In this document: piece by piece, positions 1 through 64,000 of the stretch
Layout: each line of letters begins with the position of its first letter
How positions within the stretch are numbered: the stretch's first letter is position 1
IMG/VR virus record: IMGVR_UViG_3300020577_003668
Span: 41,546 to 105,545 of that record
Strand: one strand, 5' to 3'
Length of the DNA: 64,000 nt
Source of the DNA: a virus
Lineage: Duplodnaviria > Caudoviricetes
The notes under the pieces: model-generated
Seen by the model: the letters and a program-made list of their open reading frames with translations, nothing else
Told to the model about the DNA's origin: nothing
Databases searched by the model: none
Translations under genes and position numbers: made by a program

Positions 1-108
1 TTTGAGACCAGTATGTATCTGGATAAAAGCTTAATTGTGATTGAAGCTCAGATCACAGCCTAGCTCGTTAGTCACTCAGCAAGTCTGTTTTCTACTGAGT
101 CTATTTTT

Positions 109-184
109 GCCCTGTTCGACTTCAGGTTGAGGTCAACGTCCTTTCAAGTCGTGCAGATGGGTTCGATTCCCATACAGGGTACCA
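109..184 (+). tRNA. tRNA-Glu(UUC)
   Basis: Acceptor gccctgt/acagggt + ACCA; anticodon loop CT-TTC-AA; T arm atggg-ttcgatt-cccat; one U-U mismatch in the anticodon stem. Confidence 0.92.
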
Positions 185-185
185 T

Positions 186-284
186 TCCTCTGATGAGTCC
201 ATGCAAGTTGGACGAAATCCTAGCGGCCCCAGGCAGGCCTCCTGATCCTTCCCAGGATCAACCTGCCCGGAGCTAGGATCAGGA
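186..284 (+). ncRNA. Type I hammerhead ribozyme
   Basis: Stem I tcct(186-189)/agga(281-284); core CTGATGA(190-196); stem II gtcc/ggac; GAAA(214-217); stem III tcctagc/gctagga; AUC cleavage triplet ending at C280. Confidence 0.9.
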
Positions 285-760
285 TATTCATACATATTGA
301 TGCTACGGCTGGCGTATGTACGAAATCTACTCGCGACCCAGAGTATAAATATGGTTAGTGTGCACACTATAAATGCCGGCCTGTGCCGTGAACACAAGGA
401 CCTAATATCCTGCTCGTGGGACTAGGTAGCGATACACGAGCGTTAGCCTACTCAGTACGGACGCTAGCAGTAGAGGTGAAGTTTAGAAGCCGAATAGGGT
501 GAGAAGCCCTTATTAGAAATAATGTACGCGTGTGTGCATTTATTGCCTTGAATGTATAGTTTTGCAAGACTCTACAGCCAACTATTATTTCTAGCAAAAT
601 CCTGAGCAGAGGTTTGATCACCCGAGCAATATGGTGGGACACCAGGGCCCTTGCACCTGGCTAGTACGAGTAATTTACTATTCCAACGTATCTAGTAACA
701 AAATCGGTGGTACGATTTACAGCCCCTGCAGCAGAAATGCTCAGGGGCTGCTTTCATTCG
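281..760 (+). ncRNA. Putative large structured ncRNA of unknown family
   Basis: No credible ORF; many hairpins (gctcgtg/cacgagc, aataggg/cccttatt, ccagg/cctgg, cagcccctg/caggggctg); starts at the ribozyme cleavage site. Confidence 0.45.
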
Positions 761-854
761 CGAGTCTCTTTTCTACGTGCGGCACCCAAATCCGCATAGC
801 GGCGCCAATTTTACAGTGCTAAACCTTGACTGTCAAGAGAGAATTTAGAAACGA

Positions 855-884
855 CAAAAGCCCTCAACAGCTAAACTGGAGGGC
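855..884 (-). terminator. Rho-independent terminator
   Basis: Minus strand gccctc-N-gagggc followed by tttt. Confidence 0.6.
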
Positions 885-1235
885 GAGGTAGGGCCTTGAA
901 GGTTTGATAAACTAGCAAGGTATAGGAAGTTATGTGCTGCTTGAGGGTGAGCCAACCCAGGTGCGCAGGCAAGAGCCGAAGGCTCAGATTGCGAGGCTAG
1001 AGTAATTTAATAAGGCGCTATTTTATAGTTACTAGAATATTCACTGGGGCCATACTTTACGTATCATTTCCCACCGGATAGGTTCGATCGAGTTTGCAGT
1101 TAATTTAAGGCTTACAGCCACCAGTAACTCTCAATAAGTTATTCCGATCTCTCAGTATCAATTCTTCAGTCTTGTAGTGATGGTCCTAGAGAAAAAGTCC
1201 TCTGGCCAATGGGCCGAACATAAAATCTGTGCGGT
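857..1235 (-). ncRNA. Putative ~380-nt ORF-free transcript
   Basis: Bounded by a consensus promoter (1242-1270) and a terminator; only very short ORFs. Confidence 0.45.
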
Positions 1236-1241
1236 TAATAT

Positions 1242-1270
1242 ATTATAACCTAGGGGCAAAAAAATTGCAA
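1242..1270 (-). promoter_or_regulatory. sigma70-type promoter
   Basis: TTGCAA-17 bp-TATAAT on the minus strand. Confidence 0.8.
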
Positions 1271-1280
1271 GTTTAAATTT

Positions 1281-1317
1281 AAAAAGCCACCAAATTTCAC
1301 AATTTGGTGGCGTTTTT
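1281..1317 (-). terminator. Rho-independent terminator
   Basis: gccaccaaatt-tcac-aatttggtggc flanked by A and T tracts, just after the A2-like gene. Confidence 0.8.
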
Positions 1318-1628
1318 CATTTATCAGCCGTTAAAGCGTCTTCTAACAACTTAAGTACGTTTTTATTGACTTTCTCTAGAGATTCTAGTCGATCAATGTT
1401 GACGTTAAGTAATATGGCGAGCCTATCGATGTACTCTTCCTTCTTAATCGGTACCTCACCGCGTTTGTTGAGGTAGGACTTCTTCTGGTAAACACCTAGG
1501 GAGGATAATTTAGCAATTACCGAGCGTACTGGTACGTCTAATTGAGCTGCAAGCTCCTCGGTTGACGCACCTGCTTGGTAGTCTGTTACCAGTTTGGCAG
1601 TTACTTCAGGAGTGTACTTCATTACCAT
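1317..1628 (-). CDS. T5 A2-like DNA-binding protein
   Basis: HTH-like VRSVIAKLSSLGVYQK and LESLEK motifs resemble T5 A2. Confidence 0.7.
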   Translation of the reverse strand: MVMKYTPEVTAKLVTDYQAGASTEELAAQLDVPVRSVIAKLSSLGVYQKKSYLNKRGEVPIKKEEYIDRLAILLNVNIDRLESLEKVNKNVLKLLEDALTADK

Positions 1629-2593
1629 GGCAGATTCGCGTCTGTGTACTTAGAAGCTTTACCACTTGCAATAGGATCCATAGTGATAAGGGGATCAGGC
1701 ATACTATCCCAGTCCAACGGGTTTAGGATCATATACTTAGTACGGTTGTTAGGGTGAGCACACCAGGTCTGGCACATCATGATCCTAAGCAGTAGTGGTG
1801 TGCCACTTAACGCAGTTCCAGCTGGAGTATACAGTGAGTAAGTAGTCAGGGCGCTACGTAAGGTGCCAGCGTCGTTACCTGTCTTAACCTTAAGACTCTC
1901 ATCACGAATCGCTAGTACCTCATCTACACTAACTTCTGGAAGCGTAGTCAAGGTCATAACCTCAGCTAGTCCCTTCTCAGTAATACCGTGAATCTCGCTA
2001 GGATCCCAGTCCATGTAAGGCACGTTCTGATAGCGTTTAAAGGCACTCATAATCAAAGGCACTAGTGAGCAGTAATTACGATGTTTGATATCCGTTTGCT
2101 TATCTAGGAAGGTGGACCTAGTGGGGTGCCTACTCAGTAGCCACATACCCATCATAGTGTCATTACTCTTAAAGTGGTCTAGAAATAAGTGTTTGGCACT
2201 GTATTTGCCAGAGTCGTTCTTACGCAGTTCTAAAGTGCCGATCTTTGCTAGCATCTGAGATAGGAACCACTCAGCATTCTTCTTCAGCTGATAGTCTGTG
2301 GCAAACTTCTCCACTAGTGCAGTCAGTTCCGACCCTAAGCCGGGCCAACCTGCGAATCTATTCGCAACCTGGCCTTCTAGATCAAACTCTGAGTAATCAC
2401 CTTCGTAGCTCCCTTCACCACCGTGGCTAGCATCAATCTGTAGCTTTAGTTTAGCTAGAAACTCCTGTTTAGCTTGTGCTAGTCGCTCTTGATTGTCAGC
2501 CACTAGATCACGGTAATCCCGTCCCAAGTGCTCAAGCGGAATACTTGATAAATCAGAAATACGTGTGTTGTATACTTTAGTCTTAGAATACAT
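1622..2593 (-). CDS. Hypothetical phage protein
   Basis: 323-aa ORF with phage codon usage, abutting the A2-like gene. Confidence 0.75.
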   Translation of the reverse strand: MYSKTKVYNTRISDLSSIPLEHLGRDYRDLVADNQERLAQAKQEFLAKLKLQIDASHGGEGSYEGDYSEFDLEGQVANRFAGWPGLGSELTALVEKFATDYQLKKNAEWFLSQMLAKIGTLELRKNDSGKYSAKHLFLDHFKSNDTMMGMWLLSRHPTRSTFLDKQTDIKHRNYCSLVPLIMSAFKRYQNVPYMDWDPSEIHGITEKGLAEVMTLTTLPEVSVDEVLAIRDESLKVKTGNDAGTLRSALTTYSLYTPAGTALSGTPLLLRIMMCQTWCAHPNNRTKYMILNPLDWDSMPDPLITMDPIASGKASKYTDANLPW

Positions 2594-2736
2594 TAAAATC
2601 CCGGAAAAATTGGGTCAGTCGGAGCGGCTCTTAAAGGTAAAAAGCCGTTAAATTCGGATTATTTCTTAGTAAAAAATTATTTGGGGGTTAAAAAAAAAAA
2701 ATACGCTCCGCGTTTAGATCACTTGATTAAAATACT

Positions 2737-2829
2737 CTACGGAGTGGTTTCTCTAGAACGTGCAAAACAATCAAAACAACGCAGTGGTTTTGTGGTTGTT
2801 TAGACGTTCTGAAGAGAACCCCTCCGTAG
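2737..2829. repeat. Long imperfect palindrome
   Basis: ctacggag..agaacgt..aaacaatca / tggttgttt..acgttct..ctccgtag. Confidence 0.8.
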
Positions 2830-2886
2830 GTGGAGGGCTATTTATTGTCATTATAGATATATTATATCACAACTTCCCTGCCGAAG

Positions 2887-3093
2887 TCAAGGTATAATTT
2901 TTTCTACCGGGTAATAGCTAGGATCAGCCCTGTCACTCAGTAAATCGGCAATTTCGTCAGCGATATAGCTGTTGGGCTTCGCATAGTCTAATAAGTGCTC
3001 TAGTACCAAGTATACTAGCTTACCAGCCCTAGGAGCAAGGTTAGGGGCCGCGTACCCTGCTTCTTGCATCAGCTCGTACAGCTTAGAGTTCAT
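2887..3093 (-). CDS. Hypothetical protein
   Basis: Short ORF in the leftward operon, preceded by an AAGGT RBS-like element. Confidence 0.65.
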   Translation of the reverse strand: MNSKLYELMQEAGYAAPNLAPRAGKLVYLVLEHLLDYAKPNSYIADEIADLLSDRADPSYYPVEKIIP

Positions 3094-3208
3094 TTATACC
3101 ACCTTTTTTACTTACATGCAAACAGGGATAGGCAGGGCAACAATAGTAATCGCACTTACCATTGTTGTAAAATCCCAGTAAGAAAAAGTTTAAATATTAG
3201 TAGTACAG

Positions 3209-3973
3209 TCATAGTTCAATCACCAGAGGTTCATAGGGTTCCTTACACTCGCCTGGGTAGCCAACTGGCCGCGCTAGGCAACGTACCTGGCCTACAGTCA
3301 CATCCACGGCATCGTGAGTATGACCAAATAGCCAAGTCGCGTCATCTAGCGTTGCTAACCACTCGCCCAGGCTAGAGAAAAAGTACTGGTTTAAGATGCT
3401 AGAAGCCACATCCACATTTTTCCAGCGTTCAGAAATACATTCCTGGGCTGGACCAAAGTGACTGAAGAATACTTGCTTCTTATCACGATCCCTATTCTCA
3501 TAGGCCGTCTTAAAATACTCTGTATGGTGCTTGTTGATACTTCTAAGATTATAAGCCGTACCATCGGGAATACGACGGTAGTCTTGAATGAACTTTTGGT
3601 ACATTAGCTCAGTATGAGGATGACTACCAAAGTCTGTCCACAGCGTGGCACCGTGGAATTCCACGTCATCGATCACAATACTACCCGGGTTAAGCATACG
3701 CACATTGCTGGGCAGCTTGTTAGAGAACTCATGGGCAATATTAAAGCCGTTAAGCTCTAGACCACCGTAGTACTCGTGGTTGCCTGGACAATACAGAACC
3801 TGCTTGTAGTGCCGAGCAAGCATCTTTAGGGTCTGGAGCGTGTTAGTACGCCCCACGTTAATGTCGCCAGCGGCGACTAGTACGTCGGCTGGGCGAATGA
3901 GAGCCTCAAGCCTTTCAACTTGATCTTCTCTCCAAAATTCGACGTGAATGTCACTTAATAGTTGAATCTTCAT
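3209..3973 (-). CDS. Calcineurin-like metallophosphoesterase
   Basis: SDIH, AGDI, PGNHE and FGHTH motifs; ATGA overlap with the upstream gene sets the start. Confidence 0.92.
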   Translation of the reverse strand: MKIQLLSDIHVEFWREDQVERLEALIRPADVLVAAGDINVGRTNTLQTLKMLARHYKQVLYCPGNHEYYGGLELNGFNIAHEFSNKLPSNVRMLNPGSIVIDDVEFHGATLWTDFGSHPHTELMYQKFIQDYRRIPDGTAYNLRSINKHHTEYFKTAYENRDRDKKQVFFSHFGPAQECISERWKNVDVASSILNQYFFSSLGEWLATLDDATWLFGHTHDAVDVTVGQVRCLARPVGYPGECKEPYEPLVIEL

Positions 3974-4296
3974 CTTAGTTGGTACCATACGGTAATTTCT
4001 TCGTCTTTTGATATTGGCTGTTTAGAATAGAAGTCTAAATGGCCTTCGGGATTTAGTTCCATCCTAGCATTTGGTGTTATACTACTATTAGTAAACATAA
4101 GTTCATCTGGCGAGCCATAAAAATCTAGATAAACATTGTCCGATATACGTAAAATTACATATGGATCCACAACTTTTCTAGCCTCTTCTAGTGTAATACG
4201 CTTACCATGCATCTCCCCGATCTTGGTATCCGCAGGTATATCTTCAGTAGCAAATACACCGTTGCCATGAATTGGACTTGGTTTAACTGTTATCAT
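3970..4296 (-). CDS. SET-domain protein (lysine methyltransferase fold)
   Basis: SPIHGNGVFATEDI, FTNSSITPNA (NHS-like) and ISKDEEITVWY motifs. Confidence 0.85.
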   Translation of the reverse strand: MITVKPSPIHGNGVFATEDIPADTKIGEMHGKRITLEEARKVVDPYVILRISDNVYLDFYGSPDELMFTNSSITPNARMELNPEGHLDFYSKQPISKDEEITVWYQLR

Positions 4297-4540
4297 TTTT
4301 CTTAAAAAGGTTAATAATTCTATTTTTCAGAGTAGGTTCCCAGTATTTACCATTAGGTCCGCAGCCGTATAAAGTAGTCCGCTCCTCTAGCGGAAAAGTA
4401 TCTTGCAAGGGTACATAGGTACTGCCGTATATCAGGTCCGGGTACTCTCTAGGTATTGGCCTTTCACACATATCACGCAGACTACTATGACGTAACAATA
4501 TACGAGTAGTAAGATGTTTACAATCTTTACACAACTTCAT
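4283..4540 (-). CDS. Small Cys-rich protein (MKLCKDCKH family)
   Basis: CxxC..C..CG pattern; paralog at 4660-4842. Confidence 0.75.
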   Translation of the reverse strand: MKLCKDCKHLTTRILLRHSSLRDMCERPIPREYPDLIYGSTYVPLQDTFPLEERTTLYGCGPNGKYWEPTLKNRIINLFKKNDNS

Positions 4541-4748
4541 AATATTTTCCAGTCTGGCTGCACATATTCTCAGATACTCTAGCGGTAACTGCTGCTACCC
4601 TACCTTCATATTTATCAGAGAATAATTTACACAATCCTTTATAGTAATAAGTACAGTTACTACAGCTTATTAAAGTAATAGGCGTCTTTTCCACACTTTC
4701 CATTTGCGCTCCTAGCTCGGCTACATAAAACAAGTTGTGATCTCCCAT
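4527..4748 (-). CDS. Small Cys-rich protein (start uncertain)
   Basis: CSNC..C..ARV...CSQTGKYY, same pattern as its neighbours. Confidence 0.55.
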   Translation of the reverse strand: MGDHNLFYVAELGAQMESVEKTPITLISCSNCTYYYKGLCKLFSDKYEGRVAAVTARVSENMCSQTGKYYEVV

Positions 4749-4842
4749 AGACAGGTTCAGGTGGGTTTACGGATGGATGTGTACAAATAGCTCTGAATAA
4801 AGTAGTGTTGTGAAAATGTTTGCAATCTTTACACAATTTCAT
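4660..4842 (-). CDS. Small Cys-rich protein (MKLCKDCKH family)
   Basis: N-terminal 9 aa identical to 4283-4540. Confidence 0.75.
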   Translation of the reverse strand: MKLCKDCKHFHNTTLFRAICTHPSVNPPEPVYGRSQLVLCSRARSANGKCGKDAYYFNKL

Positions 4843-5053
4843 TTAGTGTATACCTTACAAAGTCATTCTTACCGTTACACCCGCCGAATATTCTCCATGT
4901 GGTACGTCTAGTGATCACCAATGGAAAGATGGCCTCTCCCGTGATCCTACTATGACCCCTCTCTTTTCTGTAGCAGTACGGTTGTAGGGCAACCGTACCA
5001 TCCTTGTTACGCTCCACATAGGCACAACGATAGCAAAAATCTCCATCCTTCAT
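4829..5053 (-). CDS. Small Cys-rich protein
   Basis: CYRC..YC..GC pattern; AGGA RBS. Confidence 0.65.
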   Translation of the reverse strand: MKDGDFCYRCAYVERNKDGTVALQPYCYRKERGHSRITGEAIFPLVITRRTTWRIFGGCNGKNDFVRYTLNEIV

Positions 5054-5065
5054 GATATAGTCCTA

Positions 5066-5497
5066 TTATTCATAAAATATATGATTGTTAATTTGAGTTA
5101 CCTTGTTAAGAGATTTAGACCATTTAGGTCTAATTTTAGTTGTATGGTAGTGAGTAGCTTCTAATGGGTAGTCTCTACTCATCCAGGCAGCATGCCATGC
5201 TACAGCATATGCTCGCTTATCCTTTATACTTCTATCTTTCTTTGTGGTCCAAGAGAATTGAGCATGTTGATAAACTGTCTCACAAACGGTTGAAGCCCAT
5301 TTCCCGACACGATTAAGTGTGACTCTAGCCACAGCAATCTGACCTTCAAAAGGTTCTCCACGAGCTTCATGATACACATTCTCCACTAAACATTTCAATT
5401 CTTTTCGATCAAGCCAGGTAATTTTTTGATCGTTCTGCGCCCACCCCGAAAATAGCGGTAGTGCGACAAGAGCGGTAGCAACTATGAGTTTGCGCAT
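5066..5497 (-). CDS. Cell wall hydrolase (SleB/Hydrolase_2 family)
   Basis: N-terminal signal, CLVENVYHEARGE, VTLNRV, QFSW, HIFY. Confidence 0.93.
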   Translation of the reverse strand: MRKLIVATALVALPLFSGWAQNDQKITWLDRKELKCLVENVYHEARGEPFEGQIAVARVTLNRVGKWASTVCETVYQHAQFSWTTKKDRSIKDKRAYAVAWHAAWMSRDYPLEATHYHTTKIRPKWSKSLNKVTQINNHIFYE

Positions 5498-5730
5498 GGT
5501 CGAAATCTATCAGCCTCGCTAGTAAGCCATCTGCCATGCACAGCGGGATTTAGATTCCTCCACATCCCGTGCTTACGTTGCGAAGCTAGTCCAATAATTG
5601 AGTGCTCATTAGCTATTTTCTCTAAGCGCGTAATGTGGGAGGCCACTGTATCCAAATACAACCTAGAACGATCAGTAAGTTGGTTCTCTTGAATAACTAC
5701 TTCAAGTAAAGTTAGCAGTGTATTCTTCAT
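5482..5730 (-). CDS. Hypothetical protein
   Basis: Overlap-coupled ORF in the operon. Confidence 0.6.
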   Translation of the reverse strand: MKNTLLTLLEVVIQENQLTDRSRLYLDTVASHITRLEKIANEHSIIGLASQRKHGMWRNLNPAVHGRWLTSEADRFRPCANS

Positions 5731-5956
5731 TCATAACCTTTCTATACTCTTCCAGGGGGTTCGAGGTATCTAGTACCGTCATCTCCCTAGTTTGTAATTG
5801 TTGTAATGTACGGGATGCAGAGTCGTTCAGCGCAGCTAAATGCTGAATTGCTTTAGCTGCGCGTAACATGACTGCGGTAGGAGTTCTAATACCACTGGGG
5901 GTAATAACCGGCTCATTTAATTCTTTAATTAGATTTTGCATATACTGCATTCCCAT
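5702..5956 (-). CDS. Hypothetical protein
   Basis: First ORF after the leftward promoter. Confidence 0.6.
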   Translation of the reverse strand: MGMQYMQNLIKELNEPVITPSGIRTPTAVMLRAAKAIQHLAALNDSASRTLQQLQTREMTVLDTSNPLEEYRKVMNEEYTANFT

Positions 5957-5968
5957 AGTTTAATAAAA

Positions 5969-6059
5969 CATTATAGACTGTTTTGGGGAACAAATCAAGT
6001 GCAAGTTTTTCAGGTATCGAAAATTTATATTTGCGCGACGATAGCCCACATGCTATAAT
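5969..6059. promoter_or_regulatory. Divergent sigma70-type promoter pair
   Basis: Minus TTGATT..TATAAT (about 5998-5969); plus TTGCGC(6031)-17-TATAAT(6054). Confidence 0.75.
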
Positions 6060-6081
6060 ATAAAAAGATCATGGAGGAATA

Positions 6082-6264
6082 ATGCAAGATTATACTAGGC
6101 AATTAGAAACGCTCATTATTGATGTGCTACTACCAGTGTACTTAGAGCATGCCCGCCGTACAGGAGATACAGAAGCCTATAGGAAGATTAATTCCGAACT
6201 TCTAGCAGCTATGAAAGCTAAAAAGAAGGTTCCTAGGCTATTGATGAAGGATAGTTATGGATGA
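6082..6264 (+). CDS. Hypothetical protein
   Basis: GGAGG RBS. Confidence 0.7.
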   Translation: MQDYTRQLETLIIDVLLPVYLEHARRTGDTEAYRKINSELLAAMKAKKKVPRLLMKDSYG

Positions 6265-6442
6265 ACCCGACCCAAAGTTTACTAGTAGGAAGTTTGGCTT
6301 AACCTGCATAATTATAGTAACCTCTATAACTTTACTAGTATGTAAGATAATTACTCCAGAGATATATCTTACCCAAACCTCGGCCGCAATGGCTTTGTAC
6401 TTTGCTAGTAATGTAGCCGAGAAATATATACCAAAAACTTAG
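6257..6442 (+). CDS. Small two-TM membrane protein
   Basis: SRKF followed by two hydrophobic segments. Confidence 0.65.
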   Translation: MDEPDPKFTSRKFGLTCIIIVTSITLLVCKIITPEIYLTQTSAAMALYFASNVAEKYIPKT

Positions 6443-6820
6443 CGTGGTGTTTAGTGTTGACCACGAATGAGGATAGAACCCAAGAAACAACTCAACTACT
6501 ATAACGTCGATGTATGCCCAACGTCTAGAAGCCGCGGGAGTTTCGATGTGTAAGGGCGCAAGCAATCTCATTCTAGTGAGTGTGCCCGGACTGGCGACAA
6601 GAGTTATGTGAATAAGAGAAATGCTCCGTGACAAACAAGACTCGGACCAGAATATCAACATAATACCTGCCACCTATTAGTCCTACAATGCAAAGTAAAT
6701 CCTATAATGCAAGTGCGAAAGCAGCCAACCGTCGAAGATAACCAGATTGTTCGGTGCATAGGTTAGTAAAGAGTCTGATGCAATGTTAGACTGATCCCCT
6801 TCTCGGGGGATCACTCTAGC
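6443..6820 (+). ncRNA. Putative structured ncRNA
   Basis: ~380-bp gap with no sense ORF; hairpins cgtggt/accacg, gggcgca/tgtgccc, agtctga/ttagact, tgatcccc/ggggatca. Confidence 0.4.
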
Positions 6821-6835
6821 AACAACCCACCAACC

Positions 6836-7372
6836 ATGAAAAAGAAAATGAATAAGTTACGTCGCAAAGAAGATTGGCCGTTCCCACCAGTAGAGCCTAG
6901 TGAAGAAGTACATGTAAACCCAGTAGGTAATACCGCTAAGAATTATACGGACGGCTTTTATGATAGCTCCAATCATCTAAGTATACCAGCATATTTAAAA
7001 CCAATAGCAACTACTGTATTGCCACCACTAGAAACAGACCCTACGGGCGGATCACTCAACGAGCCAGGCAAGAAAGCAGATGCGGGTAAATTGTTGCCAT
7101 GGTTATTCTTCTCAGGCTTTGCCAATGCACTAGAAAAGGTAGCTGAAGTTACTACATTAGGTGCTAGAAAATATACACCCAATGGTTGGGCCAATGTTCC
7201 TAACGGACCCGAGCGCTACATGGAGGCCGCAATGCGTCATCTGATCTATCTTGGACAAGGTGAGAAGCTAGATAACGGCAAGGGCGGGATCGGAACGCTG
7301 CACAAAGCACAAATTATATGGAATCTTCTAGCCTCCTTAGAGCTAGAACTACGCGAAGAGAAGAAAACGTGA
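6836..7372 (+). CDS. dATP/dGTP diphosphohydrolase domain protein (DUF5664-like)
   Basis: GKKADAGK, VAEVTTLGARKYTPNGW, RYMEAAMRHL, HKAQIIWN. Confidence 0.85.
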   Translation: MKKKMNKLRRKEDWPFPPVEPSEEVHVNPVGNTAKNYTDGFYDSSNHLSIPAYLKPIATTVLPPLETDPTGGSLNEPGKKADAGKLLPWLFFSGFANALEKVAEVTTLGARKYTPNGWANVPNGPERYMEAAMRHLIYLGQGEKLDNGKGGIGTLHKAQIIWNLLASLELELREEKKT

Positions 7373-7692
7373 AAATTGAACCAGTGGCCTATAATAATCC
7401 TAGAAAGAATAACAATAGGCATCCTAAGATTGAAGCCGTAGCTGTTCTAGATGTGGATCGTGAACACATGTTCGTGTTACCTCCGCCAAATAGGCATCAC
7501 CATGTTATACGTGGAATGATGGAAAATGGTATTGTAGCTGGCAAAGAAGGGTTTATCACAGACGAGCTGAAATTCGTGGATCGTGAAGTTGCTTTAATCT
7601 ACGCAATGTCTAACAAGCAATTACGTATTCGCCCCGCTGCAAGTCCTACTGACTACGCTGGTAGCGAGTTGTTTAGCGAAGATCTATGGTAA
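7369..7692 (+). CDS. Hypothetical phage protein
   Basis: PPPNRHHHV..GFITD..FVDR..ELFSEDLW, a recurrent phage pattern; GTGA overlap start. Confidence 0.75.
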   Translation: MKIEPVAYNNPRKNNNRHPKIEAVAVLDVDREHMFVLPPPNRHHHVIRGMMENGIVAGKEGFITDELKFVDREVALIYAMSNKQLRIRPAASPTDYAGSELFSEDLW

Positions 7693-7901
7693 AGCTTAAT
7701 TCTCTAGACTATGTCCTATACAAGACGCATAAATCCGTGCTTGAAGCCTGTCGTGAATTGATGATAGAATATCATTCTGAAGTCGAAATTCATCTAAAGC
7801 AATGCACATCTTGCGGCATCTGGCTCAAACCGGAACAGCTCAAGAAGGATTTAGATGGGCTAGATATTTGCAATACTTGTTTAACAGCTTACGGACCCTA
7901 A
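7686..7901 (+). CDS. Small zinc-finger protein
   Basis: CTSC..CNTC. Confidence 0.7.
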   Translation: MVKLNSLDYVLYKTHKSVLEACRELMIEYHSEVEIHLKQCTSCGIWLKPEQLKKDLDGLDICNTCLTAYGP

Positions 7902-7902
7902 A

Positions 7903-8220
7903 ATGCTTTGGCTTATTAATTACGAATCTTCTGAGTGGTGTGGTGGAGAATCGCACGTCGTTGTAGTTGCTGAAACCGCCGACGAGGCAAACTATCTTGC
8001 CGAAGACCACATGGAATCGACCATGCGTGAACTTTTTAGCGATGAGTACGCCGAACTGGAAGCAGAATACGCAGAATACGCAGAAGACGGTATAGACGCA
8101 GTTTTTGACTGTGCTTATACTATCAACAGTATTGAAGCGTTTGACGAGAATCATGAACACTGGAAGTTCTATTGCGATCCTAGTCAAGAACAGTTCTATC
8201 CTACTATTGGTAGGTTCTGA
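7903..8220 (+). CDS. Acidic hypothetical protein
   Basis: Coupled ORF, very D/E-rich. Confidence 0.7.
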   Translation: MLWLINYESSEWCGGESHVVVVAETADEANYLAEDHMESTMRELFSDEYAELEAEYAEYAEDGIDAVFDCAYTINSIEAFDENHEHWKFYCDPSQEQFYPTIGRF

Positions 8221-8375
8221 TGCCTGAAGATGTAAAGTCCCGTATAGAAGATATTGAGAACCAGCTGCGATATCTGGATCAGCGTCTAGAAGAAAATCCT
8301 CTAAATGCTACGGCCAGGGCTAGATATACGTATCTAGAAACGCTACTTAAAGAGCTAACTAAATTTCAGAATTAA
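8220..8375 (+). CDS. 51-aa coiled-coil protein (not in ORF track)
   Basis: TGATG overlap; MPEDVKSRIEDIENQLRYLDQRLEEN... Confidence 0.6.
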   Translation: MPEDVKSRIEDIENQLRYLDQRLEENPLNATARARYTYLETLLKELTKFQN

Positions 8376-8376
8376 T

Positions 8377-8456
8377 ACGACTGTACCTCAACGCTCTTCT
8401 AAAGCGTAGCAGAGTAAGTGGAGTCAATGTAGGTTCGAATCCTATCAGTCGTGCCA
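8377..8456 (+). tRNA. Atypical tRNA-Arg(UCU)-like RNA (no D arm before the anticodon arm)
   Basis: Acceptor acgactg/cagtcgt + GCCA; ASL acgct-CTTCTAA-agcgt only 7 nt after the acceptor; T arm gtagg-ttcgaat-cctat. Confidence 0.8.
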
Positions 8457-8470
8457 AATATTACGTATAC

Positions 8471-8546
8471 GCCTCGTTAACTCAATGGATAGAGTACTGC
8501 GCTCCTATCGCAATAGTTAGTCGTTCGATTCGACTACGAGGCTCCA
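8471..8546 (+). tRNA. tRNA-Arg(CCU)
   Basis: gcctcgt/acgaggc + TCCA; loop CT-CCT-AT. Confidence 0.9.
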
Positions 8547-9233
8547 TCCTTTAGTGCTTTTAGCCTTTCCATTTAATACTTCGTTAAGGTGAGAATTACT
8601 CAAGTTATAGGCTCTAGCAATTTCACTAATATTGGTTATATTACTAATAATTTCCCCCGTTTTATTATTTATAATGGCGGGATATACTTTACCCTTTGCG
8701 ATGGTATTACGAGTAACTAATCTATTGGTGGTATTAAGCTGTGTATACTTTTCAGGAAACTTATCAGATAACCAAGTATGGCGTTTTCCTAGATTAATAT
8801 CTCTAACTAAAGACACATTAGTCTCTGTAATATCTGCTATTTCTTGATATAGTAATTCTGGCATTTCGGTAAGATAGTAAAATATTTCTATAATTGTATC
8901 GTTATCAAATTTAGAGCCAGGATGACTATCACCTACTAGCCCTTTACCGTTACATACTTTATTTCTACTATTAAGACCCGAATTATAGGAATCGTATTTA
9001 CTAATCATTAGCTCCTCTAAGTTATCTAATTCATGTTCTAAACATTCAGTCAATATTTCATAGGTAAATGGGCCGTACCTATTATATGCGTCCTGTAACT
9101 TAATGCTAGAAGCTCCTCCCTTAAGTTTTGTTTTATGCGAACTAATTCTACGCTCTATATTTACCGCTTGTCCGATATAGACACTATCTGAACCTTTAAA
9201 CCTCAAAATATAAATACCACATGTCATTTTCAA
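8517..9233 (-). CDS. GIY-YIG homing endonuclease
   Basis: CGIYILR..VYIGQ..RR..H..E..GLN; AT-rich; has its own promoter. Confidence 0.92.
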   Translation of the reverse strand: MKMTCGIYILRFKGSDSVYIGQAVNIERRISSHKTKLKGGASSIKLQDAYNRYGPFTYEILTECLEHELDNLEELMISKYDSYNSGLNSRNKVCNGKGLVGDSHPGSKFDNDTIIEIFYYLTEMPELLYQEIADITETNVSLVRDINLGKRHTWLSDKFPEKYTQLNTTNRLVTRNTIAKGKVYPAIINNKTGEIISNITNISEIARAYNLSNSHLNEVLNGKAKSTKGWSLVVESND

Positions 9234-9237
9234 CCTC

Positions 9238-9282
9238 CTTATGTTATCCTATAATTATATAGTTTTAGGATAACATAAGCAA
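9238..9282 (-). promoter_or_regulatory. Promoter inside a 14-bp inverted repeat reaching the RBS
   Basis: TTGCTT-17-TATAAT; cttatgttatccta/taggataacataag. Confidence 0.8.
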
Positions 9283-9313
9283 GTGGAAAATTTTTGACCC
9301 TGGACCAATTAAA

Positions 9314-10147
9314 ATGAATGATTTTCATAAGCATTTCCCTGCTAATACTAAGGGAAGAGATTTCGTGGTTGGCGACCTTCATGGTAGCCTATCTATTCTT
9401 GAGCACATGCTTAAGGAACTTAATTTTAACGAACAAACAGATCGCCTGTTTAGCGTAGGCGACATTGTAGATCGCGGGCCGGATAGTATAGGTTGTCTAC
9501 GTTTGCTACGTAAGCCTTGGTTCCACGCTATCATGGGGAATCATGAAGACATGATGCTTCGTGGGCTATCTGGAGAAGATTTGGGCCTGTGGCTAGCTAA
9601 CGGTGGGAATTGGTACATTTACCTTACTCGTGACGACGTGTATGATACTAAAGATTTGTGCATTGAGCATGTACAGCATCTGCCTTTTGCAGCTACTGTT
9701 GATATGACAGACGGCCGCAAGTTCCATCTAGTACATGCTGAGTTTGATAACGTTGAGCCGATCAACGACAATGATCTTGCGCAGCGTATGCCGGAACTAA
9801 TGAATGAGTTTTCTTTCGATGGTCCATTTCCTCTTTGGGGGCGTAAGCTATTTGAACTTATTTTTTGGCGCGATTTAAGTGCTAAAGATATAGAGGAATA
9901 CGTGGTGCAGATGAACAGCTTTAGGGCTATGGAACACTTTGGTAATCTGTCCACTATTTTCTCAGGACATACTCCAGTTCGTAAGCCAACACAAATTGGT
10001 CCCCAGATTAATCTGGATACCTTTGGGTACAGAGCATATGAAGGTATGGAAGATGCGGCTCTAACTATCGCAGAGCCCTTTACAGGCAAGTTCTGGTCGT
10101 CAACCGGCGGTCCAGTGGTCGAAGTTAACAAATTGGTAATCGTATGA
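9314..10147 (+). CDS. Serine/threonine protein phosphatase (NinI/PphA-like)
   Basis: GDLHG, GDIVDRGPDS, GNHE, GHTP motifs. Confidence 0.93.
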   Translation: MNDFHKHFPANTKGRDFVVGDLHGSLSILEHMLKELNFNEQTDRLFSVGDIVDRGPDSIGCLRLLRKPWFHAIMGNHEDMMLRGLSGEDLGLWLANGGNWYIYLTRDDVYDTKDLCIEHVQHLPFAATVDMTDGRKFHLVHAEFDNVEPINDNDLAQRMPELMNEFSFDGPFPLWGRKLFELIFWRDLSAKDIEEYVVQMNSFRAMEHFGNLSTIFSGHTPVRKPTQIGPQINLDTFGYRAYEGMEDAALTIAEPFTGKFWSSTGGPVVEVNKLVIV

Positions 10148-10435
10148 AAGAAACCCCAGAAGAACGTGAAGAACGTAAGCAACGTGAAAAGGATCGTCGC
10201 AATGCCAGACGTACAAAACGACCTCCGGTGGAAGAAGCCGTTCAACTGGGATGAGTTGTTAAGTTCCACCATTAGGTGGAACGACGACTTACCAGAAGTA
10301 GTGCATCTTGATGCTGACGAAGAAGAATGGAAGGCTGGCTGGAATCAGTATTGTTTAGCCGCAGGTCTTCTGCAGGATACTGATTGGGCAGGATTAGAAA
10401 ACGAGACTTGCGGGCCCGAATTGATTGTTCTATAA
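10144..10435 (+). CDS. Hypothetical protein, apparently frameshifted near 10250
   Basis: ATGA-coupled MKETPEEREERK... frame stops at 10254; removing one G of GGG joins it to the DELLSS... frame. Confidence 0.5.
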
Positions 10436-10460
10436 TAGATATTCGATTGGGGGAAACAGC

Positions 10461-10637
10461 ATGATTAATCAAGCCACACTAAACCAAGTTAATTTGCTTA
10501 CTACTAAGCAACTTATTAAGCAGATTAAATCTGCTATTTCTTTCGAGGAAAAGCATCCGGAATTTAAGCATGGTTGGCACAACGAATACGTCCAGCATAT
10601 GAAGATGATTCTAGCTAACCGTATAGGAAAGAAATAG
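10461..10637 (+). CDS. Hypothetical protein
   Basis: Follows promoter 10408-10436 and a GGGGGA RBS. Confidence 0.65.
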   Translation: MINQATLNQVNLLTTKQLIKQIKSAISFEEKHPEFKHGWHNEYVQHMKMILANRIGKK

Positions 10638-10638
10638 T

Positions 10639-10836
10639 ATGGCTAGTGGATATACAAAAGACTTTCTAGTATCGGCTTTTCTAAGTCGATACTACTCGCT
10701 TCCAGAAGATAAGTTTGACGCACTGGAAAAGATGGCTAATAGTTTCTATGATGAAGTGGGGCGCGACAAGTTCCGCGTTTCGTGCTCTCTAGATGCTGAT
10801 GCTATCAAGACCGCTAAAAATTCTGGCTTGATCTGA
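10639..10836 (+). CDS. Hypothetical protein
   Basis: Coupled ORF. Confidence 0.7.
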   Translation: MASGYTKDFLVSAFLSRYYSLPEDKFDALEKMANSFYDEVGRDKFRVSCSLDADAIKTAKNSGLI

Positions 10837-10856
10837 TTGGTCTTTATCTATATAAT
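10828..10856 (+). promoter_or_regulatory. sigma70-type promoter heading a 1-kb non-coding block
   Basis: TTGATC-17-TATAAT. Confidence 0.8.
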
Positions 10857-10877
10857 AGATATATCGGATGGGAAAAC

Positions 10878-11160
10878 AAGCCAAGCGCATAGATGTTATA
10901 TCGAACGTGTAACTCATAGCATTCCTATCCTACAGCCGTTACTGCTTAGGCTTGATTAAGCTGCTCCCTGACTTCGTGGAGTGAAAGTTGTCCTTAATGG
11001 GAGACTAAACCATTAAGTCTGAATACTACTAGAAGTAGTTTACGCAGAGAAACGAAACACTGCCACCTATAGGACACACGTATTTGTGTTCTTTGTGAGA
11101 GCATGATCCGATGGTATCTGTATCGCTAACTCTAACGCTGGCCAGCATAGTGTTCAGACT
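10878..11160 (+). ncRNA. Putative structured ncRNAs
   Basis: Closing stems aagcc/ggctt and aagtctgaatacta/tagtgttcagactt; ORF-free. Confidence 0.45.
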
Positions 11161-11164
11161 TAAT

Positions 11165-11251
11165 GGGACCCTTTCCTGCCGGGAGTCTGTAAAACTCTTG
11201 CTATATAAGGCGGGTTGGCTGCGTGAGGATCGAAACCTCGGGGGCCCACCA
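11165..11251 (+). tRNA. Atypical tRNA-Tyr(GUA)-like RNA (rearranged arms)
   Basis: gggaccc/ggggccc + ACCA; ASL gggagt-CTGTAAA-actctt nested in cctgcc/ggcggg; T arm tgagg-atcgaaa-cctcg. Confidence 0.8.
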
Positions 11252-11252
11252 G

Positions 11253-11528
11253 AATGTGGCTGTTGAATAGGGTGCCTTTACCGGCAATTCAACATAAGTG
11301 AGACTAACAATTGGCAGTGGACATGCCTTACAGCGCACGTTAGACCTTTCCTAGTTGAGCCCATTAGTTAAATCTAAGAGTTATGAGCATGTTACTTAGG
11401 ATCAAAACGGCTCGCCTGCCCCGGGCGCTATTCTAGATGTTCTCTAGGGGACGTATAGCAAGTACGAAGAAGTGCTCACCCGCTGGTTTAACGCGGTAAT
11501 CCAGCCCCAGGACGCGCGGTAACCTGGA
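11253..11528 (+). ncRNA. Putative structured ncRNA ending in a ccaggac..gtaacctgg hairpin
   Basis: ORF-free, multiple hairpins; 3' motif shared with 12634-12652. Confidence 0.5.
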
Positions 11529-11656
11529 ACTATAAATTAGTATACTTAGGCTATGCAGAGAATGTTATAAAGCCTAGTGACCACAAAGCTGGTAGTATAC
11601 TAACTTATAGTTAGAGAGTAATTAACTTTAACTGTAGCTGGGAGTCATGAACCTAG

Positions 11657-11753
11657 TGATCCGTGGTGATGAAATGGCAAACATAGGCCCCCGATAGGGT
11701 CGGCGTAGCTAAATAACGCTTGCAGGTATCGTAGTCCTGCCCACAATGGATCA
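11657..11753 (+). pseudogene. Degenerate type II tRNA-like RNA
   Basis: D arm gatgaaatggcaaacat, 6-nt anticodon loop ccgata, variable arm, enlarged T loop, closed tgatcc/ggatca end, no CCA. Confidence 0.6.
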
Positions 11754-11855
11754 ATTATATTTTAGCAGTTTACCTCTACCAGTCCAGCTGGCTCGGTAGG
11801 ATAAGTACGGATAAAGAAGAGGTCCGTGCCTGCTAAAATATAATTAGGAATAGTA

Positions 11856-12209
11856 ATGAAAGAAGAGTTTCCAAGACAACTAACTGAGGACTACTACGAC
11901 GATGGTAGAGGTCCGTCATTGACCTATCACGGGTACAATCTGTATAAAACCTGTATCGCGTGTCCTGAACAGTACGACGTGTTTAAGGATGGAAAGCTTG
12001 TAGGATATATTAGGCTTCGTGGTGGTTGGCTTCAGGCTTTTTGCCCTGATGTTTTCCTTGAGCGAGTTTACTTCCACGAGTTTCCTAACGACGAGTGGAA
12101 GGGTTGCTTTGAAACTGACGAAGAACAGGACTACTATCTAGAGTACGTAATCATAGCGATTGATGATTGGGTACGAAAAAACGAACTTGAATCGCAAAGC
12201 CTTTCTTGA
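11856..12209 (+). CDS. Hypothetical phage protein
   Basis: TCIACPEQYDVF..VGYIRLR, a recurrent phage pattern; AGGA RBS. Confidence 0.8.
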   Translation: MKEEFPRQLTEDYYDDGRGPSLTYHGYNLYKTCIACPEQYDVFKDGKLVGYIRLRGGWLQAFCPDVFLERVYFHEFPNDEWKGCFETDEEQDYYLEYVIIAIDDWVRKNELESQSLS

Positions 12210-12227
12210 TATAATAATTGTTCGATA

Positions 12228-12652
12228 TGTGATAATACCAAGCATACCGCTGAGGTACAAGGCGTAGTATGTTAGCCGGATCGCAAGACGCAAAACGAGT
12301 AATGCGGCGCACTCGGGTATATTTACTAGAGGATGAGCGCTCTAGTATCTTAATGTAGCTTCGATACCCAGGAAGACTGGTCACGGTCCTGGCAGTAATA
12401 TGTGACCGTCTACAGACCCAGAGTTGAGTTTACAACTCTTCAAAAAGAAAACTGGTGGAACAGTCTAACTATCGACATTAAATTTAGTCAATCTGTGAAA
12501 CACCAGGTTGGTCCCGACAGTCGCAAGTCTTTAACACGCGAGTAGGTAATATGTCTGACTATTCCGTCGAAAGATACGGTGCATTGGGGAAGACACGCTT
12601 TAAGCTGCTAACAGGCGTTTTCTATTGAGTTAGCCCAGGACCGAGTAACCTG
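12228..12652 (+). ncRNA. Putative large structured ncRNA(s)
   Basis: Downstream of promoter 12187-12215; ORF-free; possible pseudoknot ccagga/tcctgg with ggtcac/gtgacc. Confidence 0.5.
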
Positions 12653-12786
12653 GACCTTTATACGAAGTAATTAAGGCTGGACGGATACGACGTACTTGAA
12701 CTACGTCCGATAACGACCGCTGAGAATTGGTTGGTCCCTTTTCTACAGCTTCTAGCACGACCACTTAGTTGCTTCCTATAAAGGTT
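12653..12786 (+). ncRNA. Stem-clamped RNA carrying a Ser(UGA) anticodon stem-loop
   Basis: acctttata.gaagtaattaag/cttagttgcttc.tataaaggt clamp; gacgta-CTTGAAC-tacgtc at 12689-12707. Confidence 0.55.
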
Positions 12787-12794
12787 TTGAATTA

Positions 12795-12899
12795 CCCTGT
12801 ATTGCTAATATTGGTAAAGAGCGACCCTTATAAAGTCGTAGTAAGCACTCAATAGATAATTGAGCTTCAATCTTGGTTCGATTCCAAGTGCAGGGACCA
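12795..12899 (+). tRNA. tRNA-Ile(UAU) with very long variable arm
   Basis: ccctgta/tgcaggg + ACCA; loop CT-TAT-AA; ~33-nt variable region. Confidence 0.85.
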
Positions 12900-12903
12900 C
12901 AAC

Positions 12904-12966
12904 AGGCGAAAAGGGTAGCTCCCCTGACAGTGCCTATATCACTGTATAGCCTATCTTATATAGGAA
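12904..12966 (+). promoter_or_regulatory. GAAAAGGGUAGCUCCC pseudoknot motif, copy 1
   Basis: P1 aggc/gcct, P2 ggg/ccc, P3 acagtg/cactgt; loop cctata pairs tatagg at the RBS. Confidence 0.85.
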
Positions 12967-12970
12967 GAGT

Positions 12971-13561
12971 ATGTATACTAAAGAAATAGTCCCATTAAAG
13001 GGCCTAAAAGCTGGCTATGTAATATTCAGAGATCATAGCCACCCCTTAGCCTATGATGATGGCGCTGTATATTTGCACAGACATGTTGCAAGTATTAAGT
13101 TGGGGAGATGGGTTACAAGCGAAGAGTATGTTCATCATATTGATGAAAATAAGTTAAATAATGAACCTTATAATCTAGAAATACTATCTAACTCAGAGCA
13201 TAGTAAGATACATAATCCAAATAATTTAAGTAAGATTATTTGCCCAACATGTAAAAAAGAATTCCAACCCATTAGTTGCAAAATACAATATTGTTCTCCT
13301 AAATGTTACGCAGTAACAACTATTAAAAATACAAAGATAACAAAAGAATTATTAGATGAACTTATACCTAAGACTTCTTGGAGAGATTTAGGTAATATGT
13401 TTGGATATTCAGATAACGGAATAAAGAAGCGTGCTAAGGCTTTAGGGTGTGACACTTCTAATGCAAAGAATAAGCGAATGCCAGCTAGACCGAATGGGGG
13501 GTACACGCTTGATAAGCGTGCTGTACTTGGATCGAAACCAAGAGTTGGTACCAAAGGATAA
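12971..13561 (+). CDS. HNH homing endonuclease
   Basis: YLHRHVA..VHHIDENKLNN..NL..HSKIH plus CxxC..YCS..C. Confidence 0.92.
   Translation: MYTKEIVPLKGLKAGYVIFRDHSHPLAYDDGAVYLHRHVASIKLGRWVTSEEYVHHIDENKLNNEPYNLEILSNSEHSKIHNPNNLSKIICPTCKKEFQPISCKIQYCSPKCYAVTTIKNTKITKELLDELIPKTSWRDLGNMFGYSDNGIKKRAKALGCDTSNAKNKRMPARPNGGYTLDKRAVLGSKPRVGTKG
13480..13553 (+). tRNA. tRNA-Ile(GAU)
   Basis: gccagct/agttggt + ACCA; cacgc-TTGATAA-gcgtg. Confidence 0.88.
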
Positions 13562-13562
13562 T

Positions 13563-13645
13563 GCCCCTGTGACTTATGCAAATTGGCACAGCTACGAGTC
13601 TTAGAAGCTCGGTTTTTCCCGGTTCGAATCCGGGCGGGGGTACCA
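13563..13645 (+). tRNA. tRNA-Leu(UAG), short variable arm, extended acceptor-D linker
   Basis: gcccctg/cgggggt + ACCA; cgagt-CTTAGAA-gctcg. Confidence 0.88.
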
Positions 13646-13705
13646 AATTTTCAGATTGATTTTAGAATCCATCCATAGTATAATTATATTATGGAGGACT
13701 CAAAA

Positions 13706-14329
13706 ATGATCGAAGAATTAGTATACAAAATATGTACAGTAATCGGGGAGGACCCCGATAAAAAAATAAAGAGACCTATAAGAGGTCTACCAGGTATAAC
13801 TGTATTTAGTCTAATAGAGGCGCTATTAGTAGCCGGTACCCTTAATAAGGCTGCTGAATATTTAGGATATACCACCAATCCCGTAAAACAGGCAATTAAA
13901 GAGGTACTAATACCTACCTTTAGTACTAGGCATAAAGAATATGGTAGTGGAGGTGGTCTAACCCCCTGGAAATACGAGTTACTAAAGTGTATTAACTATA
14001 AGTGTTGTGGCCAATGTAATAGAATATTGCCACATAGCGAATATTACTCTAATACGTCTAGAATAGTAGATGGGCTTGCAAGTTTTTGTAAATCGTGTAA
14101 TATAGCTGCTTCAAAATCCCACAAGTATTATATAGTACAAAGAACCCCTTCCTGGTCGGAACTAGACTTAATAGCCGAATTCTATAGAAACTGTCCTATA
14201 GGTTATCACGTAGATCATATATTACCCCTCAGAGGGAATAACGTAAGTGGCTTACACGTATTAAGTAATCTACAATATCTCTCCGCCACAGAAAACATGA
14301 AAAAGGGTAATAAGTTTAGTATTGAATAA
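13706..14329 (+). CDS. HNH homing endonuclease
   Basis: C-terminal HVDHILPLRG..VSGLH..NLQ..EN..KGNK; GGAGG RBS; own promoter 13656-13684. Confidence 0.92.
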   Translation: MIEELVYKICTVIGEDPDKKIKRPIRGLPGITVFSLIEALLVAGTLNKAAEYLGYTTNPVKQAIKEVLIPTFSTRHKEYGSGGGLTPWKYELLKCINYKCCGQCNRILPHSEYYSNTSRIVDGLASFCKSCNIAASKSHKYYIVQRTPSWSELDLIAEFYRNCPIGYHVDHILPLRGNNVSGLHVLSNLQYLSATENMKKGNKFSIE

Positions 14330-14331
14330 TT

Positions 14332-14416
14332 GCCAGAGTGGAGTAACGGTAGCCTCTGCGGACTTAAAATTCGCCGTCCTTGTGGCGTACGGGTTCGATT
14401 CCCGTCTCTGGTACCA
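14332..14416 (+). tRNA. tRNA-Leu(UAA)
   Basis: gccagag/ctctggt + ACCA; loop CT-TAA-AA; long variable arm. Confidence 0.93.
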
Positions 14417-14422
14417 AATAAT

Positions 14423-14498
14423 ACGAAAATAACTCAAATGGCTAGAGTCCCGCCTCTTAAGCGGTGAGATCCTGGTTCGATCCCAGGTTTTCGTACCA
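14423..14498 (+). tRNA. tRNA-Lys(CUU)
   Basis: acgaaaa/ttttcgt + ACCA; loop CT-CTT-AA. Confidence 0.92.
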
Positions 14499-14613
14499 AG
14501 AACAGCGGAGTTGAGACCCGAAAACTAGAACCAACCGTATAAGTTACCTTATACGACTTAGGTGGTCGAATTCTAGCACGATAGTTGAAGCCTTAGACTA
14601 TCCTCTTACGTTT

Positions 14614-14763
14614 CTAAAACCGCGGGCTAGTTTAATAGGAAAAACACCGCGCGCGAAACTCCCTACCCTATGGCAGTATGTACGGTCTGCAGCCGACTAT
14701 ATACGTAAGCAATGGGACATACATGTGAGATACATCTTTCGAAGGATGTGCCCACGGTTTTAG
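14614..14763 (+). ncRNA. tRNA-like RNA with the anticodon arm replaced by a large domain
   Basis: ctaaaaccg.gggc/gccc.cggttttag stem, D arm tagtttaataggaaaaac, T-like arm acatc-tttcgaag-gatgt, no CCA. Confidence 0.6.
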
Positions 14764-14777
14764 GAACTTAACATAAA

Positions 14778-15212
14778 ATGATTACATATACAAAAGGTAA
14801 CGTAGCTTTAGCTAGAGAAGCTCATATTGCTCATGGCTGTAATGCTCAAGGCGTTATGGGTTCTGGCGTAGCTAAGGAAATTCGTAGGCTATACCCTGAT
14901 GCATATACTGCATATCGTATGGCGTACTTGCGTACAGGGCTTGAACTTGGTTCAGTTGTTGTAGCTACTCCTATTGACGGTAAGATCATCTATAACTGCA
15001 TTACTCAGCAGTATTATGGTAATGATGATAAGGTATACGCTTCGTATGAAGCAATTGCTAAATGCTTCGCCTTCATGAACGGTTGGGTAGCGGGCAGAGC
15101 TGCTTTAGCAATTCCACGTATTGGCTGTGGGCTTGGTGGACTTGAATGGGATAAAGTAGAAGCTATTATCTTGAAGGCTGCACGTTACGACGTTGTAGTC
15201 TACGATATTTGA
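14778..15212 (+). CDS. Macro domain protein (ADP-ribose processing, T4 Tk.4-like)
   Basis: AHGCNAQGVMGSGVA and IPRIGCGLGGLEW motifs. Confidence 0.93.
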   Translation: MITYTKGNVALAREAHIAHGCNAQGVMGSGVAKEIRRLYPDAYTAYRMAYLRTGLELGSVVVATPIDGKIIYNCITQQYYGNDDKVYASYEAIAKCFAFMNGWVAGRAALAIPRIGCGLGGLEWDKVEAIILKAARYDVVVYDI

Positions 15213-15267
15213 TCTTGATTTCAGCGCTTAGACAGTATATAATATTGTCTAATCAGTGAGATTTTGA

Positions 15268-15579
15268 ATGACTAAAAAGAGATTTGGCGTGACCGCTATC
15301 ATTTATGATAAGCGTGGTCGGGTTTTGAGTGTTGGTAGTAATAGTTATGTAAAGACCCACCCGCTTCAAGCGGATCACGCTCGTCGTGCCGGGGAACCCA
15401 GTAAGATTTACCTACACGCGGAAATTCATGCGATTACTCGCTGCCGCGACATTTCTAAAGCCTATCGTATGGCTATTTTTAGGTATCTTGAAGATGGTTC
15501 CCCGGCGAGGGCGTGTCCTTGTAATATCTGTCGTAGCGCTATTGACGCTACCCCTATTAAGATTGTTGAGCATACATGA
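15268..15579 (+). CDS. Zinc-dependent nucleotide deaminase fold protein
   Basis: HAE..PCNIC motif; own promoter 15215-15243. Confidence 0.88.
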   Translation: MTKKRFGVTAIIYDKRGRVLSVGSNSYVKTHPLQADHARRAGEPSKIYLHAEIHAITRCRDISKAYRMAIFRYLEDGSPARACPCNICRSAIDATPIKIVEHT

Positions 15580-15773
15580 CCACTAATACTAAAGGTACCC
15601 CCAAGTCTTGTTCGTGTTCCCAATGCCGTAGAGGCAAACACGACGGAGCAAAAGATATTGTAAAAGCAGATGAGCGGGCTTATCGGCACGCTGCAAAAAT
15701 TGCTCTAGCTAATATGGATCTAGAAGAAGGCGTTGTGCTTAATTCTGGGCCCATTGGAAATTACTACGATTAA
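15576..15773 (+). CDS. Hypothetical protein
   Basis: ATGA overlap; CSCSQC motif. Confidence 0.7.
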   Translation: MTTNTKGTPKSCSCSQCRRGKHDGAKDIVKADERAYRHAAKIALANMDLEEGVVLNSGPIGNYYD

Positions 15774-15774
15774 A

Positions 15775-15850
15775 CTCTCATAAGTGTTGCCTGATGGCAT
15801 ACTGCGTTTGGGGCGCAGTGGGGAAGGTTTGAATCCTTCATGGGAGACCA
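15775..15850 (+). tRNA. tRNA-Pro(UGG)
   Basis: ctctcat/atgggag + ACCA; ctgcg-TTTGGGG-cgcag. Confidence 0.9.
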
Positions 15851-15908
15851 ATTAAAAAAATTAACTTGATTTTGTGCTGCATTTCAAGTATAATGATTAC
15901 TAATCAGT

Positions 15909-15984
15909 GGGATTGTGGCGAAAGGGTTATCGCATCACCCTTTTAAGGTGTAAGTTATTGGTTCGAATCCAATCAGTCCTACCA
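15909..15984 (+). tRNA. tRNA-Lys(UUU)
   Basis: gggattg/cagtcct + ACCA; loop CT-TTT-AA; own promoter 15866-15894. Confidence 0.92.
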
Positions 15985-15991
15985 AAGAATT

Positions 15992-16134
15992 ACCGAGCAT
16001 TTTAGCTGGCGCTTCCGACAACCTCCGGATAGGCTACTATGTGTGTTAGAGGTGACGCGAGTAAGTGGCGATCTCAAGGGCCTAGCGTTAATGCAACGTA
16101 TAGGATATCCAAGTATCAAAACCTCGTTCGGTGT
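15992..16134 (+). ncRNA. Putative structured ncRNA
   Basis: Closing stem accgagc/gttcggt; contains acctccggatagg, also seen near 21422. Confidence 0.4.
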
Positions 16135-16207
16135 AGTGAGCTAATTTTGTATTTTTTACGAGTTCACTTTAATCTCTAGACGTTAAAAACCCTTAGTTCG
16201 CTAAGGC

Positions 16208-16280
16208 GTGATCTTATCTCAAGTGGAAGAGAGCAAGGCTGTGAACCTTGTAAGTACGATTTCGACTATCGTAGATCACC
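16208..16280 (+). tRNA. tRNA-His(GUG), lacking encoded G-1 and CCA
   Basis: gtgatct/agatcac, C73; caagg-CTGTGAA-ccttg; preceded by C, followed by CCT. Confidence 0.82.
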
Positions 16281-16300
16281 CCTTAACGAATTAAATTTAT

Positions 16301-16376
16301 TGCGGGCGAGGAAGACGGCAATCCAGCAGGCTCATAACCTGAAAATACTCAGTTCAACTCTGAGGCTCCGCAACCA
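16301..16376 (+). tRNA. tRNA-Met(CAU), initiator-like acceptor
   Basis: tgcggg/tccgca + ACCA; cagg-CTCATAA-cctg. Confidence 0.85.
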
Positions 16377-16595
16377 ATAAATAGCATAGGCGGTAGCATT
16401 ATGCGTAGGTGAGACTCCTACAACTAATTAAAGACTTAAGGTAACGAATATACGTAGGCAGGATGACCGGATCAAGTCGCTTCGGCGAATGAGAGTTCAA
16501 ATCGAACTTGTTCTTGTGAATAAGCCCATGCGCGGTGACGTACTTTTCGCGGAACTGAGGATACTGCGCTGGTAATTGTCGCCCTCATTATTTTA

Positions 16596-16667
16596 GCGGC
16601 TAAGGTGTTTATGGACGCACGTTAGTCTTCCAAACTTAAGGAGTCGGATCGTTACCGACTAGCCGCT
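16596..16667 (+). tRNA. tRNA-Gly(UCC), no encoded CCA
   Basis: gcggcta/tagccgc, U73; loop CT-TCC-AA. Confidence 0.88.
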
Positions 16668-16674
16668 CATCTAT

Positions 16675-16740
16675 AAGACGAAAAGGGTAGCTCCCCTGTC
16701 ATTGCCTATATCAATGACTAGTCTTTTCTTATATAGGAAG
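16675..16740 (+). promoter_or_regulatory. GAAAAGGGUAGCUCCC pseudoknot motif, copy 2
   Basis: P1 aagac/gtctt, P3 gtcattg/caatgac, pseudoknot cctatat/atatagg. Confidence 0.85.
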
Positions 16741-16744
16741 AATT

Positions 16745-17464
16745 ATGACAATAGGAATATACTCTCTTTATTGGGAGAAAGAAGACTTAGTTTATGTTGG
16801 GCTGTCTCAGAATATAGAAGATAGATACAGAGAACATATTCTAAAAATGAGAAAATTAAAGCATTCTAACTATAAAGTGCAGAATGCATATAATTTATAT
16901 GGAATACCCAGACTAGCTATATTAGAAGAATGTAGTATACCAGAATTAAACGATAAAGAAATCTTTTGGACAAAAGAATTTAATTCTATTAATGCTGGGT
17001 TAAATATAGTAGAGGCAGGCGAAGTAGGTTGGGGTGTTAATTCGAATGCATCCAAATATACTAAAAGACAAATATTAAAAGTATTTGCTGTATTATACAA
17101 TACTTTTAATTCTGCCGAACAAATAGCTAGTAGGTGCGGAGTCCCTACGTCTTTTGTGCACACTATCTCTAAAGGAGATAGTCATAAGTGGTTGGAAGAT
17201 GAATACCCGCAACAATTTGCAAAAATGCGTAAAATTGCTGAGTCGAGGGTAAGACAGAAATTTTCTTCTGATATTATCTATATTAAAAACAATATAGTAT
17301 ATCTAAAAAGTCCTACTGGTGAAATAGTAAAAATAGATACCTCTATACGTGAGTTTTGTAGAAAACATAATTTAAACTCAGGCCCTATGTCTGAAGTTAT
17401 AAAGGGCCAGAGAAATCAAAATAAAGGGTGGACTTTACATGCCCATTCTAAGAAAGAGGTATAG
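16745..17464 (+). CDS. GIY-YIG homing endonuclease
   Basis: IGIYSL..VYVGLS..R..H..E..GLN; paralog of 8517, 34387 and 43026. Confidence 0.92.
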   Translation: MTIGIYSLYWEKEDLVYVGLSQNIEDRYREHILKMRKLKHSNYKVQNAYNLYGIPRLAILEECSIPELNDKEIFWTKEFNSINAGLNIVEAGEVGWGVNSNASKYTKRQILKVFAVLYNTFNSAEQIASRCGVPTSFVHTISKGDSHKWLEDEYPQQFAKMRKIAESRVRQKFSSDIIYIKNNIVYLKSPTGEIVKIDTSIREFCRKHNLNSGPMSEVIKGQRNQNKGWTLHAHSKKEV

Positions 17465-17503
17465 TACGACCCGCAAATCAGTACTGCAAATAGAGATATT
17501 TGC

Positions 17504-17588
17504 TCCAAGGTGGCCAGAGTGGTAATGGTCCTCGCTGTTAACGAGATATGGTTAACTACCTTCGTAGGTTCGATCCCTACCCTTGGAG
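17504..17588 (+). tRNA. tRNA-Asn(GUU) with long variable arm, no encoded CCA
   Basis: tccaagg/ccttgga, G73; loop CT-GTT-AA; acceptor extended by agatatttgc/gcaaatatct. Confidence 0.88.
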
Positions 17589-17609
17589 CAAATATCTTTA
17601 GATACTACT

Positions 17610-17755
17610 AATAATTAAGTATTCTTTTGGGTATGAGTGTTAGACGTAACACCTATGGGCCTGTTCTGGCGAGGAACTACCCTGATATAACTGTCTAGTC
17701 GCTATGGGATGAAAGCATCAGACCCCTAAATAGGACATAAGAATACTTAATTATT
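17610..17755 (+). ncRNA. Stem-clamped unknown ncRNA
   Basis: Perfect inverted repeat ataattaagtattctt/aagaatacttaattat enclosing hairpins. Confidence 0.55.
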
Positions 17756-17777
17756 GGGCTTGTAGTATAGAATTATA

Positions 17778-17852
17778 GGGCTGTTCGTATACTGGGTATT
17801 ACTTCTGTTTTGCATGCAGAAAAAGGCGGATCGTAACCGCCACGGTCCACCA
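17778..17852 (+). tRNA. tRNA-Ala(UGC)
   Basis: gggctgt/acggtcc with G3-U70 + ACCA; loop TT-TGC-AT. Confidence 0.92.
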
Positions 17853-17855
17853 TAT

Positions 17856-17922
17856 TAAGCGAAAAGGGTAGCTCCCCCGCTGTTGCCAACTCAACAGCTA
17901 GCTTATTAGTTTCTAGTTGGAG
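17856..17922 (+). promoter_or_regulatory. GAAAAGGGUAGCUCCC pseudoknot motif, copy 3
   Basis: P1 taagc/gctta, P3 gctgttg/caacagc, pseudoknot ccaact/agttgg overlapping GGAG. Confidence 0.85.
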
Positions 17923-17928
17923 ATAAAA

Positions 17929-18429
17929 ATGATTATAAAAGAATTTGTATCTAAGGATACATCTAATAGAACTCGTATGTTTTTAGAACTTCAATGCGAA
18001 GTTTGTAAGACTATATTTAGTAGGCAAAAAAGACTAGTAAATACACATACGTGTTCTGCTAAATGTAGAAATGCCTTTACAGGTATAACTGTAGAATTAC
18101 AGTGTGATAACTGTGGGGTACCTTTCTTTAGAGCTAAATCTAAACTAGATAATTCTAAGTCTGGTAAGTATTTTTGCTGTAGACAGTGTAAAGATACTGC
18201 ACAAACATATATGGAAGAAATAAGGCCGGAACATTATGGTAATGGTAGAGCTTCCTATAGAGAAAAAGCTTTTAGACATTATAAACCTATTTGTACAAAA
18301 TGTGGTTTTTCTAATAGATTAGCCCTAGAAGTTCATCATAAAGACAAAGATCGTAATAATAACGAAATAGATAATTTAGAAATATTATGTGCTAATTGTC
18401 ATAATATTTCTCATGCTCTTTTAGCTTAG
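17929..18429 (+). CDS. HNH endonuclease with zinc-ribbon repeats
   Basis: Multiple CxxC; LEVHHKDKDRNNN..NLEILCANCH. Confidence 0.92.
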   Translation: MIIKEFVSKDTSNRTRMFLELQCEVCKTIFSRQKRLVNTHTCSAKCRNAFTGITVELQCDNCGVPFFRAKSKLDNSKSGKYFCCRQCKDTAQTYMEEIRPEHYGNGRASYREKAFRHYKPICTKCGFSNRLALEVHHKDKDRNNNEIDNLEILCANCHNISHALLA

Positions 18430-18489
18430 TGGAAAAGCCCCTACTTGGTATGTAGGAGAGCGTTAGTTCGATTCTAACATAGAGCACCA
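18415..18489 (+). tRNA. tRNA-Thr(GGU)
   Basis: gctcttt/atagagc + ACCA; cctac-TTGGTAT-gtagg. Confidence 0.9.
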
Positions 18490-18597
18490 TATTACTATTA
18501 TTCGATCTGGATTCGTCTCGCTAACTACTGTAGTTTATGAGTCAGTATCGCAAATAGCTCATGGCGATAGAGTTACTATGCCAACTAATTAAATACT

Positions 18598-18909
18598 ATG
18601 AAAATTAAAGACTTGATCGCTGAACTGGAAGCATTGTATAATACATATGATGATGAATACAAAGAGATTATGGGCGAGCCTGGAATCTCTTTGGATGTGT
18701 TTAGACGAAAGTACCCAGGCAGTCCTAACCCTGATAGGTTATATGCTGGTATTACTGCTGATATCAAAATAGAAAAGTATCCACGTAACTGGTACGAACC
18801 AGTTATCAACGCTTTTGCGGAACCTTATGATGAAGATCACGATAAAACTGAAGAAGGCAAGAAACGTATTGGTAGTCCTTGCCCGTGGCCGCAAAGCTGG
18901 CAAACATAA
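18598..18909 (+). CDS. Hypothetical protein
   Basis: MKIKDLIAELE start typical of small phage proteins. Confidence 0.75.
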   Translation: MKIKDLIAELEALYNTYDDEYKEIMGEPGISLDVFRRKYPGSPNPDRLYAGITADIKIEKYPRNWYEPVINAFAEPYDEDHDKTEEGKKRIGSPCPWPQSWQT

Positions 18910-19134
18910 AATTTCTGCTAGAAAGCTGGCACGTAACGAAGTATGAAAAGAGCTCTAGGATTTATTTTTATAATAGGCTCAGCGTTAGCTAGCTAGTTAC
19001 AAAAGGGTTGCTGCACTCCGCAACTGTATTCATTATTCTAGCCTGCTCGTCATTTATATTGGCCGAGCTAGAAGATATTAAGGATAAACTAAAATGAAAG
19101 ATTTATCGCGACAGCAGTCGATCGCCGCATCTAA

Positions 19135-19209
19135 TGCCGGTAAATCGACTGTATCAGATACTTGGCTTTGACCCAAGGTAAGTAGGTTAGATTCCTACAC
19201 CGGCTGCCA
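19135..19209 (+). tRNA. tRNA-Gln(UUG), atypical D arm
   Basis: tgccggt/accggct + GCCA; cttgg-CTTTGAC-ccaag. Confidence 0.85.
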
Positions 19210-19215
19210 AACATT

Positions 19216-19292
19216 CCCACCTTCGTATAACGGATTTATTACACAACGCTACGAACGTTAAAATTGGGGTTCGATTCCCTAAGGTGGGTCCA
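19216..19292 (+). tRNA. tRNA-Arg(ACG)
   Basis: cccacct/aggtggg + TCCA; loop CT-ACG-AA. Confidence 0.92.
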
Positions 19293-19303
19293 TTAATTTT
19301 TAC

Positions 19304-19332
19304 TTGAATACGCCAAGTTATTAGCGTATAAT
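19304..19332 (+). promoter_or_regulatory. Promoter of the Y RNA/Ro60 operon
   Basis: TTGAAT-17-TATAAT. Confidence 0.85.
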
Positions 19333-19357
19333 AGATTTATCGGTTGAGAGATCAGCC

Positions 19358-19590
19358 AGCTAAAGTAAGCTCCTATTGTAGCGAGGTATTCAGTTACTTC
19401 ATATAATAGAACTGTCCTGTAAAACCTTGGAGATAATAAACTCTTTAAAGTTGGGACAAAAACAAGAACCTTGACAAACGCATGAAATAAAGCAAAGCTA
19501 ATGGAATACCGCTAGCTAGATAAGTGGTCAAGCAAAAATAACACTTATCGGTCCTGAATCGAATAATCTCGATAGGAACTTACTTTAGCT
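19358..19590 (+). ncRNA. Y RNA-like unit 1 (long cargo)
   Basis: agctaaagtaag/cttactttagct stem, TAGCG, attcag/ctgaat stem, TTACTTC. Confidence 0.7.
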
Positions 19591-19724
19591 GTAGCGACAT
19601 AGATAGTTACTTCTTGGTTCAACTCCAAGTTTCGGGGCTTTGAGTATTATGTACTCAAAGCCCCGAAACTGAGCATGGTGCTCAACAGCCAGCAATGGCT
19701 ACTATTTATAAATTTTACTCAGCT
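19587..19724 (+). ncRNA. YrlA-type Y RNA unit 2
   Basis: TAGCG..TTACTTC, then T arm cttgg-ttcaact-ccaag, looped acceptor-like stem, D-like arm (permuted tRNA order). Confidence 0.82.
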
Positions 19725-19731
19725 TCTTAAT

Positions 19732-19887
19732 ATTGTGTGGTGTTAGAAACGGTTACTTCATTTTGGATATGACTGTATGTGGGTTCGAGTCCCGCCGGCC
19801 CTAATAAATGTACTAAGTATATTTATTAGGGCCGTAGGCAAATTGGTAAAGCCGGTAAAAAGCTCTGTTTCGCCTTGTTCCCACAGT
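19732..19887 (+). ncRNA. YrlA-type Y RNA unit 3
   Basis: TGGTG..TTACTTC, loop TT-TGG-AT, T arm gtggg-ttcgagt-cccgc, looped acceptor stem, D arm taggcaaattggtaaagcc, 3' TTGTTC. Confidence 0.88.
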
Positions 19888-19897
19888 TTTTAAATAC

Positions 19898-20005
19898 GAC
19901 ATAGCGTATTATTAGTTACTTCACTCACCACTTTAGAGTATGAACTGGTTCAATCCCAGACAGAGCTAGTCGGAATTGCTCATTACTAATAAGTTTGTTC
20001 TTGTC
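19898..20005 (+). ncRNA. Y RNA-like unit 4
   Basis: gaca/tgtc, TAGCG, ttattag/ctaataa, TTACTTC, T arm ctgg-ttcaatc-ccag, TTGTTCT. Confidence 0.78.
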
Positions 20006-20032
20006 ACCTTCTAATTAATTAAAGAAAACAAA

Positions 20033-21364
20033 ATGTCTAGCCTAAATCGTACTGTATATCGCCAAAATATTACTGGTGCCCAAATGGCCCAGAATCATCA
20101 CGGCCTGAAGGTTACTGCCCTATCTCCTGAAGCCAAGCTGACTCGCCTAACCATGGCGCACATGCTTTGGGAAAAGCAATTCTATGTTGACGGACAGAAG
20201 TCCGCCGACCTAATGGCGTCCCTTGTTACCAAGGTGTCACCATCGTTCGTGTCCAACCTGGCTCGCCAGGCGCGCGATAAGTTCAAGCTTCGTCACGTGC
20301 CTCTGCACCTGATGCGTTCACTTGCGAAGTCAGGCGCTCTCAAGGCGGCTGATCTAGCTGAAGTGATCCAACGTCCGGACGAACTTTCCGAGTTCGTTTC
20401 CCTTTACTGGGCCGACAAGAAGCAACCTCTGTCCAACCAGGTTAAGAAGGGTCTTGCACTTGCCTTTGGTAAGTTCAACGAATACCAACTTGCTAAGTGG
20501 GATAAGAACTCCGCAGTGGTATCGCTGCGCGACGTGATGTTCCTAGCACACCCAAAGCCTGCTAACGCAGAGCAAGCTGCCCTTTTCAAGAAGGTAGCAG
20601 ACCAAAAGCTAGAAACCCCTGATACTTGGGAAACCAATCTATCTGCGGGTGCGGATAAGAAGGCTACTTTTACCACCCTAATGCAGGATGGTAAGCTAGG
20701 TGCGCTTGCGTTCCTACGTAACCTTCGTAACATGGTGGAATCTGGTGTATCCGAATCTCTGATTCGTGATTACTCCAAGACAGTTAACACTGATCGTGTT
20801 CTACCTTTCCGTTTCCTTGCGGCAGCCCGCATTGTTCCTCAATTTGAGGACATGCTAGAAGCAATGATGTTCCGTTCCTGCGAAGGTATGGAAAAGCTGC
20901 CAGGCAAGACTAAGCTATACGTAGACGTTTCCGGCTCCATGTATACCCCTAAGGTTAGTGAAAAGTCCGACCTAACACGTCAGGATGCTTCGCTTGCCCT
21001 AGCTATTCTGTGTCGGGAACTATGCGAAGAAGTAGAAATCTACAGCTTCAGCGGAAAATCTCTACGTATTGCCCCTCGCCGAGGGTTTGCTCTAGCAGAC
21101 GCTATCAAGACCAGCCAAGGCTGCTCTGGTACTCAGCTAGGACATAGTCTGAAAGAAACCGAATCTAAAGCTGATCGCATCGTTGTAATCACTGATGAAC
21201 AATCTAGTGATATGCCTTCTGCTCCTTTTGGTGGAGCCAAGGGTTACCTAATCAACGTAGGTAGCTATCAGAACGGCGTTAACCATAACGCCTGGACTAG
21301 CATTACTGGCTTCTCCGAAGCTGTATTTAGCTATATCCAAATGTTCGAACGCGAAGGCGTTTAA
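20033..21364 (+). CDS. Ro60/Rsr-like TROVE + vWA domain RNA-binding protein
   Basis: LWEKQFY, LRHVP, QRPDEL, FNEYQLAKW, LRDVMFLAHPKP, TWET, LRNLRNM, LPFRF, MIDAS DVSGSM and ITDEQ. Confidence 0.95.
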   Translation: MSSLNRTVYRQNITGAQMAQNHHGLKVTALSPEAKLTRLTMAHMLWEKQFYVDGQKSADLMASLVTKVSPSFVSNLARQARDKFKLRHVPLHLMRSLAKSGALKAADLAEVIQRPDELSEFVSLYWADKKQPLSNQVKKGLALAFGKFNEYQLAKWDKNSAVVSLRDVMFLAHPKPANAEQAALFKKVADQKLETPDTWETNLSAGADKKATFTTLMQDGKLGALAFLRNLRNMVESGVSESLIRDYSKTVNTDRVLPFRFLAAARIVPQFEDMLEAMMFRSCEGMEKLPGKTKLYVDVSGSMYTPKVSEKSDLTRQDASLALAILCRELCEEVEIYSFSGKSLRIAPRRGFALADAIKTSQGCSGTQLGHSLKETESKADRIVVITDEQSSDMPSAPFGGAKGYLINVGSYQNGVNHNAWTSITGFSEAVFSYIQMFEREGV

Positions 21365-21369
21365 TACCT

Positions 21370-21612
21370 TTTCCCAGTAATCGACGAGGCTAGTGCCGCA
21401 CTAGTACTGGGAATAAAAACCACCTCCGGATAGGTCGGGGTTCGACTAAACTAAGAAGCGATAAGAAACCACACGCTGGCCGGTGACATTGGTGGAAGCC
21501 TTAGGGAAGGGGTCGACAATTAGGGTCAAAGCCTTATAAATAAATCTCCATTAATGACTGACCTGTAGTCAAGCAGGACGTACCCCCCAGATGGGGGTGA
21601 GAGAACCCAAAG
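21370..21612 (+). ncRNA. Putative structured ncRNA after Ro60
   Basis: ttcccagta/tactgggaa and ccccc/ggggg hairpins; ORF-free. Confidence 0.4.
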
Positions 21613-21615
21613 CTT

Positions 21616-21710
21616 TAGGGCTTTGGTAAGTATTTAGCGTATGGAATAGGTACTTCACTTGTAACGAAACCCACCCTTTTCCGCTTGTTCTAATACTTTC
21701 CAAAGCCTTA
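21616..21710 (+). ncRNA. Y RNA-like unit 5 (minimal)
   Basis: ggctttgg.aagtatt/aatactt.ccaaagcc, TAGCG, TACTTC, loop CT-TGT-AA, TTGTTCT. Confidence 0.78.
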
Positions 21711-21789
21711 GCGATATAAACAGTTACTTCAATTTTTCCTTCCACGAAAACTCGCCGAAAGGCAGTACGCTGTTTAGCCTGATCTAGGC
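21705..21789 (+). ncRNA. Y RNA-like unit 6
   Basis: gcct/aggc, TAGCG, taaacag/ctgttta, TTACTTC, ASL ttttc-CTTCCAC-gaaaa. Confidence 0.78.
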
Positions 21790-21800
21790 CCCTATTAAAT

Positions 21801-21917
21801 CCTTAGCGAATTTATCAGCTACATCCGCCAGTGGGTAAGACCACACTAATCATCTAGAGGCTGTCAATGGAATAAACAGTCCAGTCGAAAGACTATCTCT
21901 GATATAATTGTTCTAGG
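21801..21917 (+). ncRNA. Y RNA-like unit 7
   Basis: cct/agg, TAGCG, tatcag/ctgata, CTACATC variant, TTGTTCT. Confidence 0.7.
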
Positions 21918-21929
21918 TGTATATTTATT

Positions 21930-22019
21930 ATGAAAAGAACTATTCTTGATTACTGCATCTACTTATTCATTCTAGCAGTAGCAATTTTTAGTGTAATTTA
22001 TCCCTTATGGCCGAAGTAA
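21930..22019 (+). CDS. 29-aa membrane peptide (not in ORF track)
   Basis: MKRTILDYCIYLFILAVAIFSVIYPLWPK; AGGT RBS-like element. Confidence 0.5.
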   Translation: MKRTILDYCIYLFILAVAIFSVIYPLWPK

Positions 22020-22028
22020 GTAATTAAT

Positions 22029-22121
22029 GGATGGCTGCTAGAGCGGCAATAGTCTGGTTTGCTAAACCAAGGATATTCGGGAAGACCGGGTACATAGGTT
22101 CGATTCCTATGCCATCCTCCA
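22029..22121 (+). tRNA. tRNA-Ser(GCU)
   Basis: ggatggc/gccatcc + TCCA; loop TT-GCT-AA; long variable arm. Confidence 0.92.
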
Positions 22122-22198
22122 AGCATTTAAAATTTAATCTTGATTTATTTGGCCCATTGCAGTATAATGATTACTCAATGGGCCAAACTATTTTTAGA

Positions 22199-22369
22199 AT
22201 GACTAAACTAATCAACGATTTTAATACTAAATTTAAGGGCTCAACGGCTCCTAAACCAAGACAAATCTATACAGGCACAGAAATGATCGGCATCGCTCAG
22301 ATTCCTAAGTCTAATGCGGTACCAGTTTTTAGCGCTAAAGAAGCGCAAGGCACTGTGAAGGTGAAGTAA
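22199..22369 (+). CDS. Small conserved phage protein
   Basis: YTGTEMIGIAQIPKSNAVPVFS motif; follows promoter 22140-22168. Confidence 0.75.
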   Translation: MTKLINDFNTKFKGSTAPKPRQIYTGTEMIGIAQIPKSNAVPVFSAKEAQGTVKVK

Positions 22370-22704
22370 GATTGTCGTAATTCGGATCAAGCAGATGTGG
22401 GCCAGACGGGGCTTCGCCGCCCCCACCTCCACCAGTTAGTATAGAGTATAGATGCGCATCTAGTAATAGGCTAAGACCTAACAGAAATGTTCTCTGTACT
22501 AACTAATGGGGGTGAATATGTTTTCGATGGCGCAAATAAGTGAGATACGCGACACGGTAGGCGATGACCGTTAATCAAGCAAAACCTTTAAATGCAGCAA
22601 ACGATGCATACTTCGGAGAAGAACGCCTAGCGGCGTAATCCCGATGTAGGAGCTATCCTATATCAAACAAAATAGTTGGAGCGGCCCTGTCCATAAACAG
22701 GGCT
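22370..22704 (+). ncRNA. ssrA: Permuted two-piece tmRNA
   Basis: Acceptor piece ends cacctcc-A-CCA (22434); hairpin spacer; coding piece starts GGGGGTG (22508) with G3-U70; tag AANDAYFGEERLAA* at 22594-22638. Confidence 0.92.
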
Positions 22705-22887
22705 ATATAAGAAATTAGTCTAGATGTAGGGTTGCGGTAACTTCCTAGCATCGAACAATCTAGAGCCGCAGGGTTTACCGACCAAAATACGAAATAGAAC
22801 GTCAGACTTGTAATCTGAAAATCCCATAAAGGTACGAAGGGCTTGCCTAGGGCATGTAGTTTAATGGATCGACTAATTTCTTATATA
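22705..22887 (+). ncRNA. Stem-clamped RNA carrying a Thr(UGU) anticodon stem-loop
   Basis: 17-bp inverted repeat tatataagaaattagtc/gactaatttcttatata; tcaga-CTTGTAA-tctga at 22802-22818. Confidence 0.6.
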
Positions 22888-23248
22888 AAAAAATACATTA
22901 CTAAAACTGAACTATACTTAACTTTCCTCACTAGGCAGGACTCTTACATGGAGAAAGTACCTGCTGGTACTATTCTTACATTAGTAAATGGAGATTTGTG
23001 CTATAATGGAAAAATTAGTATAGATAACCAAATTGGGCTTCTCTATCATGGATATATCGCAGAGTACCCAAAGACTCTTTCAGATGTTGCATCAGGATGA
23101 TGATCCTAATTGGCGTAGAGCTAGTGGCAATATGTATTGCTACAAATGTTTAGCACAATATAGGAAACATCCATACTTTGACGAGCAGTTAAGTACTGGG
23201 CATCCTATAGATCACCGTTTATGTAATGGTGATGTGGTACACTTATAG
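22864..23248 (+). CDS. Two short overlapping hypothetical ORFs (starts uncertain)
   Basis: ORF track 22843-23100 and 23033-23248; the second has CYKC..H..C. Confidence 0.5.
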
Positions 23249-23335
23249 GGTAGTTAGCCAAGTGGTTTACGGCACCTGACTTGAAATCAGACGGTTCGAA
23301 AGGGCCCGTGGGTTCGAATCCTACACTACCCGCCA
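23248..23335 (+). tRNA. tRNA-Ser(UGA)
   Basis: gggtagt/actaccc + GCCA; loop CT-TGA-AA; long variable arm. Confidence 0.94.
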
Positions 23336-23401
23336 GAATTCTCACTTGATACTAGTAGTGAATCAGTTTATAATAATTCTTTAATTGATCGAGAAATACC
23401 G

Positions 23402-23677
23402 ATGAAAAAGTATGCAGTGGCGCTATACTCCAATTTTGACAGCGACGTTCAAATGGATATAGTATATGCCAAGTCTGAGCTAGAAGCAGGAAAGCAATTC
23501 CTACTATCCCAGGGAGATAATACTGTAGGTAACATGTTACATATTAAGACCTTTGAAGATCTAAAGAGGTTTGTGTTTGACCAGGACCATGCCATTGGCG
23601 TGCTAGCTGTAAACGAGACTGACTGGAAAAGATTCTCTAATGCAAATTCAGCAGAAATGCCAATTTCAATTCAATAA
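23402..23677 (+). CDS. Hypothetical protein
   Basis: Follows promoter 23346-23374. Confidence 0.75.
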   Translation: MKKYAVALYSNFDSDVQMDIVYAKSELEAGKQFLLSQGDNTVGNMLHIKTFEDLKRFVFDQDHAIGVLAVNETDWKRFSNANSAEMPISIQ

Positions 23678-23750
23678 TACGATGACCGAGCGGCTTAGGT
23701 ATCTGTCTGCAAAACAGAGCAGCCCGGTTCGATTCCGGGTCGTATTTCCA
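23676..23750 (+). tRNA. tRNA-Cys(GCA)
   Basis: aatacga/tcgtatt + TCCA; tctgt-CTGCAAA-acaga. Confidence 0.93.
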
Positions 23751-23829
23751 TGCTAGATCACACTCCTAAACCTACAGTTTATCTAGTGTGGTCTGTAGAT
23801 AAATACGGATTTGTATCCGTTGAAATTTT

Positions 23830-23904
23830 GCGTGTGTAGTTCAATGGTAGAATAGGACGTTGCCAACGTCTAGACGAGGGTTCGATTTCCCTCCACCCGC
23901 ACCA
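23830..23904 (+). tRNA. tRNA-Gly(GCC)
   Basis: gcgtgtg/cacccgc + ACCA; loop TT-GCC-AA; 8-nt T loop. Confidence 0.9.
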
Positions 23905-23999
23905 GATAGATGAGATTATAGGAAGTACAACTATAATCTGAGCCGAGGAAGTTAGTCGAAGGAGTGTTCGGCCCACAAAGGATTAGACTGATTCATCTA

Positions 24000-24070
24000 G
24001 AGTACGTTAGCTCAGTTGGCAGAGCGATAGCGACGGCATAGGTCAGGGGTTCGAATCCTCCTACGTACTC
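24000..24070 (+). pseudogene. tRNA-like RNA lacking a normal anticodon loop and CCA
   Basis: 8-bp stem gagtacgt/acgtactc; canonical D arm tagctcagttggcagagc and T loop ttcgaat; truncated anticodon arm. Confidence 0.7.
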
Positions 24071-24147
24071 ACTTTAGAAAATTTGAACTTGATTGTTCGG
24101 TTTTCAATCTGTATAATCTATTTATAGATTGAAAAAGGAACAAAGAA

Positions 24148-24471
24148 ATGAAGCATTATATTGTGCACATGCACGTTGGTTACGCAGGTATGGACGGCCA
24201 CGACATTTTGTCTATGCCGGACGATGCTACTATGGAAGAAGTTCAAGATGAAGCGCATCTGATGGCTTTGGAGCATGCAGAGTCTTACGGATACTATCCG
24301 CCTAGCGATGAGTATCCTGAAGAAGATGACGATGATTCTGATTGGAACTCTGATAAGATTTCTGACGGCATCGAAGGATGGGCTGAACCTTATGACCCTG
24401 TTAAGCACGACGGAAAGCGTGCTGGCGGTGGTTCTTTCATGGATGACATTGCTAAGAACGAGGCACGATAA
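24148..24471 (+). CDS. Acidic hypothetical protein
   Basis: Promoter 24089-24117, AAGGA RBS. Confidence 0.8.
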   Translation: MKHYIVHMHVGYAGMDGHDILSMPDDATMEEVQDEAHLMALEHAESYGYYPPSDEYPEEDDDDSDWNSDKISDGIEGWAEPYDPVKHDGKRAGGGSFMDDIAKNEAR

Positions 24472-24686
24472 TGGGTTGCGTAGCAAGTATTACTAAGGAT
24501 ACTTTCCCTAAGCAGGGAGAGTATCTCAATCAAAGAGCTAAGGTTTATTTCCATTACGATACCCAGACTGAATTTCTGGGTACTATCGTACGCGATGATA
24601 TGGAATCGCCCTGGCATACTATTATTAAGCTAGATGACGGCAGAGTTGTACTAACTACTGAGTGTCAATACTCTCCGGTTCCTTAG
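24471..24686 (+). CDS. Hypothetical phage protein
   Basis: MGCV..FPKQG..GTIVRDD..LDDGR..TECQY, a recurrent phage pattern. Confidence 0.8.
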   Translation: MGCVASITKDTFPKQGEYLNQRAKVYFHYDTQTEFLGTIVRDDMESPWHTIIKLDDGRVVLTTECQYSPVP

Positions 24687-24753
24687 CAAAGCAGGTCAAT
24701 GCAGCGGTTTCATACGCCGCCACGCAGTGGTTCGAATCCACTAGGAACTACCA
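24677..24753 (+). tRNA. tRNA-Met or Ile2 (CAU)
   Basis: ggttcct/aggaact + ACCA; gcggt-TTCATAC-gccgc. Confidence 0.9.
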
Positions 24754-24756
24754 ATA

Positions 24757-25098
24757 ATGGCAATAAAGTTCAGTAAGCTCAAAAATAAGCTCGGTCTTGA
24801 CGATACGCTACCATTCGGTAGGCATCAAGGATATACAGTAGAGGAAGTTCTAAAGGATAGACCAGAGTATATATCCTGGCTAATGCGGAATACTAGCCTT
24901 AAGTTCTACCCTAGTGTACATGATATGCTTAAAATAATGAAAGCCAAGCATGTACCACAATATACAAGTCTAAAACCAGTATATTTTTATGATGGTACTG
25001 CTCATGGTGAACAGGCTCATTATGAATTAACTATTAGAGACGAATCATATAACATATATTCGGACCAGGACGATTGGTTTGACGATGTTCCATTTTAA
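24757..25098 (+). CDS. Protein with PFGRHQG (ExoX C-terminal-like) motif
   Basis: LPFGRHQG..PEYISWL; SSB-like DDVPF tail. Confidence 0.7.
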   Translation: MAIKFSKLKNKLGLDDTLPFGRHQGYTVEEVLKDRPEYISWLMRNTSLKFYPSVHDMLKIMKAKHVPQYTSLKPVYFYDGTAHGEQAHYELTIRDESYNIYSDQDDWFDDVPF

Positions 25099-25114
25099 TT
25101 GAAAGAAATAAATA

Positions 25115-25411
25115 ATGTCTAACGACTCTTTTGCACAACTATTCGACAACGCACTAAACGCTAACCAAGTTAAGGTTGACCCTGCCTCTGCCCTTCTTAA
25201 CCATGTTAAGAATCGCGGCTTCATCGTAGGTTCCGTAGACGAACTTGGTAACGTATCTTTTGCATCTAAGCCAGTTGTACATCTAACCAAGGCTGACGCA
25301 GCTAAGGAAGCACAACGTCTAAGTGGCGTTAATCCTGGTAAGGCGTTTATCTATGTGCAGTTCGCTGGTGGATACCTAGTGCCACGTATTACTAACGCAT
25401 ACGTATTCTAA
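25115..25411 (+). CDS. Hypothetical protein
   Basis: Strongly biased codon usage. Confidence 0.8.
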   Translation: MSNDSFAQLFDNALNANQVKVDPASALLNHVKNRGFIVGSVDELGNVSFASKPVVHLTKADAAKEAQRLSGVNPGKAFIYVQFAGGYLVPRITNAYVF

Positions 25412-25421
25412 AAAAATTTTT

Positions 25422-25497
25422 GGGGGGTTGGTGTGAGAGGTTAGCCGCCATCCTTACAAGATGACTGATACTGGTTCGAGTCCAGTACCCCCTACCA
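25422..25497 (+). tRNA. tRNA-Val(UAC)
   Basis: ggggggt/accccct + ACCA; loop CT-TAC-AA. Confidence 0.9.
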
Positions 25498-25503
25498 AAA
25501 ATT

Positions 25504-25702
25504 CGTCAGTACGTCGTGACGTTAATCAATAGACGGCATCTAGCTAGGGGAGAATTGCCCTAGTAAAGTCCAAGGGAGCTCTGGGACCACGCGAGGATGG
25601 CTTTGACTCGCACTCTAGTAATGCATATAAGAGTATAATCTATTGCATTTGACAGCCGGAAAGTAAAAGGACGGCGGGGTCTGGGTGGAACCAGCAGACC
25701 AC
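25504..25702 (+). ncRNA. Putative structured ncRNA starting with an H-type pseudoknot
   Basis: cgtca/tgacg stem; loop cgtc pairs downstream gacg; further hairpins. Confidence 0.45.
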
Positions 25703-25705
25703 TTT

Positions 25706-25781
25706 CCTTACTTAGCTCATTAGGTAGAGCGGCATCTTGAAGCGTTGCGCGTGGGTGGTTCGAATCCATCAGTAAGGACCA
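25706..25781 (+). tRNA. tRNA-Phe(GAA)
   Basis: ccttact/agtaagg + ACCA; loop TT-GAA-GC. Confidence 0.88.
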
Positions 25782-25847
25782 TAAGTTTAGTAGTATTCTT
25801 TAATGCGCAAGTCGACATAAATTATACTAGAATACTACTAAACTTAT

Positions 25848-25923
25848 GGTGCTAAAGTGTTTATGGACGCACACTACACTGTCAATGTAGTAGAGTCGGG
25901 ATCGTTACCCGCTAGTACCGCCA
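25848..25923 (+). tRNA. tRNA-Asp(GUC)
   Basis: ggtgcta/tagtacc + GCCA; ctaca-CTGTCAA-tgtag. Confidence 0.92.
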
Positions 25924-25930
25924 GATAATT

Positions 25931-26018
25931 GGAGTCTTAACGCGTATGGACCGCGGCACGCTTGGAAAGCGTTGCGCTCGGGCAACCGGGCGGGGTTCGA
26001 TTCCTCAGATATCCGCCA
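25931..26018 (+). tRNA. tRNA-Ser(GGA)
   Basis: Bulged acceptor + GCCA; loop TT-GGA-AA; long variable arm. Confidence 0.85.
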
Positions 26019-26030
26019 AAAAGTAAAAAC

Positions 26031-26543
26031 ATGAGTTATAATATATTTTTAATTAGTGACTACCATTTTGGTCATGAAAAGCCCTATAATACATTTCTAA
26101 GAAAAGACGGGCGCTTTCTTAGATACGAGTTTGCAAATTCGGAAGAAGCAGACCAAGCTATGATTGATAGGCATAATAACGTAGTTAAAGATCAAGATAG
26201 AGTATATATTTTAGGGGATGTTTGCTTTCATAAAAAACATCTATATAAGATAGGTCAAATGAAGGGTCGCAAAGTACTAATTAAAGGAAATCATGATCTT
26301 CTAGAGACTAAAGACTATCTGGAATATTTTGATGATATACGGGGGATTCATCAATTTAAAGGACTTATTATGTCTCATATACCTATTCATCCCGATTGTC
26401 TAGGTAGATGGAATTTCAATGCGCATGGGCATACTCACAACAATAATATGTCAGATCCTAGATATTTCAACGTATCAGTAGAACAAATTAATTACACGCC
26501 GATTTCACTAGATGAAGTCAAGAAATTTAAACCAAAGGAATAA
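26031..26543 (+). CDS. Calcineurin-like metallophosphoesterase
   Basis: SDYHFGH, LGDV, GNHD, SHIP, HGHTH. Confidence 0.92.
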   Translation: MSYNIFLISDYHFGHEKPYNTFLRKDGRFLRYEFANSEEADQAMIDRHNNVVKDQDRVYILGDVCFHKKHLYKIGQMKGRKVLIKGNHDLLETKDYLEYFDDIRGIHQFKGLIMSHIPIHPDCLGRWNFNAHGHTHNNNMSDPRYFNVSVEQINYTPISLDEVKKFKPKE

Positions 26544-26547
26544 AAAA

Positions 26548-26889
26548 ATGTCTTGTTTTGATAAGAAGGCTTATAAGTATCTCAAGCAGGCTGCAAAGAG
26601 CGCTAAAGACGTTCACGTAATCAGCGATCCTTGCTATCTGGATGGTGCGGTAGGTGTTAGTATCGCGTATCGCCCCTCTATTGAAAATACTAACTGCCGA
26701 ATGCTGGACGTCGCTGTTTCTTATTGCTCACCGGAAGATAAGTACAAGCGCAAGCATGGGAAGTACCAAGCACTAAAACGCTTGGCAGCGGGTGAGGTTG
26801 TGAAGATGCCACATGCACAATTACTATTTAATGAAGGTCCTGAAGCAGTTAACGAAGTTCTAATTGCTGCTTTTACAGTTGATTATTAA
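26548..26889 (+). CDS. Hypothetical protein
   Basis: AAGGA RBS; YCSPEDKYKRKHGK. Confidence 0.75.
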   Translation: MSCFDKKAYKYLKQAAKSAKDVHVISDPCYLDGAVGVSIAYRPSIENTNCRMLDVAVSYCSPEDKYKRKHGKYQALKRLAAGEVVKMPHAQLLFNEGPEAVNEVLIAAFTVDY

Positions 26890-26892
26890 AGA

Positions 26893-26914
26893 ATACCCGC
26901 CTAGTGCGGGTATT
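26893..26914 (+). terminator. Probable terminator
   Basis: aatacccgc/gcgggtatt followed by a T-rich run. Confidence 0.55.
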
Positions 26915-27363
26915 TGTATTTGTGGAAAGACATAACGTGCAAGATATTACAACCATTGTAAAGGCACAGGAACAAATTGAAGGCCTGCGCCAAGCTTCAA
27001 AAATCCACGAGGCAGAGATATCCACTAATCTAAAGAAAATAGTGGAACTTCAGGACTTTATAGTTAAGAACTGCCCCCATTCTACTGTTAGTAGAAAGTC
27101 TAAGTACTCAAGTGGTGGATACGACTATAGATCCGAAACTACTAACTGGCAAGAGTGTACAATTTGCGGTCAACGATTCAATGAAAGAAAAACATATGGC
27201 GGCTTCCAATAATAGGTTTGCATTAGTGGATATTCTTGGTAAGACATTGACAGTATATGAAAAACGCAAGCCACTAGCAACCTATCACTTTGTCGATGGA
27301 AAGGTCCCTTCTGCCGAAGACATTGAATGGGCACGTACCGAAGAATATAAGGACAGAGCATAA
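26904..27363 (+). CDS. Two short hypothetical ORFs (about 26922-27212 and 27196-27363)
   Basis: ORF track; the first has CPH..CTICG. Confidence 0.6.
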
Positions 27364-27397
27364 AATTTGCTTGAATATAAAGGTAAAAAGTAATATA

Positions 27398-28057
27398 ATG
27401 AGTGAATGTTCAGTAAAATTAGTTGCCGTAACTAAGCCAGTAATTGAAGGACTAGAAACCGCAGAAGACTTTGTAGCTTATGCAGCTAGAGTATCTAATC
27501 CATCTAATCAGATGAATACAGAGACCTCTAGTAGGTTGCTAAAGTATCTGGTTAAAAACCAGCACTGGTCGCCGTTCGAAATGGCACATGCTGTCATGGA
27601 GATCAACACTACTAGAGATATTGCTAGACAGATTTTAAGGCATCGTAGTTTCTCCTTTCAGGAGTTTAGCCAGCGGTATGCTAATGCGGAAGATTTAGGC
27701 TTTCAACTAAGAGAAGCTAGACTGCAAGATACCAAAAATAGGCAGAATAGTCTAGAAGTAGAGGACGCTAATTTAGAAGCTGAGTGGGAGTACTTCCAGG
27801 AAGAGCTTCTAGAAGAGGTTAAAGAAATTTATCGCTGGGCCATTGATAATGGTATTGCTAAAGAACAAGCTCGCGCAGTACTACCTGAAGGCTTGACTAA
27901 TAGTCGTCTATATATGTCTGGTTCTCTACGCTCCTGGTTACATTATTGCGCAATTCGTACAGATAAAGCTACTCAGAAAGAACATCGTGAAGTGGCGGAT
28001 CAAGCTCTGCTAATTCTAAAGAAAGAATTCCCCTCAATCTCGGAATTAATCCTATGA
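27398..28057 (+). CDS. thyX: Flavin-dependent thymidylate synthase
   Basis: AARVS, HWSPFE, RHRSFSFQEFSQRY, EQARAVLP, TQKEHR. Confidence 0.97.
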   Translation: MSECSVKLVAVTKPVIEGLETAEDFVAYAARVSNPSNQMNTETSSRLLKYLVKNQHWSPFEMAHAVMEINTTRDIARQILRHRSFSFQEFSQRYANAEDLGFQLREARLQDTKNRQNSLEVEDANLEAEWEYFQEELLEEVKEIYRWAIDNGIAKEQARAVLPEGLTNSRLYMSGSLRSWLHYCAIRTDKATQKEHREVADQALLILKKEFPSISELIL

Positions 28058-28239
28058 TTATAAATAGTTCAGACTACAATCCTTTTCCTGCTATTAAAGA
28101 GCGCATTGTTGATAAAGCGTATTCACTAGCAGATATGGACTTTATCCGGCGGGAAATGTTTAAGGGTGGAATAGCCACTGAAACAGATGAAGAGTTTGAC
28201 CAAGTTCTCAACATGCTAGCAGAAATGGATATTATTTAA
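28054..28239 (+). CDS. Hypothetical protein
   Basis: ATGA overlap. Confidence 0.65.
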   Translation: MIINSSDYNPFPAIKERIVDKAYSLADMDFIRREMFKGGIATETDEEFDQVLNMLAEMDII

Positions 28240-28652
28240 TGGCACAAAAAACCAGTAAGTCTAATGAGGCTTACTTTGCACGTTACAAGCAGAGCAACCT
28301 ATATGCTGCTCACAGGAAAACTAAGCTAGAAAAGCTAATTAAGCTACAGCCTAACAACCTACAGCTACCCTTAGCATTGAAGAATGTAGCTAACTATAGG
28401 CGTAAAGCGTCTAATACTCCGGCTTGGAGTCATCAACAAATTGCGACGGCAAAACTATTCAAGTATTTCGTAGGCAAGTTCGATAAACTCATGTTTAGTC
28501 AGAAAGACGAGGACGCATTCGCGGCACGAAAGACTCGTAACGAAAACCTTTTCCCAGTCGAAAAGAAATCTTATACTAATAAGAAACGTATTAGTGAGTT
28601 CTCGCTAGCTGCTCGTGCGCATGATGGTAAGGGTAATCTAGTATGGAGTTGA
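28239..28652 (+). CDS. Basic hypothetical protein
   Basis: Coupled ORF. Confidence 0.75.
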   Translation: MAQKTSKSNEAYFARYKQSNLYAAHRKTKLEKLIKLQPNNLQLPLALKNVANYRRKASNTPAWSHQQIATAKLFKYFVGKFDKLMFSQKDEDAFAARKTRNENLFPVEKKSYTNKKRISEFSLAARAHDGKGNLVWS

Positions 28653-28912
28653 TCTACATTTATATTCTATTCGCTGTTACTACCGGTATCTGGTCAGCAT
28701 ATGAGTTATTTAGTCCTATTCTATCTGAACTTAGCGTAACTAATCCCGATGATATTTTAGTAAAGAATAAGTGGTTAACCATGGTCACAATGGCTGGATT
28801 AGCTGCATTATTTGCTCCTATCTTTATTGGCTTAGTAATGACACCAGGTATGTCCGAAGCTTTTAAGGATACACTGCTAAAGCAGGTATCTGAGCAACCC
28901 GAGAAAATTTGA
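28643..28912 (+). CDS. Two-TM membrane protein
   Basis: Two hydrophobic segments. Confidence 0.75.
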   Translation: MELIYIYILFAVTTGIWSAYELFSPILSELSVTNPDDILVKNKWLTMVTMAGLAALFAPIFIGLVMTPGMSEAFKDTLLKQVSEQPEKI

Positions 28913-28966
28913 TATTGACTTTGCGGTGCTAAACCGCTATAATATATACTCAATTCGGAAATCTAT

Positions 28967-29233
28967 ATGAAAACCATTACATTTAAGTACACGAAGAAAG
29001 ACGGATCTGTTTCGGAACGCACTTTACTCGCTATGGTAACTCCAGGCGACAAGTATGCTGGTATTGATGTTAGCGAACTTGACCCGTATATGGCAGGTAA
29101 GTTTATGGAAGCTGCAGAACAACTGCATGCTAAATATGTCGAATCACTTGCAATTCTACAAGAAGGGTTCGATCTTAAGCATAACTACCGTCAATTCCTA
29201 GCTTCAGGTGTTTCAGAATTGAGTGAAATTTAA
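28967..29233 (+). CDS. Hypothetical protein (WYL-like N-terminus)
   Basis: FKYTKKDGSVSER; promoter 28915-28943. Confidence 0.75.
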   Translation: MKTITFKYTKKDGSVSERTLLAMVTPGDKYAGIDVSELDPYMAGKFMEAAEQLHAKYVESLAILQEGFDLKHNYRQFLASGVSELSEI

Positions 29234-29234
29234 T

Positions 29235-29308
29235 AACTCGCAAGTGTTCCGGTAGCACAAGACACTCCAAACGTCTTTGACGGGGTTCGATTCCCTGGCG
29301 GGTTGCCA
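29235..29308 (+). tRNA. tRNA-Trp(CCA)
   Basis: aactcgc/gcgggtt + GCCA; loop CT-CCA-AA. Confidence 0.9.
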
Positions 29309-29321
29309 CCTAGGAGATTTT

Positions 29322-29423
29322 ATGGCCACAAAACCGAAGTTCCCACCAGTTAAGCCTGAAGATAAGCCTGAAGATAAGCCAGTAAAGCCGGTAAAAATGC
29401 CGCCTAAGAAACCTGGTTGTTAA
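29322..29423 (+). CDS. 33-aa Pro/Lys-rich peptide (not in ORF track)
   Basis: AGGAG RBS; MATKPKFPPVKPEDKPEDKPVKPVKMPPKKPGC. Confidence 0.6.
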   Translation: MATKPKFPPVKPEDKPEDKPVKPVKMPPKKPGC

Positions 29424-29484
29424 ATTTTAGCTTGATTTTCGAATCCTTAAGTGCTATAATATTTATAGTTAGAGGACTCGAAAA

Positions 29485-30097
29485 ATGGATTATGCCTTAG
29501 ATATTTGTAATAAGTTAAACCTAGATCCTAATTTTGTATTAAAGAAAAAGATACGTGGATTAAGCGGAATAACCATTTATAGTTTAATACATGCTTTAAT
29601 ACATAATAGTTCAATTGCCGAGGCATCTAAATTTTTAGGGTATAGTGATAACCCTATTAAACAAGCAATTAGAAATATATTAAAGCCAATCTTTTCTAAC
29701 AGAAAAGAAAGTTTCTGTGATGGAGGTTCCCCAGAGTGGCGAAATACTTTACTATATACTATAGGATATAAACATTGCCCTAGTTGCAGTGATATATTGA
29801 GTATTGACCAATATACTAATGATTCTAGTAGTGCTACCGGTAAAACCTATAGATGTAGATTTTGCCTATTACTTAAATCTAAGGAAGAAAAGCAGTATAT
29901 AATACAACGAACCCCTGCTTGGAGCGAGATTGATTTAATAGCAAAATTCTATAAAAATTGTCCGAAAGGGTATCATGTAGATCATGACTTACCCCCTAAG
30001 AGGGGAACTAGTATCAGGATTGCACGTATTATCTAATTTAAGATATTTACCTGCACTAGAGAATATTAGTAAGGGTAATAAATTTAATATAAGCTGA
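29485..30097 (+). pseudogene. HNH homing endonuclease, frameshifted in a C5 run near 29992-29996
   Basis: Paralog of 13706-14329; the alternate frame continues LRGELVSGLHVLSNLRYL..ENISKGNKF. Confidence 0.85.
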
Positions 30098-30175
30098 AGT
30101 CCCATAGCGGCGATTGGAACGGTTTTGTAAGCCGTTATAAAAACATCGTGAGTTCGAGTCTCACCTTCAGCACCA
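30093..30175 (+). tRNA. tRNA-Thr(UGU)
   Basis: gctgaag/cttcagc + ACCA; acggt-TTTGTAA-gccgt; enlarged variable loop. Confidence 0.9.
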
Positions 30176-30179
30176 CATA

Positions 30180-30434
30180 ATGTCAAAAAAATTCAGAGCT
30201 TACGATACTAAAATAATCGTAGATACATTCTCTCAAACAGCTCAAATTGAGCAAACTATCACAGGGATGCTGGGAGGTAAATCAAATATTGAAATAGTTG
30301 ATTTACCTGTGTCTACAATACCTACTACTATGTTGTATGCGATAGTAGTATGTTATAATGCTATGTTTAACATGCTAGAAGAAGCTCAGCTAATTCAAGA
30401 CGGGCATGTTAAACCCTCCGCGACCATTCATTAA
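30180..30434 (+). CDS. Hypothetical protein
   Basis: ORF immediately before the D3-like gene. Confidence 0.7.
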   Translation: MSKKFRAYDTKIIVDTFSQTAQIEQTITGMLGGKSNIEIVDLPVSTIPTTMLYAIVVCYNAMFNMLEEAQLIQDGHVKPSATIH

Positions 30435-30442
30435 GGAAACAA

Positions 30443-30814
30443 ATGTCAGACGACACAAACGAAAAACTAAAGCAAACCATTATTGATAAGTACCTAGCCG
30501 CGGAGCCTACTCCAGAGACTAGTACTGAAATTGTTAAAGAAATCGCAGAAGAACTAGATCAGTCACCTAATAAGGTGCGAATGCTACTTGTGAATGCACA
30601 AGTATATGTTAAGAAGGACGCTACCTCTACTTCCAAGGAAGGAACAGCTAAGAAGACAGTTGGAGAAGGTACCAAGCGCGTATCAAAGGAATCTCAGATT
30701 GCTGCTCTGAAGGCCGCTATTGTGGCGAAGGGTGCAACCGTAGATGATGATATTCTTGACAAGCTGACTGGTAAGGCTGCGGCATACTTTACTACTGTTC
30801 TAGGTAGTAAGTAA
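30443..30814 (+). CDS. T5 D3-like protein
   Basis: PTPETSTEIVKEIAEE..SPNKVRM..YVKK..LDKLTGKAA. Confidence 0.8.
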   Translation: MSDDTNEKLKQTIIDKYLAAEPTPETSTEIVKEIAEELDQSPNKVRMLLVNAQVYVKKDATSTSKEGTAKKTVGEGTKRVSKESQIAALKAAIVAKGATVDDDILDKLTGKAAAYFTTVLGSK

Positions 30815-30817
30815 TCA

Positions 30818-30842
30818 AAGGCTGCCTTAGTGCAGCCTTTTT
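30818..30842 (+). terminator. Rho-independent terminator
   Basis: aaggctgc/gcagcctt followed by a T tract. Confidence 0.8.
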
Positions 30843-30910
30843 GCTTTATAAAATTTGAATTTGCTTCGCTATAGCTAATATGCTATAATGATGCATTAAG
30901 GAGAAATTTT

Positions 30911-31519
30911 ATGGCAACTAAGCGCAGCAAATCCGCAGATAGTGAAAAACTAGACAGTGCACATATTGAGCATGTAATTAAGATGCTCAAACCAGCAGAT
31001 GGCAGTAAGCCTTGGACTAAGAAAGAATGTTGTGCCTATCTAGGTATGACATATAATACTACGCGTCTAGGTAACATTATTGAGAAGTACGAGGAAAATA
31101 AGGCTAAGGATGCCGCCCGTAGAGCTGAAAAGCGCGGAAAGCCAGCTACAGAAGCTGAGATTTCCTACATAGTAACAGGATACCTAGAGGGAGCAGCGAT
31201 TGATAGCATTTGTTCAGCGTTGTATCGGGGGCCTACTTTTGTACGTAGCATTCTGGATGGTCTTTCTGTTCCTATCCGTCAGTCTGCCCATAGTTATTTT
31301 CGCCCTGGTATTGTTCCCGACGAAGCTGTTAGGGATAGGTTCGCAGTAGGTGATCTAGTATATAGCATGAGATATGATTCTCTAGCTAAAGTACATAAAG
31401 AATTCTCGCCGGGCGTGTATCGGCTATATTTACTATCAGATAAGTGGTTACAGTATTGCTATCAACCAGCATATGAACTAGCTTCTCTAGAACATCTAAA
31501 GAAATACATTCATGTCTGA
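30911..31519 (+). CDS. T5-like conserved protein, putative DNA-binding
   Basis: TKKECC..LGMTYNTTRL; AGGAG RBS; promoter 30861-30889. Confidence 0.75.
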   Translation: MATKRSKSADSEKLDSAHIEHVIKMLKPADGSKPWTKKECCAYLGMTYNTTRLGNIIEKYEENKAKDAARRAEKRGKPATEAEISYIVTGYLEGAAIDSICSALYRGPTFVRSILDGLSVPIRQSAHSYFRPGIVPDEAVRDRFAVGDLVYSMRYDSLAKVHKEFSPGVYRLYLLSDKWLQYCYQPAYELASLEHLKKYIHV

Positions 31520-31838
31520 TGCACCGCTATACGAAAAAATTCTATCTGAAAACCCTGAAAAAGGTTCGCAACTACGACTTGTAGTAAGTCTATTTCGCGA
31601 TGTAGAATATTTGCATATCCGTAAATATTTTCTGTCATATGATGAAGGGTACGTACCGACTAAGGAAGGTATCTCCATGCCGGCCACTATTTCTAGTATT
31701 TATGCGTTATTGGACGGGCTAGTAGAAATTTGCTCATACGAAGAAAGCATTGACTCGGTAATTAAACACTTTGGCGAAAAGATAGAAGCACTAAAAAATG
31801 AACAAGCTAACAGAGTTCCTGAACCTAGCGGCTCGTAA
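31512..31838 (+). CDS. PC4-like ssDNA-binding protein
   Basis: FRDVEYLHIRKYF..PTKEGISMP. Confidence 0.8.
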   Translation: MSDAPLYEKILSENPEKGSQLRLVVSLFRDVEYLHIRKYFLSYDEGYVPTKEGISMPATISSIYALLDGLVEICSYEESIDSVIKHFGEKIEALKNEQANRVPEPSGS

Positions 31839-32754
31839 TTATTACGCCGGAAATCCGATTATTTCCGATGAAGTATTTGATAGGTTATCTGAATCGGCAG
31901 GATATGACAAAGTTGGGGCTAAACAACATGAGCATCTTGAAAAGCACCTATACCCAATGTATAGCCTTCAAAAACACTATGAAGGAGAGGGCACTAGGCC
32001 TGTGCTACCAGGAACCCGAATTGATACAAGTCCTAAGCTGGATGGCGCTGCTATTAGCGCTCTCTATATTAATGGTGCTCTTGTACGTGTACTCACTCGT
32101 GGCGATGGCGTAGAGGGTACCATTGTAACTGATAAGTTTTTAGTTACTAAACTTATCCCACATTATATTTCTGATTCCTCGATTCCAGATATACTGCAAA
32201 TTACCGGAGAACTATGTGCTCCAAAGCATGTGGAAAATGCTAGAAACTATGCAGCAGGTGCATTAAATCTAAAAGACGTGAATGAGTTCCGCACACGTAG
32301 TGTTGAATTCTTTGCCTATGGAGTTAATCCTGTCCTCACGGATTCTTTTCAGCACGATATGATGATGCTGAAGTCGTGGGGTTTCAATACAGTAAAAGAC
32401 CCTGAACTGTGGAATATCTTCCCAACCGACGGTATCGTTCATAGACTGGATTCAAATAAAGAGTTCTACGAAGCAGGATACACTTCCAAACATCCTAAGG
32501 GAGCATTGGCAGTAAAAGAGCGTGGAGCTAGTGTTGAAACTAAATTACTAGATGTAATTTGGCAGACAGGAAAATCCGGTAAAGTGACTCCTGTAGCAAT
32601 CCTAGAGCCAGTACTAGTAGGTGATGCGATGGTCTCTAGAGCAACACTGAATAATATTGCGTTCATTAAAGCCCTGGAAATTAAAATCGGAGACACTATT
32701 GGGCTCATTAGAGCGGGTGAAATCATACCCCAGATCACGCACAAGGTTGTATAG
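31798..32754 (+). CDS. NAD-dependent DNA ligase, subunit A (adenylation and OB domains)
   Basis: YYAGNPIISDEVFD, PKLDG, TRGDG, RATLNN, RAGEIIP. Confidence 0.95.
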   Translation: MNKLTEFLNLAARNYYAGNPIISDEVFDRLSESAGYDKVGAKQHEHLEKHLYPMYSLQKHYEGEGTRPVLPGTRIDTSPKLDGAAISALYINGALVRVLTRGDGVEGTIVTDKFLVTKLIPHYISDSSIPDILQITGELCAPKHVENARNYAAGALNLKDVNEFRTRSVEFFAYGVNPVLTDSFQHDMMMLKSWGFNTVKDPELWNIFPTDGIVHRLDSNKEFYEAGYTSKHPKGALAVKERGASVETKLLDVIWQTGKSGKVTPVAILEPVLVGDAMVSRATLNNIAFIKALEIKIGDTIGLIRAGEIIPQITHKVV

Positions 32755-32831
32755 CTGATAAAATTTGTACTTGCAGCAGCAGTCCTTATGCGTTATAATT
32801 ATATCATACTAAGTAAAAAAGCAACATAAAT

Positions 32832-33581
32832 ATGGAAATTATTGAGCCTCAGCATTGCCCCTCCTGTGGTTACACATTAGAGAAAGTGCAAGACCAGTTA
32901 TTCTGTAGAAATGTGTCATGTACCGCTCAGGTTAATGGTAAGCTGGTACATTTTTGCAAGACACTTGGTATTAAAGGTATGGGCCCAAAAACTGTAGAAA
33001 AGCTACAGTTGGGCGATATTACAGAGATTTTTTATCTTGATCCTAGTGAACTAAGTGAGCTACTCGGCGACAAGATCGCCACTAAGCTTCTTGATGAAAT
33101 TGAACGAGCCAAGGAAGCTAGCTTCGCAACAGTTCTTGAGTCAATGTCTATACCATTAGTAGGAGGAGTAGCTTCTAAAAAGTTAGCCGCATTAGTATCC
33201 AATTTTGAAGAGATTACAGAAAAGAAATGCGAAGAAGCCGGATTAGGTCCTAAGGTTACTCAAAACCTAATGAGCTGGCTAGAGAACGAATACCTACAAA
33301 TACAAGAATTTTTACCGTTCTCATATACAGAAGCTGAAATAGAATCAGCTGGAAAAACAGTTTGTATTACTGGTAAACTAACATCTTACAAGAAGAAAGC
33401 AGATGCCGAGGGCGACCTAAGGGCAGCAGGCTTCAGGCTAGTAGATTCAGTGACTAAATCGCTGGATTATCTAGTGGATGAGGGTGATGGTACATCAGCA
33501 AAACGTAAGAAGGCCGAACAATACGGCATTACTATTATAACCGATCTAAACGATCTATTGAAAGAAATCAACAATGAGTGA
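32832..33581 (+). CDS. NAD-dependent DNA ligase, subunit B (Zn finger, HhH, BRCT)
   Basis: CPSC..C..C, IKGMGPK, VCITGKL, SVTKS; split as in T5. Confidence 0.93.
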   Translation: MEIIEPQHCPSCGYTLEKVQDQLFCRNVSCTAQVNGKLVHFCKTLGIKGMGPKTVEKLQLGDITEIFYLDPSELSELLGDKIATKLLDEIERAKEASFATVLESMSIPLVGGVASKKLAALVSNFEEITEKKCEEAGLGPKVTQNLMSWLENEYLQIQEFLPFSYTEAEIESAGKTVCITGKLTSYKKKADAEGDLRAAGFRLVDSVTKSLDYLVDEGDGTSAKRKKAEQYGITIITDLNDLLKEINNE

Positions 33582-34326
33582 AACAAAGAGCAAAAAGTGG
33601 AATGACGAAGCCGTAGCAACTCTTATGAGTGTTGTAGGTGGTGAATCTCCTGTATCAGCAGCTACCGTAGAAAAGGCTGCTGCCGCACTAGAAGTTAGTA
33701 CACGCTCAGTAGCTGCTAAGCTACGCCAGCTAGATATGGAAGTTGCTTCCCTAGCCAAGGAAAAGGTATCAACCTTTACTCCCGAAGAAGGTGAAGCGCT
33801 AGCTAAGTTTGTAACCGATAACGCTGGACAGTATACCTATAAGGAAATCGCTGAACAATTCCCAGGTGAATTTACTGCCAAGCAAGTACAAGGTAAGCTT
33901 CTAGCACTAGAACTTACTGACAAGGTTAAGCCTACTGAAAAGATTGAAGTAGCGCGTACCTATACTCCTGAACAAGAAGCAACCTTCATCAAGATGGCAA
34001 ATGCTGGTAAGTTCATCGAAGAAATCGCTATTACTCTGGGTAAAGAAGTAGCGTCTGTTCGTGGTAAGGCCCTAAGCCTAACTCGCAGCGGTGCAATTAC
34101 TCAGATTCCTAAGCAAAAGGAAAGTCATGCTAAGGATGTAGTTGATGCTGTAGCCGCTCTAGGCGACGCTGTTAAGACTATGACTGTAGAAGCCATTGCA
34201 GCCGCTGTAGACAAAACAGAACGCGGTGTTAGGACCCTCCTTACTCGCCGTGGAATTACGGTAGCTAACTATGACGGAGCCGCTAAGCAGGCTAAAGCCC
34301 GCGCTAAAGCTGAAACTGTAGCGTAA
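33574..34326 (+). CDS. T5 D5-like DNA-binding protein
   Basis: Repeated RSVAAKL/VQGKL/SVRGKAL helices; synteny. Confidence 0.88.
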   Translation: MSETKSKKWNDEAVATLMSVVGGESPVSAATVEKAAAALEVSTRSVAAKLRQLDMEVASLAKEKVSTFTPEEGEALAKFVTDNAGQYTYKEIAEQFPGEFTAKQVQGKLLALELTDKVKPTEKIEVARTYTPEQEATFIKMANAGKFIEEIAITLGKEVASVRGKALSLTRSGAITQIPKQKESHAKDVVDAVAALGDAVKTMTVEAIAAAVDKTERGVRTLLTRRGITVANYDGAAKQAKARAKAETVA

Positions 34327-34343
34327 TACTTATATATAAGTAT

Positions 34344-34375
34344 AAAGCACGGTAGAGAAATCTACCGTGCTTTTT
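34344..34375 (+). terminator. Rho-independent terminator
   Basis: aaagcacggtaga-gaaa-tctaccgtgcttt plus T tract. Confidence 0.88.
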
Positions 34376-34386
34376 CATGTAAAGGA

Positions 34387-35115
34387 TTGACTACGATGGA
34401 GATAGATCAGTTACCAAAAAATAGCGGTATTTACTGTATGTATTTTGAACAGATATACAATAAAGTATATATAGGATGTTCAATAAATATTCATAAAAGA
34501 ATAACGGATCATTTAGGTGATTTAAGAAGAAATAATCACTGTAATTACTTATTACAAAATGCATACAATAAATATGGTTGTCCCCAGGTAGAAGTATTAG
34601 AGTTATGCTCAGGTGAATTTTTAGCTGAAAAAGAAGTTAGTTATATTGAGGAGTTTGATTCATTTTATAATGGATTTAATCTTACCCCCGGCGCAGAAGG
34701 AAGGTGTTTTGGTGAAGATAATGGCGCAGCCAAATACACTGAAAAAGTATATAAAGCAGTATTATTTGAATTAGCCTATACTAATAAATCCTGCCAGCAA
34801 ATAGCAAATGAAATAGGTGTCACTAGAGGTATTGTAAAACAGATAAGTGGGTTAAAAACACACCACTATTTAAAAGAATCTTATCCTGAAGAATATAGTA
34901 TGATAGAGCGGAAACACAATACTAAGGATAACTCTGCAAAAAGCAAGGGCATAAGCTACCCTATTTTAATATCTCCTATCGGAGAAGAATTTCAGGTAGA
35001 GAATATACATAAATTTGCCGAAGAGCACAGTTTACAGTATCAAAATCTACATAAGGTATTAACAGGTAAGAGAAAGCATCATCTTAACTGGCACCTAAAA
35101 GGAACAGTTTTATGA
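34387..35115 (+). CDS. GIY-YIG homing endonuclease
   Basis: SGIYCM..VYIGCS..R..H..E..GFN. Confidence 0.92.
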   Translation: MTTMEIDQLPKNSGIYCMYFEQIYNKVYIGCSINIHKRITDHLGDLRRNNHCNYLLQNAYNKYGCPQVEVLELCSGEFLAEKEVSYIEEFDSFYNGFNLTPGAEGRCFGEDNGAAKYTEKVYKAVLFELAYTNKSCQQIANEIGVTRGIVKQISGLKTHHYLKESYPEEYSMIERKHNTKDNSAKSKGISYPILISPIGEEFQVENIHKFAEEHSLQYQNLHKVLTGKRKHHLNWHLKGTVL

Positions 35116-35411
35116 AAGTACACATTGAGTATTACGATGGGGATAGCTTTACAGTTGAAGAAGTAGTAAAGTTAGCGCAACATAATTATGGCAAGTCCGC
35201 CCATGTAGAAGTGCAGGCGGACTCTCCCGCGCCACACGACGAAATATACTTCGCTTTACAGCAGATGGTTACGTATAGACAGTTATCTTTATTGTATGAT
35301 AATAAAGACACGTATCAGAAGGATATTAAGATGCTGAGAGCGGAAGTACTAAGTAAACTAGAAGATATTCTTGACTCAGTAATTATTGATAATGAATCAA
35401 GGGTAGCATAG
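35112..35411 (+). CDS. Hypothetical protein
   Basis: ATGA overlap; precedes the helicase. Confidence 0.75.
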   Translation: MKVHIEYYDGDSFTVEEVVKLAQHNYGKSAHVEVQADSPAPHDEIYFALQQMVTYRQLSLLYDNKDTYQKDIKMLRAEVLSKLEDILDSVIIDNESRVA

Positions 35412-35415
35412 TATA

Positions 35416-36804
35416 ATGGATACTAGTGCAATTGTACTTAACAAATTGCTACTAGATCGCAACCTTGACGTATGGGCTAAACTAAAATTATCCTTCCTAG
35501 ATTCGGCATATGCTACTCTATATAGTGCTATTTCTAGACACTATGACAAATACTCAGCAGTACCTTCATTCGAAGAATTAGAGTTAGAAGCTAGGGATCA
35601 GAGTTGGACCAAGACATTAGCTGCAATTAAGCTAATAGACGAACCAGATATTAGTGCCGAGGTTGCACTAGACGCATTACTAGACCAATATACACAAAAC
35701 CAGGCAATAAATCTATTAGATAAATTCGTAGACAAACTACCAATTTACGATAGCGCAGAAATCAAAGAATCATTAGCTAACATAGTATTAACACTAGACG
35801 AGAAGACGCTAACTACAGAAGGCGTATATACCATGGCGGATATTATGTTATTCAAGAATAGTGCCGATCTAGCAAGGGATCGGGTATTCTTAGGGCTAAA
35901 TAACCAATTCGACTCGGTATTGGGCGGAGTTGCGCGGCAAGAACTTATCTTAGTCGGAGGTCCTCGTGGAAGTGGAAAATCTATTACTTCCAGCAATATA
36001 GCAGTTAATCAATATGAAATGGGAAATAGCAGTGTGCTGTTTACTATTGAAATGTTGGCCCACGAAGTACATGAACGTAACTGTGCAATCTTGGCTAATG
36101 TACCCTATATGGGACTGAAACAAGGTACACTTAGTGCGGAAGACTGGCTAAAAGTAGTTAAAGTACGCGCAGGAATGTTCGTAGATGCGGATGACCTAGT
36201 ACGCGAATACATTTTACATAGAGATAGATTCAAGTTTGAGTCTACTCTAGTCAAAGAAAAGTTACTAAAGCCAGATAATCAGATAATTATTATCGACGAC
36301 AGAGCTTTAACTCTTAGCTCTATTGACTTGCATTTAGGAAAACTAAAAGCAAGATTTGGTGATAAACTAAAGGTAGCAGTAGTAGACTACTTGAATCAGA
36401 TTATTCATGGAGAAGCTCAAAGAGATAGTAAGTTTGATTGGAAGAACCAAGTAGAGATATCCGGGGGGCTTAAGAACCAAGCTAGAAAGCATGATGTAGT
36501 ACTATTTAGTCCTTATCAGATTGATGCTAGTGGCGAGGCTCGCTTCGCTAAAGGCATATTAGATGCTGCTGATATTGCTATGATCTTACAAGCTCATGAC
36601 AAGGAAACAGGTGCTATGTCTTTCGATACTACTAAGATTCGTGGAGGTCCTCCGCTGAAGTTTACTAGCCCAATCAACTGGGAAACTTTGAGAATTAGTC
36701 CTGAATCAATTGAAAAGCCTGAAGCTAAAGAAACCGTTAAACGCGCAAAGAAATCAGAAAAAACTGGAGAAAGTGCAACTGATACTCCTCCATGGGGTGT
36801 ATAA
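35416..36804 (+). CDS. Replicative DnaB-like helicase (T5 D6-like)
   Basis: GPRGSGKS, FTIEM, VVDYLNQI, SPYQID. Confidence 0.93.
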   Translation: MDTSAIVLNKLLLDRNLDVWAKLKLSFLDSAYATLYSAISRHYDKYSAVPSFEELELEARDQSWTKTLAAIKLIDEPDISAEVALDALLDQYTQNQAINLLDKFVDKLPIYDSAEIKESLANIVLTLDEKTLTTEGVYTMADIMLFKNSADLARDRVFLGLNNQFDSVLGGVARQELILVGGPRGSGKSITSSNIAVNQYEMGNSSVLFTIEMLAHEVHERNCAILANVPYMGLKQGTLSAEDWLKVVKVRAGMFVDADDLVREYILHRDRFKFESTLVKEKLLKPDNQIIIIDDRALTLSSIDLHLGKLKARFGDKLKVAVVDYLNQIIHGEAQRDSKFDWKNQVEISGGLKNQARKHDVVLFSPYQIDASGEARFAKGILDAADIAMILQAHDKETGAMSFDTTKIRGGPPLKFTSPINWETLRISPESIEKPEAKETVKRAKKSEKTGESATDTPPWGV

Positions 36805-37659
36805 ATGAGTGATGCAGTAGCAAATCTATTATCAGCCAATAACATTAGTTTTATTCCATCAGGGAAAGATTACCTAATTAGGTGTTTAAATCCTGACCAC
36901 GATGATAATAATCCCTCGTGTAGGGTAGACAGACTAAGTGGAATTACACACTGTTTTTCGTGTGGTTGGAAACGAAACATATTTAAACACTTTGGGGTAT
37001 TCAATAGTAACACTCCAGTAAAAGTAGCAAAGTTAAAACAGAAATTACAAGACTTAAGAGACGCTAATATAGAAATCGGGCTACCTGATGGAGCTACTCC
37101 TTATACCCAGGTATTTAGAGGACTCAGTGTAGCGACTCTTAAACACTTCGGCGCTTTCTATACGCATAAGGTAGAAGCCCTAGAAGATAGAGTAGTTTTC
37201 CCAATTAAGGATATAACAGGAAGACTAGTAGCTACTATCGGTAGACACGTATTATCGGATGCAAATCCTAGATATAAGGTTTATCCTAGTGGCAAGCCTT
37301 TACCTCTATACCCTGCTTTACTCGAAGACAGTAATAAAAAGCTAGTCTTAGTAGAAGGCATACTAGATATGCTGAATCTATTCGATAAAGGAATGCGTAA
37401 TGTAGTATGTACATTCGGTACTAGTACTATTTCTACTGAAAACGTATCCACTAAGCTTATGCCTTACAGAGTACAAGGCGTTGAGAAAATCTACATAATG
37501 TATGATGGAGATAACGCCGGACGAGAAGCAGCAAAACATATAAAACCTATCATAGAATCAGATGGATTCATTGTGGAGGTTTTAGAACTAGAAGAAGGTA
37601 CTGATCCTGGAGATATGTCTCAGGAATCGGTAGATATGATGAAGGAATATACAAGTTGA
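36805..37659 (+). CDS. DNA primase
   Basis: CLNPDHDD..CFSC zinc finger; TOPRIM LVEG..D and YDGD.AG. Confidence 0.95.
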   Translation: MSDAVANLLSANNISFIPSGKDYLIRCLNPDHDDNNPSCRVDRLSGITHCFSCGWKRNIFKHFGVFNSNTPVKVAKLKQKLQDLRDANIEIGLPDGATPYTQVFRGLSVATLKHFGAFYTHKVEALEDRVVFPIKDITGRLVATIGRHVLSDANPRYKVYPSGKPLPLYPALLEDSNKKLVLVEGILDMLNLFDKGMRNVVCTFGTSTISTENVSTKLMPYRVQGVEKIYIMYDGDNAGREAAKHIKPIIESDGFIVEVLELEEGTDPGDMSQESVDMMKEYTS

Positions 37660-39941
37660 AAATAGTACTAATAGACAAAGCACCTTCTCGCAATGATTAC
37701 ACTAAATACTTTCCTTTCGAATTCGAACACTATCATATGAGTAGTGTTCCTATTGCTAAGTTATTAAAGAAAGACGTAGACTTAGATATTGATCTTGATC
37801 TATACGATCTAGTAATCTTAGTAGGGTCGGAAGCTGCTAAGGAATACGCTAAGATCACTAGTGTAACGAACTATGCAGGGCAGCTAATGCATGATAAGTT
37901 TGTTTGCATTAGTAATCCCGCGATGTTAATATTCAAACCAGAGGGTAAGCCAGAGTTTGAGCGCGCAGTAGCTAAAATAATTGGTTATGCCAATGGTAAG
38001 CAAGGCGATGTAGTAAGTGGTGACTTCAAAGGAATTGATAATGAAGAAGAAGCCTACGAGTTTCTTTGGGAAGTTCTAAATAACGGAACTAAGTTTGTAA
38101 GTATAGACACAGAAGGTACAGCATTATATCCTCGCGATGGATATGTACTGGGAATTTCGTTTACTTATAAACCAAAACAGGGTAGGTACATACTTACTGA
38201 TGTTTTAACCGATAGACACTTTTATCTAATACAACAAATTGTAGATAAGTTTGAAATCATATTTCACAATCTAAAGTATGACGTGAAAATGATTGAGTAC
38301 CATACACCTATTCGTTTCCGTAGAGATCACTCTCATGATACGATGGTTATGCATTATGTACTAAACGAGAATAGTCCACACGGTCTAAAGCCCCTGGCAC
38401 TAAAGTATACTAACTACGGTGATTATGACTCGCCTTTGGAGGAATTTAAGAAGTCTTACTGTGCGCAGCACGGTATACTGCAAGAAAACTTTACTTATGA
38501 CTTAATTCCCTTCGATATTATCTGCGTATATGCTAGTGTGGATACCGCGGTTACTTTTGAATTGGCAATGAAATTCTTGCCAATTATTGAGCAAAACGAT
38601 AAACTACGATCAGTGTACTACAATATATTGATCCCAGCCACATTCTTTCTGAATGATATTGAAGAAGTGGGTATTCCTATTTATAAAGCACGCATGACTA
38701 ATGCTGAAAAGTATTTAAATGATGCAATAGACGAGGCAAAAAAGCAGATCTATGAATATGAGGAAATTAAGGCGTTCGAGGCAGCTGAGGGTATTATTTT
38801 CAACCCTAACTCTGTTCAGCAGTTACGCAAAGTACTCTTTGATTATATGGGGCTCACACCCACGGGCAAGCTTACGGCGACGGGGGCCATCAGTACGGAT
38901 GCAGAAGTGCTTGAGGAACTTAGCGATGAGCACCCTTTACCGGCAGCTATACTCAAAGTTAGACAACTAGGAAAGATTAAGAATACTTATATCAGTAAGA
39001 TTTTACCGGAGTTAGACAGAGATGAGCGTATTAGGACCAATTTTAATCTTATTTTTACTACTTCCGGTCGTCTTAGCAGTAGTGGTAAGTTTAATGCCCA
39101 GCAAATTCCCAGAGACGATCCGATTATTAAAGGCTGCATCGCTGCCCCCGAAGGCTACTCGATTGTAAGTCAAGACTTACAGACGGGCGAGATGTTCTTT
39201 GCGGCCGTATTATCAGGAGACAAAAATTTACAAGCAGTATTTAAGTCGAAAGGAGACTTCCACTCAAGCATTGCGAAGATGGTTTTTGAATTACCTTGCG
39301 CAGTCGAAGATGTTAAGGCACTATATCCTGCTATGAGGCAGAGTGCCAAAGCTATTAGTTTTGGTATATTGTATGGGTCAGGTAAGAAAAAGGTAGCTGA
39401 AACAGTCAGTAAGGCTACTGGAGAGTATTATGGTGAAGATAGGGCTCAAGACGACATTGACGCATACTTTACTAAGTTTAAGCAATTAAAGAAGTGGCTT
39501 AAGTCTCGGGAAGAATTTATTAAAGCTAATGGCTTTACTTACTCATTCTTCGGGCGTAAGCGTCGCCTAGTAAACGTATTCTCAGCTGACAAGGGAATTG
39601 CCGCACACGAAGTTCGCTCAGGAATTAACTCCGAAGTACAGTCTATTTGCTCCGACGTAAACCTACTCGGAGCCATGGACACAGCAAGTGCAATCAAGCA
39701 TCTAGATGCTAAGATATTCGCACTAGTACACGACTCTATTGTAGCTATTGTTAAAGATGAGCATGTTGAAGAGTACTGCCAAATTTTAAAATATAACACC
39801 CAAAAAGATAGGGGCTGCTCCATAGAGGGCTGTCCTATCGGAGTAGACCAGGAAATTGGAAAGGACTATTCCTTTGGAAAGTTTGACAAAACCTATAAGC
39901 TTGATGGAGATAAGTTATCCCGTATTCCGACTGGGAAGTGA
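37656..39941 (+). CDS. Family A DNA polymerase with 3'-5' exonuclease
   Basis: DTE, HNLKYD, TSGRLSS, RQSAKAISFGILYG, VHDS. Confidence 0.97.
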   Translation: MKIVLIDKAPSRNDYTKYFPFEFEHYHMSSVPIAKLLKKDVDLDIDLDLYDLVILVGSEAAKEYAKITSVTNYAGQLMHDKFVCISNPAMLIFKPEGKPEFERAVAKIIGYANGKQGDVVSGDFKGIDNEEEAYEFLWEVLNNGTKFVSIDTEGTALYPRDGYVLGISFTYKPKQGRYILTDVLTDRHFYLIQQIVDKFEIIFHNLKYDVKMIEYHTPIRFRRDHSHDTMVMHYVLNENSPHGLKPLALKYTNYGDYDSPLEEFKKSYCAQHGILQENFTYDLIPFDIICVYASVDTAVTFELAMKFLPIIEQNDKLRSVYYNILIPATFFLNDIEEVGIPIYKARMTNAEKYLNDAIDEAKKQIYEYEEIKAFEAAEGIIFNPNSVQQLRKVLFDYMGLTPTGKLTATGAISTDAEVLEELSDEHPLPAAILKVRQLGKIKNTYISKILPELDRDERIRTNFNLIFTTSGRLSSSGKFNAQQIPRDDPIIKGCIAAPEGYSIVSQDLQTGEMFFAAVLSGDKNLQAVFKSKGDFHSSIAKMVFELPCAVEDVKALYPAMRQSAKAISFGILYGSGKKKVAETVSKATGEYYGEDRAQDDIDAYFTKFKQLKKWLKSREEFIKANGFTYSFFGRKRRLVNVFSADKGIAAHEVRSGINSEVQSICSDVNLLGAMDTASAIKHLDAKIFALVHDSIVAIVKDEHVEEYCQILKYNTQKDRGCSIEGCPIGVDQEIGKDYSFGKFDKTYKLDGDKLSRIPTGK

Positions 39942-40428
39942 AAAACCACTAGTTGAGGATGGAGTAGTGTTATATCTATCTAGAGTTCGCGATGAAGATT
40001 CTTCAGAGATAAGAACTACTTATAAAATTATCGATGACCAGAATGTGCCAGGTGACTCCCTGGCAGCCAGAAGGCTCCGCCTTCTAAGCGATAGCGTACC
40101 GCTTAAAAAGCTTAGTGTTGCTATATTTTTTCTCGGTGATCTTATCAAACTTGCCAAAAGCTCGACGTGGTTTATAGATTCAATGGGCAACGTTTTTCGT
40201 TATCTAAAATCAACAAGAGTAGTTCTAGAAATCAAACGTATTACTAGAACTATTCTTATTCCTAGTGGTGGGGCAATAATAGAAGTTGAAGGTTTACCTT
40301 CGAGATTTAAGTGTATGTACAAACCTGCTGCGGACGAAAAATACGCAGGGATAATTAAATATGGACTGTCCTATATCTTATACGGGTTCTATACCGAGAA
40401 ACTGGACAATACCTGGAGATTAATATGA
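39904..40428 (+). CDS. T5-like conserved protein between polymerase and D10
   Basis: YPVFRL..LAARRL..FIDS; synteny. Confidence 0.75.
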   Translation: MEISYPVFRLGSEKPLVEDGVVLYLSRVRDEDSSEIRTTYKIIDDQNVPGDSLAARRLRLLSDSVPLKKLSVAIFFLGDLIKLAKSSTWFIDSMGNVFRYLKSTRVVLEIKRITRTILIPSGGAIIEVEGLPSRFKCMYKPAADEKYAGIIKYGLSYILYGFYTEKLDNTWRLI

Positions 40429-40658
40429 AAATTAGCGAAGTTACTATCTACAAACTAGAGGCTACTGATACGGAAGTAGAAAATATATACTATTTAATAG
40501 AAGGACCGTATTATCGAATTGATAGTAAATGGTACTATACTGAACCAAATAGGAATAGAATATATCCATTAGGTAATGGTGAAGAATACTTACCTGAGAA
40601 ACTAGAGACTAATTTTCAAGATATGATGCCATTTAAAGGTCAATTGGAGTTGTTTTGA
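40425..40658 (+). CDS. Hypothetical protein
   Basis: Overlap-coupled on both sides. Confidence 0.65.
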   Translation: MKISEVTIYKLEATDTEVENIYYLIEGPYYRIDSKWYYTEPNRNRIYPLGNGEEYLPEKLETNFQDMMPFKGQLELF

Positions 40659-41002
40659 AAGCTGTAATATCAGATCGTATCTATCTAAAAGGTACGCCTG
40701 AGCTAATAGATAGTATTAAGAAGAAACTTACTTATCGTATTGAAACTAAAATATCTGGTAGAGGAGGTAAAACTCAACTATCTGTGGATATTATTCGTAA
40801 CTACAAACAACTACCGCGCGATGTACTGTCTATCCCACGCGGACGCATTGATCTAGTACCAACAGATTATGAGATTGTAGATAAGCGAGTATTAAACTTC
40901 GCTGACTTTCCGGAACCTAGGCATAGTTTGCGGGAAGGGCAGCAAGCAGTATACGATGAAGTAGATAGCGATTGCTTCATTAATGCTCTAGTTGGCTGGG
41001 GT
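40655..41002 (+). CDS. D10-like SF2 helicase, exon 1
   Basis: Ends INALVGWG, the first half of Walker A. Confidence 0.9.
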
Positions 41003-42019
41003 AGCCCGATCAAGTCTTGCCCTCTTAATAAGTAATTATTAAGTAATTAAACTCGCTCAATTGCTGGAAGGCCTTCGGGATAATCAGCAGCCAGAATAGG
41101 TAGGAATACTTATAAATGGTTCAGAGACTGACAGTATTTCCAGAACGGAAATAGCTGCGATACTAGAAATAGTATAACACGGCGAGCATCTTTTACGTAT
41201 TCAATCCACATATGGGAATACAACATGAATGAATTAACAAAAGAATATTTTCTATCTCTAAGAGAACAAGGTCTAACTTTTAAACAAATAGGAGAACTAT
41301 TTGGGTTAACGGAGAGACAAGTCAACTATAGAACAGTTAATAAATGGGGTTTAGATTATTCAAAGAAGAAAAAACTAAATGAGTTCTTCTTTAGTAGTGG
41401 TACTAAAGCTTCCTATTATTGGGCAGGTATGCTGGCTGCGGATGGTTGGATAGAGGGAGATAGGAATAGAATTGGTTTAGCTTTACAGAAACAAGATATA
41501 GATCATTTATATAAGTTTAAGGAAGCAGTATCTTCAGAACACGATGTATGCCCATTCATGAATGGTAGTGCATATAGAATTAGATTTAATAGTATACAAA
41601 TGGTGGAAGATTTAAAAAATATTTTTAATATTACACCAGCAAAGACGCATACTTATAGTATGCCTTTATTCGAAGATACTTATCTAATGTTAGAATTCCT
41701 TAGAGGATATATAGATGGAGATGGTCACTTACAGAAAACGGATTCTGGTAAAGTAGCACTACATCTTTGTTCTGCTAATAGATTATTTCTGGTAGAGTTT
41801 AAAGAAATATGTGAATACCTACTAGCTAGAACTATTAACCAAGAAGTAAATCTTAATGTTAATTCAAAAGGACAGGTATATACTATCAGATTAGTTTTGG
41901 AGGATAGCAAAGAAATTATAAAACTTCTTTATGCTAATTCTACGGAAAAAACTAGATTAAATAGAAAATATATAACCGCTTTATGTGTATTAAAAGATGA
42001 AGGTATAGTCCAATAAAAG
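41003..42019 (+). mobile_element. Group I intron (IA2-like) in the D10 helicase gene
   Basis: Exon ends in U, intron ends in G; IGS gtctt-gccct (41014-41023) pairs both exons; P aattgctggaa, Q aatcagcag, R gttcagagact, S aaggtatagtcc. Confidence 0.93.
41225..42016 (+). CDS. Intron-encoded LAGLIDADG homing endonuclease
   Basis: WAGMLAADG and FLRGYIDGDG motifs. Confidence 0.93.
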   Translation: MNELTKEYFLSLREQGLTFKQIGELFGLTERQVNYRTVNKWGLDYSKKKKLNEFFFSSGTKASYYWAGMLAADGWIEGDRNRIGLALQKQDIDHLYKFKEAVSSEHDVCPFMNGSAYRIRFNSIQMVEDLKNIFNITPAKTHTYSMPLFEDTYLMLEFLRGYIDGDGHLQKTDSGKVALHLCSANRLFLVEFKEICEYLLARTINQEVNLNVNSKGQVYTIRLVLEDSKEIIKLLYANSTEKTRLNRKYITALCVLKDEGIVQ

Positions 42020-42970
42020 AAGACCTTTACTGCACTGCATATTGCTAGAAAGCTAGGTCAAAAGACTCTAGTAATTACTCATACTACTATGCTTCGCGAT
42101 CAGTGGATCAAAGAAGTACAGGAACTATACGGATTTACACCTGGTACTATTGGTGCAGGTATATTTGATATTGATAGTCCTATAGTAATAGGCAACGTAC
42201 AATCTGTAACAAAAAATGTGCTAACTATTGCTAAAGAGTTCGGTACTATCATAATGGATGAGGCTCATCATGCTCCTGCTTCTACTTTTACTAGTATTAT
42301 TGATTCTAGTCATGCCCGGTATCGTATTGCTCTTAGCGGCACTATGGTACGCAAAGACGGACGTCATATTCTATTCCCCGATTATTTCGGGCAATTAGTT
42401 CTCAAGCCGCCCCAATCGCACACACTCAATCCTACGATTAAGATTGTGAAAACGGGGTTACAGTTAACGCCTGGAGAAACCTGGGCTAGGAAGATTAACA
42501 ATCTGTTATACGACCCTGACTATCAGGAGTATGTCGCAACTATAGCGGCCACTCAGATTAGTATAGGACACCGAGTGTTAGTAATTGCAGATAGAGTGGA
42601 GTTTCTAGAAAATGTACAGAAATGGCTTGGAGAAGAAACCTGTGTGTTGGTTACTGGACAAACAAGTTTCGAGGACCGAGAACGAGTTAAAGACCAAATC
42701 AATTCCGGCGAAGTGTTGTGCATTGCTGGCAGTAGACAAATCTTCTCAGAGGGAATCTCGGTCAATAGCTTAAGCTGTGTTATTTTAGCGACTCCTATAT
42801 CTAACGAGGCACTACTAGAACAGATTATAGGTAGAATTATGCGAGACTTTCCTGGCAAACTTACTCCAGTTGTAATAGACCTACAGTTTGCAGGTGCAGC
42901 TGATAAAAAGCAGAATAATCTTAGGCTTTCTTTCTATTTGGGCAAAGGTTGGCAAATTTCTTACTTGTAA
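42020..42970 (+). CDS. D10-like SF2 helicase, exon 2
   Basis: Starts KTFTALHIA; DEAHH, LSGT, QIIGRIMR. Confidence 0.92.
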   Translation, partial: KTFTALHIARKLGQKTLVITHTTMLRDQWIKEVQELYGFTPGTIGAGIFDIDSPIVIGNVQSVTKNVLTIAKEFGTIIMDEAHHAPASTFTSIIDSSHARYRIALSGTMVRKDGRHILFPDYFGQLVLKPPQSHTLNPTIKIVKTGLQLTPGETWARKINNLLYDPDYQEYVATIAATQISIGHRVLVIADRVEFLENVQKWLGEETCVLVTGQTSFEDRERVKDQINSGEVLCIAGSRQIFSEGISVNSLSCVILATPISNEALLEQIIGRIMRDFPGKLTPVVIDLQFAGAADKKQNNLRLSFYLGKGWQISYL

Positions 42971-43025
42971 TTTTTTTACCCTACATGTTATAATATAAAG
43001 AGTGGTAAAATTTTATAGGATATTT

Positions 43026-43946
43026 ATGGGAACTATTTATTGCTTATATTTTGAATCAGATGATAATAAGTATTACATCGGTCAATCCATAAATACACCT
43101 GGTAGGTATACTAAACATAAGCGATTACTATTAACTAATACACATACTAATAGTAAGTTGCAAGAAGCTTATAATAAGTATAAGTACTATCCCTCTATAT
43201 ACTTATTAGAAAAAAACATATCTAATATAGAATTAGATAATAGAGAAGTATTCTGGATTAAAGAATTCGACTCCTATTATAATGGTTTTAATTCTACACC
43301 TGGTGGTAAATATTATGAGTTCGGCGAAAATCTTATTGCTAGTCGTAAATATCCAGAATATGTATATGTTAATATATTATTCGATTTAGTATACACTGAT
43401 AACACCTCTGCTGTAATAGCAGAAGAAAACGGGGTACTAGAACATACTGTAAGTAGTATCAGACAGTTAGCTAGCCATAATTATTTAGAGGACACGTATC
43501 CAGAAGAATATGCGATACTGAAAAATAAAGCTAATGTTAATAGTAGTATAAAGTATGATACTACTATCTGTGCTCAGATATTTACAAAAGTTATAGACAG
43601 AATACCTTATAAAGATATCTGCCAGGAATTATCTGTACCGTATACTTTGGTGACATCTATAGCGTATGGATTAACTCATAAAAATGAGTTACTAAACATA
43701 TTTGGAGAAGAACTTTATACTAATACTATATCTATTAGGGATAAGACAACCTCTAATAGAAAAAACAAATATCCAAATATATGTGATCCGCAAGGTAATA
43801 TACATATAGTTACGGTAGCTAATCATTTAGCTAAGAAATATAGTTTAGATCCTAGCTCTTTAGCTAAAGTATTAAATGGTAAACTTAAGCAATATAAGGG
43901 ATGGAAGTTGGATATAGGCAGTACACGTACAATACAAGCTCTATAA
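43026..43946 (+). CDS. GIY-YIG homing endonuclease
   Basis: TIYCL..YYIGQS..R..H..E..GFN; own promoter 42965-42993. Confidence 0.9.
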   Translation: MGTIYCLYFESDDNKYYIGQSINTPGRYTKHKRLLLTNTHTNSKLQEAYNKYKYYPSIYLLEKNISNIELDNREVFWIKEFDSYYNGFNSTPGGKYYEFGENLIASRKYPEYVYVNILFDLVYTDNTSAVIAEENGVLEHTVSSIRQLASHNYLEDTYPEEYAILKNKANVNSSIKYDTTICAQIFTKVIDRIPYKDICQELSVPYTLVTSIAYGLTHKNELLNIFGEELYTNTISIRDKTTSNRKNKYPNICDPQGNIHIVTVANHLAKKYSLDPSSLAKVLNGKLKQYKGWKLDIGSTRTIQAL

Positions 43947-44004
43947 AATTTGTACTTGTACTGTTACATCATTTCTGATATAATAATTGTTCATAGGGCA
44001 TATT

Positions 44005-44382
44005 ATGACCTTGTTCTTTAACCTAGAAACTTTGGAGGCGCAATGTAAGGGCGACTACGGCAAGTTCATAACATACTTACATCTACATTTACAGCGAAGA
44101 TTGTTCAAGCCTTTCAACTTACATGGCTTAAGCTTTCTACTGAATCCTGAACCGCTTTTTAGAAAAGACAACAAAGTGGATATACTGTACAAAATACAGT
44201 ATATAAAACTAGCGGCCAGGCGCGATTACGGCTTATATAAACTATACGGACAGAAAACCTTAGACTTATCTTATTTCCCCGATATAAATATATCTGCTAT
44301 ACGCACAAATCCACTAATATCAATCAAGAATAACCAAATATTCTTCCTCTATGAGGAAGCCAGCACGAAAAAAGGAAATTAA
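44005..44382 (+). CDS. T5-like conserved protein upstream of D11
   Basis: LFFN..GLSFLLNP..YIKLAARR..NPLI; synteny. Confidence 0.75.
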   Translation: MTLFFNLETLEAQCKGDYGKFITYLHLHLQRRLFKPFNLHGLSFLLNPEPLFRKDNKVDILYKIQYIKLAARRDYGLYKLYGQKTLDLSYFPDINISAIRTNPLISIKNNQIFFLYEEASTKKGN

Positions 44383-45030
44383 ATGGCTATTAGCTTTTCA
44401 AACACTAAGGGTACCGCTATTAAGGGCGCAGAAGCCTATAAGTACAAGGACGACGAAAACGTTGTTCGTATCGTAGGTGGAGTTCTTCCACGTTATGTAT
44501 ACTGGCTAAAGGGCACTAATGGCAAGGATATTCCCGCCGAGTGTTTAGCATTCAACCGCGATAAGGAAAAGTTCGACAATAAGGAAGTTGACTGGGTTCC
44601 TAAGTATCATCCAACCATTAAATGTGGGTGGGCTTATGCGGTTAACTGCATTGATCCAGCAGACGGTAAGGTCAAGGTACTAAACCTGAAGAAGAAGCTG
44701 TTCCAGCAAATTATGGATGCAGCTGGTGATGGTTTAGGCGATCCTACTGATCCAGATACCGGATGGGACCTAGTATTCAAGAAGAAGAAGACGGGCCCAC
44801 TAGCTTTCAACGTAGAATATACGCTTTCTGTTCTAAAGCTAAAGAAGCGTCCTCTTACCGAGGAAGAGCGAGCAGTAGTAGCGGCGGCTGATACAATTGA
44901 CGTAAAGATTCCACGTCCTACAGCCGATGAAATCAAGGCGCTACTTGAGAAGATCAAGAACGGTGAAGAAGAAGAAGCCGCTCCTGAAGGCTCAGCTGCT
45001 GGCGAAGCTATCAACGAACTAAACCAGTAA
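44383..45030 (+). CDS. D11-like ssDNA-binding protein
   Basis: LPRYVYW, NLKKKLF, GDPTDPDTGWD, acidic tail. Confidence 0.88.
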   Translation: MAISFSNTKGTAIKGAEAYKYKDDENVVRIVGGVLPRYVYWLKGTNGKDIPAECLAFNRDKEKFDNKEVDWVPKYHPTIKCGWAYAVNCIDPADGKVKVLNLKKKLFQQIMDAAGDGLGDPTDPDTGWDLVFKKKKTGPLAFNVEYTLSVLKLKKRPLTEEERAVVAAADTIDVKIPRPTADEIKALLEKIKNGEEEEAAPEGSAAGEAINELNQ

Positions 45031-45036
45031 CCCTCA

Positions 45037-45072
45037 AAAGCCCCCACAGGGTATACTTGTGGGGGCTTTTTT
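45037..45072 (+). terminator. Rho-independent terminator
   Basis: aaaagcccccaca/tgtgggggctttt plus T tract. Confidence 0.9.
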
Positions 45073-45085
45073 AACGAAAGTGCAG

Positions 45086-46048
45086 ATGAAAGTATTATTT
45101 ACAGCTGACCTGCACATTAAGCTGGGTCAGAAGAACGTACCAATAGATTGGGCTAAAAAACGCTACGATAGTTTATTTAAACAGATATGCAATCTTGCCG
45201 CTAAAGAAGATATTGAACTTATGGTACTAGGCGGAGATATATTTGATAGAGTACCTACTCTGGATGAGTTAGAGCTATACTTCGATTTTATGTTTCGTAT
45301 TAGATGCGATACTGTTATCTATAGTGGTAATCACGAAGCAACTAAGCGTAATGAGACATTTCTAAGTAATTTAAAGGATATTACTTATCAGATTTCTTGT
45401 TCTGCCATGGCTGGGCATAGAATACATATCATAGACGATTTTAAGTCTATGTACGGTATTGACTTTATCCCCTATAATAAATTAAAAGAGTTTGAAAAAC
45501 ATGGGTATACTCCTACTAGTAGCATTCTTTGCACTCATTGTCGCGGTGAAATTCCTCCCCACGTAAAACCAGAAATCAATCTAGGGCTATTTAAACCATG
45601 GAAGCTAGTTCTAGCAGGAGACTTACATAGTTACGAAAATTCGCAGGGTAACATCCTATACCCCGGCTCACCTATCACCACTAGCTTTCATAGAAATAGA
45701 GTTGATACTGGTGTTATTATCCTTGATACTGATACACTGGTACACCGGTGGATTCAATTGGATCTCCCTCAGCTAATTAGAAAGACTATTAAAGCCGGAG
45801 AAGATATGATTCCAGGCGACATAGATCACGTGATCTATGAGGTAGAGGGTGACTTAGCCGAACTGGCTGGCATAGATAATAATGATCTCATAGATAAAAA
45901 GGTAATTAAGAGAGAAAGTGATAGCGCTCTTATATTAGACTCTACTATGACTATATTGGAAGAAGTAGAAGAATACTTGCGCTATATTCAAAATCTTAAA
46001 GAAGAACAAGTAGCAAGTGCACTAAAGGAGTTACAGAACTATGTCTAA
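45086..46048 (+). CDS. D12-like SbcD/Mre11 nuclease
   Basis: TADLH, GGDIFD, SGNHE, AGDLH, YPGSP. Confidence 0.93.
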   Translation: MKVLFTADLHIKLGQKNVPIDWAKKRYDSLFKQICNLAAKEDIELMVLGGDIFDRVPTLDELELYFDFMFRIRCDTVIYSGNHEATKRNETFLSNLKDITYQISCSAMAGHRIHIIDDFKSMYGIDFIPYNKLKEFEKHGYTPTSSILCTHCRGEIPPHVKPEINLGLFKPWKLVLAGDLHSYENSQGNILYPGSPITTSFHRNRVDTGVIILDTDTLVHRWIQLDLPQLIRKTIKAGEDMIPGDIDHVIYEVEGDLAELAGIDNNDLIDKKVIKRESDSALILDSTMTILEEVEEYLRYIQNLKEEQVASALKELQNYV

Positions 46049-46274
46049 TAATGCCACTATGTGGAGTCAGTCAAACTGTCCATATTGCGTCATGGCTAGT
46101 AAACTACTGTGGGATCACGGATATACAGTAGTTGAGCACAAAATCGGAGTAAATGCTACTAAGGAAGAATTTCAAGAGATCCATCCAGGAATTCGTTCTG
46201 TACCTCAAATATGGTTAAATGGTGAATTAGTACCAGGTGGATATGTAGGTTTAAAGGCCATGCTAGATGATTAA
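46041..46274 (+). CDS. Glutaredoxin
   Basis: CPYC, SVPQI, GGY. Confidence 0.93.
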   Translation: MSNNATMWSQSNCPYCVMASKLLWDHGYTVVEHKIGVNATKEEFQEIHPGIRSVPQIWLNGELVPGGYVGLKAMLDD

Positions 46275-48060
46275 ATTCGGATTACTAGAATGGTCTCATG
46301 CTTTCTCTTATGGTGCAAATAACAGTATTGATCTATCTAAGGAGCCTCTCTTACAGTTAGTAGGTAAGAACGGTCATGGTAAAAGTAGCATAGCCTTAAT
46401 ATTAGAAGAAGTTCTATATAATAAAAACTCTAAGGGCACAAAGAAAGCTAAGGTGCTAAATCGTTATTCAGGAAGTAAGAATTATACTATTACTCTTACT
46501 TTTCAGAAAGATAACGATGTATATAGAATTAAAACGGTAAGAGGAATTACACAGAGCGTAGAACTTACTAAAAATGGAAAAGATATTTCTTCTCACACGT
46601 CTACGTCTACATACAAGCAAATAGAAGAAATTATTGGATATGACCATAAGACTTTCTGTCAAATTGTATATCAAAGCAGTGCTTTTAGTTTAGAGTTTTT
46701 AAAAGCTACAGATACTACTAGAAAGAAGTTTTTGATTGAGCTGTTGAAGCTTAACAGATATACTGAAATATCCGAACTTATTAAAGCAGATATTAAATCT
46801 GTGGACAATGATTCCAAACTACTCAGTATGAAAATCGATTCCATAGATAGTTGGCTAGCTAAGTACTCTAATACTGATTTAATAATTAGAGAATTAGTAC
46901 ATGTACCTGAGCAACCAACTGTAGCAACTCAACAGTTGGCGGCGCTAGAGGAGAAGCTACGTACTTTAGCGGACACTAATAGAAAGATTAGAGCTAATAA
47001 CAAATATATTGAGCTGCGTAATAGTATCGACTTACAAATTTTACCCGCGCCAACCACAGACATTGTAAAGTTAAAAGTTACGGAAGCAGAGTACGCAGCC
47101 AAGATAAAAACTTTGAAAGCCGTAATTAATAATACTGGCCCTATAGTTACTAAGTGTCCTTCATGTGGCCAAGCTGTAGATAATAGTCACAAAGCCTTAA
47201 TGTTGGAAGAAGCAAAGCAGGAGTTACCAGCTCTAGAAATTTTGAAAAGAAATGTTAGTTCACTTATACTGTTAGCCGAAGCAGACCTAAAAAAATATAA
47301 TACTGCTGTTTCTAATACTTCTGAGTGGGAAAAGTATTCTGCTTTAATAGATAAAAGTTTACCTACTGAAATAATTGAGCAGACATTAGTAGAGGCAGAA
47401 ATTACCAAAGTAGAACAGGCAATTGCTACTGCCACAAAAGCAATATCTACAGCTAATAGCCAAAACGTAGCGATAGAAGCTCATAATGCTAAAGTTAAAG
47501 TAGTATTAGAACAGATGGATTCTATGATGGAAGATAAGAAGTTTTTATCAGGGCAGCTCGAATTAGTACAAGCTAGACTAAGTACATTACAGATTCTAGC
47601 TAAGACATTCAGTACTACAGGGTTCATTGCATATAAGATAGAATCACTGGTCAAAGACTTGGAAGAACTTACTAATAAGTATTTAACTGATATGAGCGAC
47701 GGTAGGTTCCAGATTCAGTTCAGCGTTAGTTCATCAGACAAGCTAGATGTATTAGTTACAGATAATGGAGAGGATGTAGATATCTCCGACCTTAGTAACG
47801 GTGAGTTAGCCAGAGTTAATATTTCCACACTACTAGCTATTCGTAGTTTAATGCAATCGCTGTCCAACGTGCGCTCCAATTTATTGATTTTAGATGAAAC
47901 AATAGAGAACTTAGACGCCTTCGGTAAAGATAAGTTAGTAGAAGTTCTACTCAAAGAAGAAGCACTAAATACTGTGTTAATTAGCCACTCATTTACACAC
48001 CCCTTAATTACTAAGGTAGAGATAGTAAAAGAGAAGCGCATATCAAGGATACTAGAATAA
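46267..48060 (+). CDS. D13-like SbcC/Rad50 ATPase
   Basis: GKNGHGKSS, CPSC hook, LSNGE, LILDE. Confidence 0.95.
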   Translation: MIKFGLLEWSHAFSYGANNSIDLSKEPLLQLVGKNGHGKSSIALILEEVLYNKNSKGTKKAKVLNRYSGSKNYTITLTFQKDNDVYRIKTVRGITQSVELTKNGKDISSHTSTSTYKQIEEIIGYDHKTFCQIVYQSSAFSLEFLKATDTTRKKFLIELLKLNRYTEISELIKADIKSVDNDSKLLSMKIDSIDSWLAKYSNTDLIIRELVHVPEQPTVATQQLAALEEKLRTLADTNRKIRANNKYIELRNSIDLQILPAPTTDIVKLKVTEAEYAAKIKTLKAVINNTGPIVTKCPSCGQAVDNSHKALMLEEAKQELPALEILKRNVSSLILLAEADLKKYNTAVSNTSEWEKYSALIDKSLPTEIIEQTLVEAEITKVEQAIATATKAISTANSQNVAIEAHNAKVKVVLEQMDSMMEDKKFLSGQLELVQARLSTLQILAKTFSTTGFIAYKIESLVKDLEELTNKYLTDMSDGRFQIQFSVSSSDKLDVLVTDNGEDVDISDLSNGELARVNISTLLAIRSLMQSLSNVRSNLLILDETIENLDAFGKDKLVEVLLKEEALNTVLISHSFTHPLITKVEIVKEKRISRILE

Positions 48061-48512
48061 TGGTTGATTCAAGAGTTAAAGGTGCAACTGGGGAGACGAA
48101 AGTAAGGGATACGCTTCGTAGCTATACTAAACTACAGTGGGAAAGGGTCCCGGGCTCTGGGGCTCTTGATCCTAAACATGGTTTAAAAGGCGACTTATAC
48201 GTACCAGGGAAAATAAATAGATACTGTATAGAAGTAAAGAATTATAAAGACGATCATCTAACTTCTAAAGTACTTACTTCTAAGAACCCTCAGTTAATCG
48301 AATGGTGGGAACAAACACTTAGAGAATCTGCACAAGTATCAAAGATTCCTTTATTAATCTTCAAGTTTGATAGAAGTAAGTTATTCGTAGCTTATGAAGA
48401 CTTCCCTCCAGAAGACCTATGTTATATGTCGATACATACTGACAAACACGACTTTTATGTAAGCATGCTAGAAGACTTACTAGTATTATACACACCAAGG
48501 TTTATAGAATAA
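48060..48512 (+). CDS. D14-like PD-(D/E)xK endonuclease (resolvase-like)
   Basis: SRVKG..E..RVPGSG..GD..IEVK. Confidence 0.9.
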   Translation: MVDSRVKGATGETKVRDTLRSYTKLQWERVPGSGALDPKHGLKGDLYVPGKINRYCIEVKNYKDDHLTSKVLTSKNPQLIEWWEQTLRESAQVSKIPLLIFKFDRSKLFVAYEDFPPEDLCYMSIHTDKHDFYVSMLEDLLVLYTPRFIE

Positions 48513-49357
48513 TGGCTACAAGTTTTAAACAAATGGCAACGTTAGACCCTAATACTATTATGATAGTAGATAGCTTTAACCTAGCCTTCCGATACTGGCA
48601 TAAGAGACAATTCGACTTTTTAGACGATTATGTACGAACAGTGGATAGTCTTCGTAAGTCTTATAAAGCTGGCAACGTTATTATAGCTTGCGACCAAGGT
48701 AGCAGTTCTTATCGCAAGAATATCTATCCTGACTATAAGATTGATAGAAAGAAGAAACAGGAGTTACAAACCGATCAAGAGTCGAAGGACTTTAGCGAGT
48801 TCTTCGCAGGCTTCATGAAGGTAATTGATACGTATACTGAAGTAGACGATTATCCTGTATTAAGATTTGAGAAATGTGAAGCTGATGATATTGCTGCATA
48901 TATTGTAGGTAAATATCGTAAGACTTACAAAATATGGCTAATAAGTTCTGATCGAGACTGGGACTTATTAATTCACCCAAATGTATCTAGGTTCTCGTAT
49001 GTTACTGGAAAGGAAATAACCTATGATAATTGGGCTGAGTACTATGATTATCCTATGGATGATCATATCTCTATCAAGTGTCTTATGGGTGATTCTGGGG
49101 ATAGTGTTCCTGGTGTCACAGGGATCGGACCAAAAAAGGCCCAAGCCTTGGTGGAAGAATTTGGATCAACCTATGATATTATCGCTAATTTGCCAATTTC
49201 TAGCAGGTATAAACATATCGCTAATCTTAATGAGTTTGGTGCTGATAACCTTCTTCGTAACTATAAGCTAATGGACTTAGTGTCCCACTGCGACGAGGCA
49301 TTAGGTAAGGAAAACTGTAATAAAATTGATGAGGTATTATGCACGTATTTAAAGTAA
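48512..49357 (+). CDS. D15-like flap endonuclease / 5'-3' exonuclease
   Basis: YRK..YK..R, EADD, SDRD, GDSGD..PGV.GIGPK. Confidence 0.95.
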   Translation: MATSFKQMATLDPNTIMIVDSFNLAFRYWHKRQFDFLDDYVRTVDSLRKSYKAGNVIIACDQGSSSYRKNIYPDYKIDRKKKQELQTDQESKDFSEFFAGFMKVIDTYTEVDDYPVLRFEKCEADDIAAYIVGKYRKTYKIWLISSDRDWDLLIHPNVSRFSYVTGKEITYDNWAEYYDYPMDDHISIKCLMGDSGDSVPGVTGIGPKKAQALVEEFGSTYDIIANLPISSRYKHIANLNEFGADNLLRNYKLMDLVSHCDEALGKENCNKIDEVLCTYLK

Positions 49358-49782
49358 AAGTAAACGCTGAAACTCCAGAGTTTATACCAGTAAGAGCCCA
49401 TCCCTGGGATGCAGGAGCCGATCTTAAATCTAGTGAGGATCATACCTTGCTACCAGGAGAACAACATATGTATGACACAGGTGTTGCTATCGCAATCCCT
49501 CCTAGTTTTGTTGGATTAGTATTCAATCGCTCCAGCCAGGGTAAAAAAGGTATAACTATACCTAATTCAGTAGGAGTTATAGATAGCGAATATCGAGGTA
49601 ATGTCAAGGTATTACTCAGGAATGACTCTAACGCACACTATACAGTAAATATTCTGGATAGAATTGCACAACTAGTAATAGTACCTATTGTAGTTCCTGT
49701 ACTGGAACAGTATGAGGGCGACCCAGACGATTGGAATGACACGGTGCGTGGTACTGGAGGATTTGGGAGTACAGGACAATGA
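49339..49782 (+). CDS. dut: Trimeric dUTPase
   Basis: AGADL, RSS, GVIDSEYRG, RIAQL, RGTGGFGSTG. Confidence 0.96.
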   Translation: MHVFKVKVNAETPEFIPVRAHPWDAGADLKSSEDHTLLPGEQHMYDTGVAIAIPPSFVGLVFNRSSQGKKGITIPNSVGVIDSEYRGNVKVLLRNDSNAHYTVNILDRIAQLVIVPIVVPVLEQYEGDPDDWNDTVRGTGGFGSTGQ

Positions 49783-50206
49783 GCACATATGCTAGTAGTG
49801 CTAGTCAGATGTACTTAACATTAGAGACTCTTGTGCAAAATGCAGTAAAGAATAGCGGCGAACGTAAAGTATTAATTGGGAAGATGATGAATGCTTTGAA
49901 TAAAACCGCGGAGGAGATGATAAATTTAATAGGTTTATTAAATTTGGTAGATTCATATATTATACAGGATAACATTACATGACTAAACATATTCATATTA
50001 TTAATGCAGATTCATCTTCTTGGAAAGTAAAAGTACTGATACAAGATAAGTGGTTTAAGTTCGATGAAGATGGGAAAGTACTACCATGGGATAATACTTG
50101 GAAAACTGTAGAAACTATTGCACTAAGTAATCCTGGCCAGTTATTAACGAAGTATATCACTAATAGTAGACGTTTAGTAATTGAGGAAGATGGTGTAAAT
50201 ACATGA
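49779..50206 (+). CDS. Two short hypothetical ORFs (49779-49982, 49979-50206)
   Basis: Chain of ATGA overlaps between dut and nrdJ. Confidence 0.65.
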
Positions 50207-51540
50207 TTGATGGGGTGTATGAAACATTCATTGCTAAGTCTAGATACGCAAGATATTTAGACGAAGAGGCCAGGCGAGAAAATTGGTCGGAAACTACTAA
50301 CCGATATCTAGAATTCATACAAGAACACCTTCTAGAAAAGCACGAATATCTTATCCCTGAAGATGTCCTGGAAGAACTACGGGGTGCTATTCTTAACAAC
50401 GAAGTATATCCTAGTATGCGTGCATTGATGACTGCTGGTGAAGCTCTGGAGCGAGATAATACCGCGGGATTCAATTGTTCTTACTTGCCTGTTGATGATA
50501 TTAAATCATTCGACGAAGCAATGTATATCCTTATGTGCGGCGTTGGCGTGGGCTTCAGCGTGGAAAGGCAGTATATTTGTAAGCTTCCAGAAGTACCAGA
50601 TAGAATCTATCCTTCCGAGAGCTATATCATGGTACACGACTCTAAGGAAGGCTGGGCTAAAGCGCTACGACAACTCATTGCCTTACTGTATTCTGGTGAA
50701 GCTGCCAAATGGGATGTTAGTGAGGTTAGACCTGCAGGCGCAAGACTTAAAACTTTTGGAGGCCGCTCTTCAGGACCAGGTCCTTTGGTCGACTTATTTA
50801 GATTCGTTACAAAAATATTTAAAGGCGCGACAGGACGAAAACTAACCTCCCTAGAATGTCATGATATCATGTGCAAGATCGGCGAAGTTGTTGTAGTTGG
50901 CGGTGTTCGCCGATCCGCAATGATCTCGCTATCTAATCTGTCTGATGATCGTATGCGTCATGCTAAGTCAGGTGCATGGTGGGAGGCTAATCCACAACGT
51001 GCTTTAGCAAATAACAGTGCTTGCTATACTGAACGTCCTGAAGTGGGCGTATTTATGCAGGAGTGGTTATCTCTATATGAGTCAAAGTCTGGTGAAAGAG
51101 GAATCTTTAATAGAGAAGCAGCTACTAAAGTGGCTGCTAGGAACGGACGAAGAGAAACGGAAGGGCATGAATTTGGCACTAATCCATGTTCCGAAATTAT
51201 CTTACGGCCATATCAGTTTTGCAACCTATCAACAAGCGTTGTAAGAGCTACAGATACACGAGAGGATTTACTTAGGAAAGTCCGTCTAGCAGCGATATTT
51301 GGTACGTATCAGTCCACTCTAACTAATTTTCCTTACTTAAGAAAAATCTGGCAAAAGAATACAGAGGAAGAGCGTCTATTAGGCGTTTCAATGACTGGAC
51401 CTCTAGATAATCCCCTGCTTAATAATCCAGATGATCCTGGGTTAGAGAAATTACTAGAAGAGCTGAAAGCTGAAGCTGTACGCGTCAACAAGGTGCTTGC
51501 CATGCAAATTGGCATTCCTCAGGCGACGGCTGTAACGGCT
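50203..51540 (+). CDS. nrdJ: Class II (B12-dependent) ribonucleotide reductase, exon 1
   Basis: PSMRAL, NCSY, GGVRRSA, TNPCSEI, FCNL; ends ATAVTA. Confidence 0.94.
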
Positions 51541-52715
51541 TAACAAAATTTAGACTTGAAATTTTTCAACAACTGTTATATAATTATTATACTGGTATAA
51601 AAATACAGGAATAATAAAATGATAGATGTAGAAAAAGTATTAAATGAATATGGTATTGACAAGGCTAGAGACCTATTTTTAAGAGAAGGATATACTCTTA
51701 CTCAGTTTCATTTAGAAACTAAATTAAGTACTAGTAAAAATAGAACTTCGCAGAGAGTGTATGAAGAAGTATATAGAATACTCGGTATTACCGAGATTCC
51801 TTATAAAGAAGATACACAGCCTGTTAGAAAATTTAAATTAGAATTTGATAGAGTCTCCGGCAAGTACTGGGAGTCTGACTATATAGTAGAGGTTCTACTA
51901 GATAAGCTACAAAATCCAATACTTAATAAGGCGGAGAATAGAGAGAGATACGTAATAGGTTTCCCTAAACACCCTAATTCGGATCCTACGTCTAATCAAA
52001 TTAAAGCACATATTGTTCAATGGGAAATATTAAATGAACAATATGTGCCTAGTAATCATTGGGTAATACCCGTAGATGATGATTATACTAACTTAGATAT
52101 GGATAACTGGGTTTTGGTAAATACGACCGAATTTAAGTCAGATAGATTTACCAGTGAAGGTAACCCTTCATATAAGCACGGAAAATCAGGAAGACATAAG
52201 TTAGGCGGCTGGGCGTTAATTAGTAAAAATAGTATTAATAAGCATAGATTCTGTACAAGATGTAATACAGATAAAGGTTTAATAGTGCATCATATTATTA
52301 ACTATCATCTATTTACTAATCCCATGGAAGCGCATAATATAGATAATTTATTAGTATTATGCCAAAGTTGTCATGCCAAAATACATCTAACTAATCTAAA
52401 TATAAAGGCCCTTATTGAGGAAACTCAATATAGCAAATTACTTAAATTGCTGGAAACTCTCAAGAGCCAAGTTCCAGACTCCATGAAGGAAACTTACGTG
52501 GACGTAGAAAAGCAACTTGGACTAACAGACAATCAGCAGCCAAGCACCTAAAGAAAAGTATCTAAGGTGAAGGTTCAACGACTATCCATTTATGGAGTAG
52601 GACCGAAGACGGTTCGAAAAAGGTAATACCCTATTAATTATGGGTAATGATATAGTCTGAGCTATATAGAAATATATAGAGAGAATACGGAATCGGTATT
52701 CTCGTAACATAACTG
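51541..52715 (+). mobile_element. Group I intron in nrdJ
   Basis: Exon ends in U, intron ends in G; P aaattgctggaa, Q aatcagcagcc, R gttcaacgacta, S atgatatagtct; splicing restores AVTA|IKPEGT. Confidence 0.93.
51619..52551 (+). CDS. Intron-encoded HNH endonuclease
   Basis: CTRC..VHHI..NLLVLCQSCHAKIH; the 3' end runs through the P and Q elements. Confidence 0.9.
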   Translation: MIDVEKVLNEYGIDKARDLFLREGYTLTQFHLETKLSTSKNRTSQRVYEEVYRILGITEIPYKEDTQPVRKFKLEFDRVSGKYWESDYIVEVLLDKLQNPILNKAENRERYVIGFPKHPNSDPTSNQIKAHIVQWEILNEQYVPSNHWVIPVDDDYTNLDMDNWVLVNTTEFKSDRFTSEGNPSYKHGKSGRHKLGGWALISKNSINKHRFCTRCNTDKGLIVHHIINYHLFTNPMEAHNIDNLLVLCQSCHAKIHLTNLNIKALIEETQYSKLLKLLETLKSQVPDSMKETYVDVEKQLGLTDNQQPST

Positions 52716-53282
52716 ATCAAACCAGAAGGAACAACTAGCGAGCGAGCTGACTCTGCTAGTGGTCTGCATACACGACACGCTAAGTTCTATATTCGTAGAG
52801 TACGTGGAGATGTAAAAGATCCACTTACACAGTTTATGATGGCTAGCGGTGTACCTTGGGAACCGGATGTAATGAAACCGGATTCTACTGTAGTATTTAG
52901 TTTCGCAAAGAAGGCTCCAGAAGGTGCTCTAGTAAAGGCCGACCTATCTGCTATTCAGCATCTGAAGCTATGGCTAGCGTACCAACGATTCTACTGCGAG
53001 CATAAACCATCTATTACAGTTTCTGTAAAAGAGAAAGAGTGGCCTTCCGTTGGTGCATTCGTATGGGATCATTTCGATGAAATGAGCGGGGTTAGTTTCC
53101 TACCGGATGATGGTGGCAGTTATAGACAAGCACCGTATGAAGAGTGTACCGAGGAAGAATATAACGAGTTACTAGCTAAGATTCCTACTAATATAGACTG
53201 GGATTCTATTATTGAAACAGAAGACAATGTCGAAGGTTCACAAACCTTGGCATGTGCAGCCGGAGGATGTGAAATCAGATGA
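52716..53282 (+). CDS. nrdJ: Class II ribonucleotide reductase, exon 2
   Basis: IKPEGTTS..SASGLH..YIRRVR, EHKPSIT, SGVSFLP, C-terminal CAAGGC. Confidence 0.93.
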   Translation: MKPEGTTSERADSASGLHTRHAKFYIRRVRGDVKDPLTQFMMASGVPWEPDVMKPDSTVVFSFAKKAPEGALVKADLSAIQHLKLWLAYQRFYCEHKPSITVSVKEKEWPSVGAFVWDHFDEMSGVSFLPDDGGSYRQAPYEECTEEEYNELLAKIPTNIDWDSIIETEDNVEGSQTLACAAGGCEIR

Positions 53283-53578
53283 ACGATAAAGAACTAGAGC
53301 AACTAATCCAGTATAAACAGTTAACAGCTCCTAGACTAACCCCTGAGGATATAGATGCCAAAATCAAAAGTGTAACTTACACTATACTGCCTAGTGGTAA
53401 AGTTATGGTTTGCGAAATTACACTAGCTAATGGCTACAGCGTTAGAGGGGAAGCGGCAACAGTTAGCAAAGCTAACTTTGACGAAGAGATTGGTCAAATA
53501 ATCTCCTTAAAGAATGCTAAAAATAAAATTTGGCAACTCGAAGGTTATCTGCTTCAGGAAATACTAAGTAAAGGATAA
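53279..53578 (+). CDS. Phage protein, N4 Gp49/Sf6 gene 66 family
   Basis: APRLT..L.NGYSV.G...VS..NFD.EIG..IWQLEGYLL. Confidence 0.85.
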   Translation: MNDKELEQLIQYKQLTAPRLTPEDIDAKIKSVTYTILPSGKVMVCEITLANGYSVRGEAATVSKANFDEEIGQIISLKNAKNKIWQLEGYLLQEILSKG

Positions 53579-53580
53579 TA

Positions 53581-53616
53581 AAAAAGCCCCGTTAACGCGA
53601 GTTAACGGGGCTTTTT
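53581..53616. terminator. Bidirectional terminator at the early/late convergence
   Basis: aaaaagccccgttaac-gcga-gttaacggggcttttt. Confidence 0.93.
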
Positions 53617-53632
53617 ACTTTCTATCTACAGA

Positions 53633-54130
53633 TTAGGTTCCTAGAAGACCCTTACCCTGCATAGCTTGTGCAGGGGAGGTTTCAGGTAGATCTAGAGGAT
53701 CTACTAGTACTACGTAGTCGTCAATGAACTTCTCAGCCTTGTCTAGGATAGCTACGAAACGTGTGGCATCGAAGGCAATTAGGTTGGAGCTCATGCGGCT
53801 AGATTGGCTAGCAGCTAGCTCATCGCGAGCTAGTTCGAACAGAGTAGCTACGTCATATAGAGACTCGTTTTCGATCATAGGAATTACCGGAGAAACAGGT
53901 AGCTCGGTTGGACGAGGACCAGTTTCTGGTAGATCTAGTTCGGGTTGTGTAGTAACCCAAGTTAGATAAGCACGCATTGCAGCGATGTAGCTGCGCATAC
54001 GAGCAACATCAAACGTAGAAGTCTTAGAAACACCAGAACTTTGACTCTTTACTACTTCCATAATAAAGCGGTTAATTCGGCGCACTAGACCATAAACGTC
54101 TGTGTTGTAAGTGATATTTACTGTTGCCAT
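53633..54130 (-). CDS. Hypothetical protein
   Basis: AAGGA RBS; internally repeated LDLPET motif. Confidence 0.8.
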   Translation of the reverse strand: MATVNITYNTDVYGLVRRINRFIMEVVKSQSSGVSKTSTFDVARMRSYIAAMRAYLTWVTTQPELDLPETGPRPTELPVSPVIPMIENESLYDVATLFELARDELAASQSSRMSSNLIAFDATRFVAILDKAEKFIDDYVVLVDPLDLPETSPAQAMQGKGLLGT

Positions 54131-54205
54131 GTATAGCATCCTTTGTTGTCTTATTTCGCTGGCGAAATAAAATTGAAACAGCTAAGGGGCCAGCCCCGAC
54201 TTAAA

Positions 54206-54589
54206 CTAAAGAGTCGCATCGTGCGAGCTATCTTTTGTTTTTACTAGAAACGGAAAATACAGAATTCTCCATGGTAGGTATTTAGCCTTACTTCTATGAA
54301 TAGGAAACGAGTGCTCTACCTCTGCGGTACCTAGCGACTTGATCCATATGGCATGAGGTACTCTTAGTTTACCAAATATACGAATATCATCTGCGTATCT
54401 AATTCCTAAATATCCACCATGTTTAAACCATCTTGGTCCTACAAAGGACCAGCAGTTACCCCAAGTTGCATTTGGCCAGGCCTTATCTGCCAGCATGACC
54501 AGTATCAAACATAATACGCCCAAGGTAACAGCTATCATCCAGGGTATTATAGCTAAATATACAAGTATAATATGTAGTACTCTACCCAT
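54206..54589 (-). CDS. Membrane protein
   Basis: Long hydrophobic N-terminus. Confidence 0.7.
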   Translation of the reverse strand: MGRVLHIILVYLAIIPWMIAVTLGVLCLILVMLADKAWPNATWGNCWSFVGPRWFKHGGYLGIRYADDIRIFGKLRVPHAIWIKSLGTAEVEHSFPIHRSKAKYLPWRILYFPFLVKTKDSSHDATL

Positions 54590-54601
54590 ATTAGATTTCC
54601 T

Positions 54602-55288
54602 TTATTTTTCGTTGTAAGCTATAATAATTTGCTTACATAGTCTACTACGAACAATATCAGAATCCAGAAACTCTACTACTTCAACTCCTTCGATATGAGA
54701 GAGTCTATTTGAAGCATCTAGCAAGCCTGAATTTGATATATCTGACTGACTGGGATCGCCAGAAATGACGATCTTGCAATTCTTACCAATTCTCGTCAAA
54801 AACATTTTCAGCTCCTGCTTAGTTGCATTTTGAGCTTCATCTAATAGCACTATGGAGTTTTCAAAAGTGGCTCCACGCATAAAGCCTAACGGCCTAGGAT
54901 CAATGGTTTTATTTTTAATAGCCCACTCGTAAAAGCCTCTACCTAGCATTTTTGCAAATACTGAGTCGAAGGGTTCAAGATACGGTAGGTACTTCTCTTC
55001 TAAAGTTCCGGGTAAGAAACCAAGACTAGCTCCTGTTTCTATGTTGGGTCTAGTTAAGATTATCTTCTCTATCTTTTTATGATATAACTGACCGGCAGCA
55101 TATGCGGCGCTCACGTATGTTTTACCAGTACCAGCACTACCTATACCAAATACTATATCATTATGTTTTATTGCATCCAGGTATGTTTCCTGGATATAGT
55201 TTAAAGGTCTAACTTCAGTAAACTTCTCTGAAGAAAACTCTACTACTGGCGCTTGTTTTCGCGCTTTTTTCCCTGAACTAATAGCCAT
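54602..55288 (-). CDS. phoH: PhoH-family ATPase
   Basis: GSAGTGKT, LGFLPG, MRGATF, DEAQN, LTRIG, GDPSQ.D, DIVRS. Confidence 0.96.
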   Translation of the reverse strand: MAISSGKKARKQAPVVEFSSEKFTEVRPLNYIQETYLDAIKHNDIVFGIGSAGTGKTYVSAAYAAGQLYHKKIEKIILTRPNIETGASLGFLPGTLEEKYLPYLEPFDSVFAKMLGRGFYEWAIKNKTIDPRPLGFMRGATFENSIVLLDEAQNATKQELKMFLTRIGKNCKIVISGDPSQSDISNSGLLDASNRLSHIEGVEVVEFLDSDIVRSRLCKQIIIAYNEK

Positions 55289-55296
55289 TTAGGTCC

Positions 55297-55872
55297 TTAT
55301 CTAAAGAGCACTTCGTACTTTTTAGAACGAATGTTAAGCACATCCTGTACGTGGTGTCTATTTATGTCACAAGCACTACGTGAACCATATAGTGCCGCCT
55401 TACTTTTCAGACACAACTTTTCAGTGTGTCCAAACCATTTAGAAGGATCGCAGCCTGTCGTAAGGACACAAGCCCTTCTTTCCAAGTTAACTCCGGATAC
55501 ACCTCCATTATATGCAGCATCAGCAAAAGCTAATGCTTCTATATAATCGAATGCATAGGGTTTAAATATATAATAATTCTCTTTAAGCTTAAGAAGTCCG
55601 GCTCTAATTTGTAAATCTGGTCTAGAGTATATGTTTAACCAATTTAACTCGTATAACTCTGACCTATACTTTATTTTTAGCTCTTCTAAAGCGTCGAACC
55701 TAAGACTGTTATCTAGTCTATAGGCCCTAGTTATTTGAAATAATCCGGCACCTTCTTCTCTCTGTGTCTTCAAACGACTACTAGGATCCCAGCAGCGTGA
55801 GTGCGTTAGAGAGATACACGACTCATGCTCGATCAAACTGGCTACTAGATGTCTTTTGGGTGGTCGGGCCAC
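55297..55872 (-). CDS. Lytic transglycosylase-like endolysin domain
   Basis: IEHES, GAGLFQ, AAYNGG lysozyme-fold motifs; no good independent start. Confidence 0.85.
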   Translation of the reverse strand: MARPPKRHLVASLIEHESCISLTHSRCWDPSSRLKTQREEGAGLFQITRAYRLDNSLRFDALEELKIKYRSELYELNWLNIYSRPDLQIRAGLLKLKENYYIFKPYAFDYIEALAFADAAYNGGVSGVNLERRACVLTTGCDPSKWFGHTEKLCLKSKAALYGSRSACDINRHHVQDVLNIRSKKYEVLFR

Positions 55873-56252
55873 AGTCTTGATAGTTCCTGCTTAACTACAG
55901 GTAAGTGTACGTGGGCTTTAGCCGGAATAAACGTTGTTACATCGGCTGCTCTGGCGGAACTGCCAAATAACCCTAATAGACCAAAAACTACGATGCATAC
56001 ACCTATAAATGATAATCCCGCACCTGCCGCACTACTCTTAGCTTTTAAGTATAGTTCCTCCATATCCAGGTAGTCAAATAGAGCTACTCTAGTTAAGTAC
56101 GAAAACCATACGGCTACTATTGGCATTGCTAGATTTCCTAGCCATGCTGCTGTAATAGCACCACCATTAGGGTCAGTAAGAAAACTAAATAGTAATACTA
56201 GGATGCTTCCGCCAACTAAAAAGTAGTTTCTTGTTCGCATATACTTTCTCAA
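55845..56252 (-). CDS. Three-TM holin-like protein / N-terminus of the endolysin
   Basis: Three hydrophobic segments, then SARA|ADV; lies in the lysis cassette. Confidence 0.75.
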   Translation of the reverse strand: MRKYMRTRNYFLVGGSILVLLFSFLTDPNGGAITAAWLGNLAMPIVAVWFSYLTRVALFDYLDMEELYLKAKSSAAGAGLSFIGVCIVVFGLLGLFGSSARAADVTTFIPAKAHVHLPVVKQELSRLWPDHPKDI

Positions 56253-56530
56253 GGTTTATCCTTTATATTAGCAAACTCCTTAAGGAGCTTTATTGAAGTA
56301 TTCTGCTTATTACGGCAGTCTAGGTATATTTCCGCGTTACGAACGACCGAATCTATTAAGGTTTCAAAAGACTTGTCATTGTCCGGAATTGTTGTTAAGT
56401 CACTACATGGAATAAGAGCACGTGGATCAATATGTATAATCTTTTCAGATATAATTGCATCCGGTTTTTTTGCTAGGCTTCCACAACCTAATAAGCTGAA
56501 TGATAGTAGTAAAATCCATAAATATTTCAT
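56249..56530 (-). CDS. o-spanin (Rz1-like lipoprotein)
   Basis: Lipobox LLGC; follows the i-spanin. Confidence 0.85.
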   Translation of the reverse strand: MKYLWILLLSFSLLGCGSLAKKPDAIISEKIIHIDPRALIPCSDLTTIPDNDKSFETLIDSVVRNAEIYLDCRNKQNTSIKLLKEFANIKDKP

Positions 56531-56907
56531 TTTAGATTTGCCCTCGCCATTGCATCATTATAGGCTTTTATAAAATCCTCGGAAGGAGCGCAAACTCCTG
56601 CCTGAATAGTATATAATGGACGCCCCTTGGTGGCTTTCATTATAGCTCGGAAGTCATTAGCCGCACTCTCTTTTAAGGCTTCGTTCTGCTGAATAATAAT
56701 GGAACTATTTTGCTCTATAGTAGTTATTCTTGCAATTAGCTTATCCTCATATACTTTTATACGGGCCGTGCACTCCGCTTCTGCTACTGCACGGCCCTTA
56801 TTATAAATATGTTTATAACCACTATAACCAGCTGTTGAAATACCACCAATTATAGAAAATATTAGAACTATATGTAGCCAGTATCGTAGAAAAAATGCTG
56901 CAATCAT
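56527..56907 (-). CDS. i-spanin (Rz-like)
   Basis: N-terminal TM plus coiled coil. Confidence 0.8.
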   Translation of the reverse strand: MIAAFFLRYWLHIVLIFSIIGGISTAGYSGYKHIYNKGRAVAEAECTARIKVYEDKLIARITTIEQNSSIIIQQNEALKESAANDFRAIMKATKGRPLYTIQAGVCAPSEDFIKAYNDAMARANLK

Positions 56908-56908
56908 A

Positions 56909-59851
56909 TTATGCCGCCTTGTTGAATCTGTAATATTCAATTGATACATCATTAGCAGCAGTAATAGTACGAACTTCTTCTACAGTTACACCCTCTTCTA
57001 CGGAATTAATAACAACCGCAGTGTCAGTAGCTGTTACTACACGGTAATCAGGATTGCTAACTATAAATGTATCGCCGTTTGTACTTACTATTACTACAGA
57101 TGCAACTTCTGAAGATATATAGTAACCTTCGCGGTATGCATTAGCTAGTATTTCTTCAGCAGTAGATTGGTTTAGCTGAGTATCGGTACTTACTGATAAA
57201 TTGTGAACATGTACAATAACATTGGAGTCACCGTAGTTATTCTGGTAAGACGTAGCGTCTAGTAGAATATGTACCTGTGTTATACCATTTTCGGTACTAG
57301 TTGCAGAAGATACGGAATCTGCAGCAGCCAGTAATTGAATAAGAGTGATAACATTAGTGGACGAAGAAGATGTCTGTGTACTACTATCGGCAATAACATA
57401 TAAACCGATCTCCGCAGCACTAGTAGAACTACTATTGCTCTGTATATCGGTAGTAGAAGCTAACTCATGGTCTTGGGTTACAGCGAATACGCTATCGTTC
57501 GCCGCCTGAGTACTACTAGAAGCCAACAGTATATGAATATGTACTATCGAATTGCTAGTAGATGTGGCTGTTTGATTATCTGGATCAGCGTATAATAGTT
57601 GAGTACTAGTATAAATACCCGTACCGCTATCTGCATTTTGTACCGTGGTGGCTGCTGTAACGATATGTATCTGGTCAATGGAACCAGTTGTACATTCAGC
57701 ATTCTGTGAGGAAGAATCTCCAGATAATACTTGTACTAATGTTACTGCACTAGTATTAGCAGAGTTGCCTTGACTGGAAGGTGCACCTAATACAAAGTGT
57801 ACTTGCTGAATTATATCCGTACTAGAAGCTGCTGTTTGATTAGCAGGGGCAGATACAACAATATGGGTATTTGTTACCGAGCCTAATTCAGATGTAGCAG
57901 TCTGTGCAGTAGAATCGCCAGTTAACGTTTGTATTAGTGTTATTACATTAGTACTGGAGGAACTATTTTGAGTGGTACTACCACCAGAAAAGAAGCCATC
58001 GCTACCTATATAATTAGTACCAGAATCTGCGTTTTGTGTAGTAGTGCTAGCAGTAACATTATGTTGCTGCGATATAGCGCTTGTCGTAGATGCCGCGTCT
58101 TGAACAGTAGTAGTAGCTACTATATTGTGCAGATGCACAATAGAATCTGTAGTAGATGAGGCTACTTGATTAGAAGGAGCACCTACTAAATACTGAACAC
58201 TAGTTACTACGTTTAGGCTGGAAGTTGCATTCTGTGTTGTAGTATCGGCTACAGTAACATGAATCTGTGTTACTGAATCTATGCCACTAGATGCATCCTG
58301 AGTAGTACTGCTTGCAACTAGAGAGCCTATAGAAGATATAGCTCCGGTACCACTTGTAGCATCTTGAGTTGTTGTATCTGCTACTACTGTCTGACTTAGT
58401 GTTACAGCGTTTGTACCACTTGTAGCATCTTGAGTTGTTGTAGCTGCTACTACTGTCTGACTTAGTGTTACAGCGTTTGTACCACTTGTAGCATCTTGAG
58501 TTGTTGTAGCTGCTACTACTGTCTGACTTAGTGTTACAGCGTTTGTACCACTTGTAGCATCTTGAGTTGTTGTAGCTGCTACTACTGTCTGACTTAGTGT
58601 TACAGCGTTTGTACCACTTGTAGCATCTTGAGTTGTTGTAGCTGCTACTACTGTTTGACTTAGTGTTACAGCGTTTGTACCACTTGTAGCATCTTGAGTT
58701 GTTGTAGCTGCTACTACTGTTTGACTTAGTGTTACAGCGTTTGTACCACTTGTAGCATCTTGAGTTGTTGTAGCTGCTACTACTGTTTGACTTAGTGTTA
58801 CAGCGTTTGTACCACTTGTAGCATCTTGAGTTGTTGTAGCTGCTACTACTGTTTGACTTAGTGTTACAGCGTTTGTACCACTTGTAGCATCTTGAGTTGT
58901 TGTAGCTGCTACTACTGTTTGACTTAGTGTTACAGCGTTTGTACCACTTGTAGCATCTTGAGTTGTTGTAGCTGCTACTACTGTTTGACTTAGTGTTACA
59001 GCGTTTGTACCACTTGTAGCATCTTGAGTTGTTGTAGCTGCTACTACTGTTTGACTTAGTGTTACAGCGTTTGTACCACTTGTAGCATCTTGAGTTGTTG
59101 TAGCTGCTACTACTGTTTGACTTAGTGTTACAGCGTTTGTACCACTTGTAGCATCCTGTATGCAAGTGCCAACTGTTAATGTAATCTCATCGCTTAGAGT
59201 AGATAATATGCCGCTTACATCTACATTAGAGTAAGTTACATTATCAAACCAAACTGCTGCAATTCTGTAGTCTGTGTTCGGTGTTAAACCGGTAGCTGGT
59301 AATGAGAAGGTGAACGGAGCAGTAGTTACTGTAGGAGATATTTCACTATCGGCATATACTGCTGTACCAACCCAACCAGCTACAATTTGGGCCGCTGTTG
59401 GGGCCGATAGAGCCGCAGGATAGATTACATAGTAGATATATCCTATATCCTGTGTAACTTCACCAGTACTGCTTGTAGAATCCTGAGTAGTCGTACCAGC
59501 TACAACTACTTGTATTAATGTTACAGCACTAGTAGTGCTTGTTGCATCTTGTGTAGAAGTGGATGCTGTAACGTTTTGTACTAATGTTACAACGTTAGTA
59601 CCACTTGTAGAATCTTGGGTTACTGTGCTTGCTACAGTAATATGAATTTGAGCTACTACACTAGTAGAACTCGTAGAATCCTGAGTTGCTGTATCAGCAA
59701 CTGTAGTTTGTGTAAGTAGTATAGCAGTAGTAGTAGAAGTAGCATCCTGAGTACTAGAGGCACCTAATAAATTAATGCCGCCTAAAGATGTAGGGTCTTT
59801 GGTTTTCCAATAACTGCCTGCATCGGGGGAATGACTATACCAGATAGCCAT
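56909..59851 (-). CDS. Thr/Ser-rich repetitive virion (tail/fibre-associated) protein
   Basis: ~22-aa periodicity through most of 980 aa; late module. Confidence 0.75.
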   Translation of the reverse strand: MAIWYSHSPDAGSYWKTKDPTSLGGINLLGASSTQDATSTTTAILLTQTTVADTATQDSTSSTSVVAQIHITVASTVTQDSTSGTNVVTLVQNVTASTSTQDATSTTSAVTLIQVVVAGTTTQDSTSSTGEVTQDIGYIYYVIYPAALSAPTAAQIVAGWVGTAVYADSEISPTVTTAPFTFSLPATGLTPNTDYRIAAVWFDNVTYSNVDVSGILSTLSDEITLTVGTCIQDATSGTNAVTLSQTVVAATTTQDATSGTNAVTLSQTVVAATTTQDATSGTNAVTLSQTVVAATTTQDATSGTNAVTLSQTVVAATTTQDATSGTNAVTLSQTVVAATTTQDATSGTNAVTLSQTVVAATTTQDATSGTNAVTLSQTVVAATTTQDATSGTNAVTLSQTVVAATTTQDATSGTNAVTLSQTVVAATTTQDATSGTNAVTLSQTVVAATTTQDATSGTNAVTLSQTVVAATTTQDATSGTNAVTLSQTVVADTTTQDATSGTGAISSIGSLVASSTTQDASSGIDSVTQIHVTVADTTTQNATSSLNVVTSVQYLVGAPSNQVASSTTDSIVHLHNIVATTTVQDAASTTSAISQQHNVTASTTTQNADSGTNYIGSDGFFSGGSTTQNSSSSTNVITLIQTLTGDSTAQTATSELGSVTNTHIVVSAPANQTAASSTDIIQQVHFVLGAPSSQGNSANTSAVTLVQVLSGDSSSQNAECTTGSIDQIHIVTAATTVQNADSGTGIYTSTQLLYADPDNQTATSTSNSIVHIHILLASSSTQAANDSVFAVTQDHELASTTDIQSNSSSTSAAEIGLYVIADSSTQTSSSSTNVITLIQLLAAADSVSSATSTENGITQVHILLDATSYQNNYGDSNVIVHVHNLSVSTDTQLNQSTAEEILANAYREGYYISSEVASVVIVSTNGDTFIVSNPDYRVVTATDTAVVINSVEEGVTVEEVRTITAANDVSIEYYRFNKAA
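58347..59156. repeat. Coding tandem repeat, 66-bp unit x 12 plus a partial unit
   Basis: gtaccacttg recurs every 66 bp from 58347 to 59139; encodes TTTQDATSGTNAVTLSQTVVAA. Confidence 0.97.
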
Positions 59852-59852
59852 T

Positions 59853-60203
59853 CTATGAAGGAGCTACAGCAGTAGTTCTTACTGTTTCGCCTCCTACCTC
59901 AGCTAAAACTAAATATACGTTATCGGAAGTAGCTACTTGAAAAGTAGCTACTCCTGCCGTTGTAGTGCCACTGCCAACTAAAGCGTGGGTAGTAGCATGG
60001 AATGCGTGTACTACAGTGCCATCAGCAACGTTTACATCGGCGGATGTTTTAAACGTTTCTGATATACTCCAATATCCTCCAAAGTAGTTAGGCGACACAT
60101 ACGAACTTAAAGTAGCGAAGTGAATATCAGGAAGCACACCGCCGTTGCCTCTAGAAACTTCACTACTTGCATCAGAACCATAAAGGATATCGTCTAGTGG
60201 CAT
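59853..60203 (-). CDS. Tail-associated hypothetical protein
   Basis: Coupled ORF, beta-rich composition. Confidence 0.7.
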   Translation of the reverse strand: MPLDDILYGSDASSEVSRGNGGVLPDIHFATLSSYVSPNYFGGYWSISETFKTSADVNVADGTVVHAFHATTHALVGSGTTTAGVATFQVATSDNVYLVLAEVGGETVRTTAVAPS

Positions 60204-60204
60204 A

Positions 60205-62361
60205 TTAGTACTCCGTTAATACACCTCGCACGCGGATATTATCAGCAAGGCCGGTAGGCGTAACTCTAACATATGTGGTCGCGTTAGCCCTATCAGTTGA
60301 ATCATAGGCACCCCACGCACCTCCACCGTTAGTACTTTTGGCCCAGGTCCATGCTTGTGTAACACTATCATCACTGCCCAGTGATACGCCTGATTCAGCG
60401 TCAAATAGTTCACATTTCAATCTAGGAACAGTAGAGCCATAAGCTACAGCATGGCGGAAACCAAATCGCTTGTTAGTAATGTCAGTACCGACATTAGTAC
60501 TACCTTGCCAGTGGTCGGACATACCGTTATCATTGTAAATTATACCCCAGTTAAGTAATCGTGATGGAATTAGTAGATTACCCATACGGAACTCAACACG
60601 GAACTGAATATGCGAAGCGCCAGCAACACCACCAAGATCCATGGTATCATCCAGTGGAGTCCAAGCCCCACTATTATCATCTATACCACTAGTACGGAAC
60701 TGTAAACGGAATGGTTCAGGCTGTAAACCTAGGTTTTTACCAGTAGCACCCCCTACTACCTGTACTGCATTTACAAACGCGCTAACGTAAGATTTGCAAT
60801 CGGGGGTAGCAATTTTGGGCGTATGCATACGACCATTACTTGTTGCGACGTATTCCCAATCCGCACCAAGTGGAATAGCGTACAACTGATTTAAAATTGC
60901 CGTTGTACCAAAGCGGCTAGCGTACAACATACCGCCCTCAATCCAACCCGAGAAGAACGATACTAACGGGCTAGGGGTAGGTGTAGTTGAACTATCTGCT
61001 GAGCCTTGATCAATCTGCTTGATGTCCGCAAATAGAATACGATCGATCTGTCCACCATCAGTACGGTATTGTGTAATATAGGACCTAATACCCGCCGCGC
61101 CAGTGGTCATTACTAGGAATCTATCTATTACGGACGAATATTCAATAGCCTGTAGACCAGCACCTGCAGCGAAGGTGTTTGTGCCTCCTGGAGGTACTTC
61201 AGTCATATTGTCTACTACCCAGCCAGTCTGGGCGGCAACTATAGTGCTCAGTGCGGCTGTACGATAAATACGGGTAGAAGTTGTGAAGTATATACAATCA
61301 AGACCACTACCAGGGCCGTGTGACGGGTTAGCTATCCGACCGTTATTTAATTGTGAAGTGGTACCAGTAACGGCCCCGCCGGCACCAGTAACCAGTACTG
61401 CCCCCGTATGGGCCCCAGCGGTTAGCGTCAGCGCACCATAGATATCATATTTAATTGCAATCGGATTTGCCAAAGTGTGTAAAATCCAACACATACGACT
61501 GGTTTTGCTAATGGTATTTTCTAAACCCATTCCGAAACCAACAGTAGCGGTACCTGATGCTGCATCTTTCATGAAGTAGCAAGCTTTAATATTATCCACC
61601 GTGGTAGCAGCGGGAACAGCACCACCGGCACCAGTGAAATGATTACGATTCAAACCTTTGGCGATATATAGACCACCTAGGTTGGTGGTTACGCTAGTTA
61701 CCAGCATACAGGCTCGTAAGTCTTCAATTACATAAGCTGTACCAGCACTAATAGTACCTGCAGAGGTAGCCAACGTGATACCCGTATCACTAGCCATTGC
61801 ACTAATTTCATACCAGGTAGTAATAGCCTTCGGATCAGTACTACCAAAACCAATACGATTACCAACACAGCAACGATTGGTTAACCATGCTGTATCAGAA
61901 CCAGTAACTGCTGTAGCCGCTACCTGAACAGTACCAGTACTATACTTTTCGTACGTCATACGAAGGCCACGAATAGTCTTAGCCTCTGACGTGCCTGGAA
62001 AGGTTACAGTTAAAAAACCGACGTAATTTAATACACCAGTAAGTCTATCGTATTCCCACATGCCGAGACGCCGTGTTGCGGCCGCCGTGGCTATATCAGC
62101 CTGGAAAATCCAGTCCTTCTGATCAGTAGCAGTCTCAGACCATCGCATTGCCCAGGGGAAGGAATATGGAATAGCGGTACTTGCTTCCATCGGGCGTGCA
62201 ACAGCAATCGGTAGAGGTCCGCAAAAATTATCCGTAGGGGCAACGCCACTATTTTGATACATAAGTGGACCAAGACCTAGCTTAGTAGAGTCGTATGTGT
62301 CTAAATCAATATGAAAGTGCGGAAGTCCTCCGGCTACTACTTGTTTTGCTCTAATTGCCAT
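60205..62361 (-). CDS. Putative tail fibre/receptor-binding protein
   Basis: YSTGTVQV..VTG..T.W fibre-type motif; Gly/Thr-rich. Confidence 0.7.
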   Translation of the reverse strand: MAIRAKQVVAGGLPHFHIDLDTYDSTKLGLGPLMYQNSGVAPTDNFCGPLPIAVARPMEASTAIPYSFPWAMRWSETATDQKDWIFQADIATAAATRRLGMWEYDRLTGVLNYVGFLTVTFPGTSEAKTIRGLRMTYEKYSTGTVQVAATAVTGSDTAWLTNRCCVGNRIGFGSTDPKAITTWYEISAMASDTGITLATSAGTISAGTAYVIEDLRACMLVTSVTTNLGGLYIAKGLNRNHFTGAGGAVPAATTVDNIKACYFMKDAASGTATVGFGMGLENTISKTSRMCWILHTLANPIAIKYDIYGALTLTAGAHTGAVLVTGAGGAVTGTTSQLNNGRIANPSHGPGSGLDCIYFTTSTRIYRTAALSTIVAAQTGWVVDNMTEVPPGGTNTFAAGAGLQAIEYSSVIDRFLVMTTGAAGIRSYITQYRTDGGQIDRILFADIKQIDQGSADSSTTPTPSPLVSFFSGWIEGGMLYASRFGTTAILNQLYAIPLGADWEYVATSNGRMHTPKIATPDCKSYVSAFVNAVQVVGGATGKNLGLQPEPFRLQFRTSGIDDNSGAWTPLDDTMDLGGVAGASHIQFRVEFRMGNLLIPSRLLNWGIIYNDNGMSDHWQGSTNVGTDITNKRFGFRHAVAYGSTVPRLKCELFDAESGVSLGSDDSVTQAWTWAKSTNGGGAWGAYDSTDRANATTYVRVTPTGLADNIRVRGVLTEY

Positions 62362-62838
62362 TTAGGGCCTTTCTATATCTTGTATTGGAGCAGAAAGAAT
62401 TTCTGCCGCTCGTCCAGGCCCAAGTAATCCAAAAGCCTCTAATGTCTGAACCCCTGTTATCGTATCTGTTCTAGTTAGATCAATCCACTTAGCCGCGGCC
62501 ATATCTACTTGACTCGACCTTAGGGTCGCGGCTAGTTGCCTGGCCTGCATAGATGCTGCGGGATCATCTAGTGACGCTATTTCAATAGTTACTCGCTCAG
62601 TAGTAGTAAATCTTTGTCTAAAGGCGAGTTTTGTAATAGCTGAATCTGGGATACTAGCAGGTGTTATGAAACTTATTTCAGCCTGCTCCTTAGTATCGAA
62701 CCAGTACCAACCGTCTATTGGAAAAACATATGTTTCTTTCCATTCACGATCTAGATTATAATTGTCCCCATATACCGCATGCGGAGCGTATAGAAGACCA
62801 TATTCTGGTATATACTTATAAAATCCTGATGTATCCAA
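62362..62838 (-). CDS. Tail fibre-associated/assembly protein
   Basis: ITKLAFRQRFT..ER..IDL..LL.PGRAAEIL. Confidence 0.75.
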   Translation of the reverse strand: MDTSGFYKYIPEYGLLYAPHAVYGDNYNLDREWKETYVFPIDGWYWFDTKEQAEISFITPASIPDSAITKLAFRQRFTTTERVTIEIASLDDPAASMQARQLAATLRSSQVDMAAAKWIDLTRTDTITGVQTLEAFGLLGPGRAAEILSAPIQDIERP

Positions 62839-62849
62839 AATATTCTCCT

Positions 62850-63017
62850 CTATGAGAAGGTAATCGTTACTCTAGGAGTACCGGAAGTAGTGCCAAGGGA
62901 TATTAGAGTTATTCCTGATAGCACTACTACTACAGGGCCTTCTTTCCATGAAGGTGTAAATGTTGGTTTAGTTAGTAAAGCGTTGTACGCGGGTACTAGT
63001 TTTGCTTGTACTGCCAT
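62850..63017 (-). CDS. 55-aa hypothetical protein (not in ORF track)
   Basis: GGAG RBS; MAVQAKLVPAY.. resembles the start of 60205-62361. Confidence 0.55.
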   Translation of the reverse strand: MAVQAKLVPAYNALLTKPTFTPSWKEGPVVVVLSGITLISLGTTSGTPRVTITFS

Positions 63018-63029
63018 AGTGCCCTACTC

Positions 63030-63647
63030 CTAGATTTGAATCCAGCCATAAACACCTGGTTCCCAGACGTTGTTAGCAACGATGCTCTTCCAATTAAATC
63101 CATTATGTGTGACCTCTGCATCCACTGGATACGAGTCATGTGCTCCCGTAGGTTGAACCCACGTTGGGAGTGGGGGCACGCCAGACGGCGGCACAATTGC
63201 GGCTTTCCGCCAGGCGCTAACCCCCGGTTCCCATACGTTGTTGTCCAACAGTGAAGTCCAAAGACTGCCATTGTGTTTCACCAAGGCGTCTTTCACATAC
63301 GAGTCATGGGCACCTGTGGGTTGAATCCAGGTCGGAGTATCGGAATCAGCGTCAGCCCATCCACTCACTCCAGGCTCCCATACGTTACCCTTAATCGTAG
63401 AACGCCATCGCGTGCTGTTGTGGCTCACAATCGCTCCAAGATCGTAGGCAGCGTTTGGGCCTTCCGGTTGAGTCCAAGGCAAAGCTAACGAATCATCGGT
63501 GATGCTGTCGGCTACGTAGTACCACCCATCTTGAACGTGGCCTTCAACCGAATAATCGACCACATAGAGGCTGTATCCAGGCGCATGTACAAAGTTGTCG
63601 GCAATCACTACATGACCGTCCGGAAATGTCTTAATGAGTTTACCCAT
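63030..63647 (-). CDS. Protein with three CBM5/12-like carbohydrate-binding repeats
   Basis: W.QP.G.H.SY..V.HNG..W.S...NNVWEPGV..W repeated three times. Confidence 0.88.
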   Translation of the reverse strand: MGKLIKTFPDGHVVIADNFVHAPGYSLYVVDYSVEGHVQDGWYYVADSITDDSLALPWTQPEGPNAAYDLGAIVSHNSTRWRSTIKGNVWEPGVSGWADADSDTPTWIQPTGAHDSYVKDALVKHNGSLWTSLLDNNVWEPGVSAWRKAAIVPPSGVPPLPTWVQPTGAHDSYPVDAEVTHNGFNWKSIVANNVWEPGVYGWIQI

Positions 63648-63652
63648 GTTGC

Positions 63653-64000
63653 TTATCCTGTTACCGTCCAGCCCTTTGATGTGGCTATTGAAGGTGTGTC
63701 GCCGGTTGTGCCGTAATTGTTGGTAACTGTGATGGTTTGAGCGCCAGCTGCTGTGCCGAGGCCTGTATAGATATTATTGAGCTCATTGGCCGATAGTTTG
63801 CAGTTCGAATAGCTGATCGCCCTGGTGGGACCGGCCGTCCTGCCTCCTTCCAACGAGAAGCAGCTGTTGAACATGTTGGAGAAATTGGTACCGGCCGCTG
63901 TGTTTAGCAATGGTATAGATTGTAATGAAAAACAGCTGACGAACATGTTGGAGAAATTGGTACCGGCCGCTGTGTTTAGCAATGGTATAGATTGTAATGA
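63653..64000 (-). CDS. BspA/DUF285-type repeat protein, C-terminal part
   Basis: 72-bp repeats encoding NTAAGTNFSNMF.SCFSLQSIPLL; C-terminal IATSKGWTV; open to the window edge. Confidence 0.85.
   Translation of the reverse strand, partial: SLQSIPLLNTAAGTNFSNMFVSCFSLQSIPLLNTAAGTNFSNMFNSCFSLEGGRTAGPTRAISYSNCKLSANELNNIYTGLGTAAGAQTITVTNNYGTTGDTPSIATSKGWTVTG

Follow-up and report, generated by a model that had tools for sequence, protein, structure and literature searches.

What keeps a homing endonuclease in check once it has entered a new phage genome? Homing endonucleases are toxic, selfish, and spread between phages, and to our knowledge what renders them harmless in a new genome is understood in just a few T-even cases, through ad hoc hairpins. 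The window studied here, a 64,000-nucleotide stretch of a T5-like phage genome (IMG/VR record IMGVR_UViG_3300020577_003668, positions 41,546 to 105,545), raises this question three times, each time with the same short sequence ahead of an endonuclease gene.

Three leaders precede endonuclease genes in a T5-like phage

A scan of the window revealed exactly three exact copies of the 18-mer CGAAAAGGGTAGCTCCCC, at 12907, 16679, and 17860, all on the plus strand, against 0.02 expected by chance. Each lies upstream of an endonuclease open reading frame, in agreement with the first-pass annotation, which had described an invariant core before endonuclease starts. A leader covariance model (R1) scored copies 1, 2, and 3 at 70.0 bits (E 1.7e-15), 73.7 bits, and 76.3 bits; neither this model nor a pattern search found an extra copy in the whole 105.5-kb phage genome. 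The phage is also present in RNA runs, as assembled contigs in which no RNA ends can be seen. The leaders were delimited from sequence and R1, with pair counts in addition for copy 1, and together with their neighbors they are as follows:

12795..12899, plus strand: tRNA-like element, found by eye; its ACCA end lies 5 nt before P1 of copy 1
12904..12952, plus strand: leader copy 1, three-way junction; P1 12904-12907/12949-12952, GAAAA 12908-12912, P2 12913-12924, P3 12927-12932/12940-12945, loop L3 (CCUAUAU) 12933-12939, AUA 12946-12948
12954..12968, plus strand: hairpin P4 of copy 1, UCUU(AUAUAGG)AAGA; its loop, 12958-12964, is the partner of L3; Shine-Dalgarno GGAAGA is the end of the loop plus the 3' strand; AUG at 12971
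12971..13561, plus strand: HNH_3 homing-type endonuclease, 196 aa (Pfam PF13392, E 4.2e-10; PHROGs HNH endonuclease)
16596..16668, plus strand: tRNA-Gly(UCC) (ARAGORN, Rfam), followed 7 nt later by P1 of copy 2
16675..16725, plus strand: leader copy 2, three-way junction; P1 16675-16679/16721-16725, GAAAA 16680-16684, P2 16685-16696, P3 16699-16704/16712-16717, L3 (CCUAUAU) 16705-16711, CUA 16718-16720
16726..16742, plus strand: hairpin P4 of copy 2, UUCUU(AUAUAGG)AAGAA; loop 16731-16737, partner of L3; AUG at 16745
16745..17464, plus strand: GIY-YIG endonuclease, 239 aa (PF01541, E 3e-5), with a NUMOD-like DNA-binding tail (PF22083, E 6.5e-5)
17778..17852, plus strand: tRNA-Ala(UGC) (ARAGORN), followed 4 nt later by P1 of copy 3
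17856..17905, plus strand: leader copy 3, three-way junction; P1 17856-17860/17901-17905, GAAAA 17861-17865, P2 17866-17877, P3 17880-17885/17892-17897, L3 (CCAACU) 17886-17891, CUA 17898-17900
17912..17923, plus strand: hairpin P4 of copy 3, UCU(AGUUGG)AGA, weak (3 bp); loop 17915-17920, partner of L3; Shine-Dalgarno GGAG 17919-17922; AUG at 17929
17929..18429, plus strand: HNH endonuclease, 166 aa (PF01844, E 8.8e-6)

The element before copy 1 may be a tRNA-Ile(UAU) whose variable arm is long; neither ARAGORN nor the Rfam tRNA model called it. Two of the nuclease genes also run into tRNAs at their 3' ends: the HNH_3 gene overlaps a tRNA at 13480-13550 (39.1 bits, Rfam tRNA model), and the HNH gene, which ends at 18429, extends into tRNA-Thr, which starts at 18415.

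A conserved junction and a kissing loop at the ribosome-binding site

An exact 17-mer occurs in at least 120 IMG/VR stretches, almost all with the same architecture. It served to seed a sample of 101 leader copies from more than 100 phage contigs, and the apparent invariance of the core is thus partly built in. Pairing and covariation were scored on three alignments of leader copies (A3, A4, and A5), with slid partners and shuffles as controls. In A3, P1, P3, and the loop contact were paired in 91.1% of cells, whereas slid partners gave 49% or less; covariation scored 0.552 versus at most 0.143, and 0 of 500 shuffles attained 0.552. A4 gave 95.9% of cells paired and a score of 0.634. Across these two alignments (90-101 copies), slid partners gave at most 52% pairing and a covariation score of at most 0.15. 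For P4, on A5, the score was 0.423 versus at most 0.191, and again no shuffle out of 500 was as high. The P4 stem measured 4.23 bp on average over the 101 copies, as compared to 1.5-1.7 with shifted partners and 2.99 with shuffled flanks, while rare variants of P2 carried G-U pairs and compensatory GAG/CUC changes. The stem sequences first assigned to P1, P3, and the pseudoknot were correct and also covary in the 90-101 copies of other phages, and the proposal of a portable, covarying, structured RNA is upheld by the 101 copies in IMG/VR phage contigs.

The contact originally described as a pseudoknot over the Shine-Dalgarno sequence does covary and does mask that sequence; its form, however, is that of a kissing loop: the partner of the P3 loop is the entire loop, 6-7 nt long, of a further hairpin, P4. 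This loop-to-loop pairing extends over 6 bp in 77 of the 101 copies and includes the first GG of the Shine-Dalgarno sequence. In 49 of 89 copies, the Shine-Dalgarno tetramer begins at the penultimate base of the loop, and the start codon follows P4 by 1-5 nt in 80 of 89. Roughly 25 bases in the junction strands and P2 are nearly fixed while the stems vary freely: GAAAA is present in 96/101 copies, (C/A)UA in 101/101, a C-G pair closing P1 in 82/101, and G after U in 97/101. One subgroup carries ACCAA directly after P1. Minimum free energy folds of the three window copies were not better than those of shuffles (z -0.5 to -1.1), the program being blind to the loop-loop contact. Rough energies were -5.7 kcal/mol for the kissing duplex, -1.3 for P4 alone, and -7.2 for the Shine-Dalgarno/anti-Shine-Dalgarno duplex.

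Leaders are common in uncultured phages and precede diverse nucleases

The genes downstream of the leaders are free-standing endonucleases. Their matches are Endonuclease_7, HNH_3, HNH, HNH_2, and GIY-YIG, with further matches to T5orf172/MUG113, PD-(D/E)XK, LAGLIDADG, and DUF559, and one endonuclease VII PHROG was matched by 57 of 91 genes. With HNH_3, GIY-YIG, and HNH in the window and at least five nuclease folds overall, the leader indeed serves unrelated nuclease families, as first noted for this phage. It is common in uncultured phages, and the sole cultured phage that carries it is Escherichia phage EP_H11. A search of 596 Gb of bacterial genomes returned 21 exact 17-mers, about the chance level, with the full motif in 1 of the 21. 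Thus, the leader is phage-specific and essentially absent from bacterial genomes.

We then compared 96 distinct upstream contexts of leaders elsewhere (34 of them from one phage lineage). A tRNA was found upstream in only 7-9 of the 96, and the linkage to tRNA 3' ends, which the first-pass annotation took as a property of the element, is therefore local to the window. Similarly, its remark that these genes show no promoter of their own is true of this phage, where no promoter-like site lies directly upstream of the three copies, but not of other phages: complete sigma-70-type promoters, with 4-10 nt between their end and P1, were present in 34/96 contexts, TATAAT boxes in 8/96, and T4-late-like boxes in 7/96. 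P1 begins 4-10 nt past a -10 box in at least 42/96 contexts and 3-8 nt past tRNA 3' ends in others. Because the promoter-like boxes, including the T4-late-like TATAAATA, end 3-12 nt before P1, the transcripts would carry the whole fold.

The leader resembles a circularly permuted int-alpA motif

A cmscan search against Rfam, suggested earlier as a check for a known family, showed that no Rfam model and no characterized family matches the leader. Nevertheless, the leader appears to be a rewired form of a catalogued but uncharacterized motif, int-alpA (RF02996), an orphan candidate RNA of Rfam type "sRNA" that reportedly stems from the RNA survey in PMC5737381, although the main text of that paper does not mention it. 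At E up to 10, the RF02996 model (gathering score 35.8 bits) matched nothing in the window region, the whole phage genome, or 17 canonical and variant loci, and five motif-rich phage records searched at E up to 1 gave no match either. The model itself does work, as it found int-alpA in 33 of 151 Pseudomonadota genomes; in these chromosomes the motif is common and precedes genes without a nuclease domain, whereas the leader is found in phages, before homing endonucleases.

In both RNAs the junction strands UA, GAAAA, and (C)U follow one another in an identical cyclic order, with G-C closing pairs of the same polarity (Rfam consensus of int-alpA: cC-UA-Gcc, ggC-GAAAA-GCGGG, CCCGC-CU-Gg). One hairpin loop of each is likewise complementary to purine-rich sequence at or close to the ribosome-binding site; in int-alpA, the loop CCuU matches the tail AgGG. 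One int-alpA copy (L190) carries the hairpin GGGUAGCUCCC, which is P2 of the phage leader. They differ in chain order, which is P1-UA-A-GAAAA-B-CU-P1' in int-alpA and P1-GAAAA-P2-U-P3-UA-P1' in the leader. Consequently, the open helix of int-alpA lies between CU and UA with hairpins flanking GAAAA, while P1 of the leader lies between UA and GAAAA. The loop directed against the ribosome-binding site is on another arm in the leader, where its target is the hairpin loop of P4 rather than a single strand as in int-alpA. From the identical junction strands, closing pairs, and cyclic order, we infer that the leader is a circular permutation of int-alpA. It would then be a natural case of circular permutation in a cis-regulatory RNA, and its fold suggests a function for the orphan motif.

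A probable portable brake on nuclease translation

We consider it probable (about 0.68) that the copies are cis-acting 5' leaders of free-standing homing-endonuclease mRNAs, which act as a portable brake on translation. The three-way junction of P1, P2, and P3 would present the 6-7-nt P3 loop to P4, whose Shine-Dalgarno sequence is arranged such that its first GG closes the loop and its next bases open the 3' strand. P3, the loop-loop helix, and P4 could stack into one long helix, and the ribosome-binding site would thereby be buried. As P4 alone seems too weak to block a ribosome, repression would require the junction domain to keep the kissing loop in place. Since the sequence of the two paired loops can vary freely, the leader may be a self-contained, programmable brake that accompanies nuclease genes of any kind into whatever transcription unit they enter, either behind a strong promoter or, as in this phage, inside a tRNA operon. 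The likely outcome would be low or delayed nuclease synthesis. Observations that speak against the brake include a P4 of only 3 bp in copy 3 and one endonuclease VII-like gene of the window (13691-14329) that has no leader.

Hairpins that sequester the ribosome-binding site are known for the phage homing-endonuclease genes I-TevI, I-TevII, I-TevIII, segB, and Aeh1 mobE (PMC3014915). Burial of the Shine-Dalgarno sequence in the T-even genes leads to little nuclease, and segB sits in a tRNA gene region (PMC3014915). The leader likewise has the Shine-Dalgarno sequence of a homing-endonuclease gene buried in mRNA structure, with one part in the kissing-loop helix and the other in the P4 stem. In contrast to the T-even hairpins, which are simple, gene-specific, and without common sequence, it is one four-helix fold in many lineages and before at least five nuclease folds. 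Furthermore, I-TevI escapes repression through a late promoter within its hairpin (PMC3014915), whereas leader promoters lie upstream of the whole fold, which does not provide for relief of this kind. One conserved, portable RNA fold stands before the nucleases of many uncultured phage lineages and one cultured coliphage. Its rewritable pairing loops on a fixed scaffold offer a design for synthetic translational locks, and the leader is directly testable in E. coli.

Alternative explanations

Plain repression could be achieved with one hairpin, as T4 does, so that the conserved junction and near-invariant P2 hint at an additional input. The junction might sense a small molecule, a protein of host or phage, or a second leader copy through the self-complementary P2-loop AGCU, with the kissing loop forming or opening in response, so that the nuclease would be timed and not merely damped. 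We regard such a conditional switch as possible, though considerably less probable than a plain brake. Fixed junction and P2 bases beside free stems form an aptamer-type pattern, the recurrence of one junction in two chain connectivities argues for selection on the fold itself, and the junction with its kissing-loop platform is compatible with a candidate riboswitch. A precedent is found in cobalamin riboswitches, in which a sensor-domain loop base-pairs with that of a hairpin farther downstream holding the ribosome-binding site, this kissing loop being the read-out in some of them. However, the leader has no sequence or junction similarity to these and no match to an Rfam riboswitch, a conserved alternative "on" structure was looked for and not found, and no candidate ligand or partner emerged, as the genes after the leader offer no metabolic clue either. 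Regarding dimerization, a palindrome of 4-6 nt is present in four of the six distinct P2 loops (AGCU, UGCA/UUGCAA, GAUC, UAAUUA), but these statistics comprise six variants only, and UUGCUC and UCGCUC are non-palindromic. Slightly more speculative still is the broader proposal that the GAAAA/U/UA junction is a sensor, or a concentration sensor dimerizing through the P2 loop, that occurs in at least two circular permutations and, by way of a freely rewritable kissing loop, gates translation of phage nucleases and of int-alpA-linked genes in bacterial mobile elements; if true, it would define a riboswitch-like class that is new and specific to mobile DNA.

The leader could instead be a 5'-end cap or insulator that guards the nuclease mRNA from 5'-end-dependent decay and shields the translation start from upstream sequence, masking of the Shine-Dalgarno sequence being secondary. 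P1 would lie at or next to the RNA 5' end, after -10 boxes or tRNA 3' ends, and E. coli mRNAs are known to be stabilized by 5'-terminal stem-loops. We consider this unlikely, as a simple hairpin would be enough for that job, and both P4 and the covarying contact with the ribosome-binding site would be left unexplained.

A self-cleaving ribozyme or RNase processing signal that frees the nuclease mRNA from tRNA precursors, an option raised in the first-pass annotation, now seems very improbable. The three window copies do directly follow tRNAs, the ACCAA of one subgroup resembles a tRNA acceptor end, and circular permutation is frequent in small self-cleaving ribozymes. Yet none of the hammerhead, twister, twister-sister, pistol, hatchet, or HDV-like models matched (E up to 10), the junction strands GAAAA/U/UA lack the hammerhead CUGANGA strand, and neither ARAGORN nor the Rfam tRNA and TLS models called the leaders tRNA or tRNA-like. 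Moreover, most copies, among them the promoter-driven ones, are predicted to begin at the first bases of the transcript, where cleavage would be unneeded.

Finally, relatives of the phage differ by whole cassettes with borders at the leaders, for example the joint at 16668, which along with the near-invariant core would fit a homing, recombination, or protein-binding site acting as DNA; this is the least credible reading, since a single target common to nucleases of five folds is not expected, and compensatory changes in four helices and between loop and ribosome-binding site, on a single strand and always directly before a start codon, point to mRNA rather than duplex DNA.

Organization of the leader copies within the tRNA cluster

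The window corresponds to the right-hand 64 kb of an IMG/VR phage genome that is complete at 105.5 kb and carries direct terminal repeats. It encodes a DnaB-like helicase, a family-A DNA polymerase, an SbcC-like protein, and a ribonucleotide reductase, and in gene content and layout the phage appears to resemble T5. The data sets containing the phage or its close relatives come from river, wastewater, and activated sludge, and parts of it were found, as contigs only, in two metatranscriptome and two probable DNA runs. A large tRNA cluster (22 ARAGORN calls plus additional Rfam ones) is interspersed with other genes and elements.

Features of the tRNA cluster and of other parts of the window (window coordinates)
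12795-12899, + strand: tRNA-like element, anticodon-like loop UAU, variable arm ~33 nt; missed by ARAGORN and Rfam
13480-13550, + strand: tRNA overlapping the final 80 nt of the HNH_3 ORF; Rfam 39.1 bits, missed by ARAGORN
13563-13635, + strand: second, weaker tRNA-like stretch 3' of tRNA 13480-13550; 20 bits
14778-15212, + strand: macro-domain protein, between tRNA genes
15268-15579, + strand: small cytidine/dCMP deaminase-like protein, between tRNA genes
20033-21364, + strand: 443-aa Ro60 orthologue with TROVE and Ro60 vWA domains, inside the tRNA cluster
22373-22638, + strand: permuted (two-piece type) tmRNA gene, within the tRNA cluster; Rfam RF04321, 96.7 bits
52387-52679, + strand: group I intron just 3' of the ribonucleotide reductase ORF 50203-51543; Rfam RF00028, 79.6 bits

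The ribonucleotide reductase gene is probably split by the group I intron. Two further phages with the leader (loci L167 and L137) have weak Y-RNA-like (YrlA) signals in their tRNA clusters.

The leader, a structured RNA motif directly 5' of endonuclease genes, is marked by an 18-mer, CGAAAAGGGTAGCTCCCC, which occurs exactly three times in the window, at 12907, 16679, and 17860 (0.02 expected), with no further copies in the rest of the phage genome. The alignment of the three copies spans ~80 nt, and each copy ends where an endonuclease reading frame starts (HNH_3 for the first, GIY-YIG with a NUMOD-like tail for the second, HNH for the third). ARAGORN-called tRNAs end 4-7 nt upstream of two copies, while the remaining copy starts 5 nt past a tRNA-like end called by no program. 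The promoter type of the phage itself, TTGATT-17-TATAAT, has five sites in the 12-19 kb region, none of them directly 5' of a leader. One of these promoters (13656-13684) belongs to an Endonuclease VII-like homing-type gene at 13691-14329 (+), which lacks a leader; the leader is not used by every nuclease gene of the phage.

In contigs of relatives from wastewater runs, entire modules with borders at the leaders are skipped or replaced, with joints at 12654->13479, 16668->17610 (603 other letters in between), and 17760->18414. Each affected stretch comprises a leader, a nuclease gene, and the adjoining tRNA, and the cluster as a whole is pieced together from cassettes that vary between strains. 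These rearrangements fit mobile cassettes; as they occur at the DNA level, they are silent on RNA processing.

Covariation of the leader helices and variation of the core

A scan of IMG/VR for the leader 17-mer found it in at least 120 stretches, and nearly all the matches listed had the same layout with a start codon at the end. Among 90 distinct copies, double compensatory changes were observed in P1 (5 pairs) and P3 (6), two helices of the three-way junction, and in the pairing of the P3 loop with the ribosome-binding site (6). The pairing was satisfied in 91% of alignment cells, compared with at most 49% for slid partners, and the covariation score of 0.55 (at most 0.14 for slid partners) was reached by none of 500 shuffles. 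Single-sequence folding energies of the window copies were no better than those of shuffles, because the kissing loop described below is not modelled in such calculations.

A covariance model, R1, was built from the 90-copy alignment; it recovered every copy, with scores of 45-88 bits. When 101 copies were aligned with the model, 96% of cells were paired. In whole phage records, R1 also found diverged copies in which the core itself varies: the GAAAA strand appears as GAAA, GAACA, or GAAAAA, and P2, the remaining junction helix, as GAG/CUC with the loop UAGCU or UUGCAA, or with CCUC in place of CCCC. Thus, the seeded search itself partly accounts for the invariance of the core in that sample. 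The canonical core is by far the commonest form. Scans for variants gave only four matches to the CCUC form of P2 and none to P2 loops altered at the second base with the GGG/CCCC stem kept. ACCAA directly follows the 3' strand of P1 in ~20 copies (alignments A3/A4; for example, L009, L010, L013, L018, and L020), resembling a tRNA acceptor end with CCA.

A kissing loop at the ribosome-binding site

The first-pass annotation had described a covarying pseudoknot with the Shine-Dalgarno region. The covarying pairing was borne out, but it is in fact a kissing loop: the partner strand of the P3 loop has complementary bases on both sides and forms the loop of a fourth helix, P4. The flanking pairs differ between copies (for example, AUCU/AGAU, ACCU/AGGU, GUCU/AGAC, UGCA/UGCA, GACAC/GUGUC, and GAUAU/AUAUC). 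Across 101 copies, P4 has a mean length of 4.2 bp as compared to 1.5-1.7 bp for shifted partners, and with shuffled flanks the value was 3.0 bp and at most 3.3 over 200 trials. When 73 hairpins were aligned, the four inner pairs of P4 were 76-93% paired, with a covariation of 0.42 versus at most 0.19.

The P3 loop pairs end to end with the whole 6-7-nt P4 loop. The Shine-Dalgarno runs from the end of this loop into the 3' strand of P4, and in 80 of 89 copies, the start codon lies 1-5 nt 3' of the helix. By rough estimate, the loop-loop duplex has an energy of -5.7 kcal/mol and P4 by itself -1.3, compared with -7.2 for pairing of the Shine-Dalgarno to the 16S 3' end. With such values, P4 would be able to compete with the ribosome only when supported by the kissing contact.

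The leader most likely acts as a portable translation brake, which is the best-supported reading. A brake is in keeping with how T-even homing endonuclease genes are known to be controlled (PMC3014915); unlike in those genes, the leader is one conserved, reprogrammable fold. No second, "on" conformation was found for the translational switch proposed initially. Nevertheless, two features suggest a role beyond that of a brake, namely how strictly the junction and P2 are conserved and the occurrence of the junction in two connectivities (the leader and int-alpA, below); a ligand, a protein, or the leader's own concentration may be what the fold responds to. Of six P2 loop variants, four are self-complementary. 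A ribozyme is unlikely, as we found no evidence for self-cleavage of the leader. A hammerhead reading and a tRNA-like reading were each considered and set aside.

Upstream and downstream contexts

The tRNA 3'-end link and the lack of a promoter reported for the three window copies hold there, with no TTGATT-17-TATAAT directly before the leaders, but do not extend to the family. Among 96 distinct upstream contexts, only 7-9 have a tRNA, whereas in 34 a complete TTGACA-N17-TATAAY promoter ends 4-10 nt 5' of P1. A TATAAT box is present in a further 8, the T4-late-like TATAAATA in 7, and a T-run in 10. Common to all settings is that P1 lies at or adjoins the RNA 5' end.

Downstream proteins matched a range of nuclease families, some of them with additional NUMOD or AP2 domains. 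One endonuclease VII PHROG was matched by 57 of the 91 proteins, and the other frequent PHROGs were mostly HNH or homing endonucleases.

Pfam matches (E up to 0.001) among proteins downstream of 91 distinct leader copies
Endonuclease_7: 11
HNH_3: 11
GIY-YIG: 4
HNH: 3
HNH_2: 3
MUG113: 2
T5orf172: 2
PD-(D/E)XK_5: 1
LAGLIDADG: 1
DUF559: 1

Distribution and relation to int-alpA

In bacterial and archaeal genomes, the 17-mer occurred 21 times in 596 Gb, about chance level, and the full motif was present in only one of these occurrences, on a 4-kb metagenome-bin contig. The leader core was not found in E. coli genomes. Among 50,697 GenBank phage records, the only canonical copy was in the cultured Escherichia phage EP_H11 (L141 2994-3076, corresponding to OP688485.1 22494-22576; 83 bits). 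It precedes a 303-aa protein lacking matches in both Pfam and PHROGs, which may represent an undescribed nuclease family or a different type of cargo. Megablast of a 6-kb leader region against GenBank phages gave no match, and short-query blastn matches in Edwardsiella and Dinoroseobacter phages were rejected as leaders, being merely the GGGUAGCUCCCC hairpin.

In the Rfam search suggested in the first-pass annotation, no Rfam 15 family matched the leaders at gathering thresholds or even at E up to 10. Full-text and exact-sequence searches of the literature found no description of the leader, although a survey of 10,006 phage RNAs (PMC10690425) may contain it.

The model of int-alpA, an orphan Rfam motif (RF02996), finds int-alpA in 33 of 151 Pseudomonadota genomes and matches no leader copy. 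The order of elements differs, being P1-GAAAA-P2-U-P3-UA-P1' in the leader and P1-UA-hairpin A-GAAAA-hairpin B-CU-P1' in the int-alpA consensus. In both, however, the junction strands GAAAA, (C)U, and UA follow the same cyclic order, and all helices have a closing G-C pair that is oriented alike in the two RNAs. One int-alpA copy even has GGGUAGCUCCC, the P2 hairpin of the leader, as its hairpin A. From these matches, we infer that the leader is a circular permutation of the int-alpA junction. The loop of int-alpA hairpin B is complementary to a downstream AGGG, and the bacterial int-alpA copies looked at precede proteins without nuclease domains.

What the first reader, a model, noticed from the sequence alone, without database searches (positions are those of the whole stretch)
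19304..21917. Phage Ro60 operon with seven Y-RNA units carrying different cargo
Seen: one promoter, four units before and three after a TROVE/vWA gene. Each unit has the same frame (outer stem, TAGCG, inner stem, TTACTTC, cargo, inner stem, TTGTTCT-like, outer stem) with covarying stems. Cargo differs: full permuted T-acceptor-D domains (units 2, 3), a T arm with little else (4), bare anticodon-like loops for Thr-UGU (5) and Gly-UCC (6), a Pro-UGG loop (3), and unrelated multi-hairpin domains (1, 7). Units 1/2 and 5/6 share overlapping stem nucleotides. Known: Ro60/Rsr binds Y RNAs, YrlA RNAs mimic tRNA, and in Deinococcus a Y RNA tethers Rsr to PNPase. Inference: a modular RNP system where one protein displays a library of RNA adaptors or decoys. 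This is my best candidate for an undescribed system in the window.
Basis: partly seen in the sequence, partly recalled or inferred. Interest (0 to 1): 0.9.

Follow-up and report, generated by a model that had tools for sequence, protein, structure and literature searches.

The report
Phage Ro60 with seven Y RNAs
A complete uncultured phage encodes a Ro60 (TROVE) protein flanked by seven small-RNA genes with one conserved presumed protein-binding frame but different inserts, several mimicking tRNAs or bare anticodon hairpins; the same unannotated arrays occur in over 100 other phage sequences, far beyond the two Y RNAs per phage described so far.

Summary
Seven units with one frame flank a genuine Ro60 gene (20033-21364). 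The frame reads: outer stem, UAGYG loop, inner stem, UUACUUC, cargo, inner stem, UUGUUCY loop, outer stem. A covariance model built from relatives finds 225 full-frame copies in 100 related loci, 224 on the Ro60 strand. Both stems covary strongly (score 0.93 against 0.23 for shuffles).

The frame is a divergent YrlA-type module. Rfam's YrlA model aligns to it but always below its threshold. Arrays of 2-8 units are normal in this phage clade. They also occur, unannotated, in Caulobacter CcrColossus, Xanthomonas, crAss-like and Microcystis phages.

The cargo claims are partly right. U3 is a complete circularly permuted tRNA (anticodon UGG). U5 is an anticodon-hairpin mimic (UGU). The Gly-UCC claim for U6 fails. 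U4 has more than a T arm.

The new point is that 47 of 179 non-redundant units carry a stem plus a CU-NNU-AA loop (about 1 expected). Only the anticodon positions vary between otherwise identical orthologs.

Phage Ro60 with two Y RNAs is already published (phage phiLo, 2025), so this is a new variant of a known kind. No expression or binding data could be obtained.

The parts
19304..19332 (+). Promoter-like site TTGAAT-17-TATAAT just upstream of unit 1
   Evidence: 10/12 match. Such sites are not enriched over shuffles in this region (5 found, 5.9 expected), so this is a candidate only.
19357..19591 (+). Unit 1. The frame has a 21/22-bp outer stem, TAGCGAGGT, inner stem ATTCAG/CTGAAT and TTACTTC. 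The cargo is 153 nt, multi-hairpin and not tRNA-like.
   Evidence: z = -6.9. The CM finds the 5' half only. The 3' loop CGAATAATCT is a weak match to UUGUUCY. The MFE fold keeps the outer stem but not the inner stem. The cargo has no homolog in relatives.
19587..19724 (+). Unit 2. Outer stem AGCTG/CAGCT shares 19587-19591 with unit 1. Inner stem ATAGATAG/CTATTTAT. Cargo is a T-arm-like hairpin (CTTGG-TTCAACT-CCAAG), a 19-bp hairpin, a D-like hairpin and one extra hairpin.
   Evidence: z = -7.9. The CM finds the 5' half only. No Rfam YrlA hit.
19737..19885 (+). Unit 3. Frame is TGTG / GTGTTA / GAAACGG / TTACTTC ... CTGTTTC / GCCTTGTTCC / CACA. Cargo is a complete circularly permuted tRNA mimic: anticodon-like hairpin TCAT-TTTGGAT-ATGA, T arm, 7-bp acceptor stem extended to an 18-bp hairpin, U8-A9 and a D arm.
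   Evidence: CM 45.0 bits, E 7e-11, not in the seed. Rfam YrlA 21.8 bits on 19772-19856. ARAGORN calls tRNA-Pro(UGG) only after re-permutation. z = -5.0.
19897..20002 (+). Unit 4. Frame is GACA / TAGCGTA / TTATTAG / TTACTTC ... CTAATAA / GTTTGTTCT / TGTC. Cargo is a hairpin with a 9-nt loop, a T arm (CTGG-TTCAATC-CCAG) and a D-like arm (GAGC-TAGTCGGAATT-GCTC). There is no acceptor hairpin.
   Evidence: CM 24.3 bits, E 1.4e-5, full frame. by analogy. z = -0.1, so stability alone gives no support.
20033..21364 (+). Ro60 ortholog, 443 aa: TROVE HEAT-repeat ring plus a vWA domain with a DxSxS MIDAS motif.
   Evidence: Pfam TROVE 9e-15. AF2 pLDDT 81. Foldseek TM about 0.7 to phage phiLo Ro60 (9l5y/9kop), Xenopus Ro (1yvp) and D. 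radiodurans Rsr (2nvo). D298, S300 and S302 are invariant in 25 homologs.
21441..21520 (+). Conserved structured element in the spacer after the gene. Nested stems CGACT/GGTCG and CTAAG/CTTAG enclose AAGCGAYAAGA and a variable hairpin. It lacks TTACTTC and TTGTTCT. It may be an eighth RNA of another class.
   Evidence: 86% identity to L004 over 97 nt, plus L042. RNAalifold finds 6 pairs with compensatory changes in 3 sequences. z = -0.35. Evidence is thin.
21615..21711 (+). Unit 5. It has a 19/20-bp outer stem, TAGCGTA, inner stem TGGAATAG/CTTTTCCG and GTACTTC. The cargo is an anticodon-hairpin mimic, UUC-A[CUUGUAA]C-GAA ('UGU').
   Evidence: CM 54.3 bits (in the seed). z = -4.4. Orthologs L061, L010 and L028 have clean 3-4-bp stems with loops CUUGUAA or CUGUUAA.
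21705..21789 (+). Unit 6. Outer stem GCCT/AGGC shares 21705-21711 with unit 5. Inner stem TAAACAG/CTGTTTA. Cargo is a loop ending in GAAAAC plus a GCC-GAAA-GGC tetraloop hairpin.
   Evidence: CM 33.9 bits, E 2e-7, not in the seed. A similar cargo occurs in L001 3585-3674. z = -1.7. The 'Gly-UCC anticodon loop' is not supported.
21799..21920 (+). Unit 7. Frame is CCT / TAGCGAATT / TATCAG / CTACATC ... CTGATA / TAATTGTTCT / AGG. The cargo is 73 nt with three small hairpins (one a GAAA tetraloop) and is not tRNA-like.
   Evidence: CM 14.7 bits, E 0.013, full frame with filters off.. z = -0.6. This is the weakest unit together with U1/U2 on the 3' side.

Best explanation
This is a phage Ro60 ribonucleoprotein locus. 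It holds one Ro60 (TROVE plus vWA) gene and seven genes for divergent YrlA-type Y RNAs, set inside the phage's tRNA island.

Each RNA has a constant module:
- an outer stem;
- an asymmetric internal loop, 5' UAGYG(WW) against 3' (NN)UUGUUCY;
- a 6-9-bp inner stem that ends in YAG/CUR;
- UUACUUC.

Inferred: this constant module is the Ro60-binding platform. It is the counterpart of the P1 stem and GNCGAAUGCUU motif of YrlA.

The variable module is inserted at the tip. It ranges from a complete circularly permuted tRNA with a closed acceptor end (U3), through partial tRNA elbows (U2, U4) and a bare anticodon-stem-loop mimic (U5), to non-tRNA hairpins (U1, U6, U7).

Inferred, by analogy with D. 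radiodurans, Salmonella and Thermus phage phiLo: during infection Ro60 binds each RNA, and the variable module couples or exposes the particle to different host RNA-handling proteins, such as PNPase and enzymes that recognise the tRNA elbow or anticodon loop. One protein is thereby re-purposed for several tasks in RNA decay, quality control or counter-defence.

Shown here:
- the protein fold;
- the conserved frame and its covariation;
- its exclusive association with Ro60 genes;
- the tRNA-like nature of the cargoes;
- selection on the anticodon-like loops.

Not shown: transcription, processing, Ro60 binding, partners.
For: **Protein**
- It is Ro60 by Pfam and by fold.

**Motif and frame**
- The motif clusters here well beyond chance.
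- All seven frames have both stems.
- 244 of 248 hits of a 5'-half profile lie on the Ro60 strand and none inside the gene. Median distances are 249 nt upstream and 191 nt downstream.
- The CM finds 225 full frames in 100 loci, 224 of them on the Ro60 strand.
- Window units U3 and U6 were not in the seed yet score 45 and 34 bits.
- Covariation: 94.5% of cells are paired, against 57% for shuffles and about 39% for slid partners. 13 of 14 pairs change on both sides.
- Five complete cultured-phage genomes (876 kb) give 7 CM hits, 5 of them beside Ro60.

**Relation to YrlA**
- Rfam YrlA aligns full-length to such units at 30-52 bits. Its P1 stem and GNCGAAUGCUU motif fall on the inner stem and CAG-UUACUUC.

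**tRNA-like cargo**
- Re-permuted cargoes are called tRNAs by ARAGORN in 35 of the 86 tested. None of 83 shuffled cargoes is called.

**Literature**
- Phage phiLo Ro60 binds two upstream Y-like RNAs and host PNPase (PMC12135203).
- Bacterial Y RNAs are modular and tRNA-like (PMC4201824).
Against: - There are no expression, end-mapping or binding data.
- No unit reaches Rfam's YrlA gathering score. The best is 21.8 bits in the window and 52.3 in relatives, against a threshold of 69.
- The strict GNCGAA(N)G motif is absent.
- The CM does not resolve the 3' partners of U1 and U2.
- U4, U6 and U7 are no more stable than shuffled sequence.
- The seed units were selected by a finder that demands pairing. 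This inflates the paired percentage, though not the non-seed hits or the strand bias.
- Overlapping outer stems mean that not all units can be excised intact with full stems.
- The phage lacks RtcB and Rnl2 ligases, so the bacterial repair-operon analogy does not carry over.
Confidence: 0.78

Rival explanations
1. Anticodon-specific decoys. The tRNA-like and anticodon-hairpin cargoes act mainly as competitive inhibitors or sponges for host tRNA-directed enzymes, above all the anticodon nucleases of anti-phage defence systems. Ro60 stabilises or positions the decoys. The variable 'anticodon' retargets a unit to whichever tRNA-cleaving enzyme the local hosts carry. This refines the function in the best explanation rather than excluding it.
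For: - 47 of 179 non-redundant units have a stem of at least 3 bp plus a CU-NNU-AA heptaloop right after UUACUUC. About 1.1 are expected, with a maximum of 5 in 200 shuffles.
- 66 of 179 have YU-NNN-RN loops, with U at position 36 in 48 of the 66.
- In 12 class B units the cargo is invariant except at loop positions 33-35.
- Three phages whose Ro60 genes differ by 8-16% carry units that differ only there, apart from one indel.
- The triplets are those of Asn, Ser, Lys, Thr and Arg tRNAs.
- Phage tRNAs are known to counter tRNA-cleaving defences (PMC11464382, PMC11455837).
- A competitive-inhibitor role was proposed for Salmonella YrlA (PMC7790460).
- A Ro60-like protein of phage Bas63 counters the Ppl defence (PMC11482910).
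Against: - No nuclease, binding or infection data exist.
- The hairpin stems are constant (UAGA/UCUA, UUCA/UGAA) and do not copy any particular tRNA's anticodon stem.
- Many units, including U1, U6 and U7, have no tRNA-like feature.
- The window's own U5 hairpin has an A.C mismatch at the closing pair.
- Variation at two loop positions could reflect relaxed constraint rather than retargeting.
- Ppl is not known to be a tRNA nuclease.
Confidence: 0.25
2. Cis-acting RNA structures of the tRNA/Ro60 transcript. On this reading the units are processing, stability or translational-control elements for the operon, not trans-acting Ro60 ligands.
For: - The units lie inside a tRNA island and may be co-transcribed with tRNAs and the Ro60 mRNA.
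- The 20-bp outer stems of U1 and U5 look like RNase III substrates, and adjacent units share stem nucleotides.
Against: - Unit number and order vary freely on both sides of the gene.
- The cargoes are tRNA mimics under selection.
- The frame is homologous to YrlA, an RNA shown to bind Ro60 in three bacteria (PMC4201824).
- The RsoM2USA units lie 5 and 30 kb from the gene.
Confidence: 0.07
3. Decayed or rearranged tRNA genes, or a selfish repeat spreading in the tRNA island, with no function of its own.
For: - The island holds many tRNAs and, according to earlier scan notes, non-canonical tRNAs.
- Several cargoes carry T-loop and D-loop sequences.
Against: - The stems covary while the loop motifs stay invariant across phages of Xanthomonas, Caulobacter, Bacteroides and cyanobacteria.
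- The units are not sequence repeats of each other.
- They are tied to Ro60 and not to tRNA genes in general.
- U3 is no closer to the phage's tRNA-Pro than to any other tRNA.
Confidence: 0.03

Closest known systems
YrlA (Rfam RF02553) and YrlB: bacterial and mycobacteriophage Y RNAs bound by Rsr/Ro60 (Chen et al. 2014, PMC4201824)
   Same: - They are encoded within a few kb of Ro60 on the same strand.
- A closing stem plus a conserved 5' motif sits at the base.
- The T arm, acceptor-like hairpin and D arm come in permuted order.
- Each genome has more than one Y RNA, and some are processed from one precursor.
- The Rfam model aligns full-length to units in relatives.
   Different: - All scores fall below the gathering cut-off.
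- The motif is CAG-UUACUUC instead of GNCGAAUGCUU.
- There is an extra conserved internal loop (UAGYG against UUGUUCY) and an outer stem, both outside the Rfam model.
- Many units carry a separate anticodon-like hairpin, so the mimic is a complete permuted tRNA.
- Other units keep only that hairpin.
- A locus has up to 7-8 units rather than 2-4.
Thermus phage phiLo Ro60 with Yrl1 and Yrl2 (PMC12135203; PDB 9KOP, 9L5Y)
   Same: - A phage-encoded Ro60 of the same fold (TM 0.70-0.75).
- The Y-like RNAs are encoded next to the gene.
- The proposed role is to co-opt host factors (PNPase) against host defences.
   Different: - phiLo has two RNAs, found through a CGAA motif in a bulge.
- Here seven RNAs share a different conserved frame and have tRNA or anticodon-mimic cargo.
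Metazoan Y RNAs and D. radiodurans Yrn1/Yrn2
   Same: - A modular plan: a Ro-binding stem formed by the 5' and 3' ends, plus a variable effector loop.
- Several paralogs per genome.
- A Y RNA tethers Ro60 to PNPase in Deinococcus.
   Different: - There is no sequence similarity.
- The Ro-binding bulged helix GGUCCGA/UUGACC is absent.
- The cargoes here are explicit tRNA or anticodon mimics.
Circularly permuted tRNA-like genes: the two-piece (permuted) tmRNA, one of which sits 450 nt downstream at 22373-22638
   Same: U3's T arm and acceptor region weakly match the permuted-tmRNA model (22.4 bits). The order T arm, acceptor 3' strand, intervening loop, acceptor 5' strand is the same.
   Different: - There is no CCA, no tag reading frame and no pseudoknots.
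- The acceptor end is closed into a hairpin.
- The unit is embedded in the Ro60 frame.

Membership tests
Ro60 / Rsr (TROVE) protein family | TROVE domain detectable by profile | tested here: met
   Pfam PF05731: E 9.2e-15, 55 bits against a cut-off of 23. phmmer to PDB 9l5y/9kop: E 5e-24.
Ro60 / Rsr (TROVE) protein family | Ring of HEAT-like helices closed by a vWA domain | tested here: met
   AF2 model with pLDDT 81 and pTM 0.76. Foldseek gives full-length matches, TM 0.65-0.75, to Ro60 of phage phiLo, Xenopus, human and D. radiodurans.
Ro60 / Rsr (TROVE) protein family | MIDAS motif DxSxS in the vWA domain | tested here: met
   D298, S300 and S302 (DVSGS) are invariant in 25 homologs. The Pfam vWA_Ro60 match alone is below its cut-off (19.9 against 27.7).
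YrlA (Rfam RF02553) | Score at or above the curated gathering threshold (69 bits) | tested here: not met
   Only U3 matches in the window, at 21.8 bits. No hit at or above threshold in L001-L017. The best relatives score 49.5 (L023) and 52.3 (L109).
YrlA (Rfam RF02553) | Encoded within about 4 kb of Ro60 on the same strand | tested here: met
   All seven units lie within 700 nt of the gene on the + strand. 224 of 225 family hits are on the Ro60 strand.
YrlA (Rfam RF02553) | GNCGAA(N)G motif near the 5' end | tested here: not met
   The aligned position reads YAG-UUACUUC. The other conserved loop reads UAGCGW. Only U7 (UAGCGAAU) contains CGAA.
YrlA (Rfam RF02553) | tRNA-like domain: T arm, acceptor-like hairpin and D arm in permuted order | tested here: met
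   Met for U3. Partial for U2 and U4. Absent in U1, U5, U6 and U7. Of the 86 long cargoes tested, 35 are called tRNAs after re-permutation, against 0 of 83 shuffled.
Y RNA (functional definition) | Stable small RNA bound by Ro60 in vivo | not testable with these tools
Canonical tRNA | Cloverleaf in native 5'-3' order with an open acceptor end | tested here: not met
   ARAGORN and the Rfam tRNA model call nothing inside the units. Only 3 of 83 long units in relatives are called in native order.

The most novel reading that the evidence does not exclude
Phages carry Ro60-bound RNAs that display a complete permuted tRNA, or just an anticodon stem-loop. The 'anticodon' of these displays evolves fast to match the tRNA species attacked by host anticodon nucleases or other tRNA-directed defences. 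Each array would then be a programmable set of anticodon-specific decoys or sensors, a counter-defence principle distinct from supplying nuclease-resistant tRNAs.
Probability: 0.22. Interest if true: 0.88.

Novelty: new variant of a known kind. Interest (0 to 1): 0.68.

Why it matters
**What it adds to knowledge of Y RNAs**
- Y RNAs are poorly understood outside a handful of species. In phages only one pair has been studied.
- This locus, and the covariance model derived from it, reveal a large uncatalogued phage branch of the YrlA family.
- The branch has a sharply defined candidate Ro60-binding module.
- It shows that phages routinely carry 2-8 such RNAs, rather than the 2-4 described per species.
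- The cargoes form a graded series, from a full permuted tRNA down to a bare anticodon hairpin.

**Why the anticodon signal matters**
- Selection falls on the two 'anticodon' positions while everything else is frozen. This gives a concrete, testable handle on what the tRNA mimicry of Y RNAs is for, an open question since 2014.

**Where it can be tested**
- The same arrays exist in tractable systems, so experiments are feasible:
  - Caulobacter phage CcrColossus;
  - Xanthomonas phages;
  - crAss-like phages of Bacteroides.

Tried and rejected
1. A simple additive frame score (stems plus motif matches) had a background of about 21 on either strand, against 21-27 for the real units. I dropped it in favour of nhmmer and Infernal models.
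2. An extension of the inner stem (alignment columns 14-16 with 64-66) is not supported: only 28.6% of cells pair. The internal loop is genuinely asymmetric.
3. BLAST of the U1, U4 and U7 cargoes against 111 loci found no homologs. These cargoes cannot be assessed comparatively.
6. I recalled that PARIS also cleaves tRNA-Asn and tRNA-Thr. The paper does not bear this out, and I make no such claim.
7. The RNA-repair-operon context was tested and is absent: no RtcB or Rnl2 ligase in the genome.
8. U3 as a recent copy of the phage's tRNA-Pro is rejected. It is 62-66% identical to all of the phage's tRNAs alike.
9. The supplement tables of Chen et al. 2014, which list phage YrlA loci, are not held. 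I could not check which phage units were already listed there.
10. The Sim et al. 2020 review is not held.


Full report
**Setting**

The window is part of a complete 105,545-bp virus record with direct terminal repeats. Earlier scan notes call it T5-like. I did not verify that.

The region lies in a tRNA island:
- ARAGORN finds 22 tRNAs.
- Rfam adds a permuted tmRNA at 22373-22638 and a group I intron at 52387-52679.

**The protein**

The ORF at 20033-21364 (443 aa) matches Pfam TROVE (E 9e-15) and, below cut-off, the Ro60 vWA domain.
- An AlphaFold2 model built on 25 homologs has pLDDT 81 and pTM 0.76.
- The model aligns over its full length (TM 0.65-0.75) to several solved structures:
  - Ro60 of Thermus phage phiLo (9L5Y/9KOP);
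  - Xenopus Ro (1YVP, 2I91);
  - human Ro60;
  - D. radiodurans Rsr (2NVO).
- The MIDAS residues D298, S300 and S302 are invariant.

It is a genuine Ro60 ortholog. The family is large: at least 8000 homologs in the protein collection.

**The seven units**

The motif TAGCG-N6-16-TACWTC occurs 7 times in the window, against 1.03 expected. Six copies lie on the + strand around the gene. A seventh unit (U3) has GTGTTA in place of TAGCG.

For each unit a script found the two complementary strands. This gives a common frame:
- outer stem;
- UAGCG(WW);
- inner stem ending YAG;
- NUACWUC;
- cargo;
- CUR-inner stem;
- (NN)UUGUUCU-like loop;
- outer stem.

The stems differ in sequence between units but all pair. 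U1 and U5 have 20-bp outer stems.

Stability against shuffles is high for U1, U2, U3 and U5 (z from -4.4 to -7.9). It is unremarkable for U4, U6 and U7. Those three rest on the comparative evidence.

**Comparative evidence**

I collected 106 loci encoding relatives of the protein (40-68% identity) from viral and metagenome contigs.

*Profile of the 5' half*
- It hits 248 places, 244 of them on the Ro60 strand and none inside the gene.
- The median distances are 249 nt upstream and 191 nt downstream.

*Alignment of short units*
- Sixty-four non-redundant short units align cleanly (A1).
- T8, G10, G12, the closing G, UACUUC, and the UC of UUGUUCY are invariant.
- On the named structure the outer stem is 98% paired and the inner stem 92%. 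Thirteen of 14 pairs change on both sides.
- The covariation score is 0.74, against 0.20 for shuffles and 0.09-0.14 for slid partners.
- A proposed extension of the inner stem fails.

*Covariance model*
- These units had been picked by a finder that requires pairing. I therefore built a covariance model (R1) and looked at non-seed hits.
- In the window, U3 scores 45.0 bits and U6 33.9 bits as full frames.
- With filters off, U4 (24.3) and U7 (14.7) follow. For U1 and U2 only the 5' half is found, because their cargoes (153 and 88 nt) are too long for the model.
- Across 100 loci the model finds 225 full frames at E <= 0.01, 224 of them on the Ro60 strand. This includes relatives with only 41-49% protein identity.
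- On the 130 distinct best hits, 94.5% of cells pair, against 57% for shuffles. The covariation score is 0.93 against 0.23.

*Array size*
- By a conservative count, complete loci with at least 54% protein identity carry 1-6 units, mostly 2-4. That count gives the window only 6 of its 7.
- L004 has about 8 units.
- Adjacent units overlap by 3-13 nt in 33 of 54 cases. The stem sharing is therefore a conserved design.

**Cultured phages**

tblastn finds the protein in named phages. None of the units found in them is annotated.

| Phage | Evidence | Units |
|---|---|---|
| Xanthomonas phage MET23-P3 | R1 (filters off) plus Rfam | About 5, upstream of the gene |
| Caulobacter phage CcrColossus | R1 (filters off) plus Rfam | About 7, upstream of the gene |
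| crAss-like cr106_1 | R1 (filters off) | 2-3, downstream of the gene |
| Microcystis phage Mvi-JY20 | R1 (filters off) | 1 |

Scanning the five complete genomes (876 kb) with default filters gives only 7 hits. Five lie beside Ro60. The other two are in Ralstonia RsoM2USA, on the gene's strand but 5 and 30 kb away.

**Relation to YrlA**

Rfam's YrlA model never reaches its gathering score of 69 bits:

| Where | Best score (bits) |
|---|---|
| U3 core, window | 21.8 |
| L001-L017 | no hit at gathering score |
| L023 | 49.5 |
| Xanthomonas phage (L109) | 52.3 |
| CcrColossus (L110) | 42.3 |

The full-length alignments are still informative:
- YrlA's P1 stem and the following AUGCUU fall on the inner stem and UUACUUC. 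P1 plus AUGCUU contains the GNCGAA(N)G motif that Chen et al. 2014 consider the Ro contact (PMC4201824).
- The UAGYG/UUGUUCY loop and the outer stem lie outside the Rfam model.

The frame is therefore a divergent, extended version of the YrlA base. I cannot tell which of its conserved motifs touches Ro60.

**Cargo**

Long units in relatives fold, inside the inner stem, in this order:
1. UUAC
2. An anticodon-like arm, whose 5' strand begins with the UUC of UUACUUC
3. A 5-nt variable loop such as AGGUC
4. A T arm
5. A closed acceptor-like hairpin
6. UA
7. A D arm
8. A tail

That is a complete tRNA, circularly permuted and opened between the D and anticodon arms.

As a formal test I re-permuted the cargoes in silico and ran ARAGORN:
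- 35 of the 86 long cargoes tested (83 from relatives plus the window's U2-U4) are called tRNAs. The window's U3 is called tRNA-Pro(UGG).
- None of 83 shuffled cargoes is called, in three replicates.
- Only 3 are called in native order.

U3 re-permutes to a 74-nt cloverleaf. It is no closer to the phage's tRNA-Pro than to its other tRNAs.

The remaining window units:
- U2 has a T arm, a 19-bp hairpin and a D-like hairpin.
- U4 has a hairpin with a 9-nt loop, a T arm and a D-like arm, but no acceptor hairpin.
- U6 has a loop ending in GAAAAC plus a GAAA-capped hairpin, also seen in L001.
- U1 and U7 are non-tRNA.

**Anticodon-hairpin mimics**

Many short units keep only the first hairpin. The counts below are over 179 non-redundant units.

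| Feature | Observed | Chance or context |
|---|---|---|
| Stem of at least 3 bp closing a CU-NNU-AA heptaloop, nearly always starting 8-13 nt into the anchor | 47 units | 1.1 expected (max 5 in 200 shuffles) |
| Looser pattern YU-NNN-RN | 66 units | U36 in 48, A37 in 55, A38 in 51 |

The triplets are diverse: GUU 10-11, CUU 7, GCU 7-8, UGU 6, UUU 4, UCU 3 and others.

Evidence that selection acts on the loop:
- In one class (UAGA-loop-UCUA-ACCA) the whole cargo is invariant in 12 phages whose frame stems have diverged and covaried. Only loop positions 33-35 vary.
- L003, L009 and L002 differ by 8-16% in the Ro60 gene and by more in the flanks. Their units are identical except for the loops CUUUUAA, CAGCUAA and CUGCUAA, plus one indel.
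- So the hairpin is under strong purifying selection while the 'anticodon' turns over.

The window's U5 belongs to the UUCA-loop-UGAA class, with loop CUUGUAA. It has an A.C mismatch at the closing pair. Its orthologs have clean stems.

'Gly-UCC' in U6 does not.

**What is known**

- Y RNAs are already described as modular: a Ro-binding stem plus an effector module.
- Characterised bacteria have 2-4 of them.
- YrlA-like RNAs were reported near Ro60 in more than 250 bacteria and 22 phages (PMC4201824).
- In 2025 the Ro60 of Thermus phage phiLo was shown to bind two upstream Y-like RNAs and to assemble with host PNPase. A counter-defence role was proposed (PMC12135203).
- A Ro60-like protein of E. 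coli phage Bas63 counters the Ppl defence. There the Y RNAs were only conjectured (PMC11482910).
- Hughes et al. suggested that YrlA's tRNA-like domain might competitively inhibit an anticodon nuclease (PMC7790460).
- Phage tRNAs are known to neutralise tRNA-cleaving defences (PMC11464382, PMC11455837).

I found no paper describing any of the following:
- arrays of this size;
- this frame;
- complete permuted tRNAs with an anticodon arm inside Y RNAs;
- anticodon-hairpin-only Y RNAs.

The search has gaps. Chen's supplementary tables and the 2020 review were not available.

**Mechanism**

Most likely (about 0.78), the units are Y RNAs of the phage Ro60. The constant frame binds the protein. The variable tip presents tRNA-like or other shapes to host RNA-handling proteins.

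The specific output is inferred, not shown. It could be PNPase tethering, quality control of the phage's heavy tRNA output, or titration of tRNA-directed defence enzymes.

The selection pattern on the anticodon-like loops favours recognition by something that reads anticodon loops. That makes the decoy or sensor reading attractive, but it is unproven (about 0.2-0.25).

This phage lacks RtcB and Rnl2 ligases, so a repair-operon role is unlikely.

**Limits**

- There are no expression, processing or binding data.
- The single-promoter claim is unverified.
- The 3' halves of U1 and U2 rest on my finder alone.

**Verdict**

This is a new and much richer variant of the known Ro60/Y RNA system, widespread in phages, with a testable new feature in the anticodon-mimic cargoes.

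Noticed in passing
window 21441-21520: A conserved structured element lies between the Ro60 stop codon and unit 5. Nested stems enclose AAGCGAYAAGA and a variable, covarying hairpin. It is shared with L004 (86% identity over 97 nt) and L042, and it lacks the UUACUUC/UUGUUCY frame. It may be a different class of Ro60-associated RNA.
   Followed up: partly
window 18973-19046: A weak CM hit (7 bits, E 3.4) has outer stem TAGGCT/AGCCTG, CAGCG, TTACAAA in place of TTACTTC, and TTATTCT. It may be a degenerate eighth unit, upstream of two tRNAs and of the promoter-like site.
   Followed up: partly
window 19135-19206: Rfam calls a tRNA here (39.8 bits) that ARAGORN does not. The anticodon loop reads CUUUGAC (UUG, Gln-like). 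It sits directly before tRNA-Arg(ACG) and the Y RNA array.
   Followed up: no
window 21930-22019: A short ORF of 29 codons encodes a hydrophobic peptide (MKRTILDYCIYLFILAVAIFSVIYPLWPK). It lies between unit 7 and tRNA-Ser(GCU).
   Followed up: no
window 22373-22638, and L002, L005, L008, L010: A permuted (two-piece) tmRNA gene lies 450 nt after the array. Relatives also match the Betaproteobacteria tmRNA model, which hints at betaproteobacterial hosts. Ro60, the Y RNAs, the tRNAs and the tmRNA form one RNA island in many of these phages.
   Followed up: no
L110 (CcrColossus) 1673-1740: The annotated tRNA-Gln overlaps a sub-threshold YrlA match (1708-1804) inside the run of about 7 Y-like units. 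Two annotated 'terminators' also fall in this run. The RefSeq annotation of this intergenic region may need revision.
   Followed up: no
Ralstonia phage RsoM2USA record MG752970.1, 49996-50071 and 75428-75507 (- strand): Two strong frame matches (51 and 49 bits) lie 5 and 30 kb from the Ro60 gene. No significant unit lies beside the gene. In this jumbo phage the Y RNA genes appear to be dispersed.
   Followed up: no
L088 2514-2593 (- strand): This is the only one of 225 family hits on the strand opposite to Ro60 (45.9 bits). It is a divergently oriented unit upstream of the gene.
   Followed up: no
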